Source of the DNA: a virus
Lineage: Duplodnaviria > Heunggongvirae > Uroviricota > Caudoviricetes
Strand: one strand, 5' to 3'
Virus record (IMG/VR): IMGVR_UViG_2541047595_000016
DNA length: 6,579 nucleotides
The notes beneath the pieces are model-generated. The model saw only the letters and a program-made list of their open reading frames with translations. It ran no database searches and was not told where the DNA came from. Numbering within the stretch: position 1 is the first letter of the stretch; the number at the start of each line of letters is the position of its first letter. Both the position numbers and the translations under genes were made by a program. This document shows positions 1 to 6,579 of the stretch, piece after piece.

Positions 1-36
1 ACGGACTTCGGGGGAAAAACGAGTATTTTTAGTCAT
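1..36 (-). CDS. IS3-family transposase OrfA, N-terminal 12 codons only (5' partial in window)
   Basis: Reverse complement of 1-36 = ATG ACT AAA AAT ACT CGT TTT TCC CCC GAA GTC CGT = MTKNTRFSPEVR; AGG/GAGG-containing leader upstream (GAGAAAGAGGTAAACAGG). Too short for the ORF track. Recognised from memory as the IS629/IS1203 OrfA start. Confidence 0.7.
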   Translation of the reverse strand, partial: MTKNTRFSPEVR

Positions 37-90
37 CCTGTTTACCTCTTTCTCAGGAAGTTTAGTCTCCAGGATTCCCGGGGCGGTTCA
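1..90 (-). mobile_element. Left end of an IS3-family insertion sequence (IS629/IS1203-like), partial; continues beyond the window start
   Basis: Minus strand 90->37 reads TGAACCGCCCCGGGAATCCTGGAGACTAAACTTCCTGAGAAAGAGGTAAACAGG, a 5'-TG... terminal inverted repeat that I recognise from memory as the IS629 end. It is followed by ATG at 36-34 opening MTKNTRFSPEVR, the IS629-type OrfA N-terminus. The element ends at TGA/TCA at position 90. The other end is outside the window, so target-site duplication cannot be checked. Confidence 0.75.
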
Positions 91-189
91 AACGTCTTGG
101 GCTACAAACCATGGTTGGCCATCGATAATGATGGAACGGATAGGGTTAACAGATTCAAATTTGAAGATGGCAGTTTGAGCATTAGCCAT
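91..189 (-). pseudogene. Bro-N-type phage antirepressor, N-terminal 33 codons, truncated by the IS insertion
   Basis: Minus-strand ATG at 189-187 preceded by GGAGA (204-200) with an 8-nt spacer. Translation MANAQTAIFKFESVNPIRSIIIDGQPWFVAQDV matches the Bro-N/antirepressor N-terminal pattern (F.F......R...IDG.PWFVA.DV). The next in-frame codon is the TGA formed by the IS terminus at 90-88. Confidence 0.65.
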
Positions 190-207
190 GGTGGTTATCT
201 CCACTTA

Positions 208-221
208 GTGATTTTAATCAC
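208..221. promoter_or_regulatory. 14-bp palindrome GTGATTTTAATCAC just upstream of the antirepressor RBS; candidate operator overlapping a -10-like TAAAAT
   Basis: Seen in sequence: 208-221 gtgattttaatcac has half-sites GTGATT/AATCAC. On the minus strand it contains TAAAAT about 13 nt upstream of the GGAGA Shine-Dalgarno. Regulatory role is inference only. Confidence 0.3.
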
Positions 222-345
222 CACCGCAACGCCAATTACTGGTGGTGAACTGGACAAGGTTGGCGTACCGGCCTAAGTGGTACCGGCGTCCTTTCGGACC
301 CCTGCCCAGCCCACCATAATTCGGATATAGCTGTGCTTAACGCAT

Positions 346-368
346 AAAAAAACCACGTCTGGCGTGGT
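346..368 (-). terminator. Rho-independent terminator for the minus-strand small gene
   Basis: Minus strand reads A-CCACG-CCAGA-CGTGG-TTTTTTT (stem 353-357/363-367, 5-nt loop, 7-T tract from 352-346). The run is on the correct side for minus-strand transcription arriving from the 505-777 gene. Confidence 0.6.
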
Positions 369-504
369 ATGCGCCACTTAGTAACCCGGGACGCCAATCC
401 CGGCACTGGATTTTGCCAGTGCCCGATTACTATGGCACAAGAGGAGTGCGATGTAAATTTACTGCAAAGGTAAATATAAGCACTCCTATTGGTAATTTCA
501 AATC

Positions 505-762
505 TTATCTGGTTTGTTTTCGTAATTGTTCGGCACAATAGTCGAGATGTGTTTGCAGATCCTGCATAGACATCTGTGAGCTGGTGACGTAGTTAATCAG
601 TGCAGTCAGTTCGGCAAGTGGGCCATCGACATTAAATCCATCCTTATCGAGATCCCGGAGTAATTTCATCAAGTGCGATCCCTCCACCAGTGACCTGACG
701 CCTCCCGGCGTGTGAATCCTTTCGGTAAATCCCTCTTCCAGTGGATAGTGATACTGCTGCAT
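505..762 (-). CDS. Small hypothetical protein (85 aa from ATG 762; 90 aa if ATG 777), apparently LexA/SOS-controlled; function unknown, possibly a small antirepressor-type regulator
   Basis: ORF-track ORF 505..777. The second ATG (762-760) has a well-spaced GGAGAAG Shine-Dalgarno; the first ATG (777-775) has none. A near-consensus LexA box lies at 785-800 immediately upstream. Stop TAA at 507-505, then a terminator at 346-368. I do not recognise the protein family by eye. Confidence 0.6.
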   Translation of the reverse strand: MQQYHYPLEEGFTERIHTPGGVRSLVEGSHLMKLLRDLDKDGFNVDGPLAELTALINYVTSSQMSMQDLQTHLDYCAEQLRKQTR

Positions 763-784
763 CTTAATCTTCTCCATGCAATAA

Positions 785-800
785 CTGTATATTTATACAG
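785..800. promoter_or_regulatory. LexA (SOS) box CTGT-N8-ACAG
   Basis: 783-802 = AACTGTATATTTATACAGTA versus the E. coli consensus TACTGTATATATATACAGTA (2 mismatches in 20; CTGT and ACAG intact with 8-bp AT-rich spacer). It contains -10-like hexamers on both strands (TATAAA on minus, TATATT on plus). It lies 7 bp from ATG 777 and 22 bp from ATG 762 of the minus-strand gene. Confidence 0.85.
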
Positions 801-958
801 TAGCAAATAATTTGTTTGCTATCCAGCACGTTTTGCAAATTACCTGAAAGGTAATATCTATTCATATTCACAGTCTTTCTATCCATATATGGTTTTTTGG
901 GTAATAGAATAACCAGATATGCGGCGCAACGGGTGCTGCGACTATCTGGAGATTTAAC

Positions 959-3421
959 ATGACGGTCTCAACCGAAGTTGACCACAACGAATACACAGGT
1001 AACGGCGTTACGACATCATTTCCGTATACCTTCCGTATTTTCAAAAAATCCGACCTGGTTGTTCAGGTGTCTGACCTTAACGGTAACGTTACAAAACTAG
1101 TGCTGGATGCTGGTTATACGGTAACAGGGGCGGGAACTTATAGTGGCGGTGCAGTGGTTCTTCCGTCGCCGCTTGCTGCTGGCTGGCGAATCACGATAGA
1201 GCGTGTGCTTGATGTGGTGCAGGAGACTGATCTTCGCAATCAGGGAAAATTTTTCCCCGAAGTTCATGAGGATGCATTTGACTACCTGACGATGCTGATC
1301 CAGCGATGTTTTGGGTGGTTCAGACGTGCATTGATGAAACCATCTTTGCTTGCAAAATATTACGATGCAAAGCAAAACAGAATATCTAACCTTGCCGATC
1401 CATCACTTGAGCAGGACGCTGTAAATAATCGCTCAATGCGTAATTATGTCGATGCTGCAATCGCCGGAGTTATTGGTGGTTTTGGTTGGTTTATTCAGTA
1501 TGGTTCTGGAGCGGTATACAGAACGTTCCAGGATAAGATGCGTGATGGTGTCAGCATTAAGGATTTTGGAGCTCAAAATGGAATCTTAAATGATAACAAG
1601 GATGCTTTTACAAAATCATTACATTCGTTTAGCAGTGTTTTTGTTCCGGAAGGGGTATTCAATACATCTTTAGTTTCTCTTTCACGTTGTGGCTTGTACG
1701 GAACAGGTGGGGGAACGATAAAACAGTATGACAGAGATGGTAATCATCTGGTTTTTAACATGCCCGATGGTGGCATGCTTAGTACGCTAACAATTATGGG
1801 AAATAAATCAGATGATAGTGTGCAGGGACACCAGGTGTCATTTTCAGGTGGCCATGATGTATCGGTTAAAAATATCAGATTTACAAATACGCGAGGACCA
1901 GGATTTAGCTTGATCGCTTATCCGGATAATGGTATTCCGTCAGGTTACATTGTTAGAGATATAAGAGGAGAGTATTTAGGGTTCGCAAATAATAAAAAAG
2001 CAGGTTGTGTGCTTTTTGATTCATCGCAAAATACGCTAATTGATGGTGTGATAGCCAGAAATTATCCTCAGTTTGGTGCAGTGGAACTTAAAACAGCAGC
2101 AAAATATAACATTGTCAGCAATGTTATTGGTGAAGAGTGTCAGCACGTTGTTTACAATGGAACTGAGACGGAAACTGCCCCAACGAATAATATCATTAGC
2201 AGTGTAATGGCTAACAACCCAAAATACGCCGCAGTAGTTGTTGGCAAGGGGACTGGTAACCTGATTTCGGATGTGCTGGTTGATTACTCTGAATCGGACG
2301 CAAAGCAGGCGCACGGCGTCACCGTTCAGGGAAATAATAATATTGCCAGTAATATTCTAATGACTGGGTGTGATGGGAAAAATGAATCAGGAGATCTGCA
2401 GACATCTACAACCATTCGTTTCTTAGATGCTGCACGCAGTAATTATGCGTCAATATTCCCCATGTATAGTTCTTCCGGCGTGGTTACCTTCGAGGAAGGG
2501 TGTATCAGGAACTTTGTTGAAATTAAACATCCGGGTGACAGAAATAATATTCTGAGTTCTGCATCAGCGGTGACTGGTATTTCCAGTATAGACGGCACTA
2601 CAAATAGCAATGTTGTTCACGTCCCTGCGCTTGGTCAGTACGTTGGGACTATGTCAGGGCGTTTTGAATGGTGGGTTAAATATTTTAACCTTGCTAACCA
2701 GACGCTTGTTTCTGCAGATAAATTCAGAATGCTTGCTGAAGGCGATGTATCTCTGGCTGTGGGAGGCGGTATAAGTTCGCAATTGAAATTATTCAATAGT
2801 GATAATACTAAAGGCACTATGTCGCTAATAAATGGAAATATTCGAATATCTACTGGAAATTCAGAATATATACAGTTTTCTGATTCAGCCATGACACCAT
2901 CGACAACGAATACTTATTCTCTTGGGTTGGCTGGTCGTGCATGGTCGGGGGGATTTACCCAGTCAGCGTTTACGGTGCTGTCCGATGCGCGTTTCAAGAC
3001 TGCTCCAGAGGTTATTGATGAGAAAATACTGGACGCATGGGAAAGAGTGGAATGGGTTTCATACCAGTACCTTGACAGGATCGAAGTGAAAGGTAAAGAC
3101 GGAGCAAGATGGCACTTTGGTGCAGTTGCGCAGCATGTTATCAGTGTATTTCAGAATGAAGGCATAGATGTGTCACGACTGGCATTTATCTGTTATGACA
3201 AGTGGAATGAGACCCCGGCAGAATACAGGGATGTGACGGAAGAAGAGCATTCTGCAGGAGTTTACCCACTTATACAGACAAAGGTTCTGGTACGCGAAGC
3301 CGTCGAGGCTGGTGAATGTTACGGTATCCGTTATGAAGAGGCTCTGATTCTGGAATCTGCGATGATGAGACGCAGGGTTAAAAAGCTGGAAGAGCAAGTT
3401 TTGCAATTAACAGGGAATTGA
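959..3421 (+). CDS. Phage tailspike/tail-fibre receptor-binding protein (820 aa): N-terminal virion-anchor domain, central right-handed beta-helix (probable polysaccharide depolymerase), C-terminal intramolecular chaperone/peptidase S74-type self-cleaving domain
   Basis: ATG 959 with GGAGA at 948-952 and a 6-nt spacer. Residues 1-120 (YTGNGVTTSFPYTFRIF...LVLDAGYTVT...) resemble the N-terminal anchor domain of T7 gp17-like fibres. Residues about 290-640 are Asn/Gly/Ser/Thr/Val-rich with asparagine-ladder runs typical of beta-helix tailspikes (NNIISSVMANN, QGNNNIASNILMTGCDG). Residues 675-680 SDARFK fit the S-D-x-R-x-K autoproteolysis motif (Ser nucleophile, Lys at +5) of endosialidase-type C-terminal chaperone domains. 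Stop TGA 3419-3421. Confidence 0.9.
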   Translation: MTVSTEVDHNEYTGNGVTTSFPYTFRIFKKSDLVVQVSDLNGNVTKLVLDAGYTVTGAGTYSGGAVVLPSPLAAGWRITIERVLDVVQETDLRNQGKFFPEVHEDAFDYLTMLIQRCFGWFRRALMKPSLLAKYYDAKQNRISNLADPSLEQDAVNNRSMRNYVDAAIAGVIGGFGWFIQYGSGAVYRTFQDKMRDGVSIKDFGAQNGILNDNKDAFTKSLHSFSSVFVPEGVFNTSLVSLSRCGLYGTGGGTIKQYDRDGNHLVFNMPDGGMLSTLTIMGNKSDDSVQGHQVSFSGGHDVSVKNIRFTNTRGPGFSLIAYPDNGIPSGYIVRDIRGEYLGFANNKKAGCVLFDSSQNTLIDGVIARNYPQFGAVELKTAAKYNIVSNVIGEECQHVVYNGTETETAPTNNIISSVMANNPKYAAVVVGKGTGNLISDVLVDYSESDAKQAHGVTVQGNNNIASNILMTGCDGKNESGDLQTSTTIRFLDAARSNYASIFPMYSSSGVVTFEEGCIRNFVEIKHPGDRNNILSSASAVTGISSIDGTTNSNVVHVPALGQYVGTMSGRFEWWVKYFNLANQTLVSADKFRMLAEGDVSLAVGGGISSQLKLFNSDNTKGTMSLINGNIRISTGNSEYIQFSDSAMTPSTTNTYSLGLAGRAWSGGFTQSAFTVLSDARFKTAPEVIDEKILDAWERVEWVSYQYLDRIEVKGKDGARWHFGAVAQHVISVFQNEGIDVSRLAFICYDKWNETPAEYRDVTEEEHSAGVYPLIQTKVLVREAVEAGECYGIRYEEALILESAMMRRRVKKLEEQVLQLTGN

Positions 3422-3493
3422 ACCGTAAATGGTGTGTTGTTGCGCGGTATACTTTTCCTGAAGCAGGGTGTTTGCAAATAAACGGGTTTCGTT

Positions 3494-3898
3494 ATGTCAT
3501 TCCAACTAACCAATGAAACTTCAAATCAGTGGCTTAGTGTTAGTTCTCTTGCTGCGGTTATTGCAGGTGTCCCTCCGGAGGTTGCTTTGGGGGCTTTGGC
3601 TGGGGCGGTAATTTTTGTTACCTCTGCGGTAGAGTATCCTATTCGTCGTCGTGTACTCTTGTCGATGCTTAGCTTTCTCTGCGGCCTTCTTTTTTATAAA
3701 CCAGCAGCATCAATTCTTATCGGCATAGCCAGCCTGATCCCTACCATCACGCAGGACTCTTTTGAAAAAGGGATTGTTTTCTCAGCTGGCGCATTCGTGT
3801 CAGCAATTGTTGCTGTGCGTATTGGTATATGGCTCTATCACCGTTCCGATAATCCACGCGAGTTAATTCCGGGGAGAAAAGACGATGGTAACGCATGA
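3494..3898 (+). CDS. Small multi-pass membrane protein (134 aa), first gene of the lysis cassette; holin or antiholin candidate
   Basis: Three to four hydrophobic segments (about 30-46, 54-68, 70-85, 93-115) and a charged C-terminal tail ([19 protein letters not shown]). Its stop overlaps the next gene's start (ATGGTAACGCATGA). Weak Shine-Dalgarno at ATG 3494; an internal TTG at 3587 has a better GGAGG site. Function is from context only. Confidence 0.55.
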   Translation: MSFQLTNETSNQWLSVSSLAAVIAGVPPEVALGALAGAVIFVTSAVEYPIRRRVLLSMLSFLCGLLFYKPAASILIGIASLIPTITQDSFEKGIVFSAGAFVSAIVAVRIGIWLYHRSDNPRELIPGRKDDGNA

Positions 3899-4193
3899 GT
3901 TTTTTTTGCTTATCACCAATGCAGTTATTTGTACTGGCATAGCAATTCGCGTTGTCACATTCCGGCGTAACGGATCTCAACATCGAAGATTGGGAGGGTG
4001 GCTTGCTTATTTCCTTATTGTTGCTGCGGCAAGTATTCCTGTTCGTGTCGTCTATGCAATCTGGTTACGCACGCCAATGGCTGTGGATTTATCTGAGGTC
4101 ATTATCAACGCTGTCATGCTGGCTGCGGTTATTAAAACGCGCGGTAACGTCGTTCAAATTTTTAAAGTATCGAGGTCTAAACATGGAGATTAA
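3885..4193 (+). CDS. Small three-TM membrane protein (102 aa), putative holin
   Basis: ATG 3885 preceded by GGGGAGA with a 7-nt spacer. Three hydrophobic helices (about 6-24, 36-61, 67-83) and a basic C-terminus ([19 protein letters not shown]). Its 3' end overlaps the endolysin start by 11 nt, implying translational coupling. Confidence 0.6.
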
Positions 4194-4812
4194 ACAATTC
4201 CAGCGAGCTGCTGGTATCAGCGAGGCACTGGCCGCACGCTGGATCTCGCATATAACTTCTGCGATGAAAGAGTTTGGTATCAGCAAACCCGAAGATCAGG
4301 CAATGTTTATTGCTCAGGTCGGGCATGAGTCTGGTGGCTTCAACCGGTTGCAGGAAAATTTCAACTACAGCGTCACCGGACTGGCTAACTTCGTTCGGGC
4401 TGGGCGTCTCACTCAGGGGCAGGCTAATGCACTGGGGCGCCGTGCTGGTGAACCACCATTGCCACTTGAGCGCCAGCGCGCGATCGCAAATCTGGTATAC
4501 AGCAAACGCATGGGGAACAATGCCCCTGGTGATGGCTGGAATTACCGAGGGCGCGGACTTATCCAGATTACCGGTTTGAATAACTATCGTGATTGCGGAA
4601 ACGGTCTGAAGGTTGACCTGCTGGAGAGCCCTGAACTGCTGGCGCAGGACGAATATGCGGCTCGTAGCGCGGCGTGGTTCTTCGCCAGCAAAGGATGCAT
4701 GAAGTATACCGGCGATATTGCACGTGTAACTCTGATTATCAATGGTGGCCGGAACGGCATCGACGACCGGCGAGCGCGGTACATCACTGCCAGTAAGGTG
4801 CTGGCGGTATGA
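4183..4812 (+). CDS. Endolysin, glycoside hydrolase family 19 (chitinase-class-I-like lysozyme), 209 aa
   Basis: ATG 4183 with GAGG at 4172-4175. GH19 motifs VGHESGGF and [15 protein letters not shown]. The two putative catalytic Glu fall at residues 49 and 58 by my count, which matches my memory of the numbering reported for the Salmonella phage SPN1S GH19 endolysin. N-terminus is not hydrophobic, so no SAR signal. The ORF-track start at 3952 is a TTG extension through the upstream gene and is not used. Confidence 0.9.
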
Positions 4813-5291
4813 TCTGGGCATTCGTAAAAGCATACTGGAAACAGTTGCTTATCGTGGCAGTGCTTGCTGTTCTGGTCATATCAGGAGTGGTTGCCTGGAA
4901 TATACACGGCAGTCGCCAGTACGATGCCGGGTATGCGCAGGCGGAAGAAGACCGCAAAGCCGAAGAAGACAAAGTTCGTCAGTACTACGAACAGGAGAAA
5001 GTGGCCAATGAACGTGAAGCTCAGCAGAGGATCGACCAGGCGCGCAATGATGCTCTTGATGCTGCCGCTCGCGCTGGCCGGTTGCAGCAACAACTCTTTG
5101 CCATCCGTGAGCAGCTCAGGCAGTATAACGCCATTGTCGGCGCTGGGACGTCAGCCGCAGACACCGGAGTTTTGCTTGCCGACGTGCTCAGCAAATCTCT
5201 CGAGAGAAACAGACAACTGGCAGAGTATGCTGACCGGGCAGCCGAAGCCGGAAGAGTCTGCGAAAAACAGTACGACACACTGACCAGATAG
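4809..5291 (+). CDS. Rz-type i-spanin (inner-membrane spanin subunit), 160 aa
   Basis: ATG overlaps the endolysin stop (ATGA at 4809-4812). N-terminal TM helix ([18 protein letters not shown]) followed by a long charged, Ala/Gln/Glu/Arg-rich predicted coiled-coil periplasmic domain with a single C-terminal Cys. Position right after the endolysin. Confidence 0.85.
5047..5283 (+). CDS. Rz1-type o-spanin (outer-membrane lipoprotein), 78 aa, wholly embedded in the +1 frame of the i-spanin gene
   Basis: ATGATG at 5047-5052 opens [13 protein letters not shown] with lipobox LAGC and Ser at +2 (outer-membrane sorting). The mature part is Pro/Ser-rich and short with Cys residues, typical of o-spanins. 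The ORF-track ORF 4864..5283 is the same frame over-extended upstream. Confidence 0.8.
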   Translation: MMLLMLPLALAGCSNNSLPSVSSSGSITPLSALGRQPQTPEFCLPTCSANLSRETDNWQSMLTGQPKPEESAKNSTTH

Positions 5292-5372
5292 CATGGCATT
5301 TTTCATGGTACTGATTTCCGGTGACGGTATATAAAACGGTACGAGAAAAATTCATCTTTGGAAAAATGTTAT

Positions 5373-5409
5373 CACTCAATTAGTTATGGTGTCCGTAAAT
5401 AATTGAGTG
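5373..5409. repeat. Perfect 10-bp inverted repeat (CACTCAATTA ... TAATTGAGTG) with 17-bp spacer, spanning the proposed phage-host junction
   Basis: Seen in sequence: 5373-5382 cactcaatta and 5400-5409 taattgagtg are exact reverse complements. The right arm overlaps the ATTGAGTGG codons of the GuaA-like C-terminus. Confidence 0.5.
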
Positions 5410-5416
5410 GGAATGA
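5402..5416 (+). other. guaA: Orphan 3' terminus of guaA (GMP synthase) coding sequence, ...IEWE-stop; candidate attR core region
   Basis: ATT GAG TGG GAA TGA = I-E-W-E-stop. GMP synthase ends ...PPATIEWE (from memory). The frame upstream is closed by TAA at 5396-5398 and no GuaA body is present; phage lysis genes are there instead. Fits a prophage integrated at the 3' end of guaA. Confidence 0.5.
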
Positions 5417-5440
5417 TTTGACCCTGCACTATGAATGAAC

Positions 5441-5470
5441 AAAACCCTCTGTTACTACAGAGGGTTTTTT
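5441..5470. terminator. Bidirectional Rho-independent terminator between the convergent lysis operon/guaA remnant and the minus-strand host genes
   Basis: AAAA-ACCCTCTGT-tact-ACAGAGGGT-TTTTTT: stem 5443-5452 pairs with 5457-5466 (GC-rich core of 7 bp), 4-nt loop, T-tract 5465-5470 on plus strand; a weaker T-rich run follows on the minus strand. Confidence 0.75.
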
Positions 5471-5508
5471 ATCTTCAAGAATTATAGGATTGAAGTTACT
5501 AACATCGA

Positions 5509-6048
5509 TTAATTAAACCAGCTGTCCGATTTGTTCTCTTCTGCTTTGCCCACGCTTTTCATCAGATCGCGACCGCCTTCAGTCATATTTCTGTTGGCGT
5601 CAGCTTCAGATTGCACCACATCGGTTTGCGCAGCTTTGTGCTTCAGTTCCTGATCGATAAATTCGTTTTCTCGCTTAACGCGGGCTTCTTCTTTCGCCAG
5701 CGCCAGTTTTTGTTTCTGAATCTCTAAGCTGCGTAGCTCATCTTCATAACTTTGATCGCGTTTTTTGTCCGCAGAGGCTTCGGCGTCCAGTTTATCCTGA
5801 CGAGCTTTCTTATTTGCCGCTGCCGTTGCCGCTCTTTTGTTAGCGGCGGCCTGGGCATTTGCGCGACGTTGCTTCTCTTGCTGGATTTCCCTGTTGCGCT
5901 CCGCGACCCATTCGTCATGCTGCCTTTGCTCTTCATTTTTACCTTGCTGTTCCGCTTCTGCGACAGCAGAGAGTTGATCCTGCAATGATGAGGCGATAGC
6001 CGGATAGCTTAAGGAGGCTAAGATGGCGCAAAGAAAAACTTTCTTCAT
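5509..6048 (-). CDS. yfgI: Secreted (Sec signal peptide) Lys/Arg/Glu/Gln-rich coiled-coil periplasmic protein, 179 aa; host gene, tentatively YfgI
   Basis: ATG 6048-6046 with AGGAGGAG Shine-Dalgarno. Signal peptide MKKVFLCAILASLSYPAIA then an A-x-A cleavage site. The mature protein is highly charged and low-complexity (QRRANAQAAANKRAATAAANKKARQDK...). The name rests on my memory that E. coli yfgI encodes a 179-aa protein and lies beside guaA with yfgH; the sequence itself was not verified. Confidence 0.55.
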   Translation of the reverse strand: MKKVFLCAILASLSYPAIASSLQDQLSAVAEAEQQGKNEEQRQHDEWVAERNREIQQEKQRRANAQAAANKRAATAAANKKARQDKLDAEASADKKRDQSYEDELRSLEIQKQKLALAKEEARVKRENEFIDQELKHKAAQTDVVQSEADANRNMTEGGRDLMKSVGKAEENKSDSWFN

Positions 6049-6063
6049 GACTCCTCCTGATTA

Positions 6064-6579
6064 TTAGCTCTTTTCAGGACATTTGGTATTTGGCTGAATA
6101 CGCGTTTCGTTATACGTCGTGGTAATAACAACGGCTAAACCTGTCGTAAACTGGCACTCTTTACCCACCTGGGTAGAGGTATACACTTTGGTGCCTTCCT
6201 TATAGGTTAAAGAAACACCTTCCACTAAGGTTTTATCATTCACCATAGAACCCGCTGCCGCGCCTACAGCTCCGCCGCCAACTGCACCTGCCGTCGTTCC
6301 GGAATTGCTGCCAGACCCGACGTTGTGGCCGATAACACCGCCAGCGACTGCGCCAATAAGCGCGCCGAAGGCTTGTGCGTTCCGTTTATTTTGGGAGTTG
6401 TCTACGGCAACTTTTGCGGGAAGAATGGAAATAATATTAACGGTTTTAGTTTCTTGTTTGGTATTCAGTTGATCGGTTTGATAAACATCGGCAGCATGAT
6501 CGTCAGCATTTGACTGGCATCCTGCCAGAGTGAATGACGCTAACATTGCCACAGGCAGAAGACATTTTTTAAATTTCAT
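6064..6579 (-). CDS. yfgH: Glycine-zipper outer-membrane lipoprotein (SlyB/Pcp-like), 171 aa as read; host gene, tentatively YfgH
   Basis: ATG at 6579-6577, exactly at the window edge (RBS not visible; the true start could be one or more codons further upstream). Signal peptide with lipobox LAGC and Gln at +2. Gly/Ala-rich glycine-zipper segment (FGALIGAVAGGVIGHNVGSG...AGAVGGGAVGAAAGS). Lies 15 bp upstream of the 5509-6048 gene, so probably an operon. The name is from memory of the K-12 yfgH-yfgI-guaA neighbourhood; unverified. Confidence 0.5.
   Translation of the reverse strand: MKFKKCLLPVAMLASFTLAGCQSNADDHAADVYQTDQLNTKQETKTVNIISILPAKVAVDNSQNKRNAQAFGALIGAVAGGVIGHNVGSGSNSGTTAGAVGGGAVGAAAGSMVNDKTLVEGVSLTYKEGTKVYTSTQVGKECQFTTGLAVVITTTYNETRIQPNTKCPEKS

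What the first reader, a model, noticed from the sequence alone, without database searches (positions are those of the whole stretch)
1..189. IS629-like insertion truncating a Bro-N antirepressor gene after codon 33
The antirepressor ORF has a good RBS and ATG (189) and a canonical Bro-N N-terminus, then stops at the TGA that forms the IS terminus at position 90. The prophage has therefore lost an antirepressor and possibly much more, if the IS insertion came with a deletion. The neighbouring SOS-controlled small gene and the antirepressor promoter region are left intact. IS629 is abundant in O157-type E. coli and Shigella, which hints at the host background.
Basis: partly seen in the sequence, partly recalled or inferred. 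Interest (0 to 1): 0.5.

Follow-up and report, generated by a model that had tools for sequence, protein, structure and literature searches.

The report
IS629 insertion truncating a prophage antirepressor gene
A common E. coli jumping gene (IS629) has landed in a prophage's second, RNA-gated antirepressor gene and cut it to 33 codons, while the main SOS-controlled antirepressor next door is intact; this is an ordinary gene-inactivation event.

Summary
Window 1-90 is the first 90 nt of IS629 (left inverted repeat plus 12 transposase OrfA codons, minus strand). It is 90/90 identical to copies elsewhere and 89/90 to an annotated 1310-bp IS629. The Bro-N gene (ATG at 189, minus strand) runs 33 codons and stops at TGA 90-88, which is the IS terminus. 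A draft E. coli assembly (L006) is 100% identical to window 89-6579. It carries the uninterrupted 236-aa gene, where codon 34 is TGT. No searched collection holds either junction, so simple insertion versus IS-mediated deletion cannot be decided.

- The "SOS-controlled small gene" (505-777) is itself the characterised antirepressor of epsilon15-like phages. It is 89% identical to SPC32H Ant (PDB 5D50) and is intact behind a LexA box.
- The truncated gene is a second antirepressor: Bro-N fused to an Ant-like C-terminal domain. It sits behind a P1-immI-like isrK/C4 antisense-RNA module (238-435) whose target overlaps its ribosome-binding site.
- IS629-like ends occur in 66% of complete E. coli genomes, so they do not indicate an O157 or Shigella host.

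The event is ordinary and of low interest.

The parts
1..90 (-). Left end of IS629 (IS3 family). The 25-bp left inverted repeat occupies 90-66 (TGAACCGCCCCGGGAATCCTGGAGA). The OrfA start codon is at 36-34, and OrfA codons 1-12 run to position 1. The rest of the element lies outside the window.
   Evidence: 90/90 identity to IS629 copies in L015 and L002. 89/90 identity to the annotated 1310-bp IS629 in L014, whose end coincides with window 90. The OrfA N-terminus is MTKNTRFSPEVR.
88..90 (-). TGA stop codon created by the IS terminus. It replaces TGT (Cys34) of the intact gene.
   Evidence: Junction alignment of the window against L001 and L006.
91..189 (-). Remnant (codons 1-33) of the second antirepressor gene. 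The intact form is 236 aa: a Bro-N domain plus an Ant-like C-terminal domain.
   Evidence: 100% nucleotide identity to the intact genes in L001 and L006. Pfam Bro-N hit on the intact protein, E = 9.6e-20. Residues 151-228 are 42% identical to the small Ant and match PDB 5D50_E at E = 1.2e-13.
199..235 (-). Translation-initiation region of the truncated gene, carrying the predicted C4 targets. b2 is UUGGCGU (235-229). a2 is CUAAGUGG (208-201) and overlaps the Shine-Dalgarno GGAG (202-199).
   Evidence: Exact complements of the C4 motifs found by motif search and by the repeat finder (pairs I2 and I4).
238..321 (-). C4-type antisense RNA (RF01695). a' (CCACUUAG) lies in a hairpin loop and b' (ACGCCAA) in a single-stranded stretch.
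   Evidence: Rfam score 66 bits against a gathering score of 45, full-length model. The MFE fold exposes both motifs.
346..435 (-). isrK-like RNA (346-422) with its intrinsic terminator (368-352 plus a U run). It overlaps the a1/b1 decoy targets of C4 (383-435), where a1 starts at 381 and b1 at 397.
   Evidence: Rfam isrK 67.7 bits against a gathering score of 50. c4-a1b1 scores 44.1 bits, just under its gathering score of 46.7. The terminator was found by scan and the motifs by search.
473..501 (-). Promoter-like site TTGAAA-17-TATATT for the isrK/C4/ant2 transcript. It is flanked by a 12-nt inverted repeat (438-449 / 480-491) that could be an operator.
   Evidence: Consensus scan, 10 of 12 positions; inverted repeat I1. 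The site count is not above that of shuffled sequence, so this is inferred only.
505..777 (-). Intact primary antirepressor Ant (90-aa ORF; RefSeq and Prodigal aa from ATG 762). It is the homologue of SPC32H Ant.
   Evidence: PDB 5D50_E 'Anti-repressor protein', E = 1.7e-47. 89.2% aa identity to the annotated ant of SPC32H. phrog_450.
783..802 (+). LexA box (AACTGTATATTTATACAGTA) immediately upstream of the small Ant gene.
   Evidence: The only match in the window to the SOS-box consensus; none of 200 shuffles gave a match.

Best explanation
The window is the right arm of a phiV10/epsilon15-like (Uetakevirus) prophage lying next to yfgI-yfgH in E. coli. An IS629 element has transposed into codon 34 of the prophage's second antirepressor gene, in the same orientation as that gene. 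IS629 belongs to the IS3 family, moves by copy-out/paste-in, and makes 3-4 bp target duplications. The IS terminus TGA becomes the stop codon. Only a 33-residue peptide can therefore be made, lacking about 80% of the Bro-N domain and the entire Ant-like C-terminal domain, so the gene is dead.

The upstream control elements are untouched: the promoter-like site, the isrK-like leader with a1/b1, the C4 antisense RNA, and the a2/b2 targets over the ribosome-binding site. The primary, LexA-controlled Ant (SPC32H type) is also untouched. DNA-damage induction via LexA, Ant and Rep is therefore predicted to survive, and only the RNA-gated antirepressor tier is lost. Genes downstream of ant in the ancestral allele are probably silenced by polarity.

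Shown: the identity and exact position of the IS end, the truncation, the existence of the pre-insertion allele, the RNA family matches, and the homology of both Ant proteins.

Inferred: that the whole IS and the rest of ant lie to the left (simple insertion, my estimate about 0.7); that C4 represses ant2 translation as it does in P1; and that the prophage stays SOS-inducible.
For: - IS end: 90/90 and 89/90 identity, with the boundary equal to the annotated IS629 end, and OrfA codons present.
- Pre-insertion allele: L006 is 6491/6491 identical to window 89-6579 and has the intact 236-aa gene. 156 complete genomes carry the intact locus and none carries the junction.
- Domain content of the intact protein.
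- Conserved C-terminal domain: every alternative cassette protein in this slot (Bro-N 236, Bro-N 230, AntA 218, ORF6N 239) keeps the same Ant-like C-terminal domain.
- RNA module: C4 and isrK score above their Rfam gathering scores, and both C4 motifs are exactly complementary to sites over the ant RBS.
- Primary antirepressor: the small Ant matches PDB 5D50 and SPC32H ant, with a LexA box upstream.
- Literature: LexA-controlled Ant inactivating Rep in SPC32H (PMC7380047 and PMC9638917); C4 control of ant in P1 immI (PMC8201110); IS629 target duplications of 3-4 bp (PMC3271280).
Against: Only 90 nt of the IS are in the window. A full-length element, the second junction, a target duplication and the remaining 203 ant codons are all unseen. 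Neither the left junction nor the predicted right junction was found in viral, genome or metagenome contigs or in complete E. coli genomes. In O157 genomes only 21 of 47 IS629 sites show a target duplication, so rearranged contexts are common. No expression or induction data exist for this prophage. The c4-a1b1 match is slightly below its gathering score. The promoter call is a consensus match at a frequency no higher than in shuffled sequence.
Confidence: 0.9

Rival explanations
1. This is IS-mediated deletion or rearrangement rather than simple insertion. The IS629 end abuts codon 33, but the rest of ant, and possibly the prophage's left arm, has been removed or moved. Possible routes are adjacent deletion, recombination between two IS629 copies, or IEE-type excision events.
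For: The window stops inside the IS, so nothing excludes this. Only 21 of 47 IS629 sites in O157 genomes keep a target duplication, and IS629-associated deletions are well documented (PMC3271280; PMC9943667 abstract). The predicted right junction was not found anywhere.
Against: The left junction was not found anywhere either, so the absence of the right junction says nothing. The flanking 6.5 kb has zero differences from the uninterrupted allele. That argues for a very recent event, which is most simply a plain insertion.
Confidence: 0.27
2. The junction is an assembly artefact. A contig end was extended into a collapsed multi-copy IS, or two fragments were joined as a chimera, and the gene is intact in the real genome.
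For: The window begins inside a repeat present at a median of 3 and up to 50 places per genome. That is typical of short-read contig ends.
Against: The switch from ant to IS occurs exactly at the terminal nucleotide of the element. A true transposition junction predicts this; a random chimera does not, since it would need a 1-in-1310 coincidence on the IS side alone. Repeat-induced contig breaks preserve true junctions.
Confidence: 0.03
3. The 33-codon ORF is the natural full length of a small gene, and the IS lies merely downstream of it.
For: None beyond the presence of a start, an RBS and a stop.
Against: Homologues identical up to the junction continue for 236 aa. The exact 236-aa protein is on 812 contigs. 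The exact 33-aa product is on record only once, as a partial gene cut by the end of a metagenome contig.
Confidence: 0.01

Closest known systems
IS629 (IS3 family; isoforms IS1203 and IS3411), which causes insertional gene inactivation in E. coli and Shigella
   Same: The left inverted repeat and first 90 nt are identical or 1 nt different. The terminus is TG.... OrfA starts 55 nt from the end. Insertion is into a prophage gene, as in the annotated Stx-phage copies.
   Different: This particular insertion site is absent from 5426 complete E. coli genomes and from the contig collections searched. Only one end is visible, so length, orfB, the right repeat and the target duplication are unverified.
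SPC32H / epsilon15-type antirepression: LexA-controlled Ant that disassembles the Rep tetramer (PDB 5D50)
   Same: The small gene at 505-777 is 89% identical to SPC32H Ant. It lies in the same place, divergent from the tailspike gene, with a LexA box upstream.
   Different: SPC32H has only this one Ant and no C4 module. The window's phage, like phiV10, carries an extra downstream module with a second, fused Ant-domain protein, and that protein is what the IS destroyed.
Phage P1/P7 immI operon (c4 antisense RNA - icd - ant) and the Gifsy-1 isrK-orf45-anrP locus
   Same: The order is the same: promoter, a1/b1, C4 RNA, a2/b2 over an RBS, antirepressor gene. Both Rfam families are matched full-length. 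There is an isrK-type terminator that the transcript must read through to reach the antirepressor.
   Different: The C4 target overlaps the RBS of the antirepressor gene itself; I found no icd/orf45-like coupled upstream ORF. The antirepressor is unrelated to P1 Ant1/2 and carries the SPC32H-type Ant domain. None of the regulation has been tested for this phage group.
Bro-N / KilA-N-type phage antirepressors (for example phiV10 gp23)
   Same: The intact allele has a Pfam Bro-N domain and is 75% identical to phiV10p23 over residues 2-186.
   Different: Only 17 of the 96 Bro-N profile positions remain in the window, so the remnant itself does not score as Bro-N.

Membership tests
IS629 (IS3 family) | Terminal inverted repeat of about 25 bp beginning 5'-TG, matching the IS629 IRL | tested here: met
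   Window 90-66 is TGAACCGCCCCGGGAATCCTGGAGA, identical to the IRL of the annotated IS629 in LC567824.
IS629 (IS3 family) | orfA starting about 55 nt inside the left end, with IS629 OrfA sequence | tested here: met
   ATG at 36-34. The 12 codons MTKNTRFSPEVR are nucleotide-identical to copies annotated as IS629 OrfA, or differ at 1 nt. Only 12 codons are visible.
IS629 (IS3 family) | Full element of about 1310 bp with orfA/orfB frameshift, DDE transposase and a matching right inverted repeat | not testable with these tools
   The window ends 90 nt into the element, and no held sequence contains this junction.
IS629 (IS3 family) | 3-4 bp direct target duplication flanking the element | not testable with these tools
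   The predicted right junction (IS end + GTT or CGTT + TGTAGTGCG...) was searched for and not found. The duplication size is taken from PMC3271280.
Bro-N domain proteins (PF02498) | Match to the Bro-N profile above the gathering score | tested here: met
   The intact allele scores 71.5 bits against a cut-off of 25.6, over residues 17-112. The 33-aa remnant alone gives no hit because 80% of the domain is missing.
SPC32H-type antirepressor Ant (PDB 5D50) | Sequence homology to the crystallised Ant across its length | tested here: met
   Small protein 505-777: E = 1.7e-47 over residues 7-89. Intact ant2 C-terminal domain: E = 1.2e-13 over residues 155-231.
SPC32H-type antirepressor Ant (PDB 5D50) | LexA operator at the promoter | tested here: met
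   There is one SOS box at 783-802, directly upstream of the small Ant gene and unique in the window. There is none upstream of ant2.
SPC32H-type antirepressor Ant (PDB 5D50) | Binding to and inactivation of the cognate Rep repressor | not testable with these tools
   This requires biochemistry or genetics, and the repressor gene is outside the window.
C4 antisense RNA / immI-type control (RF01695, CL00128) | Covariance-model match above the gathering score | tested here: met
   66 bits against 45, model positions 1-87 of 87.
C4 antisense RNA / immI-type control (RF01695, CL00128) | Two exposed motifs (a', b') complementary to an upstream pair (a1, b1) and to a downstream pair (a2, b2) covering an RBS | tested here: met
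   a' at 280 pairs with a1 at 381 and a2 at 208. b' at 265 pairs with b1 at 397 and b2 at 235. a2 overlaps SD 202-199. The c4-a1b1 model scores 44.1 bits, just below its 46.7 cut-off.
isrK (RF01394) | Covariance-model match above the gathering score, with a 3' intrinsic terminator | tested here: met
   67.7 bits against 50, at 346-422. The terminator hairpin is at 368-352, followed by a U run.

The most novel reading that the evidence does not exclude
E. coli phiV10-like prophages may run a two-tier antirepression system built on one shared Rep-binding domain. Tier 1 is the standalone SPC32H-type Ant under LexA. Tier 2 is a swappable cassette protein (an N-terminal Bro-N, AntA or ORF6N domain fused to the same Ant-like C-terminal domain) gated by an isrK/C4 antisense RNA rather than by LexA. 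On this reading, the IS629 insertion selectively removes the RNA-gated tier. It also places the IS629 transposase gene, in the sense orientation, directly downstream of the C4-controlled promoter, so that transposase transcription could become coupled to prophage derepression.
Probability: 0.35. Interest if true: 0.35.

Novelty: new member of a known kind. Interest (0 to 1): 0.15.

Why it matters
As found, it matters little. It is one more IS629 knockout of an accessory prophage gene, useful mainly as a strain marker and as a warning that the contig breaks at a repeat.

Its modest value is in correct annotation. The prophage should not be scored as having lost its SOS antirepressor, because the SPC32H-type Ant and its LexA box are intact. 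What is lost is an accessory, RNA-gated antirepressor.

The side observation may be worth a specialist's look. Bro-N, AntA and ORF6N cassette proteins behind a C4 RNA all carry a domain homologous to the crystallised Ant. That gives a concrete, testable hypothesis for what these widespread 'BRO family' prophage proteins do.

Tried and rejected
1. I looked for the source or any other carrier of the junction. The exact 36-nt left junction is absent from viral, genome (GTDB representatives) and metagenome contigs. No complete E. coli genome covers window 1-1000 across the junction.

2. I looked for the predicted right junction (IS629 right end + 3-4 nt + TGTAGTGCGCTGCG). It is absent from the same three collections. 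Insertion versus deletion therefore stays open.

3. I ran exact-product look-ups. The 33-aa product is on record once, as a partial gene at the end of an ENA metagenome contig (L003). That contig differs from the window at 26 positions, so it is a different lineage. Its end at the same nucleotide is most likely selection by the query itself. The 38-aa GTG-start version is not on record.

4. I tested whether an N-terminally truncated product (M56 to the end, 181 aa) marks the missing half. It exists (CCP96000.1 in E. coli ATCC 23506, plus three short contigs). However, those contigs carry a different, IS-free rearrangement that replaces the first ~8 codons. This is a dead end for the present allele.

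5. Pfam and NCBIfam gave nothing for the small protein. PHROGs and the PDB sequence search identified it.

6. A global RNA duplex energy of C4 against the ant leader was not clearly better than shuffles (-35.4 against -27.4 +/- 4.4). The argument therefore rests on the two exact motifs and the Rfam matches, not on that number.

7. The Kim & Ryu 2013 paper (PMC3807360) is not held. Its content is cited second-hand from PMC7380047 and PMC9638917.

Full report
**1. What is in the sequence**

Read on the minus strand, window 204-88 contains a Shine-Dalgarno GGAG (202-199), an ATG at 189-187, and 33 sense codons (MANAQTAIFKFESVNPIRSIIIDGQPWFVAQDV). A TGA follows at 90-88. From position 90 down to 1 the sequence is TGAACCGCCCCGGGAATCCTGGAGA..., followed by ATG (36-34) ACT AAA AAT ACT CGT TTT TCC CCC GAA GTC CGT, which translates as MTKNTRFSPEVR.

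**2. The left 90 nt are the end of IS629**

- A megablast of window 1-90 against phage records gives 169 records at 95% identity or better, E = 6e-40 for the best. Two of them are 100% identical (phi456 and a phage 21 int fragment). Many Stx phages are 98.9% identical, and there the matched feature is annotated 'IS3 family IS629' or 'IS629 transposase OrfA'.
- In LC567824 the depositors annotate a 1310-bp IS629 mobile element with a 4-bp target duplication. Its last base aligns with window position 90, and the only difference is at window position 10.
- An E. coli IAI39 copy labelled 'IS3-like element IS629 family transposase' by PGAP is 90/90 identical.
- The window therefore holds the 25-bp left inverted repeat and the first 12 codons of orfA. 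The IS lies in the same orientation as the interrupted gene.
- With 90 nt, IS629 cannot be separated from its isoforms IS1203 and IS3411 (PMC3271280).

**3. The interrupted gene and its pre-insertion allele**

- Against 5426 complete E. coli genomes, window 89-1000 is found uninterrupted in 156 genomes. No genome covers the junction.
- In strain SURV0398 the gene is annotated as a 236-aa BRO-N domain protein starting at the same ATG. Its sequence reads ...GCC CAA GAC GTT TGT AGT GCG..., where the window has ...GCC CAA GAC GTT TGA ACC GCC....
- An exact-protein look-up with the tailspike brought in ten draft assemblies. One of them, L006 (GCA_012738635.1), is 100.000% identical to window 89-6579 (6491 nt, no mismatch and no gap) and has the intact 236-aa gene. 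That is the pre-insertion allele, and the event is evolutionarily very recent.
- The exact intact protein is on record on 812 contigs. The idea that the family naturally ends at residue 33 is therefore refuted.
- The break lies at the terminal nucleotide of the IS, which is the signature of transposition rather than of a chimeric assembly.

**4. What cannot be decided**

Answering it needs DNA left of position 1.

- I searched for the exact left junction and for the predicted right junction (IS right end, 3-4 nt, then TGTAGTGCGCTGCG) in viral, genome-representative and metagenome contigs, without a hit.
- The exact 33-aa product exists once, as a gene cut by the end of a 1.1-kb metagenome contig (L003) from a different lineage with 26 differences.
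- A 181-aa N-terminally truncated product does exist (CCP96000.1, E. coli ATCC 23506, and three short contigs). Those contigs show a different, IS-free rearrangement of the 5' end.
- IS629 makes 3-4 bp duplications, but only 21 of 47 sites in O157 genomes retain one (PMC3271280).
- Weighing that against the zero divergence of the flank, I estimate about 0.7 for simple insertion and about 0.27 for deletion or rearrangement.

**5. Context: which phage, and what the neighbours are**

- The window matches phiV10, TL-2011b and other Uetakevirus (epsilon15-like) phages over the tail-fibre N-terminus and the lysis genes.
- The locus lies next to yfgI-yfgH-yfgG in every relative.
- The gene order, annotated from the relatives, is:
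  - IS end
  - ant remnant
  - RNA module
  - small gene
  - tailspike, divergent from the genes before it (959-3421)
  - two holin-like genes
  - GH19 endolysin
  - spanin
  - host yfgI and yfgH

**6. The 'SOS-controlled small gene' is the known antirepressor**

- The 90-aa ORF at 505-777 has no Pfam or NCBIfam family. It does match PDB 5D50 chain E, 'Anti-repressor protein', at E = 1.7e-47.
- It is 89% identical to the gene annotated ant in Salmonella phage SPC32H, at the same position next to the tailspike gene.
- For several Salmonella prophages, SPC32H among the cited cases, SOS induction works through a LexA-controlled Ant rather than repressor cleavage. SPC32H Ant is a tetramer that breaks the Rep tetramer (Kim & Ryu 2013 and Kim et al. 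2016, as summarised in PMC7380047 and PMC9638917).
- A single SOS box, AACTGTATATTTATACAGTA, sits at 783-802 just upstream. No shuffle produced such a match.
- This primary antirepressor and its operator are intact.

**7. The truncated gene is a second, RNA-gated antirepressor**

*RNA elements between the two genes*
- Rfam finds an isrK-type RNA (346-422, 67.7 bits against a gathering score of 50).
- It also finds a C4 antisense RNA (238-321, 66 bits against 45).
- It also finds the a1/b1 target element (383-435, 44.1 bits against 46.7).
- All three are on the minus strand.

*C4 motifs and their targets*
- The C4 fold exposes CCACUUAG in a hairpin loop and ACGCCAA in a single-stranded stretch.
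- Exact complements occur twice: upstream (a1 at 381, b1 at 397) and downstream (b2 at 235, a2 at 208).
- a2 overlaps the GGAG of the ant ribosome-binding site.

*Comparison with known systems*
- This is the architecture of the P1/P7 immI operon, where C4 RNA keeps ant silent (PMC8201110).
- It is also the architecture of the Gifsy-1 isrK-orf45-anrP locus, where transcription must read through the isrK terminator to reach the antirepressor (PMC4825925).

*Other signals*
- A TTGAAA-17-TATATT promoter-like site (501-473) and the isrK terminator (368-352) were found by scan.

**8. Domain logic**

- The intact 236-aa protein has Bro-N at residues 17-112. Residues 151-228 are 42% identical to the small Ant and match 5D50 at E = 1.2e-13.
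- In the relatives, the slot behind C4 holds different proteins: Bro-N 236 aa, Bro-N 230 aa, AntA 218 aa and ORF6N 239 aa.
- All of these share the same C-terminal 100-125 residues, at 74-85% identity to the 236-aa protein. Only the N-terminal domain is exchanged.
- The conserved part, and by homology the Rep-targeting part, is therefore exactly what the IS removes.
- SPC32H and epsilon15 have only one Ant-domain gene. E. coli and some Klebsiella relatives have two or three (places per record).

**9. Consequence (inferred)**

- The insertion abolishes the accessory antirepressor. It probably also silences the 211-aa gene that follows it in L006, through polarity.
- It leaves LexA-Ant-Rep induction and all visible late genes (tailspike, lysis cassette) intact and identical to an uninterrupted prophage.
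- By analogy with P1, the lost function would matter mainly at infection or superinfection, not for maintenance. This is untested.

**10. Host inference**

- The same IS end occurs in 3600 of 5426 complete E. coli genomes, with a median of 3 copies. It is therefore not diagnostic of O157 or Shigella.
- The closest loci come from human and animal E. coli isolates and draft assemblies.

**11. Verdict**

It is a new insertion allele of a thoroughly known kind. Interest is low (0.15). The only mildly novel element is the two-tier antirepressor architecture noticed on the way.

Noticed in passing
window 238-435 (minus strand): An isrK-type RNA, the a1/b1 targets and a C4 antisense RNA lie between the two antirepressor genes. 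The second target pair sits over the ant RBS (201-235). This is a P1-immI-like control module in an epsilon15-like podovirus prophage.
   Followed up: yes
window 505-777 (minus strand) and LexA box 783-802: The small gene, annotated 'hypothetical' in RefSeq and in most phage records, is the homologue of SPC32H Ant (PDB 5D50, E = 1.7e-47; 89% identity). It is the intact, LexA-controlled primary antirepressor.
   Followed up: yes
L004 8014-8733, L012 8573-9229, L013 7709-8401, L006 8521-9231 (slot corresponding to window <205): The slot behind C4 is a swappable cassette. Bro-N, AntA and ORF6N proteins all share one C-terminal domain (74-85% identity to the 236-aa protein), and that domain is about 42% identical to the standalone Ant. 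Only the N-terminal domain is exchanged. In some loci a 168-aa gene or a plus-strand 242-aa gene is also inserted there.
   Followed up: partly
L018 1-404 and L019 1-181; protein CCP96000.1 (E. coli O10:K5:H4 ATCC 23506): There is an independent, IS-free inactivation of the same ant gene. The first ~8 codons and the upstream region are replaced by DNA that lies elsewhere in L006, leaving a 181-aa ORF called from Met56. The protein clusters also contain shorter members of 104, 150, 214 and 215 aa.
   Followed up: partly
L003 position 1100 (= window 90): A 1.1-kb ENA metagenome scaffold from a different lineage of this prophage ends at exactly the nucleotide where the IS begins in the window. 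This is probably an effect of searching for the exact 33-aa product. It could also reflect an assembly-graph branch at the same site.
   Followed up: partly
window about 5418-5508 and 5509-6579: Homology to free phage genomes (phiV10 and others) stops at 5418, so the prophage/chromosome boundary (attR) lies about there. yfgI (5509-6048) and yfgH (6064-6579) are host genes. The GenBank record of phage TL-2011b extends through these host genes and annotates them as phage genes.
   Followed up: no
window 4864-5283 (plus strand, inside 4809-5291): An embedded ORF in the +1 frame carries a lipoprotein signal (..[11 protein letters not shown]..). It is the Rz1-type o-spanin nested in the Rz-like DUF2514 gene, as annotated in phiV10.
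   Followed up: no
window 959-3421 (plus strand): The 820-aa tailspike has a conserved N-terminal adaptor and a C-terminal Peptidase_S74 chaperone domain. In otherwise near-identical prophages the central part is exchanged for endosialidase, GH28-like or other receptor-binding domains.
   Followed up: no
window 438-449 / 480-491 and 801-821: There are two unexplained palindromes. One is a 12-nt inverted repeat bracketing the -10 region of the predicted immI-type promoter. The other is a 10-nt palindrome (TAGCAAATAA T TTGTTTGCTA) immediately upstream of the LexA box. Both are candidate repressor operators.
   Followed up: no

Follow-up and report, generated by a model that had tools for sequence, protein, structure and literature searches.

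Positions 190 to 504 of the window (the whole stretch of viral DNA that was analysed, 6,579 nucleotides [nt]), read on the minus strand, are very probably the leader that regulates an antirepressor module of the P1/P7 immI type in a phiV10-like (Uetakevirus) prophage. Only two Rfam families reached their thresholds across the whole window, isrK and C4, with covariance-model E values of 1e-11 to 1e-14, and the elements follow the order annotated for P1 immI: promoters and operator, a1, b1, c4, a2, b2, and start codon. Such a switch would keep the prophage antirepressor gene silent and appears to have gone unannotated so far in this phiV10-like Escherichia coli prophage. The P1/P7-type (C4/IsrK) antisense RNA switch is a well-known kind of phage control element, and no new principle is involved here. 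The promoters, terminator efficiency, processing sites, and repression described below for 190-504 are what we infer from the sequence together with P1 and Gifsy-1.

An IsrK-like leader and a C4-type RNA on the minus strand

The isrK match (422 to 346) covered the full model (positions 1 to 77) with 67.7 bits (gathering score [GA], 50; E, 4e-14), and the C4 match (321 to 238) was likewise full length (1 to 87), with 66.0 bits (GA, 45; E, 2e-12). The c4-a1b1 family (RF03163) scored 44.1 bits at 435 to 383, 2.6 bits short of its gathering score of 46.7; elsewhere, this model gives 51.0 bits for P1 and 50.5 bits for VT2-Sakai, and the P1 leader also scores 35 bits on the isrK model. Since the RF03163 match overlaps the isrK match, the two are the same element under two Rfam names, which links the literature on P1 c4 with that on Salmonella IsrK. 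A tRNA/tmRNA scan of the sequence gave no match. The minus-strand RNA from 422 to 180 folded with −99 kcal/mol, compared to −79.3 ± 4.9 kcal/mol for shuffled sequences (z = −4.0; 0 of 200 shuffles were as good), which together with the two Rfam matches indicates that the region is far more structured than expected by chance. All features are listed in Table 1.

Table 1. Coordinates of observed and predicted features in and around window positions 190 to 504
Feature	Position	Strand	Remarks
IS629-type insertion sequence end	1..90	-	interrupts BRO-N gene; transposase OrfA start 40..38
BRO-N antirepressor gene, first ~33 codons	89..189	-	intact form 236 aa; truncated in window
b2 target CUAAGUGG	208..201	-	overlaps Shine-Dalgarno GGAG (202..199) of BRO-N antirepressor gene
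Hairpin UCACCACC / GGUGGUGA	218..248	-	presents a2 UUGGCGU (235..229)
Stem TCACCACC/GGTGGTGA	218-225/241-248		from first-pass annotation; confirmed
C4-type antisense RNA	238..321	-	Rfam RF01695
Predicted mature C4	315..241	-	by homology to annotated P1 c4 ends
a' ACGCCAA	266..260	-	single-stranded, after b' hairpin
b' CCACUUAG	280..273	-	second C4 hairpin loop
Direct repeat GTACCGGC	265-272/280-287		from first-pass annotation; really two arms of one hairpin with self-complementary CCGG core
IsrK-like leader RNA (c4 a1/b1 target leader)	346..422	-	Rfam RF01394 isrK
Intrinsic terminator (predicted)	stem 368-363/357-352, U-tract to 346	-	terminator scan; 6-bp stem and U7
b1 target CUAAGUGG	381..374	-	within leader
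Leader hairpin 2	403-399/390-386	-	a1 UUGGCGU (397..391) presented in loop; CCGGG/CCCGG arms (386-390/399-403) of first-pass annotation, confirmed by sequence reading
Leader hairpin 1	423-416/409-402	-	8-bp stem, 6-nt loop (402-409/416-423) of first-pass annotation, confirmed
IsrK/leader promoter (predicted)	429..457	-	-35 TTTACA 457..452, 17-nt spacer, extended -10 TGcCATAGT ending at 429
Inverted repeat CAAGAGGAGTGC / GCACTCCTATTG	438-449/480-491	.	contains AGGAGTGC/GCACTCCT
Inverted repeat AGGAGTGC/GCACTCCT	442-449/480-487		from first-pass annotation; extendable to 12 nt at 92% complementarity
Palindrome GTAAATTTAC	453-462		from first-pass annotation; confirmed; overlaps right half of probable operator 459-473
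Probable phage repressor (Rep) operator TTACTGCAAAGGTAA	459..473	.	TTACC-N5-GGTAA with 1 mismatch
P-up, predicted sigma-70-like promoter	473..501	-	-35 TTGAAA 501..496, 17-nt spacer, -10 TATATT 478..473
Small antirepressor gene	505..777	-	90-aa ORF (RefSeq 85 aa); SPC32H Ant ortholog; phrog_450
LexA box AACTGTATATTTATACAGTA	783..802	.	promoter of small antirepressor gene

In C4, a long outer stem encloses a GNRA-like hairpin and a second one that corresponds to the GTACCGGC repeat; the 3' end of the RNA reads ACCA, as in tRNAs. The structures are kept in homologous loci: the same minimum free energy fold of C4 was predicted in all 15 loci compared, 14 of the 27 consensus pairs of the C4 alignment fold carry compensatory changes, and so do 8 of 13 consensus pairs in the leader. 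A first-pass annotation of this DNA had listed six repeats and stems between 190 and 504, and repeat search and sequence reading recovered all of them at the coordinates given. Its judgement that the region holds no convincing open reading frame (ORF) also stands: an ORF at 236-538 exists, but close relatives carry indels of 1, 2, 3, and 6 nt in it. Coding readings of this ORF and of those at 273-377, 369-473, and 413-541 were ruled out by frame-breaking indels in close relatives and by RNA-type covariation.

The same annotation had likened the region to a P22-type immI. An antirepressor gene is indeed preceded by an immI-like control region, but one of the P1/P7 type and not of the P22 type, with neither sar nor arc/mnt. 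A P22-like arrangement, in which a cis-antisense sar RNA would come from the opposite strand and accompany small Arc/Mnt-type regulator genes, would fit the position of the region, which in this short-tailed temperate phage precedes an antirepressor gene and adjoins the tailspike gene as in P22; we give it next to no probability, because no sar family match was found in Rfam at an E value of ≤1 on either strand, the sole plus-strand terminator-like site in 190-504 is a weak 5-bp stem at 190-205, small ORFs are not conserved (frame-breaking indels in close relatives), arc/mnt-like genes are missing, and every structured element reads on the ant strand.

Predicted promoters and a probable repressor operator

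The hexamers of P-up match the consensus at 10 of 12 positions, and equivalent hexamers with 17-nt spacing are retained in phiV10, Tyrion, and Kp4865-1 despite sequence divergence, suggesting that P-up is a promoter. For the predicted IsrK promoter, the start expected near 422 falls on position 1 of the Rfam isrK model, the promoter-like site lying 7 nt before it, and the stretch from −35 to −10 is almost invariant in all ten Uetakevirus-type loci, among which both this site and the leader terminator are conserved.

The candidate operator at 459-473 sits between the −10 element of P-up and the −35 element of the IsrK promoter. Its motif, TTACC-N5-GGTAA, occurs 14 times in phiV10 (0.77 expected); 12 of these copies are intergenic, a class that makes up 6.5% of the genome, and 2 lie between the repressor and cro-like genes. 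Half of the SPC32H genome holds 15 copies (0.4 expected), with three sites between rep and the cro-like gene. This distribution suggests that Rep binds at 459-473. The arms at 438-449 and 480-491 form the outside of a long palindrome whose centre is the candidate operator. At the same place, phiV10 has a perfect 18-bp palindrome (GGAGTGCTTATATTTACC-gcaaa-GGTAAATATAAGCACTCC); in Tyrion and Kp4865-1, conservation does not extend to the outer arms. Two tandem predicted promoters and one probable operator underlie the AGGAGTGC/GCACTCCT repeat and the AT-rich palindrome.

The first-pass annotation had considered a small RNA or a cluster of operator sites. A small regulatory RNA is encoded and at least one operator-like site is present, but most of the listed stems are RNA elements and not operators. 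That the repeats are mainly protein-binding sites, forming an operator cluster for the phage repressor or another regulator, is in our estimation very unlikely: the match at 459-473 to a motif enriched in the intergenic DNA of phiV10 and SPC32H, within a longer palindrome, speaks for it, but the window has two such sites, 459-473 and 840-854, and only the former is inside 190-504. The AT-rich palindrome region (459-473) alone among the listed elements matches the dispersed operator-like motif, and the other stems map to helices of the isrK and C4 covariance models, with RNA-type compensatory changes that include G-U pairs.

Predicted pairing of C4 with its target sites

The b' sequence is exactly complementary to b1 and to b2 (8 bp each), and a' to a1 and to a2 (7 bp each), with duplex energies of −11.7 kcal/mol for a'-a2 and −12.6 kcal/mol for b'-b2. 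The AUG of the BRO-N gene (189..187) lies 9 nt past the Shine-Dalgarno (SD) sequence, the whole element spanning 187 to 208, and the overlap between b2 and the SD sequence is also found in relatives. The 5' arm of the a2 hairpin also supplies the 3' side of the outer stem of C4, and before processing the transcript can form only one of the two helices at a time; the a2 hairpin was predicted in 15 of 15 loci, with a compensatory variant (UCAUCAC/GUGAUGA) in Aaphi23.

Covariation was followed in 21 related loci, phage P1 among them (the 15 loci and 6 further ones), across which all three copies of each specificity sequence change together. The 15 loci comprise six a types and at least ten b types, each altered at all three sites. 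Here, the longest duplexes formed by b' averaged 8.7 nt (b1) and 9.3 nt (b2) within the own locus and 5.1 and 5.9 nt with other loci. C4-to-leader duplexes averaged −23.8 kcal/mol for own and −16.4 kcal/mol for non-own pairs, and the own leader was the best partner in 12 of 15 rows; for the remaining 3 C4 RNAs, a non-own leader scores as well or better, and the matrices of run length and energy are noisy. In the ten Uetakevirus-type loci, whose backbone is nearly identical, a and b types are re-assorted and altered at all three sites, and such re-assortment is seen between E. coli prophages. phiV10 carries b type CCUUUUAG and 2020S05-235 carries CCUACUAG, and KKo003 has the same b as the window (CCACUUAG) combined with a different a.

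These data fit the following mechanism. Transcription would start at two tandem sigma-70 promoters flanking the probable Rep operator, mainly near 422. The first 77 nt would form the IsrK-like leader, with a1 in a hairpin loop, then b1, then the intrinsic terminator predicted from the sequence, where most transcripts should end as a short RNA. Read-through transcripts would enter C4 and could be excised at about 315 to 241, RNase P making the 5' end; the C4 fold is borne out by covariation, and RNase P excision is suggested by similarity to the annotated P1 ends and by the ACCA tail. Mature C4 would then pair through its b' loop and single-stranded a' with b2 on the SD sequence and a2 in the next hairpin loop, as complementarity and three-way covariation indicate, and by analogy to P1 would block translation of the BRO-N antirepressor. 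In P1, C4 pairing also causes premature termination. Judging from Gifsy-1 genetics, a1 and b1 in the leader may be decoys competing for C4; how much leader there is relative to C4 would then set a threshold, and the antirepressor would be de-repressed by a surplus of the short leader RNA. Immunity specificity would lie in the a and b sequences, a resident prophage silencing an incoming ant only if the a/b types match. Recognition of a C4/IsrK immI could explain the silence of the second antirepressor in phiV10-like prophages, and the a/b types of prophages could predict which are heteroimmune.

A related, experimentally studied leader is that of the isrK-orf45 (STnc1160)-anrP locus of Gifsy-1 in Salmonella (Hershko-Shalev et al. 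2016; PMC4825925). As predicted here, it combines an isrK-family leader having its own promoter and intrinsic terminator with a processed stable RNA downstream (STnc1160, in the C4 position) and then an antirepressor-like gene. Pairing a1-a' corresponds to Gifsy-1 helix b-I, which was proven there by the compensatory mutants G28A/C162U and G31A/C159U (PMC4825925). In Gifsy-1, anrP translation rises about 140-fold when short IsrK is provided in trans (PMC4825925), and a positive switch of this type might operate here too, with a read-through mRNA locked in an inactive form until the short leader, acting in trans, opens the ribosome binding site of an upstream ORF coupled to the antirepressor. 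Besides the trans effect shown experimentally in Gifsy-1, this reading draws on a leader that scores above the isrK threshold and has its own predicted promoter and terminator, and on CACCACC, which pairs alternatively with the 5' strand of C4 or with GGUGGUGA, like structures A and B of the Gifsy-1 study (PMC4825925). We nevertheless consider it rather doubtful, for lack of an orf45 equivalent. An icd/orf45-type coupled ORF was sought in the 15 loci and is not conserved: the frame from the conserved C4 AUG has 14 codons here and 8 to more than 74 codons over these loci. The 14-codon frame ends inside C4, 84 nt before the ant AUG, and the start of the BRO-N ant gene follows directly after b2. 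The translational coupling published for both studied systems, P1/P7 and Gifsy-1, therefore cannot apply here. In addition, b2 directly overlaps the SD sequence of ant and covaries with b', neither of which the orf45 model needs. A positive switch would be compatible with repression by C4, and not exclusive of it, since the leader can be a decoy for C4. Gifsy-1 also differs in the gene upstream, which here is an SPC32H-type ant gene and not an AntQ-type antiterminator gene.

The flanking antirepressor genes

The gene to the left, which had been called the antirepressor, does encode one, but it is the second antirepressor of the locus, of the BRO-N type, and truncated by IS629 after about 33 codons. 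From window position 89 onwards it is identical to the gene in E. coli 4/1-1; homology to the intact prophage is lost left of position 89, and window positions 1 to 93/94 are 97 to 98% identical to Stx-phage sequences annotated as IS629 OrfA/transposase. The intact homolog matches the Bro-N Pfam family (E, 1e-19), and its C-terminal 78 amino acids are 42% identical to the small Ant. Overexpression of the homologous ORF4 of phage ZX5 shifts that phage towards lysis (PMC9782041).

Because IS629 has destroyed the controlled gene in the window, the most that the RNA module could do here is to act in trans on other phages; otherwise it is a relic. We judge it unlikely that the region is a functionless relic in this strain, serving just as the 3' untranslated region and terminator of the LexA-controlled small antirepressor gene. 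Such a relic would accord with the truncation of the BRO-N gene, with the terminator (368..346) being the first downstream of the small ant gene, and with the fact that SPC32H and epsilon15-type phages manage without the whole module. Yet no decay is visible in the 315-bp region, which matches an intact prophage at 100% identity, and family-wide covariation shows selection on the elements. In P1, C4 is trans-acting, so it could still provide immunity against incoming phages of the same a/b types.

The gene to the right (505-777) had been taken for a small SOS gene, by implication DinI-like, and is instead an SPC32H-type antirepressor gene with a LexA box in front. No DinI match was found in Pfam or NCBIfam; the product matched PDB entry 5D50_E, "Anti-repressor protein" (E, 1.7e-47; residues 7 to 89), and is 89% identical in amino acids to Ant of Salmonella phage SPC32H. 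The LexA box deviates from the 20-nt consensus at 2 positions, with 0 chance matches expected, and phiV10 and Tyrion keep CTGT-N8-ACAG at the corresponding position. The control of SPC32H ant by LexA and the sites of Rep binding are taken as background from secondary citations and from the sequence evidence here. Two lambdoid loci (L010 and L016) also have LexA-like CTGT-N8-ACAG boxes, some 250 nt upstream of the module; the one inspected was a weak match.

Relation to known immunity systems

The module resembles P1/P7 immI in its one-strand order, which includes a terminator-like hairpin between b1 and c4 and places b2 at the ribosome binding site of the antirepressor, in the C4 fold and the placement of a' and b', and in a and b sequences that would define specificity, as the literature states for P1 versus P7 heteroimmunity. 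Whereas P1/P7 have icd (icd-ant1/2), there is none here and b2 lies on the SD sequence of ant itself; several C4 family members likewise have no icd, which is a feature of P1/P7 and not of the Rfam family. The antirepressor here, a BRO-N protein, does not share its name with P1 Ant1/2. The operator is TTACC-N5-GGTAA between the promoters, whereas that of P1 lies on the −35 element of the upstream promoter. The host of the module is a 39-kb integrating podovirus and not a plasmid prophage; directly upstream of the module and on its strand is a second antirepressor gene, under LexA control.

The authors of the IsrK study cite phage P4 immunity as a structural homolog (PMC4825925). According to the literature, P4 CI RNA (seqA/seqC) is likewise a small RNA processed from the leader of its own operon, with complementary sites on both sides, but it terminates transcription of replication genes and does not occlude an antirepressor ribosome binding site; the Rfam scan gave no P4 CI family match here. 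In the APSE phages of Hamiltonella, isrK and c4 adjoin a BRO-N domain gene, and a'/b' are complementary to its upstream region (PMC7313666). By the published description, these belong to another phage lineage and host, with no LexA-controlled small Ant upstream as far as reported.

The Rep-Ant system of SPC32H and epsilon15 (PDB 5D50) shares with the window the ant ortholog, a LexA box at the same place, and the same operator-like motif around rep and upstream of ant. In SPC32H, the IsrK/C4/BRO-N module is missing and convergent structural genes follow directly after ant; as read from these sequences, the RNA module has been added in the members from E. coli, Enterobacter, and Klebsiella. We tentatively suggest, as an idea that may well prove wrong, that the Uetakeviruses of these hosts have thereby added an RNA-gated second key to the SPC32H-type LexA/Ant/Rep switch. 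The key would be a C4-locked BRO-N protein that includes a copy of the Rep-binding domain of Ant, and the a/b "barcodes" would re-assort freely among prophages with the same repressor. If so, the module would be both an anti-immunity weapon and an immunity barcode in competition between prophages: a phage that enters with a barcode unlike that of the resident prophage would make its antirepressor and induce the resident, and the module would be tied to lysogeny through the Rep operator that lies between its two promoters.

The region is present in 457 of 5,426 complete E. coli genomes (∼8%); at none of the matches listed there does a feature annotation cover it. Several Stx-phage records hide it within over-extended "Rha/Ant" coding sequence calls.

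A predicted IsrK-like leader and C4 RNA precede the BRO-N antirepressor gene

An Rfam scan of positions 1-1100 returned three matches in total, all on the minus strand: isrK (RF01394; 422..346; 67.7 bits, gathering score 50), C4 antisense RNA (RF01695; 321..238; 66 bits, gathering score 45) and, overlapping the isrK match, c4-a1b1 (RF03163; 435..383), whose 44.1 bits lie below the gathering score of 46.7. With the whole window scanned, isrK and C4 were the sole families at threshold; a tRNA scan found none. The first-pass annotation had described 190-504 as structured DNA with six repeat elements and no convincing ORF. All six elements were recovered at the positions given (by repeat search; CCGGG/CCCGG by reading the sequence), and the predicted fold of minus-strand RNA 422..180 is 4 standard deviations more stable than those of shuffled sequences. 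The 402-423 and 386-403 stems are leader hairpins 1 and 2, the "direct repeat" GTACCGGC forms the stem of hairpin 2 of C4, and the 218-248 stem is the hairpin after C4. A 100-aa ORF (236-538) does exist, but indels of 1, 2, 3, and 6 nt cross it in close relatives. The proposed analogy to P22 sar did not hold.

Features of the antirepressor module, in minus-strand order
Feature	Position	Strand	Remark
LexA box, near-consensus	783-802		promoter of small Ant gene; conserved in phiV10 and Tyrion
Stop codon of upstream gene	507..505	minus
Promoter-like site TTGAAA-17-TATATT	501..473	minus
Palindrome matching TTACC-N5-GGTAA	473..459
Second promoter-like site TTTACA-17-TGcCATAGT	457..429	minus	predicted start ~422 = isrK model position 1
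a1 UUGGCGU	397..391	minus	loop of leader hairpin 2
b1 CUAAGUGG	381..374	minus	leader
Intrinsic terminator	368..346	minus	leader
Spacer, leader to C4			24 nt
b' CCACUUAG	280..273	minus	C4 hairpin loop
a' ACGCCAA	266..260	minus	C4, single-stranded
Hairpin UCACCACC/GGUGGUGA		minus	presents a2 UUGGCGU (235..229)
b2 CUAAGUGG	208..201	minus	overlaps SD GGAG (202..199)
BRO-N ant AUG	189	minus
End of IS629-type insertion sequence	1-90		OrfA start 40..38, minus; interrupts BRO-N antirepressor gene

The order of elements is the same as that annotated for P1 immI (Op51, P51a, P51b, a1, b1, c4, a2, b2, icd-ant). The icd (P1)/orf45 (Gifsy-1) feature of both studied examples is absent from the window. At the equivalent position, the leader of P1 carries a terminator-like hairpin, and the isrK model gives this leader (P1 record L009, 48217-48311) 35 bits; therefore, isrK and c4-a1b1 look like one element described twice under two names. 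Both match the same element here (346-422 and 383-435), yet they share no Rfam clan. An earlier annotation of APSE phages describes isrK and C4 arranged with BRO-N (PMC7313666), and a literature search found no publication tying Uetakeviruses or phiV10 to IsrK or C4. In the phiV10 record, only "a terminator" is marked at the module. The region is present in 457 of 5,426 E. coli genomes, and RefSeq carries no annotated feature under the matches listed. The module is previously unannotated but of a known kind, and it is not a new mechanism; what makes it mildly interesting is its context, in which two antirepressors lie in tandem, a probable Rep operator is present, and the a/b barcodes re-assort.

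Fold and target sites covary across 15 loci

We compared 15 loci (the window, phiV10, Tyrion, Kp4865-1, Yersinia vB_YpM_44, VT2-Sakai, IdasGreatGrand, P1, PhiR47_1, Aaphi23, and five Stx phages). All 15 contain an isrK-like leader, a gap of ∼24 nt (69 nt in Aaphi23), and a C4 RNA of similar fold. Consensus folding gave 27 pairs for C4, 14 of them with compensatory changes, and 13 for the leader (8 with compensatory changes). The b' loop occurs in at least 10 versions, with the complement carried by b1 and b2 of each locus, and a' in six, each matched by a1 and a2. The longest b' duplexes averaged 8.7 nt with b1 of the same locus versus 5.1 nt with b1 of others (for b2, 9.3 versus 5.9 nt), and summed duplex energies were −23.8 kcal/mol for own pairs and −16.4 kcal/mol for non-own pairs; the own leader was the best by energy in 12 of the 15 rows. 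The predicted RNAs belong to the C4 and isrK families in their scores, their fold, the layout of their targets, and their covariation.

In PhiR47_1 and four Stx phages, CDSs annotated as "Rha," "Ant," or "hypothetical" start hundreds of bases too early and cross the IsrK and C4 RNAs; there, the conserved C4 AUG happens to share the frame of the downstream gene.

A P1-type mechanism is the best-supported reading, in which we infer all that concerns expression from sequence. C4 would be released from read-through transcripts, and its a' and b' segments would pair with a2 and b2, thereby occluding the SD of the BRO-N ant gene, while the leader copies a1 and b1 would act as competing sites. For the Gifsy-1 homolog, compensatory mutations prove a pairing equivalent to a1:a', and the short IsrK supplied in trans raises antirepressor translation about 140-fold (PMC4825925). 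Starting at the conserved C4 AUG (317..315), the reading frame ends in the b' loop after 14 codons, and its length varies from 8 to >74 codons among loci, so the orf45-coupling step cannot apply here. In P1, C4 is processed by RNase P. Alignment with the annotated P1 c4 5' end predicts a cut at U316|G315, which would split the C4 AUG.

A "clamp" helix may also bracket the leader terminator (340-373, minus strand), with GCGCAU just past b1 pairing with AUGCGU just past the U-tract. Minimum free energy folding predicts such a bracketing helix in the majority of the 15 loci, its arms covarying (for example, GCGACA/UGUUGC, GGCGAU/AUCGUC, and, in P1, GCGGACA/UGUCCGU), and it can form in read-through transcripts only.

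Re-assorted a/b types

Ten Uetakevirus-type loci have almost identical backbones with re-assorted a/b specificities, and each type change is seen at all three sites, which is what a trans-pairing specificity code would predict; the same logic has been reported for P1/P7 heteroimmunity. Re-assortment in near-identical backbones points to recombination or to selection favoring new immunity types.

a/b types of Uetakevirus-type loci
Locus	a type	b type	Remark
Window	GGCGU	CUAAGUGG
KKo003	GGUCU	CUAAGUGG	b of the window with a of Tyrion
phiV10	GGCGU	CUAAAAGG
2020S05-235	GGCGU	CUAGUAGG
ETEC4090, VR50, Tyrion	GGUCU	CUACAAAGG
Kp4865-1	GAGAC	CUACAAAGG

A probable Rep operator between the predicted promoters

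The AGGAGTGC/GCACTCCT repeat and the AT-rich palindrome sit over both predicted promoters; at the same place, phiV10 has a perfect 18-bp palindrome with TTACC-N5-GGTAA as its core. Allowing up to 1 mismatch, this core motif occurs at 14 sites in phiV10 (0.77 expected), 12 of them in intergenic DNA, which makes up 6.5% of the genome, with two sites between the repressor (p40) and a cro-like gene and two on the repressor's other side. Half of the SPC32H genome contains 15 sites (0.4 expected): three between rep and a cro-like gene, three left of rep, and one between ant and the tailspike gene. Its 18- to 37-fold enrichment, near confinement to intergenic DNA, and clustering to either side of the repressor gene make it very probable that this motif is the operator for Rep in this phage group, scattered along the genome like the C1 operators of P1. 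Of the two tandem c4 promoters of P1, the upstream one likewise has an operator for the repressor. In the window, the motif is found at 840-854 and, with one mismatch, at 459-473, where one half-site carries a G-to-A change that the eight other aligned relatives lack (phiV10 is gapped there). Of the "cluster of operators" suggested for 190-504, one site thus stands and the remainder does not.

Two antirepressors in one prophage

The gene at 505-777 (minus strand), initially read as a small SOS gene, has no DinI match in Pfam or NCBIfam. Its product (small Ant) matches the "Anti-repressor protein" of PDB 5D50, chain E (E 1.7e-47), and shares 89% amino acid identity with the annotated ant of Salmonella phage SPC32H; by sequence it is an ortholog of that structurally solved antirepressor. 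SPC32H Ant is reported to take the Rep tetramer apart. The repressor of phiV10 shares 42% identity with SPC32H Rep; its only domains are of the HTH type, and it lacks an S24 peptidase domain. Since SPC32H has no IsrK/C4/BRO-N module, we read the RNA module and BRO-N gene as inserted downstream of the primary antirepressor gene, the one that LexA controls. Over its C-terminal 78 residues, the BRO-N protein shares 42% identity with small Ant (E 1e-16), and both match phrog_450; the prophage thus carries one putative Rep-binding domain in two differently controlled proteins, and that same Rep is probably the target of the BRO-N protein as well. In ZX5, overexpression of the BRO-N protein moves the phage towards lysis (PMC9782041).

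An IS629 end cuts the BRO-N gene

As judged by alignment, the window covers the right end of a Uetakevirus prophage (phiV10/epsilon15-like) that is integrated beside yfgI/yfgH in E. coli. Identity is 98.7% to E. coli 4/1-1 across 89-6579 and 97% to phage HEMP4 across 89-960. The intact-prophage alignment stops exactly at position 89, and window 1-93 matches an IS629 end. The antirepressor gene recognized at first pass is indeed one, of the BRO-N type, but here IS629 truncates it after ∼33 codons; intact, in E. coli 4/1-1 (L001, 3391-4101), it encodes 236 aa (Pfam Bro-N, E 1e-19).

The phiV10 BRO-N protein (p23/p22; L017, 19551-20230) has 194 aa, and its match to the Ant-like C-terminal domain covers just the initial ∼35 residues of that domain; with a separate 29-aa ORF behind it, the gene may be frameshifted or truncated. 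The tailspike (959-3421) combines a beta-helix region with a C-terminal Peptidase_S74 (endosialidase chaperone) domain, and its homology to phiV10 stops shortly past the N terminus, the usual modular swap of receptor-binding domains.

Follow-up and report, generated by a model that had tools for sequence, protein, structure and literature searches.

A small gene behind a LexA box in an epsilon15/phiV10-like prophage is very probably ant, the antirepressor gene of the known LexA-Ant-Rep switch

The small minus-strand gene at positions 505-762 of the window (the whole stretch of DNA that was analysed, 6,579 nucleotides in length) is very probably ant, the SOS-controlled antirepressor gene of an epsilon15/phiV10-like (Uetakevirus) prophage, and its product would work through a cascade that runs from LexA via Ant to the repressor Rep. 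This system is already known, as the published LexA-Ant-Rep antirepression switch, and the main finding requires no new biology. It is the combination of a LexA box, orthology to Ant, synteny and a Rep protein that lacks the S24 peptidase domain in a close relative that points to this switch. The box, the intact gene, its orthology, the synteny, the conservation of the box, and the Rep homologue and operators in the relative were all established directly in the present analysis.

The open reading frame on the minus strand spans positions 505-777 and would yield a protein of 90 amino acids if the in-frame ATG at 777 were used. This upstream ATG is probably not the start codon. A Shine-Dalgarno sequence, GGAG, can be read on the minus strand at 772-775, 9 nt 5' of the ATG at 762, and it is invariant in an alignment of the ant-tailspike intergenic region from ten phages, namely the window itself, phiV10, SPC32H, SPC32N, epsilon15, Tyrion, BUCT554 and three Klebsiella phages (alignment A1). 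Furthermore, phiV10, SPC32H and epsilon15 use the ATG equivalent to 762 as the start codon, and in these three phages the ATG further upstream is not in frame. The gene is therefore taken to occupy 505-762 and to encode 85 amino acids, and the minus-strand gene for a protein of 85-90 residues that had been noticed in a sequence-only reading of this DNA is confirmed, with the shorter length favoured.

A database search with the 85-aa product, which the same reading had proposed, settled the identity of the protein. In a phmmer search of the PDB sequences, it matched chain E of entry 5D50, "Anti-repressor protein", with an E-value of 1.6e-47, the 83 residues from 2 to 84 being aligned without a gap. 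A tblastn comparison shows 89% identity to the gene annotated as ant in the Salmonella phages SPC32H and SPC32N, and the protein belongs to phrog_450 in PHROGs (E-value 3.5e-48); across hosts, the identity among the Ant proteins ranges from 60% to 98%. Entry 5D50, along with 5D4Z, reportedly belongs to the Ant-Rep structure paper that Kim et al. published in PNAS in 2016 (113:E2480). The general-purpose domain collections are silent on this protein: the Pfam search returned only a sub-threshold match to DUF724 (17.4 bits against a cut-off of 38.4), which was dismissed as noise, and the NCBIfam search returned zero matches. The lack of a model in Pfam and NCBIfam accounts both for the RefSeq name of the product, 'hypothetical', and for the initial impression that it had no obvious family, which has to be given up now that the product proves closely homologous to an antirepressor with a name and a solved structure.

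The same results bear on the suggestion that the gene encodes an SOS-induced toxin or moron unrelated to immunity, that is, a protein aimed at the host that might inhibit growth or serve in lysogenic conversion. A small, apparently LexA-controlled gene in an accessory position and outside any Pfam or NCBIfam family would be in keeping with such a role, but the product is a close homologue of an antirepressor that was solved in complex with its repressor, proteins assigned to the antirepressors by PHROGs end in the same domain, and the sequence of the product contains no hydrophobic or membrane segment. A toxin or moron thus finds no support and is extremely improbable, leaving the antirepressor as the preferred reading.

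Upstream of the gene, motif and mismatch scans together with the alignment locate a LexA (SOS) box, a palindrome to which no strand is assigned, with a 16-bp core at 785-800 (CTGTATATTTATACAG, or TACTGTATAAATATACAGTT on the ant strand) inside a 20-mer at 783-802. The core lies 23-38 nt 5' of the ant ATG at 762. CTGT-N8-ACAG occurs a single time in the 6,579 nt of the window, at 785-800, compared with an expectation of 0.09 and with at least one occurrence in 18 of 200 shuffles; the 20-mer, AACTGTATATTTATACAGTA, has 2 mismatches to TACTGTATATATATACAGTA, a match with three or fewer mismatches was obtained in none of the 200 shuffles, and both half-sites, CTGT and ACAG, are perfect. The SOS box with two mismatches that had been reported at 785-800 therefore stands, but these coordinates are those of the 16-bp core, and the 20-mer that was quoted occupies 783-802.

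The informative test of the conservation of the box is the ten-phage alignment. TACTGT and ATACAGT are the same in all six wild-type sequences from E. coli, Salmonella and Enterobacter, whereas the spacer differs at five of its eight positions and the flanks over much of their length. On the gene strand, the box reads TACTGTATAAATATACAGTT in the window, TACTGTGTATTTATACAGTT in phiV10, TACTGTATGTTTATACAGTG in SPC32H, TACTGTATGTTTATACAGTA in epsilon15, TACTGTATAAGCATACAGTG in Tyrion and TACTGTACATATATACAGTG in BUCT554; in the Klebsiella-type relatives, it is TATATGTATATATATACAGTA, that is, ATGT-N8-ACAG, at an unchanged distance from the ATG. Of 80 close relatives in IMG/VR, 77 keep the box, with a distance of 37-38 nt to the ATG; the remaining three are two contig ends and one insertion of an IS. 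The two IMG/VR scans, with 399 and 373 relatives, add little independent support for the conservation of the box because most of these relatives are nearly identical. The ant box is also the only AT-rich CTGT-N8-ACAG in the entire SPC32H genome and, likewise, in the entire intact E. coli prophage. Judging from the match to the consensus and from the half-sites that are conserved against a varying background, the palindrome at 783-802 is, as a sequence element, a real LexA box.

A natural variant of the box is available in SPC32N, which differs from SPC32H by one base in the box, a C-to-A change in the ACAG half-site, as the alignment shows, and by a second difference, a few codons into the tailspike gene. 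Kim and Ryu reportedly described SPC32N in 2013 as SPC32H with two nucleotide changes, of which one abolishes the LexA site, with constitutive synthesis of Ant as the result. The two differences seen here are presumably the same two that are mentioned in the abstract of that report.

The box is also a site of insertion. In E. coli TUM13064, ISEc53, an element of the ISL3 family that carries a passenger gene of the ClbS/DfsB family, lies within the 8-bp spacer of the ant LexA box, with the target duplication ATAAATAT, and the end of ISEc53 (...GGGGAAGACCC) is found at the same position of the box in one E. coli-type and three Klebsiella-type contigs of IMG/VR.

A scan with the consensus promoter called no sigma-70 promoter at the box. 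A candidate ant promoter can nevertheless be proposed at 797-825 on the minus strand, with the -35 hexamer TGGATA at 825-820, a 17-nt spacer and the -10 hexamer TACTGT at 802-797, the latter coinciding with bases 1-6 of the LexA 20-mer. Both hexamers are within conserved blocks of alignment A1. This layout is preferred by its likeness to the tum promoter p95 of phage 186, in which the annotated -10 is TACTGT and lies inside the LexA box. Transcription from TGGATA-17-TACTGT would begin within the box, at about position 790, and the mRNA would contain the GGAG. A recA-like layout, with TTGCTA at 806-801 as the -35 hexamer and TATTGC at 783-778 as the -10 hexamer, was considered as well and rejected because the start of transcription would fall at or beyond the conserved GGAG. 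The overlap of the LexA box with the -10 region of the gene, as stated in the sequence-only reading, is plausible on this analogy. In SPC32H, the LexA site reportedly overlaps the ant promoter, according to Kim and Ryu.

Between the candidate ant promoter and the tailspike gene, at 839-855 (no strand assigned), there is an inverted repeat of the Rep-operator type, ATTACCTGAAAGGTAAT, which is a perfect match to ATTACC-N5-GGTAAT and the one perfect copy in the window; fewer than three matches were found in each of 200 shuffles. In epsilon15, the same motif carries the annotation of a repressor binding site; SPC32H has 12 copies of it and the intact E. coli prophage 10, with matching locations that include both sides of rep. 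The proximity of this operator, 38 bp from the box, would suit an arrangement in which LexA does not act at the palindrome at all and ant is controlled by Rep through the nearby operator or is expressed constitutively at a low level, and so would the replacement of CTGT by ATGT in one half-site of the Klebsiella relatives and the failure of the promoter scan to call a promoter at the box. However, the 20-mer departs from the consensus at two positions alone and has both CTGT and ACAG intact, the half-sites are kept while their surroundings vary, and SPC32N differs from SPC32H in the box region by a single base that falls precisely in ACAG, so that an ant gene independent of LexA is barely credible and control of ant by LexA remains the preferred explanation.

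The window covers the right-hand end of a podovirus prophage of the epsilon15/phiV10 type, genus Uetakevirus, and runs on into the adjoining chromosome. The tailspike gene, identified from the list of open reading frames and by Pfam and PHROGs searches, spans 959-3421 on the plus strand and is divergent from ant; also on the plus strand, the same searches identify two holins, a family-19 endolysin and an Rz-like spanin, and from about position 5500 onward, the genes yfgI and yfgH are chromosomal, the site of the prophage being between guaA and yfgI. Over bases 198-1000, identity is 90-97% with phages HEMP4, phiv142-3 and phiV10, falling to 76-78% with Enterobacter phage Tyrion and with Salmonella phages in the epsilon15/SPN1S group. 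The divergent orientation of ant and the tailspike gene in the window recurs in phiV10, SPC32H, epsilon15, Tyrion, BUCT554 and Klebsiella phages, and ant is located between the injection and structural genes and the tailspike gene, far from rep, as is characteristic of this family of switches. The window shares 98.7% identity with the complete prophage that E. coli 4/1-1 carries between guaA and yfgI, in which rep is about 28 kb from ant, in agreement with the earlier statement that the small gene is far from any repressor gene.

The state of the prophage is relevant to a further alternative. One contig from an E. coli-type assembly, found by an exact-protein look-up of the tailspike, is 100% identical to positions 89-6579 of the window, lacks the IS and has all these genes intact, which contradicts, as far as the window extends, the impression that the surrounding prophage looks degraded: IS629 is the sole exception. 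It could be imagined that ant is an orphan, trans-acting antirepressor gene, kept in a resident prophage made defective by IS629 and perhaps by lesions outside the window, the product of which is an SOS-induced factor directed against Rep-like repressors of other prophages. The gene adjoining ant is indeed disrupted by IS629, Ant is far better conserved across hosts than Rep (60-98% compared with 42%), as might be expected of a module directed at a conserved repressor domain, and for the Gifsy and Fels-2 prophages, cross-induction through antirepressors has been documented (PMC3121763, PMC7380047). Nonetheless, the rest of the window is intact and fully identical to the uninterrupted relative, with no decay found, and the IS has struck a separate accessory gene, sparing ant and the ant promoter, so that an orphan role appears unlikely compared with that of an antirepressor acting in its own prophage. 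Action of Ant in trans on other prophages, as raised in the sequence-only reading, is conceivable.

The repressor itself is known from the intact relative. At the rep position, E. coli 4/1-1 encodes a Rep-type protein of 194 aa with a helix-turn-helix, which is 42% identical to SPC32H Rep and matches PDB 5D50_A, 'Repressor', with an E-value of 4e-42; the domain search identifies HTH_3 in this protein and no Peptidase_S24 domain. The rep gene falls outside the window and is seen in this 98.7%-identical relative alone, and we assume that the prophage in the window uses a Rep-type repressor and that the E. coli-lineage Rep (WP_000836290.1), with its 42% identity to the Salmonella protein, would be bound by the Ant encoded in the window. 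The match to 5D50_E, the 89% identity to SPC32H ant, the conserved box and the HTH-only Rep of the relative all speak for the antirepressor that had been proposed for this locus, and the proposed type of switch, in which a small LexA-repressed antirepressor gene outside the immunity region acts on an uncleaved repressor, corresponds to what has been published for the orthologous Ant of SPC32H.

Kim and Ryu are said to have reported in J Virol in 2013 (87:11775) that the Rep of SPC32H is not cleaved in the SOS response, that the small protein Ant inactivates Rep, and that LexA represses ant. LexA control and the Ant-Rep interaction are carried over to the window from the literature on this Salmonella orthologue and would hold here by analogy, and the function of this copy of ant in its host is presumed on the same grounds. 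In an undamaged cell, a dimer of the host LexA would occupy 783-802, over the ant promoter, and keep ant off. DNA damage would trigger the RecA-stimulated self-cleavage of LexA and hence transcription of ant. Ant, a tetramer in the SPC32H structure, would then bind the C-terminal tetramerisation domain of Rep, a protein predicted to have two HTH domains and no self-cleaving peptidase domain, and this binding would split the DNA-binding Rep tetramer into dimers. Rep would be lost from the ATTACC-N5-GGTAAT operators, and the lytic genes would be expressed. The individual steps have counterparts in the literature: one review (PMC7380047), which cites Kim and Ryu 2013, describes how self-cleavage of LexA allows an antirepressor to be made, by which the repressor is then inhibited, another (PMC9638917) describes an Ant tetramer that binds two Rep dimers and breaks the Rep tetramer, and PMC9986798 assigns both tetramerisation and Ant binding to the C-terminal domain of Rep.

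The importance of the identification is chiefly for annotation, in that a protein named 'hypothetical' in RefSeq and without a Pfam or NCBIfam model would yet be an SOS trigger, namely that of a common prophage family of E. coli, Salmonella, Klebsiella and Enterobacter (the 399 and 373 relatives in the two IMG/VR scans). Recognising ant implies that such prophages would be induced via LexA and an antirepressor, not via cleavage of the repressor, and lesions in the box or in ant, for example, the ISEc53 insertions, should alter their inducibility.

Downstream of ant, the window contains the remains of a second gene. Positions 1-88 on the minus strand are the end of an IS629, with the start of its orfA (MTKNTRFSPEVR; the database match is 96.8% over 1-94), an element that runs past the window, and the uninterrupted relatives align from base 89 onward only. 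The remnant of a Bro-N antirepressor-like gene follows at 89-189 on the minus strand, with 33 codons and then a stop inside the IS. The intact version in relatives encodes a protein of 236 aa that begins with Bro-N and ends in an Ant-like domain, so that the IS-disrupted Bro-N antirepressor recognised in the sequence-only reading is upheld.

According to a comparison with Rfam, the 310 bp that separate ant from the Bro-N gene hold an RNA cassette and are not a plain spacer; all elements of the cassette are on the minus strand. Downstream of ant, there is an isrK-like RNA with a terminator hairpin at 346-422 (67.7 bits, with a gathering score of 50), overlapped by a c4-a1b1 target element at 383-435 whose 44.1 bits are just under the gathering score of 46.7; a sequence scan places a terminator-like hairpin at 352-368. 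A C4-type antisense RNA of the P1/P7 immI kind (RF01695) spans 238-321, with 66 bits compared with a gathering score of 45 and an E-value of 1.4e-11. The targets complementary to C4 are a1, CUAAGUGG, at 374-381, and b1, UUGGCGU, at 391-397. A second CUAAGUGG/UUGGCGU pair, at 201-208 and 229-235, lies over the Bro-N ribosome-binding site, with 201-208 overlapping the Bro-N Shine-Dalgarno sequence at 199-202. The unpaired loop of C4, CCACUUAG, complements CUAAGUGG, and the C4 linker ACGCCAA complements UUGGCGU. The antirepressor gene downstream of C4 is intact in relatives and reduced in the window to the 33 codons that precede IS629.

The same leader of about 280 bp is found upstream of differing cassette genes in related prophages. 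The proteins encoded by these genes have varied N-termini (Bro-N, ORF6N or AntA) and share a nearly identical C-terminal domain of about 82 aa that is homologous to Ant (42% identity, BLASTP E-value 1e-15; phrog_450, E-value about 5e-36). The presence of an Ant-like domain at the end of the cassette proteins means that this lineage has the Ant domain twice, under LexA and under the C4 RNA. In the window, IS629 has removed the second copy of the domain.

It is possible, although we hold it only tentatively and consider it more doubtful than not, that in the branch found in E. coli, Enterobacter and Klebsiella, the Rep-binding Ant domain is deployed twice side by side, as a LexA-gated, free Ant of 85 aa and as the C4-RNA-gated C-terminus of exchangeable Bro-N, ORF6N or AntA fusions, and that insertion sequences repeatedly remove one or the other input. 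If so, IS629 in the Bro-N gene or ISEc53 in the box would reprogramme or lock the inducibility of the prophage. Leaving aside the original SPC32H papers, we know of no earlier description of such a dual LexA/C4 arrangement. The side observations, namely the C4 cassette, the second Ant-like domain and the IS in the box, are the sole parts of this analysis that may be new.

Among the known systems, the immI region of P1/P7, with its c4 antisense RNA, icd and ant1/2 (PMC8198154), and the isrK-anrP locus of Gifsy-1 (IsrK; PMC4825925) are relevant to the Bro-N neighbour and not to ant. The cassette at 435-187 on the minus strand resembles P1 immI in the order of its elements, from the a1/b1 targets to the C4 RNA, the a2/b2 targets over a ribosome-binding site and an antirepressor-type gene. 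It differs from immI in that the last gene joins Bro-N (or, in its place, ORF6N or AntA) to an Ant-like domain, compared with icd plus ant1/2 in P1, and in that the cassette belongs to a podovirus prophage and, in the window, is truncated by IS629.

Closer in logic to ant itself are Tum of coliphage 186, Tum of Fels-2 and the Gifsy antirepressors GfoA and GfhA, in which the repressor is likewise uncleaved and a small LexA-repressed antirepressor gene is located outside the immunity region. The likeness extends to the LexA box of the 186 promoter p95, TACTGTATGTTTATACAGTA, which encloses the annotated -10 TACTGT and is identical to the ant box of epsilon15. These systems, however, belong to other phage groups and act on other repressor families, and homology of Ant to Tum was rejected (BLASTP E-value 0.28 over 46 residues).

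The closest counterpart is the Ant switch of SPC32H. The two share the protein family (89% identity; 5D50_E, E-value 1.6e-47), the size of the protein, the distance of the LexA box from the start codon, the divergence of ant from the tailspike gene and the genus Uetakevirus and, as seen in the intact E. coli relative, the type of Rep and the operator motif. They differ in the host, which is E. coli-like for the window and Salmonella for SPC32H, in the cognate Rep, which is just 42% identical in the E. coli lineage, and in the spacer of the box, ATAAATAT in the window compared with ATGTTTAT in SPC32H. Moreover, SPC32H is devoid of the C4-RNA-gated second gene with an Ant-like domain that the E. 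coli lineage has directly downstream of ant. With all the defining features found at the sequence level, rep being seen in the relative only, the ant gene in the window is, as judged from these features, a member of the SPC32H Ant family.

The variable proteins encoded downstream of ant in relatives of this prophage differ at the N-terminus, which is of the Bro-N, ORF6N or AntA type, and share a nearly identical C-terminal domain, which is a homologue of the small Ant protein (42% identity; E-value of about 5e-36 for the phrog_450 family). This domain is found at L017:7465-7719 in the intact E. coli prophage and at L011:8014-8265 and L011:6646-6903 in another relative. Because all these cassette proteins have the Ant-like C-terminus in common, the lineage encodes the Ant domain twice, with each copy under different control. 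In the window, the cassette gene is truncated, with a remnant at 89-189. Positions 1-94 comprise an end of IS629 with the start of orfA on the minus strand, and homology to the uninterrupted relatives starts at base 89, which places the insertion in the Bro-N gene just past its codon 33; this junction was found in no complete E. coli genome among the matches listed.

The Klebsiella-type ant genes are preceded, 36 nt upstream, by TATATGTATATATATACAGTA (ATGT-N8-ACAG), a putative LexA site in which the canonical CTGT half-site is replaced, and this form is consistent across 61 loci (L098-L166). In E. coli TUM13064, ISEc53, an ISL3-family element that carries a passenger gene of the ClbS/DfsB family, interrupts the LexA box of ant precisely within its AT-rich 8-bp spacer (L179:746-2720), with the target duplication ATAAATAT, and cuts ant off from its candidate promoter. 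An ISEc53 end occupies the same position in four additional contigs (L028, L108, L113 and L121), and the presence of the same end at the same place in both E. coli-type and Klebsiella-type contigs suggests that the element entered the LexA box repeatedly, by independent insertions. The perfect inverted repeat ATTACCTGAAAGGTAAT (839-855) belongs to a genome-wide motif that is annotated in epsilon15 as a repressor site, with 10-12 copies per phage genome in conserved places (SPC32H and the intact E. coli prophage compared genome-wide). The motif is kept despite an identity of only 42% between the Rep proteins of the E. coli phages and those of the Salmonella phages.

Just past the ant stop codon, a long inverted repeat, AGGAGTGC...GCACTCCT (446-491, minus strand), that encloses a smaller palindrome, ATTTAC-N7-GTAAAT, was identified by eye. 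Two promoter-like sites (501-473 and 457-429) overlap this repeat, which may serve the C4/Bro-N cassette as its promoter and operator. No obvious intrinsic terminator separates ant from the cassette, and transcription from the LexA-controlled promoter could therefore possibly read through into it.

Between ant and the Bro-N gene lies what is, by its sequence features, an antisense-RNA cassette (238-435, minus strand), with matches, all on the minus strand, to C4 antisense RNA (238-321), isrK (346-422) and c4-a1b1 (383-435). The predicted downstream targets of C4 are located at 201-208 and 229-235 (minus strand); sequence comparison within the window reveals two target pairs complementary to the C4 loops, one pair lying over the ribosome-binding site of the Bro-N gene. 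The same leader, of ∼280 bp, precedes the AntA- and ORF6N-type genes of related prophages. In its layout, this C4-RNA cassette resembles the immI region of phage P1.

Follow-up and report, generated by a model that had tools for sequence, protein, structure and literature searches.

A LexA (SOS) box is present in the 6,579-nt stretch of viral DNA analysed here (the window), in the spacer between a minus-strand gene, ant, and a plus-strand tailspike gene that is followed by a lysis cassette. Its position raises the question of whether DNA damage would switch on the tailspike and lysis genes directly, through LexA, or by way of the divergent gene. A preliminary description put forward direct control as a possibility, with plus-strand transcription starting at the box and the phage's own cascade bypassed. 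If LexA acted directly, a prophage remnant could lyse its host upon DNA damage without any phage regulator, and lysis of this kind, if true, would be relevant to toxin/DNA release and to prophage domestication. We consider it probable instead that positions 778–958 form a conserved ant–tailspike control region, in which two separate promoters stand back to back with a repressor operator between them and SOS acts by relay. The earlier view of this interval as a divergent control region, set between a minus-strand gene and the tailspike, is upheld by our analysis.

Prophage context of the locus

At guaA, a prophage of the genus Uetakevirus (epsilon15/phiV10/SPC32H-like) is integrated, and the window covers its right end. 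Positions 89–6579 match E. coli chromosomes at 97–99%, and the genes annotated in these chromosomes comprise a tail fiber, two holins, a GH19 endolysin, a DUF2514 spanin, yfgI and yfgH. The parts covering ant with the tailspike N-terminus, and the lysis genes, match the Uetakevirus phages phiV10, TL-2011b, ZX5, epsilon15, SPN1S and SPC32H. In strain 4/1-1, an intact relative sits between guaA and yfgI in the order int, early genes, rep, replication, terminase, head and tail genes, BRO-N (minus strand), a small gene (minus strand), tailspike and lysis. More generally, intact relatives run from structural genes through ant (minus strand), tailspike and lysis to att, and they encode rep; the left edge of the window is an IS. 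The att core (Table 1) has been published for ZX5, phiV10 and epsilon15 (PMC9782041).

Bases 1–88 are the end of this multicopy IS; they match 23,119 places in 3,614 genomes, with MTKNTRFSPEVR encoded by the minus strand of the first 36. The IS cuts the BRO-N gene at position 88, leaving 33 codons, and a search for the resulting junction in complete E. coli genomes and in viral contigs gave no match. This is the only damage visible within the window. The prophage had been regarded as degraded, a view that is not borne out, since Uetakevirus prophages normally end in their lysis genes and this arrangement is no sign of decay.

The minus-strand gene of the spacer encodes an ortholog of a structurally characterized antirepressor. 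Its product aligns with PDB 5D50 chain E, ‘Anti-repressor protein’ (E=1.6e-47; residues 2–84 aligned to 3–85; about 89% identity), and also matches phrog_450 (E=1e-47), while the position of the gene equals that of SPC32H_020 (ant), epsilon15 gp19 and phiV10 gp24. An in-frame ATG further upstream, at 777, was proposed by the ORF finder and discarded: a 1-nt indel places it out of frame in most relatives, so the real start is the ATG at 762.

Table 1. Coordinates of the genes and of the observed or predicted control elements in the window
Feature	Position (nt)	Strand	Details
ant, 85-aa antirepressor, ortholog of SPC32H Ant	505–762	-	start ATG 762–760; GGAG 775–772
Box candidate promoter	-35 at 764–769; -10 at 788–793	+	TTAATC, 18-nt spacer, TATATT; PWM 8.3
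LexA box CTGTATATTTATACAG	785–800 (20-mer 783–802)	.	CTGT-N8-ACAG palindrome, AT-rich centre
Pant, predicted ant promoter	797–825	-	-35 TGGATA 825–820, 17-nt spacer, extended -10 TGnTACTGT 805–797
Rep (phage immunity repressor) operator ATTACCTGAAAGGTAAT, putative	839–855	.	ATTACC-N5-GGTAAT, 17-bp inverted repeat; motif match
P_tsp, predicted tailspike promoter module	881–910	+	conservation; predicted start near 917
GC-rich hairpin in tailspike 5' leader	913–949	+	predicted dG -20.9 kcal/mol, z = -5.4
Tailspike / tail fiber	959–3421	+	C-terminal Peptidase_S74 chaperone domain
Diverged palindrome copy AACCGTAAATGGTGT	3421–3435	+	16.2 bits; -10 region of relatives not retained
Holin-like protein	3494–3898	+	lysis cassette (3494–5291)
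Holin	3885–4193	+	lysis cassette
GH19 endolysin	4183–4812	+	lysis cassette
Rz	4809–5291	+	lysis cassette
Rz1, embedded in other frame	within 4864–5283	+	lysis cassette
attR core ATTGAGTGGGAATGATT	5402–5418	.	duplicate of guaA 3' end; phage matches stop at 5418/5419
Host terminator between guaA and yfgI	5441–5468	+	12-bp stem and T run

Conserved elements between ant and the tailspike

Intergenic spacers between ant and the tailspike were collected from 88 loci in E. coli, Salmonella, Citrobacter, Erwinia, Pseudocitrobacter and Scandinavium, yielding 65 distinct sequences, of which one with an insertion in the box was left out (64 retained). Addition of three spacers from Klebsiella/Enterobacter phages brought the set to 67 distinct spacers. 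An alignment of nine representatives contained no indels across 769–916 and revealed a series of conserved blocks: the GGAG/ATG region of ant, both arms of the LexA box, a ‘CA’ at 804–805, CTATCCAGCA at 819–828, TGC plus the operator at 835–856, AT(C/T)CATAT at 880–888, GGTAATAGAAT at 900–910, the GC-rich leader hairpin, and CTGGAGA with the tailspike ATG. Divergence in the Klebsiella phages affects the left half of the spacer, where one arm of the box reads ACAT, yet ATTCATATATGGTTTGATGGGTAATAGAAT is almost unchanged. A search of 700–1000 against Rfam gave no match. Two further inverted repeats, at 801–821 and at 824–836/926–938, occur in the E. coli clade only, and the first varies at 803 without a compensating change; both were accordingly taken as chance.

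The motif CTGT-N8-ACAG occurs once in the window, at the box, against 0.09 occurrences expected by chance. The E. coli LexA consensus over 20 positions is TACTGTATATATATACAGTA, and the 20-mer at 783–802, AACTGTATATTTATACAGTA, agrees with this consensus at 18 of 20 positions. Judged by its sequence, the element is a near-consensus E. coli-type LexA site. Both arms are intact in 65 of the 67 distinct spacers, ACAT in one arm being confined to two Klebsiella spacers. Comparison of the SPC32N and SPC32H records over 17.9 kb revealed two differing positions, one of which is a CTGT to CTTT change in the orthologous box. Kim and Ryu reportedly described the two phages in 2013 as two nucleotides apart, with one of the differences in a LexA site that overlaps the ant promoter.

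The element TGGATA-17-TGnTACTGT on the minus strand is a candidate extended -10 promoter of ant (Pant). Its -10 coincides with the upstream arm of the LexA box, which fits the reported overlap of the LexA site with the ant promoter. Eight spacers from six genera agree in both hexamers, in the TG and in the 17-nt distance between the hexamers, with variation confined to the sequence of that stretch, and the promoter scores 7.5 in 63 of 64 spacers and 4.0 in one. According to a review citing Kim and Ryu 2013 (PMC7380047), self-cleavage of LexA leads to production of the antirepressor, which inhibits the repressor by protein–protein contact; the Ant tetramer breaks up the DNA-binding Rep tetramer (PMC9638917, summarising Kim et al. 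2016).

The rival to this arrangement is a plus-strand promoter overlapping the box, through which LexA would exert direct repression on a transcript that has a long leader and runs into the tailspike and lysis genes, in the style of a colicin operon. TTAATC-18-TATATT is indeed the best plus-strand sigma-70 candidate in positions 700–1000 of the window (8.3), has a mean of 8.3 over all 64 spacers, reaches 10.5 in the E. coli clade and is followed by no terminator before the tailspike. Its score, however, drops to 0.7–5.2 in relatives from Salmonella, Citrobacter, Erwinia, Pseudocitrobacter and Scandinavium, a decay that reflects a -35 lying within the ant start region, which is not kept, and variation of the inner box bases (TATAAA, TATTTA). 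The box is palindromic and does carry -10-like hexamers on both strands, as had been observed (TATATT at 788–793, plus strand; TACTGT at 802–797, minus strand), but these follow by construction from an AT-rich palindromic LexA site and would be expected anyway. A promoter at this position would furthermore compete with Pant for the same DNA, while a second, fully conserved promoter-like module lies downstream of the box. The box overlaps the -10 of the conserved minus-strand footprint, whereas the only plus-strand element it overlaps is the non-conserved candidate. With an invariant Pant at the box and the conserved plus-strand element about 100 nt downstream, plus-strand transcription starting at the box is not supported, and we regard this reading as improbable.

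For the plus strand, a consensus promoter scan of 778–958 found nothing, and our own PWM returned five candidates of 6.6–8.3 bits, which is within the coding-region background. The downstream module, P_tsp, scores 7.1 in the window against 8.3 for the box candidate; each matches 8 of 12 consensus positions by our own count, and both lie under the threshold of the consensus scan. Single-sequence scores being alike, only conservation told the candidates apart. On this basis, the tailspike most likely has its own conserved promoter, with a predicted start near 917. Its hexamers, TCCATA-17-TAGAAT (882–910), comprise a -35-like TCCATA (882–887) and a -10 TAGAAT (905–910); the former lies in a palindrome, ATCCATATATGGTT (881–894), and the latter closes the block GGTAATAGAAT that follows the palindrome and opens with a Rep half-site, GGTAAT (900–905).

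Conservation of this module extends from E. coli through Klebsiella and Enterobacter, GGTAATA(G/A)A(A/C)T being present in 67 of 67 distinct spacers. The module begins exactly 25 nt past the operator, and this gap is maintained in 66 of the 67 spacers even though its 25 nt are the least conserved stretch. PWM scores range from 5.8 to 10.9 across all 64 spacers scored and are highest in distant relatives, which carry TTCATA-17-TAGAAT or TAAACT. The preliminary description had noted no other obvious promoter or terminator between the box and the tailspike. As regards terminators this stands, no terminator-like site being present in 778–958; as regards promoters it does not, in view of the conserved promoter-like module at 881–910, and the diverged lysis-cassette promoter motif at 3421–3435 also counts against it. 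The tailspike ATG at 959 and the 158 nt separating it from the box were confirmed. Relative to the predicted start near 917, the centre of the LexA box lies near -124, which is too distant for occlusion.

Downstream of the predicted start, the 3' arm of the leader hairpin abuts and overlaps the GGAG ribosome-binding site of the tailspike at 948–951. Lacking a U tract, the hairpin is not an intrinsic terminator. Each relative has a hairpin with a GCGC-type core, and the covariation signal is weak, with one pair showing a compensatory change and an unfavourable covariation term. The hairpin is thus predicted to be stable, and is not proven as a conserved structure.

Operator, palindrome family and the lysis genes

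The inverted repeat ATTACC-N5-GGTAAT had been placed at about 840–856 and suggested as a further operator. The repeat is real, one base away from that position, and the suggestion appears to be correct, as it agrees with the operator consensus of the phage repressor. The match is perfect and unique in the window (0.03 expected), and its motif and position equal those of the ‘repressor / lysogeny’ protein_bind feature of epsilon15 (19895–19911), the same motif being found at sites beside rep. Allowing at most one mismatch, we identified 11 such sites in epsilon15, 13 in SPC32N and 10 in a 45-kb E. coli prophage locus, clustered around rep, against a chance expectation that we estimate at roughly 0.1. 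Rep most likely binds at 839–855. The site is upstream of both predicted promoters, about -57 from the start of Pant and about -70 from that of P_tsp. The epsilon15 record annotates an IHF site after the operator; inspection of 856–880 in the window by eye disclosed no convincing IHF match.

The palindrome in P_tsp recurs elsewhere in these genomes. On the plus strand of epsilon15 and SPC32N, YCATATRWGG is confined to the upstream regions of the head operon, the tailspike and the lysis cassette. A survey of 80 lysis-cassette loci (41 distinct upstream regions), using a mismatch-tolerant search, located a palindrome with the consensus AACCATATATGGTTT 70–75 nt before the holin start in nearly all cassettes, whatever lies upstream. 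The notion that the lysis palindrome depends on an upstream minus-strand gene was dropped in light of this result. A PWM was then trained solely on the lysis-cassette upstream regions, and its top match in the window was the tailspike site, with 25.7 bits against 13.7 for the best shuffle. In three genomes, the top matches include the tailspike, lysis, head, ruvC-like and gp39/gp40 sites, and the PWM also picks a site beyond the terminator downstream of the cro-like gene. All of these sites score above the best shuffle in epsilon15, whereas the weaker ones fall below it in SPC32N and in the E. coli prophage; the lysis site of the latter is diverged (16.2 bits) and below the best shuffle of that genome. 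The distance from the palindrome to the best -10 differs between the tailspike and head promoters and the lysis promoters. Taken together, the predicted tailspike promoter is one member of a phage-specific promoter family.

In the units that begin after the cro-like gene and in the ruvC-like, head, tailspike and lysis units, the palindrome AACCATAWATGGTT would sit just upstream of the -10, where a -35 is expected. We tentatively propose that this palindrome of about 14 bp, common to Uetakevirus plus-strand units, may be the recognition site of a phage-encoded transcription factor and, at divergent junctions such as ant/tailspike, be paired with a Rep operator at a set spacing. Candidates for such a factor would be a PerC-family protein encoded in the leftward early operon or a Cys-rich protein, phrog_536, whose gene immediately precedes the terminase genes. 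If this reading is true, the tailspike and lysis genes would be doubly locked, by a repressor and by the requirement for an activator. Neither a description of the motif nor usable promoter or transcript-start data for phiV10- or epsilon15-type phages were found in the searchable literature, a scope outside which the primary epsilon15 and SPC32H papers lie.

How the operator and the palindrome divide the control of P_tsp can be read in two ways. Many lysis-cassette promoters carry the palindrome with no Rep operator nearby and yet must stay silent in lysogens, from which we infer that these promoters need a phage-made factor. Carried further, this would leave the operator at 839–855 serving Pant, as a second lock or modulator, and not P_tsp, which would be silent in lysogens only for want of the palindrome-binding activator. 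The distribution of operators ahead of lysis cassettes, with one mismatch allowed, points the same way: they occur at 4 of the 15 loci whose upstream gene is on the minus strand, against 4 of the 63 loci whose upstream gene is on the plus strand. Against it stand the 25-nt distance from operator to palindrome, kept in 66 of 67 spacers, and the invariant GGTAAT half-site adjoining the P_tsp -10, two features which suggest that Rep would act on the tailspike promoter too; in addition, an operator centred about 57 nt upstream of the Pant start is not in a classic repressing position. We consider an operator serving Pant alone less likely than not; action of Rep on the tailspike promoter and the need for a phage-made factor may both hold. 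In ZX5, overproduction of Rep lowered holin and endolysin mRNA by >99.9% (PMC9782041), which is compatible with action of Rep on the tailspike promoter as well as with the need for a phage-made factor. The fixed 25-nt distance of P_tsp from the operator and the palindrome it has in common with head and lysis promoters are among the reasons why we find no support for LexA acting directly on the tailspike and lysis genes, outside the phage cascade.

Whether the lysis genes belong to the same transcription unit was assessed from the layout downstream. The 72 nt between the tailspike stop and the holin-like gene contain no terminator and start with the diverged palindrome copy. In phiV10, SPC32H and epsilon15, the tailspike and the lysis cassette are not adjacent: opposite-strand genes for O-antigen modification lie between them, and the cassettes carry their own operator-like site and palindrome. 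In Klebsiella phage BUCT711, only 8 nt lie between the tailspike stop and the holin start, which leaves no room for a separate promoter, and the lysis genes of some relatives must therefore use a promoter upstream of the tailspike. In the window, co-transcription of tailspike and lysis genes from the predicted tailspike promoter is likely, and a weak internal lysis promoter is possible. The block had been described as ending at a terminator. The genes are indeed co-directional up to 5291 and a strong terminator follows at 5441–5468; because it lies beyond the attR core and outside phage homology, however, this terminator is host DNA, at which the lysis transcription unit has come to end.

A different origin of the transcript, namely that the spacer has no working plus-strand promoter and that anti-terminated read-through arrives from a far-upstream late promoter, antisense across BRO-N, the small RNAs and ant, is in our judgement very unlikely. 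Its appeal lies in a 112-aa Cys-rich ‘transcriptional regulator’ (phrog_536) that is encoded just before the terminase genes and followed by a terminator, a position like that of a lambda Q-type late regulator. Yet the palindrome module recurs at the start of every plus-strand unit that comes after an opposite-strand insert, the epsilon15 and phiV10 annotations place terminators after gp18, and read-through would leave the strict conservation and fixed spacing of 881–910 unexplained.

Proposed relay and comparison with known switches

The circuit that we propose therefore has two arms. Pant would drive Ant, and with its -10 and start inside the LexA box it would be blocked by LexA until DNA is damaged. 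Rep would bind the operator between the two promoters. P_tsp would drive the tailspike and most likely the lysis genes too, there being no terminator before the holins in the window; in a lysogen, either Rep at the neighbouring operator or the need for a palindrome-recognising phage factor, or both, would keep P_tsp silent. DNA damage would then act through LexA cleavage, Ant production and Rep inactivation on the phage promoters, and so on tailspike and lysis. For LexA control of ant and for inactivation of Rep by Ant, the model draws on the SPC32H work (PMC7380047, PMC9638917). The tailspike and lysis genes are thus likely to be inducible by DNA damage through this relay of LexA, Ant and Rep, and not directly. 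As the relay passes through Ant and Rep, inducibility would depend on the rest of the prophage, or on a related prophage, supplying Rep.

The switch of Salmonella phage SPC32H, which consists of a LexA-controlled ant whose product inactivates Rep (Ant structure, PDB 5D50), is matched in several respects. Both phages belong to the same genus, ant is divergent from the tailspike in both, the Ant proteins are about 89% identical, the LexA box is equally far from ant, and a Rep-type operator is in the same place. The window differs from SPC32H in that its copy is an E. coli guaA prophage, with an extra small-RNA/BRO-N antirepressor module beside ant, and in that O-antigen modification genes are absent between tailspike and lysis. 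The LexA/Ant/Rep switch is already published for SPC32H, so the locus adds one more instance of a system that was known before. In E. coli Uetakevirus records, ant is usually labelled ‘hypothetical’ and the antirepressor label is given to the BRO-N protein; in these records, ant should be annotated as a LexA-controlled antirepressor.

The epsilon15 record (NC_004775.2) likewise annotates a ‘repressor, lysogeny’ ATTACC-N5-GGTAAT site between gp19, the ant ortholog, and the tail fiber gene gp20, and further such sites before gp1 and gp3, beside the repressor gene and before the Holliday-junction resolvase gene. It annotates no LexA box, antirepressor role for gp19, promoters or palindrome. The common palindrome offers a concrete handle on late-gene control in Uetakevirus.

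Kim and Ryu are said to have found Ant structurally distinct from antirepressors of the Tum/Gifsy/Fels-2 type. Coliphage 186 Tum and the Gifsy/Fels-2 antirepressors resemble the present system in that induction proceeds via a LexA-repressed antirepressor and not via self-cleavage of the repressor (PMC7380047). Judged by title and abstract, the source shows no sequence relationship between these proteins and the Ant family.

Direct control of the kind first suggested for this locus would resemble a colicin operon. In colicin operons, LexA boxes lie on the promoter of an operon ending in a lysis gene, and LexA thereby controls toxin and lysis directly. Here, no LexA box was found on a conserved promoter reading into the lysis genes, the sole overlapping plus-strand candidate being unconserved outside the E. 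coli clade; the box overlaps instead the predicted promoter of ant, on the opposite strand, and is about 100 nt distant from the conserved plus-strand element.

Insertion in the LexA box of a relative and a further site of the palindrome

In one related prophage (L020, IMG/VR contig 2563366870_000004), an insertion of ~1.9 kb that includes coding sequence lies within the LexA box, flanked by CTGTATGTTTAT on one side and a repeat of ATGTTTATACAG on the other, and separates ant from its predicted promoter. The palindrome found in the inferred tailspike promoter module recurs in epsilon15 (L090) and in a further locus, L092, immediately past the terminator 3′ of a cro-like gene and ~71 nt upstream of the next gene, with an operator-like site ahead of it. 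Occurrence of this motif thus extends beyond the late genes.

Tailspike leader and end of the lysis unit

The tailspike leader contains a stable hairpin in which CCAGAUA pairs with UAUCUGG, directly adjoining the GGAG ribosome-binding site. This hairpin, which could stabilize the mRNA or dampen translation, is found in Escherichia coli and Salmonella relatives and is weaker in others. At the opposite end of the unit, the attR core is a duplicate of the 3′ end of guaA, stop codon included; in the integrated prophage, the lysis unit hence stops at the host terminator, which sits between guaA and yfgI.

Antirepressor genes and small-RNA matches

Within window positions 1-189, the BRO-N antirepressor-like gene is cut off after 33 codons by the end of a multicopy IS, which we take to be IS3-family-like and in which window positions 1-36 encode MTKNTRFSPEVR on the minus strand. 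The IS/BRO-N junction was absent from all complete E. coli genomes of the collection searched and from the viral contigs searched. In phage vB_EcoP_ZX5, the BRO-N protein (ORF4) was taken as the antirepressor, and LexA is not mentioned (PMC9782041). The ZX5 ortholog of the SPC32H-type ant is annotated as 'hypothetical protein'.

Between ant and the BRO-N gene, the minus strand matches the Rfam models for isrK and C4 RNAs, accompanied by promoter-like and terminator-like sites.

Coordinates of features in the window and in related loci
Feature	Position	Strand	Rfam score (gathering score)
IS end	1-88		
C4 antisense RNA	238-321	-	66 bits (45)
isrK	346-422	-	67.7 bits (50)
Terminator-like site	368..352	-	
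C4 targets a1/b1	383-435	-	44.1 bits (46.7; slightly below)
Promoter-like site	501..473	-	
Tailspike leader hairpin	913-949	+	
attR core through host terminator	5402-5468		
Palindrome, L090	33749-33762		
Palindrome, L092	11046-11059	reverse complement	

Unlike epsilon15 and SPC32H, both without an RNA module of this isrK/C4 type, the window appears to carry at 238-435 a second, RNA-controlled antirepressor module of the P1/P7 immI or Gifsy-1 IsrK type, arranged in tandem with the LexA-controlled ant.

Follow-up and report, generated by a model that had tools for sequence, protein, structure and literature searches.

A prophage tailspike gene encoding the K5 lyase ElmA, with an epsilon15-type anchor and a C-terminal S74 chaperone

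Results

The spike gene at the locus encodes ElmA

The window, by which we mean the whole 6,579-nt stretch of DNA analysed here (IMG/VR virus record IMGVR_UViG_2541047595_000016, Caudoviricetes), holds an 820-residue open reading frame that begins with ATG and occupies positions 959 to 3421 of the + strand. An ORF call on the window returned these coordinates, as an earlier note made from the letters of this DNA had given them. That note had also divided the product into three modules (anchor, beta-helix depolymerase and self-cleaving chaperone), an architecture that we retain with refinements to each module. The features of the locus are as follows.

948..952, + strand: Shine-Dalgarno sequence GGAGA, 6 nt 5' of the ATG, read from the sequence
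959..3421, + strand: elmA, tailspike / K5 heparosan lyase gene, 820 codons plus stop (ORF, exact match to P77039)
959..1540, + strand: N-terminal virion anchor of the epsilon15 gp20 type, aa 1-194, with a conserved core at aa 1-~165 (homologues, AF2/Foldseek)
1541..2980, + strand: receptor-destroying body, aa 195-674, a right-handed beta-helix lyase and intertwined stalk predicted to be kept in the mature protein (alignments to 2x3h and 9vvr)
2084-2086, 2090-2092, 2144-2146 and 2153-2155, + strand: proposed active-site residues E376, K378, H396 and Y399 (KflA alignment)
2936..2938, + strand: R660, stalk arginine that may act as the folding sensor (unchanged in all five K5 lyases)
2981..3418, + strand: Peptidase_S74 (intramolecular chaperone) domain, aa 675-820, including the proposed nucleophile S675 (2981-2983) and K680 (2996-2998) (PF13884, sequence matches to solved chaperones)

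An exact-sequence look-up matched all 820 residues of the translation to UniProt P77039, "Eliminase" (ElmA). ElmA was reportedly cloned by Legoux et al. in 1996 and is said to be the N-acetyl-heparosan lyase of E. coli K5. There is no difference from P77039 at the protein level, and the flanking prophage DNA is a few percent divergent from that of sequenced lysogens. Several complete E. coli chromosomes carry elmA with 100% DNA identity, labelled there as a tail fiber domain protein, and 68 of the 5426 complete E. coli genomes have it at a coverage of at least 80%, in every case on the chromosome. According to a review (PMC3594737), the lyase that a prophage encodes in E. coli K5 is ElmA, and the K5 lyase is described as acting by beta-elimination, its gene entering K5 genomes through phage integration (PMC5412866). 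The enzyme has also been employed as a heparosan lyase for chain shortening in strains engineered for heparin biomanufacturing (PMC12834895; PMC9595387). By its sequence the protein belongs to the ElmA/KflA family of K5 (heparosan) lyase tailspikes; an NCBIfam search with the whole protein and with the anchor alone assigned no family. We conclude that the spike gene is already known, its enzyme having been named and cloned, understood in structure and put to industrial use, and because the protein matches characterised ElmA residue for residue, we regard the gene as an ordinary one. The earlier note did not spot this match.

A Uetakevirus-like prophage carries the gene at its right end

The surroundings of the gene are those of a temperate podovirus. 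In the annotated prophage of strain MLI109, the spike gene follows genes for the portal, the capsid, a core protein of the T7 gp14 family and large ejection proteins, and on its 3' side lie two holin-family genes, a GH19 endolysin gene, a DUF2514 Rz-like spanin gene and then the host genes yfgI, yfgH and yfgG. Pfam assignments within the window are in keeping with this gene order. Phages phiV10, TL-2011b, HEMP4 and ZX5 share the backbone, as does, more distantly, epsilon15, and the spike occupies the locus that it has in Uetakevirus phages, after a gp19-like gene and before a cassette of two holins, GH19 endolysin and Rz/Rz1. Between the spike gene and the holin genes, epsilon15 and phiV10 also carry genes for O-antigen modification, which the window lacks. 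Similarity to free phages ends at ~nt 5418, consistent with a junction there between prophage and host sequence. The prophage, of the phiV10/epsilon15 (Uetakevirus) kind, has the gene at its right end, adjoining host yfgI and yfgH. A promoter and terminator scan stayed at background (8 promoter-like sites found, 8.6 expected), and we claim no transcription signals for the spike gene.

The anchor is of the epsilon15 type within a broad gp17-like fold

The N-terminal module is 70% identical to aa 1-161 of epsilon15 gp20, 68% to phiV10 gp25, 65% to TL-2011b gp48 and, up to aa 232, 86% to the tailspike of EC.W1-9. In epsilon15 and phiV10, whose spike genes occupy the equivalent locus, the 68-70% identity is confined to this anchor, and past aa ~165 their receptor-binding bodies are unrelated to that of ElmA. 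A search of PDB sequences matched the anchor to the solved N-terminus of the Dpo31/Dpo36 fibre (E 6e-30). Relatives of the anchor domain in the databases carry varied downstream domains, including PF12708, PF12218, PF27114 and PF18668.

The module had been described as a T7-gp17-like anchor, a description that holds for the fold and fails for the family. The Pfam family Phage_T7_tail (PF03906) scored below its gathering threshold (18.2 bits against 25.2, E 0.0021) and over aa 135-161 only, and a profile built from 23 anchor sequences, searched against PDB sequences, reached the podovirus fibres Dpo31/36, PhiM1 gp47 and P-SCSP1u gp28 but not T7 gp17. We also searched with an AF2 model of the anchor, which has a pLDDT of ~90 for aa 10-80 and is confident only over aa ~10-125. 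Foldseek placed the Carin-1 fibre at the top with 46% identity, followed by the fibres of LME-1, PhiM1, Kp9 and Kp7, and it also matched the T7 gp17 N-termini in 7ey9, 7boz and 9jz0 (probability 1.0, E 2.5e-4 to 9e-3) at only 14-18% identity. The best local superposition was that of 9jz0_b, with an rmsd of 2.1 Å over 82 columns. Because the match to gp17 is found by fold and not at the level of the family, we regard the anchor as an epsilon15-type member of a broad gp17-like fold. By analogy with epsilon15 and phiV10, this domain probably docks the spike on the tail.

The central body matches the crystallized K5 lyase KflA

Residues 199-675 of ElmA align end to end with the crystal structure of KflA from coliphage K5A (2x3h, E 2e-184), and an alignment to the E1004 phage tail spike (9vvr) spans residues 192-814 (E 6e-225). 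Against full-length KflA, ElmA is 57% identical over 617 aa (residues 201-817). Pfam Beta_helix, at aa 278-437, remained below its threshold (19.1 bits against 25.9), so that the assignment of a single-stranded, right-handed beta-helix body comes from the alignment to 2x3h and not from Pfam. The depolymerase beta-helix predicted for this region is thereby borne out.

ElmA residues E376, K378, H396 and Y399 align with KflA E206, K208, H226 and Y229. All four are invariant, among many other invariant columns, in five K5 lyases that come from four phage lineages and have four kinds of anchor. Thompson et al. reportedly proposed KflA E206, K208 and Y229 as a syn-elimination site in 2010, and the corresponding ElmA residues E376, K378 and Y399 are our candidates for catalysis. 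Together with the activity reported in the literature for ElmA, the sequence identifies the body as a lyase that would cleave the K5 capsule (heparosan) by beta-elimination. As for the target, which the earlier note had left as O antigen or capsule, the capsule stands and the O antigen falls away. The search for catalytic acid residues proposed alongside it does not suit this enzyme, a beta-eliminating polysaccharide lyase and not a hydrolase.

Comparison with other K5 lyases separates what belongs to the enzyme from what belongs to the phage. KflA and K1-5 gp46 share with ElmA the beta-helix, the stalk and the S74 chaperone, and the E/K/H/Y site, the stalk arginine and the Ser-Lys dyad are invariant among them. 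In place of an anchor domain, KflA and gp46 have a short N-terminal MAKLTKP sequence that binds a separate adapter protein (PMC6872550), whereas ElmA has an epsilon15-type anchor of ~194 aa. The chaperone of ElmA also has 17 residues more than that of KflA, distributed over three gaps at aa ~751-783. The E1004 spike (9vvr_A, 843 aa) combines a K5-lyase body and a chaperone as ElmA does; a literature search on phage E1004 (PDB 9vvr) returned no relevant paper. A spike from a Kayfunavirus (L008, vB_EcoP-101120B1-2), exactly as long as 9vvr_A, is 49% identical to ElmA. The N-terminus of the Kayfunavirus spike differs from that of ElmA and, by eye, resembles T7 gp17.

The C-terminus is an S74 chaperone with a conserved Ser-Lys dyad

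SDARFK occurs in the translation at residues 675-680, and S675 opens a C-terminal stretch of 146 residues, just as first described. Pfam Peptidase_S74 (PF13884) matches aa 675-735 with an E-value of 1.4e-13, and its score of 51.3 bits against a gathering cut-off of 22 puts the match far beyond chance. The region also matches the chaperones of K1F endosialidase (endoNF; 3gw6, E 1e-20), phi29 gp12 (3gud, E 2e-20) and T5 pb1 (4uw8, E 2e-6), which are homologous to that of ElmA and are attached to different chaperoned domains. In a HMMER alignment, the Ser-x4-Lys dyad at the start of the domain lies opposite that of endoNF, with S675 facing S911 (Ala in the mutant structure) and K680 facing K916. 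Both residues are invariant in the five K5 lyases, and the deposited mature KflA chain (2x3h) terminates at the serine equivalent to S675. Furthermore, "K5 lyases (e.g., ElmA)" are listed among four phage families with this chaperone domain (PMC8326128). The earlier claim of a C-terminal S74 chaperone is thus supported by Pfam, by the sequence matches to three solved chaperones and by the aligned dyad, and its cleavage is a prediction by homology.

In the mechanism described for T5 and K1F, a lysine-activated serine attacks the preceding peptide bond once an arginine in the stalk of a neighbouring subunit has been positioned (PMC4690869). R660, invariant in the five K5 lyases, may be this folding sensor in ElmA, comparable to endoNF R897 and T5 R1250, and in the HMMER alignment it falls one column off R897, lying 15 residues before the serine where R897 lies 14. 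From the sequence we calculate 89.7 kDa for the precursor, of which aa 1-674 account for 72.8 kDa and aa 675-820 for 16.9 kDa. In K1F and T5 the cleavage serine leaves with the chaperone, and in phi29 and the 2x3h deposit it remains on the mature spike. Since either may hold for ElmA, the released piece would be 146 or 145 residues long. Analogy with these proteins suggests that ElmA cleaves itself.

The receptor-destroying module has been exchanged

DNA comparisons with sister phages locate the boundaries of the module. With EC.W1-9, similarity is lost after nt 1540 (aa 194) and recovered from 3494, similarity to phiV10 extends up to nt 1378 and resumes from 3506, and similarity to TL-2011b extends up to nt 1304 and again resumes from 3506. 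These breakpoints define a swapped receptor cassette at nt ~1541-3493, and they give good support to the horizontal module exchange that had been suspected on grounds of base composition. The composition itself, once computed, is less clear-cut. The GC content is 43.5% for the whole spike gene, 46.4% for the anchor and 42.6% for the swapped cassette (nt 1541-3421), compared with 46.9% and 43.7% for the holin genes, 55.1% for the endolysin gene, 54.5% for the spanin gene and 51.4% for the whole lysis cassette. The rise to 55% starts only in the endolysin gene. By these values, the spike gene is AT-richer than the endolysin and spanin genes, as the impression by eye had it for the lysis genes in general, but not than the two adjacent holin genes. 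Ahead of the spike cassette, at nt 778-958, lies an intergenic region of its own that is divergent and AT-rich.

A sequence comparison of the five K5 lyases places the same lyase and chaperone behind four attachment devices: the Uetakevirus anchor, a Kagunavirus siphovirus spike, a Kayfunavirus spike and the MAKLTKP heptapeptide of K5A and K1-5. The locus is a clean example of one receptor-destroying module used on all four.

Discussion

A model for ElmA on the virion

We are highly confident that the open reading frame is elmA and encodes the K5-lyase tailspike of a phiV10/epsilon15-like temperate podovirus of the Uetakevirus type, integrated by yfgI-yfgH in E. coli. We computed the match to ElmA, the boundaries of the modules and the conservation of key residues; the lyase activity is taken from the literature, and self-cleavage and docking are proposed by homology. 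In this model, trimerization would proceed from the C-terminus, with the chaperone (aa 675-820) nucleating the folding of the intertwined stalk. In a correctly formed trimer, the S675/K680 dyad would cut the L674-S675 bond, freeing a fragment of ~16.9 kDa and leaving a mature spike of ~72.8 kDa. Attachment of the trimer to the tail would be the task of the N-terminal domain (aa 1-~165), on the pattern of epsilon15 and phiV10. The beta-helix (aa ~199-560) would bind heparosan, the K5 capsule polysaccharide [-4)-GlcA-beta1,4-GlcNAc-alpha1-], and cut it by beta-elimination at a site that includes E376, K378 and Y399, allowing the virion to tunnel through the capsule to the outer membrane. Because the beta-helix would both bind and cleave the K5 capsule, the spike is predicted to set specificity for K5 hosts. 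In K5 lysogens, any expression of elmA would shorten and release the cell's own heparosan.

Alternative readings

The anchor and the position of the gene match those of epsilon15 and phiV10, whose spikes (the gp20 endorhamnosidase and the O157 spike, respectively) act on O antigen, and the earlier note had left this option open. An O-antigen-specific hydrolase that sets the O-serotype instead of the K-type is nevertheless barely credible here. Similarity to the spikes of epsilon15, phiV10 and TL-2011b ends at aa ~165-173, the remainder is 57% identical to KflA, and the whole protein is ElmA, for which the literature reports degradation of heparosan to unsaturated products without activity on O-antigen LPS. 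Furthermore, no glycoside-hydrolase family was detected in the spike protein.

Two other readings concern the benefit to the lysogen. The prophage could be a defective relic in which the enzyme was domesticated, retained because the host gains by trimming or shedding its own K5 capsule. Lyase activity in K5 cultures does shorten and release heparosan (PMC5412866), and between the window and MLI109 nt 600-3400 are 100% identical in backbones whose lysis genes differ by 3-4%. However, spontaneous induction explains the activity in cultures equally well, free phages with the same backbone exist (for example phiV10, HEMP4, ZX5 and EC.W1-9), and in the MLI109 prophage, which shares the spike gene at 100% identity, the structural genes from portal to tailspike and an intact lysis cassette are present, with no annotated frameshifts. 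We therefore consider domestication very improbable. Somewhat less remote, though still unlikely, is the idea that the spike cassette and not the phage is the unit under selection, and that ElmA is expressed from the repressed prophage and remodels or sheds the lysogen's heparosan. The complete conservation of the cassette across backbones, its own AT-rich intergenic region and the lyase activity of K5 cultures point in this direction. If it were true, a structural protein would have a role in lysogenic conversion. We prefer the reading of ElmA as the K5-specific tailspike of a temperate phage.

As a discovery the locus carries little weight, given that crystal and cryo-EM structures exist for the ElmA family and that publications already mention its C-terminal chaperone. 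Its practical use is as a heparosan-specific lyase for sizing heparin precursors, and elmA serves as a marker of K5-tropic temperate phages.

The spike of EC.W1-9 also bears the label "eliminase", which we checked against ElmA. The EC.W1-9 protein resembles ElmA in the anchor (86% identity up to aa 232) but does not share its lyase body. Because only the anchor is common to the two proteins, this annotation was apparently carried over from the N-terminus alone.

Spike gene and upstream region

The gene for the K5 heparosan lyase ElmA and the region upstream of it (600-3400) are 100% identical to the prophage of E. coli strain MLI109 (L001), whereas the neighboring lysis genes (3600-5000) carry 65 mismatches in ~1.4 kb against the same prophage. 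Because of this disparity, the sequence comparison points to a spike segment that was recently exchanged between related prophages, or swept. At the left end, nucleotides 89-481 resemble a segment of an antirepressor region, and the MLI109 counterpart (L001 15802-16080) is inverted, 88% identical and located within the prophage ~3 kb farther upstream, close to a pseudogene annotated as an antirepressor. Nucleotides 1-218 had no match in MLI109 at the corresponding locus. Upstream of the spike gene lies a small divergent ORF:

505-777, minus strand: small ORF of PHROG 450 (unknown function), corresponding to gp19 of epsilon15 and p24 of phiV10

In the epsilon15 record, repressor and IHF sites are annotated in the intergenic region between gp19 and the spike gene.

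ElmA and related spikes

The chaperone domain of ElmA contains 17 residues more than that of KflA, the K5 lyase of coliphage K5A, distributed over three gaps at aa ~751-783 (window ~3209-3307). The remaining three of the five K5 lyases compared are likewise shorter in this stretch. At this site endoNF also has a longer segment. The spike of phage EC.W1-9 (L003 3314-5188) is annotated as an "eliminase", but it has only the N-terminal anchor in common with ElmA, at 86% identity to aa 232, and the ElmA lyase body showed no similarity to it. The name was therefore probably passed on from the anchor alone.

Lysis genes

GC content rises sharply over 4183-5291, where the endolysin and spanin genes reach ~55%, compared to 44-47% in the two holin genes directly upstream. 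The lysis cassette is thus a compositional mosaic in itself. It also includes an embedded gene:

5008-5283, plus strand: Rz1-type lipoprotein gene in the +1 frame within the Rz-like gene (4809-5291), with lipobox LAGC

Both its length and its offset from the Rz end equal those of phiV10 p30a.

Right prophage end and host genes

Similarity to free phages stops at ~nt 5418, a position that fits the right-hand junction of prophage and host (attR). From there to 5508 the DNA is AT-rich (~37% GC) and contains a hairpin, and two host genes follow:

5441-5468: hairpin with a 12-bp stem, flanked by runs of A and T and located between the prophage and yfgI, a convergent host gene
5509-6048, minus strand: yfgI, host gene (DUF5384)
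6064-6579, minus strand: yfgH, host gene (glycine-zipper lipoprotein)

Counterparts of yfgI and yfgH are present in the "phage" record of TL-2011b (L002 8724-9794), in what looks like host DNA taken into a phage record. There the yfgH homologue is named "DNA methyltransferase", a label that PHROG 1277 also gives and that appears to be an annotation error since propagated.

Follow-up and report, generated by a model that had tools for sequence, protein, structure and literature searches.

The window considered here, the whole stretch of 6,579 nucleotides that was analysed, is the right arm of an integrated epsilon15-like (Uetakevirus) prophage, and its right end is E. coli chromosome carrying yfgI and yfgH. 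Its DNA is 80-96% identical to the lysis regions of the Uetakevirus members epsilon15, phiV10, TL-2011b, ZX5 and Tyrion. At least 80% of positions 3400-6579, which comprise the lysis genes together with the host yfgI/yfgH genes, is held by 526 of 5426 complete E. coli genomes. A tailspike gene is followed, after a spacer of 72 nt, by a lysis cassette that runs entirely on the + strand in the order gene A, gene B, GH19 endolysin, Rz/Rz1 and terminator. The individual features are listed below.

959-3421, + strand: tailspike gene
3494-3898, + strand: gene A, leading gene of the holin pair; ATG open reading frame whose product, 134 aa in length, is an inner-membrane protein in family PF16931 (Phage_holin_8)
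3577-3589, + strand: GGAGG (3577-3581) and in-frame TTG (3587-3589, codon 32) inside gene A, judged a chance motif
3871-3876, + strand: Shine-Dalgarno sequence of gene B, GGGGAG, inside the 3' end of gene A and 8 nt before ATG 3885
3885-4193, + strand: gene B, ATG open reading frame for a 102-aa membrane protein with three predicted transmembrane domains, family PF05449 (Phage_holin_3_7, formerly DUF754)
4183-4812, + strand: soluble GH19 endolysin of the SPN1S/epsilon15 type, starting at ATG 4183
4809-5291, + strand: Rz-like i-spanin (DUF2514)
5008-5283, + strand: Rz1-like o-spanin gene embedded in that of the i-spanin (+1 frame); lipobox LAGC
5441-5468, + strand: intrinsic-terminator-like hairpin, a 12-bp stem followed by a T run

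The downstream part of the cassette is readily recognised. The endolysin matches Pfam PF00182 and PHROG 181 ‘endolysin’ (E 4.6e-91), and hydropathy analysis of its first 60 residues found no N-terminal hydrophobic segment of either the transmembrane or the SAR kind. Under the established holin-endolysin model, an endolysin of this kind would thus need a hole-forming holin and not mere depolarisation. The i-spanin matches Pfam PF10721 (E 7.6e-44) and PHROG 312 ‘Rz-like spanin’. The o-spanin embedded within it was recognised by translation, and the annotated Rz1-like gene of epsilon15 has the same length of 276 nt and the same position. The strong terminator-like hairpin lies at the prophage-host junction, where it appears to close the late/lysis transcription unit. 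Upstream, no promoter or terminator was detected between the tailspike gene and the A/B pair, and the RNA of the tailspike-to-A spacer shows no greater folding stability than shuffled controls (z +1.29).

The initial annotation had described two small membrane-protein genes before the endolysin, translationally coupled to it, the first with a weak ribosome-binding site. The two genes and the weak site are confirmed. Both genes are ATG open reading frames, of 134 and 102 aa, and both products are hydrophobic, with several membrane-spanning stretches by hydropathy. Gene A overlaps gene B by 14 nt (3885-3898) and gene B overlaps the endolysin gene by 11 nt (4183-4193); three genes that overlap in this way on one strand could be translationally coupled. 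The duplex energy of the Shine-Dalgarno (SD) sequence with the 3' end of 16S rRNA is -3.2 kcal/mol for A (ATG 3494) and -8.1 kcal/mol for B. The same asymmetry recurs in 17 of 17 phages, with mean values of -6.4 kcal/mol for A and -10.7 kcal/mol for B, and the Wilcoxon p of 0.0003 states the most that can be claimed for its significance, since the lineages are partly non-independent. Since the weak SD of A is family-wide, it gives no sign of a mis-called start. ATG 3494 is the first start-capable codon past an in-frame TAA at 3479, and the SD-plus-ATG element found upstream in most relatives is degenerate in the window, where a TTG stands at 3472. The SD of B is often encoded by the conserved C-terminal Gly-Gly of A. 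Where genes are translationally coupled, SD strength is a rough proxy for the amount of protein made.

Each member of the pair belongs to a named holin family. Gene B matches Pfam PF05449 over the full length of the model (positions 2-80 of 80; E 2.2e-26; 92.1 bits at a gathering cutoff of 25.4) as well as PHROG 217 ‘holin’, and is the ortholog of epsilon15 gp24, annotated ‘holin’. Gene A matches PF16931 through residues 12-120, aligned to positions 12-109 of 121 in the model (E 5.1e-12; 46.4 bits at a gathering cutoff of 26.4), and PHROG 198 ‘holin’ (E 1.8e-40). It is the ortholog of epsilon15 gp23, to which it is 90% identical. PF16931 is likewise matched by the proteins encoded just upstream of B in HK639, Pylas, RSA1, yong2 and phiCTX. 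In RefSeq (PGAP), the product names are ‘putative holin’ for A and ‘phage holin family protein’ for B. Other public labels of A are inconsistent and range over ‘membrane protein’, ‘hypothetical’, ‘holin’ and ‘antiholin/holin’. The two genes are, then, an ordinary, already annotated and widely distributed holin-family pair, near-identical in epsilon15-like phages.

The distribution of basic residues is informative as to how the two proteins may sit in the membrane. Lysine and arginine are concentrated in loop 1 and the C tail of both families (3.3 and 3.5 per sequence, respectively, in PF05449; 2.0 and 3.1 in PF16931); almost none occur in the N terminus or the second loop. In both families this pattern fits three transmembrane domains (TMDs) in an N-out/C-in orientation, the layout of class I holins. 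Gene B is accordingly predicted to be N-out/C-in from its basic loop 1 and basic C tail. For A, three TMDs with the same orientation are most likely on the basis of charge distribution, and the topology is ambiguous in that a four-TMD arrangement is the alternative; published predictions for its relatives likewise give three or four TMDs (PMC3091744). An AF2 model of A is of low confidence (pLDDT 61) and is of use only for its helix boundaries, which place helices at residues 7-23, 28-44, 50-66, 68-79 and 89-118. A natural A-B fusion (P0087) results from the loss of 1 nt in an A-run at the overlap, and thus carries no topological information. A and B share no detectable homology (hhalign probability 1%), and profile searches of the PDB returned only chance transmembrane matches.

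Both proteins have the general features of holins in that each is small, has at least one TMD, ends in a charged hydrophilic C-terminal tail and is encoded in a lysis cassette with an endolysin and spanins. A is additionally encoded as a distinct membrane-protein gene beside the putative holin gene in its cassette, as are separately encoded antiholins of the P2 LysA/P1 LydB type. In the searchable literature, no member of PF16931 or PF05449 was found to have been studied by experiment, so that for both families the name ‘holin’ is assigned from position and topology.

The cassettes of the Uetakevirus phages epsilon15 (gp23/gp24), phiV10, SPN1S, TL-2011b, ZX5 and Tyrion have the same genes, order and overlaps as the window, with the same GH19 endolysin and Rz/Rz1 downstream. 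The proteins are 84-97% identical for A and 79-98% identical for B, and in the Tyrion record both genes are annotated as putative holins. The differences lie between the tailspike gene and the gp23 ortholog, where epsilon15 carries the serotype-conversion genes gp21/gp22 and Tyrion an acyltransferase, in both cases on the opposite strand; the window lacks these genes.

Inside gene A, the GGAGG at 3577-3581 is separated by 5 nt from the in-frame TTG at codon 32, from which a product of 103 aa is predicted. It had been suggested that A is translated both from this codon and from ATG 3494, so that its 134-aa and 103-aa forms would constitute a holin/antiholin pair like S107/S105 of phage lambda. 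The motif itself exists and is in frame, although the GGAGG ends at 3581 and not at 3580 as first given. Its spacing, the weak SD at ATG 3494 and the presence of TTG at codon 32 in 32 of 47 unique A-gene sequences (drawn from 83 related loci) all speak for a second start. In the other 15 relatives, however, codon 32 is not start-capable (TTA in 8, CTC in 5 and CTT in 2), and these include TTA loci that encode a protein identical to that of the window. The full GGAGG is kept in only 6 of the 47, and the GAGG core is retained because the coding of a conserved Glu-Val imposes it. Thus neither the second start nor its SD is conserved among homologs in the manner of lambda, and the weak SD of A is universal in its family.

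The protein itself also argues against such a start. The N-terminal 31 residues of A are retained, aligned from Met1, in all full-length relatives down to approximately 25% identity, and a start at Leu32 would fall within a conserved helix, the one with the invariant residues Gly33 and Gly37. The short form would consequently lose about half of the N-terminal hydrophobic region kept by every family member. The lambda S107 and S105 products differ by two residues, one of which is a lysine, and starts of this type lie 1-3 codons apart with the longer form adding positive charge. Those of A would be 31 codons apart, and residues 1-31 contain no lysine or arginine and two glutamates (E8 and E29). 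Similar motifs also arise by chance in neighbouring genes: an SD-like 4-mer followed by an in-frame NTG occurs five times inside the other four + strand genes (tailspike, three; endolysin, one; Rz, one; B, none), and a GGAGG with a start codon 4-9 nt further on occurs three times on the + strand of the 6.6-kb window. The internal GGAGG/TTG is therefore judged from these comparisons to be a chance motif, and the dual-start model to be highly improbable. A holin/antiholin relationship, if there is one, most likely exists between the separate genes A and B and not within A.

The other suggestion made for this locus was that A is not a lysis protein at all, and is instead a membrane factor of lysogenic conversion or superinfection exclusion, such as an O-antigen polymerase inhibitor. 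Its position beside the tailspike gene in a serotype-converting group of phages, and the records that label it merely ‘membrane protein’, are in keeping with this idea. However, the O-antigen alpha-polymerase inhibitor of epsilon15 is a different gene, gp22, which encodes a protein of 66 aa with two TMDs on the opposite strand, between the tailspike gene and gp23, the very gene of which A is the ortholog. No gp22-like reading frame is found in the 72-nt spacer of the window, and BLASTP with gp22 gave a non-significant match to A (E 11) and no alignment to B. Additionally, members of family A are found in the N4-like Schitoviridae and in phages of the P2-like and lambdoid groups, and in each case B comes immediately after. 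The lack of any detected promoter or terminator after the late tailspike gene likewise counts against a separate function, and the defence-system models of PADLOC gave no match. In ZX5, whose cassette DNA is 96% identical, overexpression of the repressor lowers the transcripts of both holin and endolysin by more than 99.9%, and lysogeny brings no measured host phenotype (PMC9782041). A role for A in conversion or exclusion thus carries the lowest probability of all the readings weighed here and is barely tenable. What stands of the initial annotation is its general idea of holin/antiholin-type lysis proteins coupled to the endolysin, while the dual-start and O-antigen/exclusion proposals are disfavoured.

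The succession of A and then B extends well beyond the epsilon15-like phages. Homologs identified by tblastn number 232 phage records for B and 37 for A, a difference that reflects the faster divergence of A. When 22 phage GenBank records were sampled, including the six weakest B matches and podophage, siphophage and myophage backbones, a PF16931-type gene lay directly upstream of the PF05449 gene in all 22. The sampled lineages, which are only partly independent, include Uetakevirus, Hafnia phage yong2, the lambdoid phages HK639 and Stx2e phage phiP27, the Schitoviridae Pylas, FSL SP-076 and EcP1, the P2-like phages RSA1, phiCTX and Aeromonas LPM4, the Casjensviridae MA12 and N133, the P22-like Proteus phage Brookers, the Pseudomonas phages CF74b, PMG1 (D3-like) and PACT201, Citrobacter phage Chris1, and, among the weakest matches, phages of Klebsiella and Enterobacter.

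IMG/VR loci, scored with local HMMs built from the sampled A and B sequences, give the same result. Both genes are present in 238 of the 242 loci retrieved with A or B queries; three of the remaining four have no upstream flank, and in the fourth B is cut by the contig end. When two distant representatives of A served as queries, 96 further loci were retrieved, of which 95 have both genes. The pair is therefore found in all but one of approximately 340 IMG/VR loci with enough flanking DNA, and no case of B without A was seen among approximately 440 loci. The A-then-B order is seen again in two Pseudomonas prophage contexts that carry precomputed Pfam labels. A scan of viral contigs with P0172 as the query gave no matches. 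The single exception, locus L286, lacks exactly B: A and the endolysin are kept, the stop codon of A abuts the endolysin start, and the 22 sister loci retain B. This locus is a single 10-kb fragment of a prophage, possibly a non-viable one.

The endolysin that adjoins the pair is, by comparison, variable, and may be a GH19 or GH24 enzyme, a PF11860 muramidase with or without PG_binding_1, or an M15_4 peptidase. In EcP1, CF74b, N133 and PMG1, the pair is present with no adjacent endolysin at all. Because the endolysin varies or is absent while the pair stays, the invariant unit is A followed by B and not a holin followed by its endolysin. A-then-B is thus a fixed two-gene module across phage types.

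Several known systems resemble this module to differing degrees. The closest outside the Uetakevirus group are the pairs of P2-like phages, namely Burkholderia KS5, KS14 and KL3, Ralstonia RSA1 and Pseudomonas phiCTX (orf9/orf10), which represent the same two Pfam families, arranged in identical order. As in the window, they lie immediately before the endolysin, have overlapping stop and start codons, and are both predicted to span the membrane several times. They differ in their identity to the window proteins, which is 25-40%, in an endolysin composed of PG_binding_1 and a PF11860 muramidase, and in their myophage backbone, and their labels, too, are predictions. For the Burkholderia phages, Lynch et al. 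2010 (PMC3091744) relied solely on gene order and predicted TMDs in naming the DUF754 protein the holin and the TM protein of 113-124 aa upstream of it the putative antiholin. The GenBank records of Pylas and MA12 carry the comparable labels ‘antiholin/holin’ and ‘holin’.

One candidate link to a holin outside these families was rejected. A search with phiCTX orf9, a member of family A, did not recover the tested pyocin holin Hol/PA0614 as a relative, and the pyocin holins (TC 1.E.20) have been described as ‘not related’ to the phiCTX type (TC 1.E.56; Ghequire et al. 2015). With this link rejected, PA0614 offers no experimental anchor for family A. The holins of UE-M6 and JC1 belong to other families.

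Lambda S105/S107 has the class I layout in common with B, and probably with A, consisting of three TMDs, an N-out/C-in orientation, a basic cytoplasmic C tail and a gene placed before the endolysin. There is no sequence relationship between the two systems, however, and A and B have no conserved closely spaced starts; any regulation within the pair would come from a second gene and not, as in lambda, from a second start. Cassettes with two small membrane proteins are also known from P2 (Y/LysA), P1 (LydA/LydB), N4 (gp63/gp62) and SPP1 (gp24.1/gp26). The proteins of these four systems are of unrelated families with other numbers of TMDs (two in N4 gp62), and they have been studied genetically, whereas A and B are known from sequence. 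In N4, which offers a functional analogue, the two proteins are a pinholin and a regulator; gp62 behaves both as an antiholin and like a holin, and the gp62/gp63 pair is encoded by most relatives (PMC12642591).

Together, the family assignments, the position in the cassette and the conservation of the module suggest that A and B are probably the holin module of the late lysis cassette, with B as the hole-former, A as its partner, and each gene yielding one full-length product with no lambda-style dual start. A single late mRNA would serve for both proteins and for the endolysin and spanins. B most probably forms the lethal membrane holes through which the soluble GH19 endolysin would reach the cell wall. 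A, which its weak SD suggests is made in smaller amounts, would act as a dedicated membrane partner of B that sets or restrains the time of triggering, as either a separately encoded antiholin or a co-holin. As with the topology and the division of labour, we infer a physical interaction between the two proteins.

The more specific assignment of B as the holin and A as its regulator is put forward tentatively. Locus L286, which has A and an endolysin without B, suggests that A can do without B and might itself be the true holin. Additionally, an obligate two-subunit holin would account for the near-absolute co-conservation of the two genes no less well than a holin and regulator would. Separately encoded antiholins such as P2 LysA, P1 LydB and T4 RI are accessory and lineage-specific.

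A possible though rather unlikely alternative is accordingly that A and B are subunits of a single hole-forming complex, neither of which works alone. The A-then-B order persists across lineages of 25-40% identity while the endolysin is swapped among four enzyme families, and the pair stays together even in the four phages in which no endolysin adjoins it. The two families are moreover unrelated, so the pair is not a duplicated holin. L286 again provides the counter-example, in this case because B is dispensed with, and the consistent SD asymmetry suggests that the two proteins are made in unequal amounts. If this doubtful reading were nevertheless true, PF16931 and PF05449 would together constitute a widespread class of obligate heteromeric holin in phages of Gram-negative bacteria, in which gene order and SD asymmetry, with the SD of B lying in the Gly-Gly codons of A, would set the stoichiometry of the subunits and hence the timing of lysis.

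The roles may also be the reverse of those in the public annotation, with A as the hole-forming holin and B as an accessory regulator. It is precisely B that is missing from L286, the sole one-gene case, with no B-without-A counterpart among the loci surveyed, and of the two proteins it is A whose C-terminal tail is longer and highly charged, as is typical of holins. L286 is nonetheless only one prophage fragment of 10 kb, and it is B that immediately precedes the endolysin, carries the stronger SD in all 17 phages and has the canonical size and three-TMD layout of class I holins, all of which makes the reversal improbable. The likeliest assignment is still B as the probable hole-former and A as its partner. 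To learn which of the two makes the hole and which controls the timing would aid the engineering of lysis timing in phages that are employed in detection and therapy, derivatives of phiV10 and SPN1S among them. Besides phages of the epsilon15/phiV10/SPN1S type, the module is carried by the Stx2e phage phiP27, phiCTX, and the P2-like phages of Ralstonia and Burkholderia.

The A/B junctions of 17 phages (L001-L003, L084-L088, L252-L258, L264 and L285) were compared, together with window 3871-3887, and in all 17 the Shine-Dalgarno (SD) energy of gene A, calculated for the duplex with the 16S rRNA 3' end, is weaker than that of gene B, with means of -6.4 and -10.7 kcal/mol, respectively. At these junctions, the conserved Gly-Gly near the C terminus of gene A often encodes the SD of gene B, and thus the C-terminal conservation of gene A may partly reflect a constraint at the nucleotide level.

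The leader of gene A was examined at window 3455-3516 and, in its close relatives (L001-L083), about 45 nt upstream of the gene. A strong SD and an out-of-frame ATG are found 22-23 nt 5' of the gene A ATG in 64 of these 83 loci. In most relatives, the upstream open reading frame (uORF) beginning at this ATG spans 11-14 codons and stops just within gene A, whereas in the window a TTG at 3472 replaces the uORF ATG. The nucleotides ATGCAYAKTAAAYGGTGG are kept, but the reading frame and the peptide of the uORF vary. The epsilon15 record carries an annotated RNase III site at the uORF region upstream of its gene A ortholog.

Genes A and B also occur as a natural fusion, P0087 (232 aa; 21 member sequences in public assemblies), which originates from the loss of 1 nt from the run of adenines in the A/B overlap; either a mutational frameshift or a misassembly is the probable source. 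At a single locus among approximately 440 (L286:1938-2903), a muramidase gene lies directly 3' of the family A gene, and comparison with L285:1971-3216 reveals the exact absence of gene B; the A-B-endolysin order is retained in 22 sister loci of L286. Gene B without gene A was not seen among the approximately 440 loci.

Upstream lies the tailspike gene:
959-3421, + strand, tailspike (820 aa) with a C-terminal Peptidase_S74 intramolecular-chaperone domain

This protein is unlike the epsilon15 tail fiber (1070 aa). Serotype-conversion genes follow the tailspike in epsilon15 (gp21/gp22) and Tyrion (an acyltransferase), but none follows that of the window.

Downstream, the Rz-like gene contains an embedded gene, followed by host sequence:
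5008-5283, + strand, Rz1-like o-spanin gene (lipobox LAGC, SD AGGAGA), embedded in the Rz-like gene in the +1 frame
5441-5468, terminator-like hairpin with a 12-bp stem, between Rz and yfgI
5509-6048, - strand, host gene yfgI
6064-6579, - strand, host gene yfgH

In the mechanical ORF list, the Rz1-like gene appears only inside a longer TTG-started ORF (4864-5283). The attR site is situated between the end of Rz (5291) and the host genes yfgI/yfgH (window 5292-6579), and 526 of the 5426 complete genomes of E. coli contain at least 80% of window 3400-6579.

Follow-up and report, generated by a model that had tools for sequence, protein, structure and literature searches.

Phage genes of the window

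The window, by which we mean the whole stretch of DNA analysed here (6,579 nucleotides; IMG/VR virus record IMGVR_UViG_2541047595_000016), carries phage genes on its left, a non-coding junction and host genes on its right. The following phage genes are found in it.

959..3421, plus strand: tail spike/fibre protein of 820 amino acids, with a C-terminal Peptidase_S74 intramolecular chaperone domain (PF13884, residues 675-735)
3494-3898, plus strand: Phage_holin_8-like membrane protein (Pfam), collinear with phiV10 p27/p28
3885-4193, plus strand: Phage_holin_3_7 holin (Pfam), overlapping the 3494-3898 gene, collinear with phiV10 p27/p28
4183..4812, plus strand: GH19 endolysin (Pfam Glyco_hydro_19), collinear with the phiV10 p29 endolysin
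4809..5291, plus strand: Rz-like spanin (DUF2514; Pfam E = 7.6e-44), collinear with phiV10 p30/p30a, the final phage gene before attR
5008-5283, plus strand: embedded Rz1 lipoprotein frame, in the +1 frame, with the lipobox LALAGC

Holins, endolysin and Rz/Rz1, as found by Pfam and ORF analysis, make up the phage lysis cassette that an earlier note on this DNA had placed before the junction. Every phage ORF of the window is intact, and the set is collinear with the viable phages phiV10 and vB_EcoP_ZX5 (ZX5). Over the shared parts, the window shares 94-95% identity with ZX5 and HEMP4 and ~89% with phiV10, and its lysis cassette is ~82% identical to that of epsilon15. The tail spike of phiV10 is a different one, and the partial coverage of the window by phiV10 (only 42%) and epsilon15 (30%) is consistent with a swapped receptor-binding module. 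In lysogens, the product of the tail-spike gene is annotated as a tail fiber domain-containing protein.

Between the stop codon of the tail-spike gene and the first gene of the lysis cassette there are only 72 bases (3422-3493). The same slot holds an O-acetyltransferase gene (oac) in phiV10, and an O-antigen polymerase gene together with that of its inhibitor in epsilon15. Unlike phiV10, the window has no oac in this slot, and since only 72 bases are present there, the prophage appears to be without a serotype-conversion module at this position.

On the minus strand at the left end of the window, an Rfam scan returned two matches above their gathering thresholds, the isrK Hfq-binding RNA (346-422; 67.7 bits) and the C4 antisense RNA (238-321; 66 bits), and these (238-422) are its only matches. 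Both RNAs lie downstream of a small minus-strand ORF (505-777), and in a related lysogen, E. coli ECSC054 (locus L002), they lie upstream of a BRO-N antirepressor gene (40165-40875, minus strand). By analogy, the arrangement looks like the P1 immI-type antisense control of an antirepressor. The closest matches from E. coli and phages begin at window position 89, 198, 214 or 219 rather than at 1. The left edge of the window (1-88, and up to 1-218 in some relatives), upstream of C4/isrK, may therefore include a mosaic boundary.

Host flank of the junction

To the right of the junction, the window contains the following features of the E. coli chromosome.

5419..5508, plus strand: B' arm, that is the intergenic region between guaA and yfgI of the host, with 100% identity to empty-site E. 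coli (for example, strain B2C)
5441..5468, plus strand: intrinsic terminator native to guaA, a hairpin of 12 pairs with an A-run on one side and a T-run on the other (terminator scan)
5509..6048, minus strand: host yfgI, convergent with guaA (RefSeq annotation; Pfam DUF5384, E = 7.5e-62)
6064..6579, minus strand: host yfgH, a glycine-zipper outer membrane lipoprotein (RefSeq; Pfam glycine zipper 2TM), running to the end of the window

A junction-spanning query of 401 bases (5250-5650) was compared with 5,426 complete E. coli genomes, 5,412 of which gave a match. In the empty-site genomes among them, which number in the thousands, the alignment starts at query position 153, corresponding to window position 5402, where the annotated feature is the guaA 3' end. 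From 5402 rightwards, identity to empty-site E. coli reaches 100% and continues through the end of guaA, the terminator and yfgI, and the 1.16 kb downstream of the junction is syntenic host DNA. The earlier note had stated that guaA meets yfgI in E. coli and had described a strong terminator followed by convergent host envelope genes. Both descriptions hold, the latter being the hairpin at 5441-5468, yfgI and yfgH. The alignment to an uninfected guaA-yfgI region that it had proposed places the start of host identity exactly at 5402 and not upstream of 5396.

The hairpin at 5441-5468 is the only terminator-like site in 5200-5600, where 0.1 would be expected by chance, and a terminator occupies the same position after guaA in the empty-site genomes. 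Because an A-run and a T-run flank the hairpin, it is probably bidirectional, serving both guaA and yfgI. In a lysogen, this native guaA terminator stands behind the phage lysis genes and Rz. A further rearrangement at the same intergenic spot is seen in E. coli G3/10 (NZ_CP060075.1; locus L005, 4016-5150), where an IS1A element lies just past the guaA terminator and is directly followed by yfgG, both yfgI and yfgH being absent.

The 17-bp core

Phage and host DNA meet in a short segment that is common to both.

5402..5418, plus strand: att core, the overlap or identity region of attR, ATTGAGTGGGAATGATT

Read directly on the plus strand, 5402-5416 is ATT GAG TGG GAA TGA, encoding I-E-W-E-stop, and the core thus comprises the four final codons of guaA, the TGA stop codon and two further bases. 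The translation in frame with IEWE is ...LWCP*IIEWE*, a TAA at 5396-5398 shutting the frame upstream. The 17-mer occurs once in the window and in none of 200 shuffles of the window.

Five sequences were lined up base by base, namely attB from strain B2C, attL and attR from the lysogen ECSC054, attP from phiV10 and the attR of the window. The comparison yields the reciprocal-exchange pattern expected of site-specific recombination, with a common core of 17 bp. The core is the sole block of perfect identity shared by the attP of phiV10 and the empty-site attB, and it is exactly 17 bp long. As derived from the alignment, it is the same string as the published attP/attB core attgagtgggaatgatt, which matches the window exactly at 5402-5418. 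This string has been described as the attP of phiV10, epsilon15 and ZX5, with the core lying 190 bp upstream of the integrase gene, and as the attB at the guaA 3' end, with attB, attL and attR verified by PCR and Sanger sequencing (PMC9782041). In ZX5, a close relative, Int/Xis-dependent excision that regenerates attB and attP has also been shown (PMC9782041). Given the identity of the core to the published string, the attR at the end of guaA is a feature that is already known.

When the window is compared with the phage collection, the Uetakevirus matches (HEMP4, ZX5, phiv142-3, phiV10, epsilon15, SPN1S and others) stop at 5417-5419, with the exception of phage records that include the host flank, such as TL-2011b. 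Since phage identity ends at 5418/5419, the phage has its own copy of the four last codons of guaA, the stop codon and two bases. The earlier note had read the site as a right-hand junction at which an IEWE-stop, closed upstream by a TAA, is a phage-carried copy of the last guaA codons, and had named guaA as the attB of epsilon15/PhiV10-like podophages; the directly read frame, the start of host identity at 5402, the end of phage identity at 5418/5419, the Uetakevirus matches and the published site all bear it out. Its placement of the phage-host boundary near 5399-5402 is correct in that host identity runs from 5402, and needs amending in that bases 5399-5401 (ATA) are phage and the boundary is a block of 17 bp. 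As read from the aligned sequences, the phage-host boundary is an exchange region (5402-5418), with strand exchange occurring inside it, and not a point. As attP and attB are identical across the core, the crossover point within 5402-5418 is not readable from sequence, and the orphan IEWE-stop at attR may be part phage-derived and part host-derived.

P arm and putative protein-binding sites

Left of the core, three features were marked.

5292..5401, plus strand: P arm, phage non-coding DNA from the Rz stop codon to the core
5320..5330, plus strand: putative arm-type integrase-binding site, GGTGACGGTAT, one copy in the window, with binding predicted from the motif
5370..5382, plus strand: IHF-consensus-like site, TATCACTCAATTA, a relaxed pattern match with one departure from WATCAANNNNTTR

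The P arm aligns with the phiV10 attP left of the core with few mismatches. It shows no residual similarity to the B arm, which is guaA coding sequence: the two align with a score of 15, against a null maximum of 24. An Rfam scan at the junction (5290-5510) found no structured RNA.

In the attP of phiV10, the 11-mer GGTGACGGTAT occurs once in the P arm and once, as a direct copy, in the P' arm, which also has an inverted 9-mer copy of it. The epsilon15 RefSeq record marks GTGACGGTAT in both arms as an integrase protein_bind feature (depositor annotation). On the pattern of these repeats, it is plausible that GGTGACGGTAT at 5320-5330 is an arm-type integrase site.

A perfect 10-bp inverted repeat lies by the core, formed by 5373-5382 (CACTCAATTA) and 5400-5409 (TAATTGAGTG), as verified by a reverse-complement check, and phiV10 has an equivalent inverted repeat (I1). 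The IHF-like match overlaps the left arm of this repeat. Around the junction, no exact match to the strict IHF consensus WATCAANNNNTTR was found, the sole relaxed match being that at 5370-5382, and IHF sites are marked in the epsilon15 record at the equivalent stretch. An IHF site at 5370-5382 is thus hinted at rather weakly by the motif. In epsilon15, the part of the P arm that separates the arm-type site from the core is diverged, and it takes in the inverted repeat and the IHF-like stretch; because these are less conserved in epsilon15, we place little weight on them.

The complete element in a related lysogen and its prevalence

No record identical to the window was found in the collection, the best match being 98.7% identical. 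Across 99% of the window length, E. coli ECSC054 shows 98.5% identity; it is the one related lysogen that was examined in full. It carries a complete 38.4-kb prophage, in the order guaB, intact guaA, core, tyrosine integrase gene, regulatory, replication and structural genes, tail spike, lysis cassette, Rz, core, yfgI and yfgH. The intact guaA of 1,578 nt lies at 6135-7712, the first core at 7698-7714, the gene for the P4-type integrase at 7905-9155 and the second core at 46093-46109; there are exactly two copies of the core, and their starts are 38,395 bp apart. This layout agrees with what the earlier note had foreseen, namely intact guaA and the integrase at the far end. In phiV10 itself, the core is located between Rz/Rz1 and the P4-family integrase gene, ~190 bp upstream of int.

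Of the 5426 complete E. coli genomes, 548 (~10%) cover at least 80% of the junction-spanning query, which indicates that a phage of this group is present at the guaA site in them. The tail-spike variant of the window is rarer, with 68 complete E. coli genomes covering at least 80% of the whole window.

Two plasmid records of 41,027 bp each (NZ_CP079771.1 and NZ_CP079768.1) encode an integrase that is 98.3% identical to phiV10 Int, and as their size fits that of a Uetakevirus genome, they probably represent circular phage genomes that were submitted as plasmids. A match to the Klebsiella phage ST11-OXA245phi3.2 (MK416010.1; 75.9% identity) reaches position 5470, past the core and the host-type terminator; either host flank is included in that record or it represents a related Klebsiella prophage at the equivalent guaA site.

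Comparison with known integration systems

The closest systems are phiV10 and ZX5, whose attR has the identical 17-bp core and, apart from a few mismatches, the same P arm. They also share the gene order holin, GH19 endolysin, Rz/Rz1, attP and int, and the host flank of guaA terminator followed by yfgI. The attP of epsilon15 agrees in its core, in carrying the arm-type motif GTGACGGTAT in each arm and in the terminator of its P' arm. Epsilon15 differs in its host, which is Salmonella, and in the presence of a seroconversion module.

Integration of the Lambda/P4 type into the 3' ends of genes is known from P4, P22 and HP1, which use tRNA genes. As in these systems, the integrase gene adjoins attP, the phage copy of the 3' end of the target leaves the gene intact, and arm-type repeats flank a short core. 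Unlike in P4, P22 and HP1, the target is a protein-coding gene and not a tRNA gene, and the duplicated segment is only 17 bp long, accompanied by a separate look-alike terminator.

The 3' end of guaA is used by another kind of element as well. The integration site reported for GIsul2, which has a tyrosine integrase, is the 8-bp sequence GAGTGGGA at the guaA 3' end (PMC9376610). This sequence corresponds to window positions 5405-5412, inside the 17-bp core. GIsul2 is a resistance island and not a phage, and none of its genes is present in the window. In a tblastn search of plasmids with the phiV10 integrase, near-identical phage-type integrases ranked first, and GIsul2 was not recognised among the matches listed.

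An attR in the last codons of guaA

Based on the sequence identities on both sides of the core, we interpret the junction as the attR of an epsilon15/phiV10-like (Uetakevirus) prophage integrated in the last codons of guaA, with a probability of about 95%; no observation speaks against it. An attR at guaA is a well-documented and common arrangement, being the documented site of a known phage group.

In the best-supported mechanism, the P4-family tyrosine integrase of the phage recombines attP, located between Rz and int and carrying the core ATTGAGTGGGAATGATT, with attB, the same 17 bp at the end of guaA, within the 17-bp identity. Int and IHF would bind at the sites marked above and the strands would be exchanged at a position inside the core, as far as the motifs allow one to predict. 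Since a copy of the core arrives with the phage, guaA stays intact at attL, and the phage DNA that follows it there supplies a terminator nearly the same as that of guaA. At attR, the lysis cassette and P arm abut the orphan IEWE-stop, followed by the native guaA terminator, yfgI and yfgH. We infer that the prophage of the source genome is complete and inducible.

A genuine attR could also belong to a defective remnant of which only the right end survives, attL and int having been lost or rearranged. The window does hold just the right-most 5.4 kb of the element, and some records of the phage collection are partial (14-19 kb). Against this, ECSC054 carries the complete 38.4-kb prophage with both copies of the core, and the phage ORFs of the window, all intact, are collinear with those of the viable phiV10 and ZX5, so that a remnant is unlikely for the source genome. 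Far less probable is the junction of some other guaA-targeting element, for instance a GIsul2-type genomic island, in place of a phage. GIsul2 and related islands do use the same guaA 3' end (PMC9376610), but the DNA left of the core is a phiV10-type P arm and lysis cassette with 89-95% identity to Uetakevirus, and neither ORFs nor Pfam matches point to island genes in the window; since the left flank is Uetakevirus DNA, such an island is ruled out for this attR, while a tandem array with an island at attL is conceivable. Five codons are a weak signature in isolation, but the notion that the IEWE-stop is a piece of open frame that arose by chance, or a scrap of a guaA pseudogene left by deletion or duplication without site-specific recombination, is refuted by the identity of the 17-mer to attP and attB, the switch from phage to host identity exactly across it, its absence from the shuffles and the 1.16 kb of syntenic host DNA downstream.

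For annotation, reading the junction as a Uetakevirus attR fixes precisely the right end of a common E. coli prophage, one found at this site in ~10% of complete genomes. It also explains the orphan guaA codons, and at the far end of the element guaA is expected to be intact. The case further indicates that an att junction can be recognised from a five-codon signature by a reader without tools, and the finding itself raises no new biological question.

Terminator mimicry and a shared target site

The P' arm of phiV10 carries a terminator that is identical in 25 of 27 positions to the native guaA terminator (window 5443-5469). In a local alignment the two score 44, and the highest score among 1,000 shuffles was 30. 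The P' terminator starts 44 nt after the core and the native guaA terminator 24 nt after it. The P' arm of epsilon15 also has a look-alike terminator, with one further change. Because of this near-identical terminator in the P' arm, guaA in a lysogen keeps its last codons and its stop codon together with a near-identical terminator.

These observations allow a tentative, and in our view rather doubtful, proposal that the att region of the phage, beyond the 17-bp core, is a captured and since diverged copy of the 3' flank of host guaA, and that the guaA terminus is a shared hot spot. If so, integration would swap in a complete replacement 3' end of guaA, comprising codons, stop codon and terminator, and the guaA terminus would be a hot spot for competing elements, the phage and the unrelated GIsul2 island, at GAGTGGGA. 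Two kinds of element, the phage and GIsul2, compete for the same few bases at 5405-5412.
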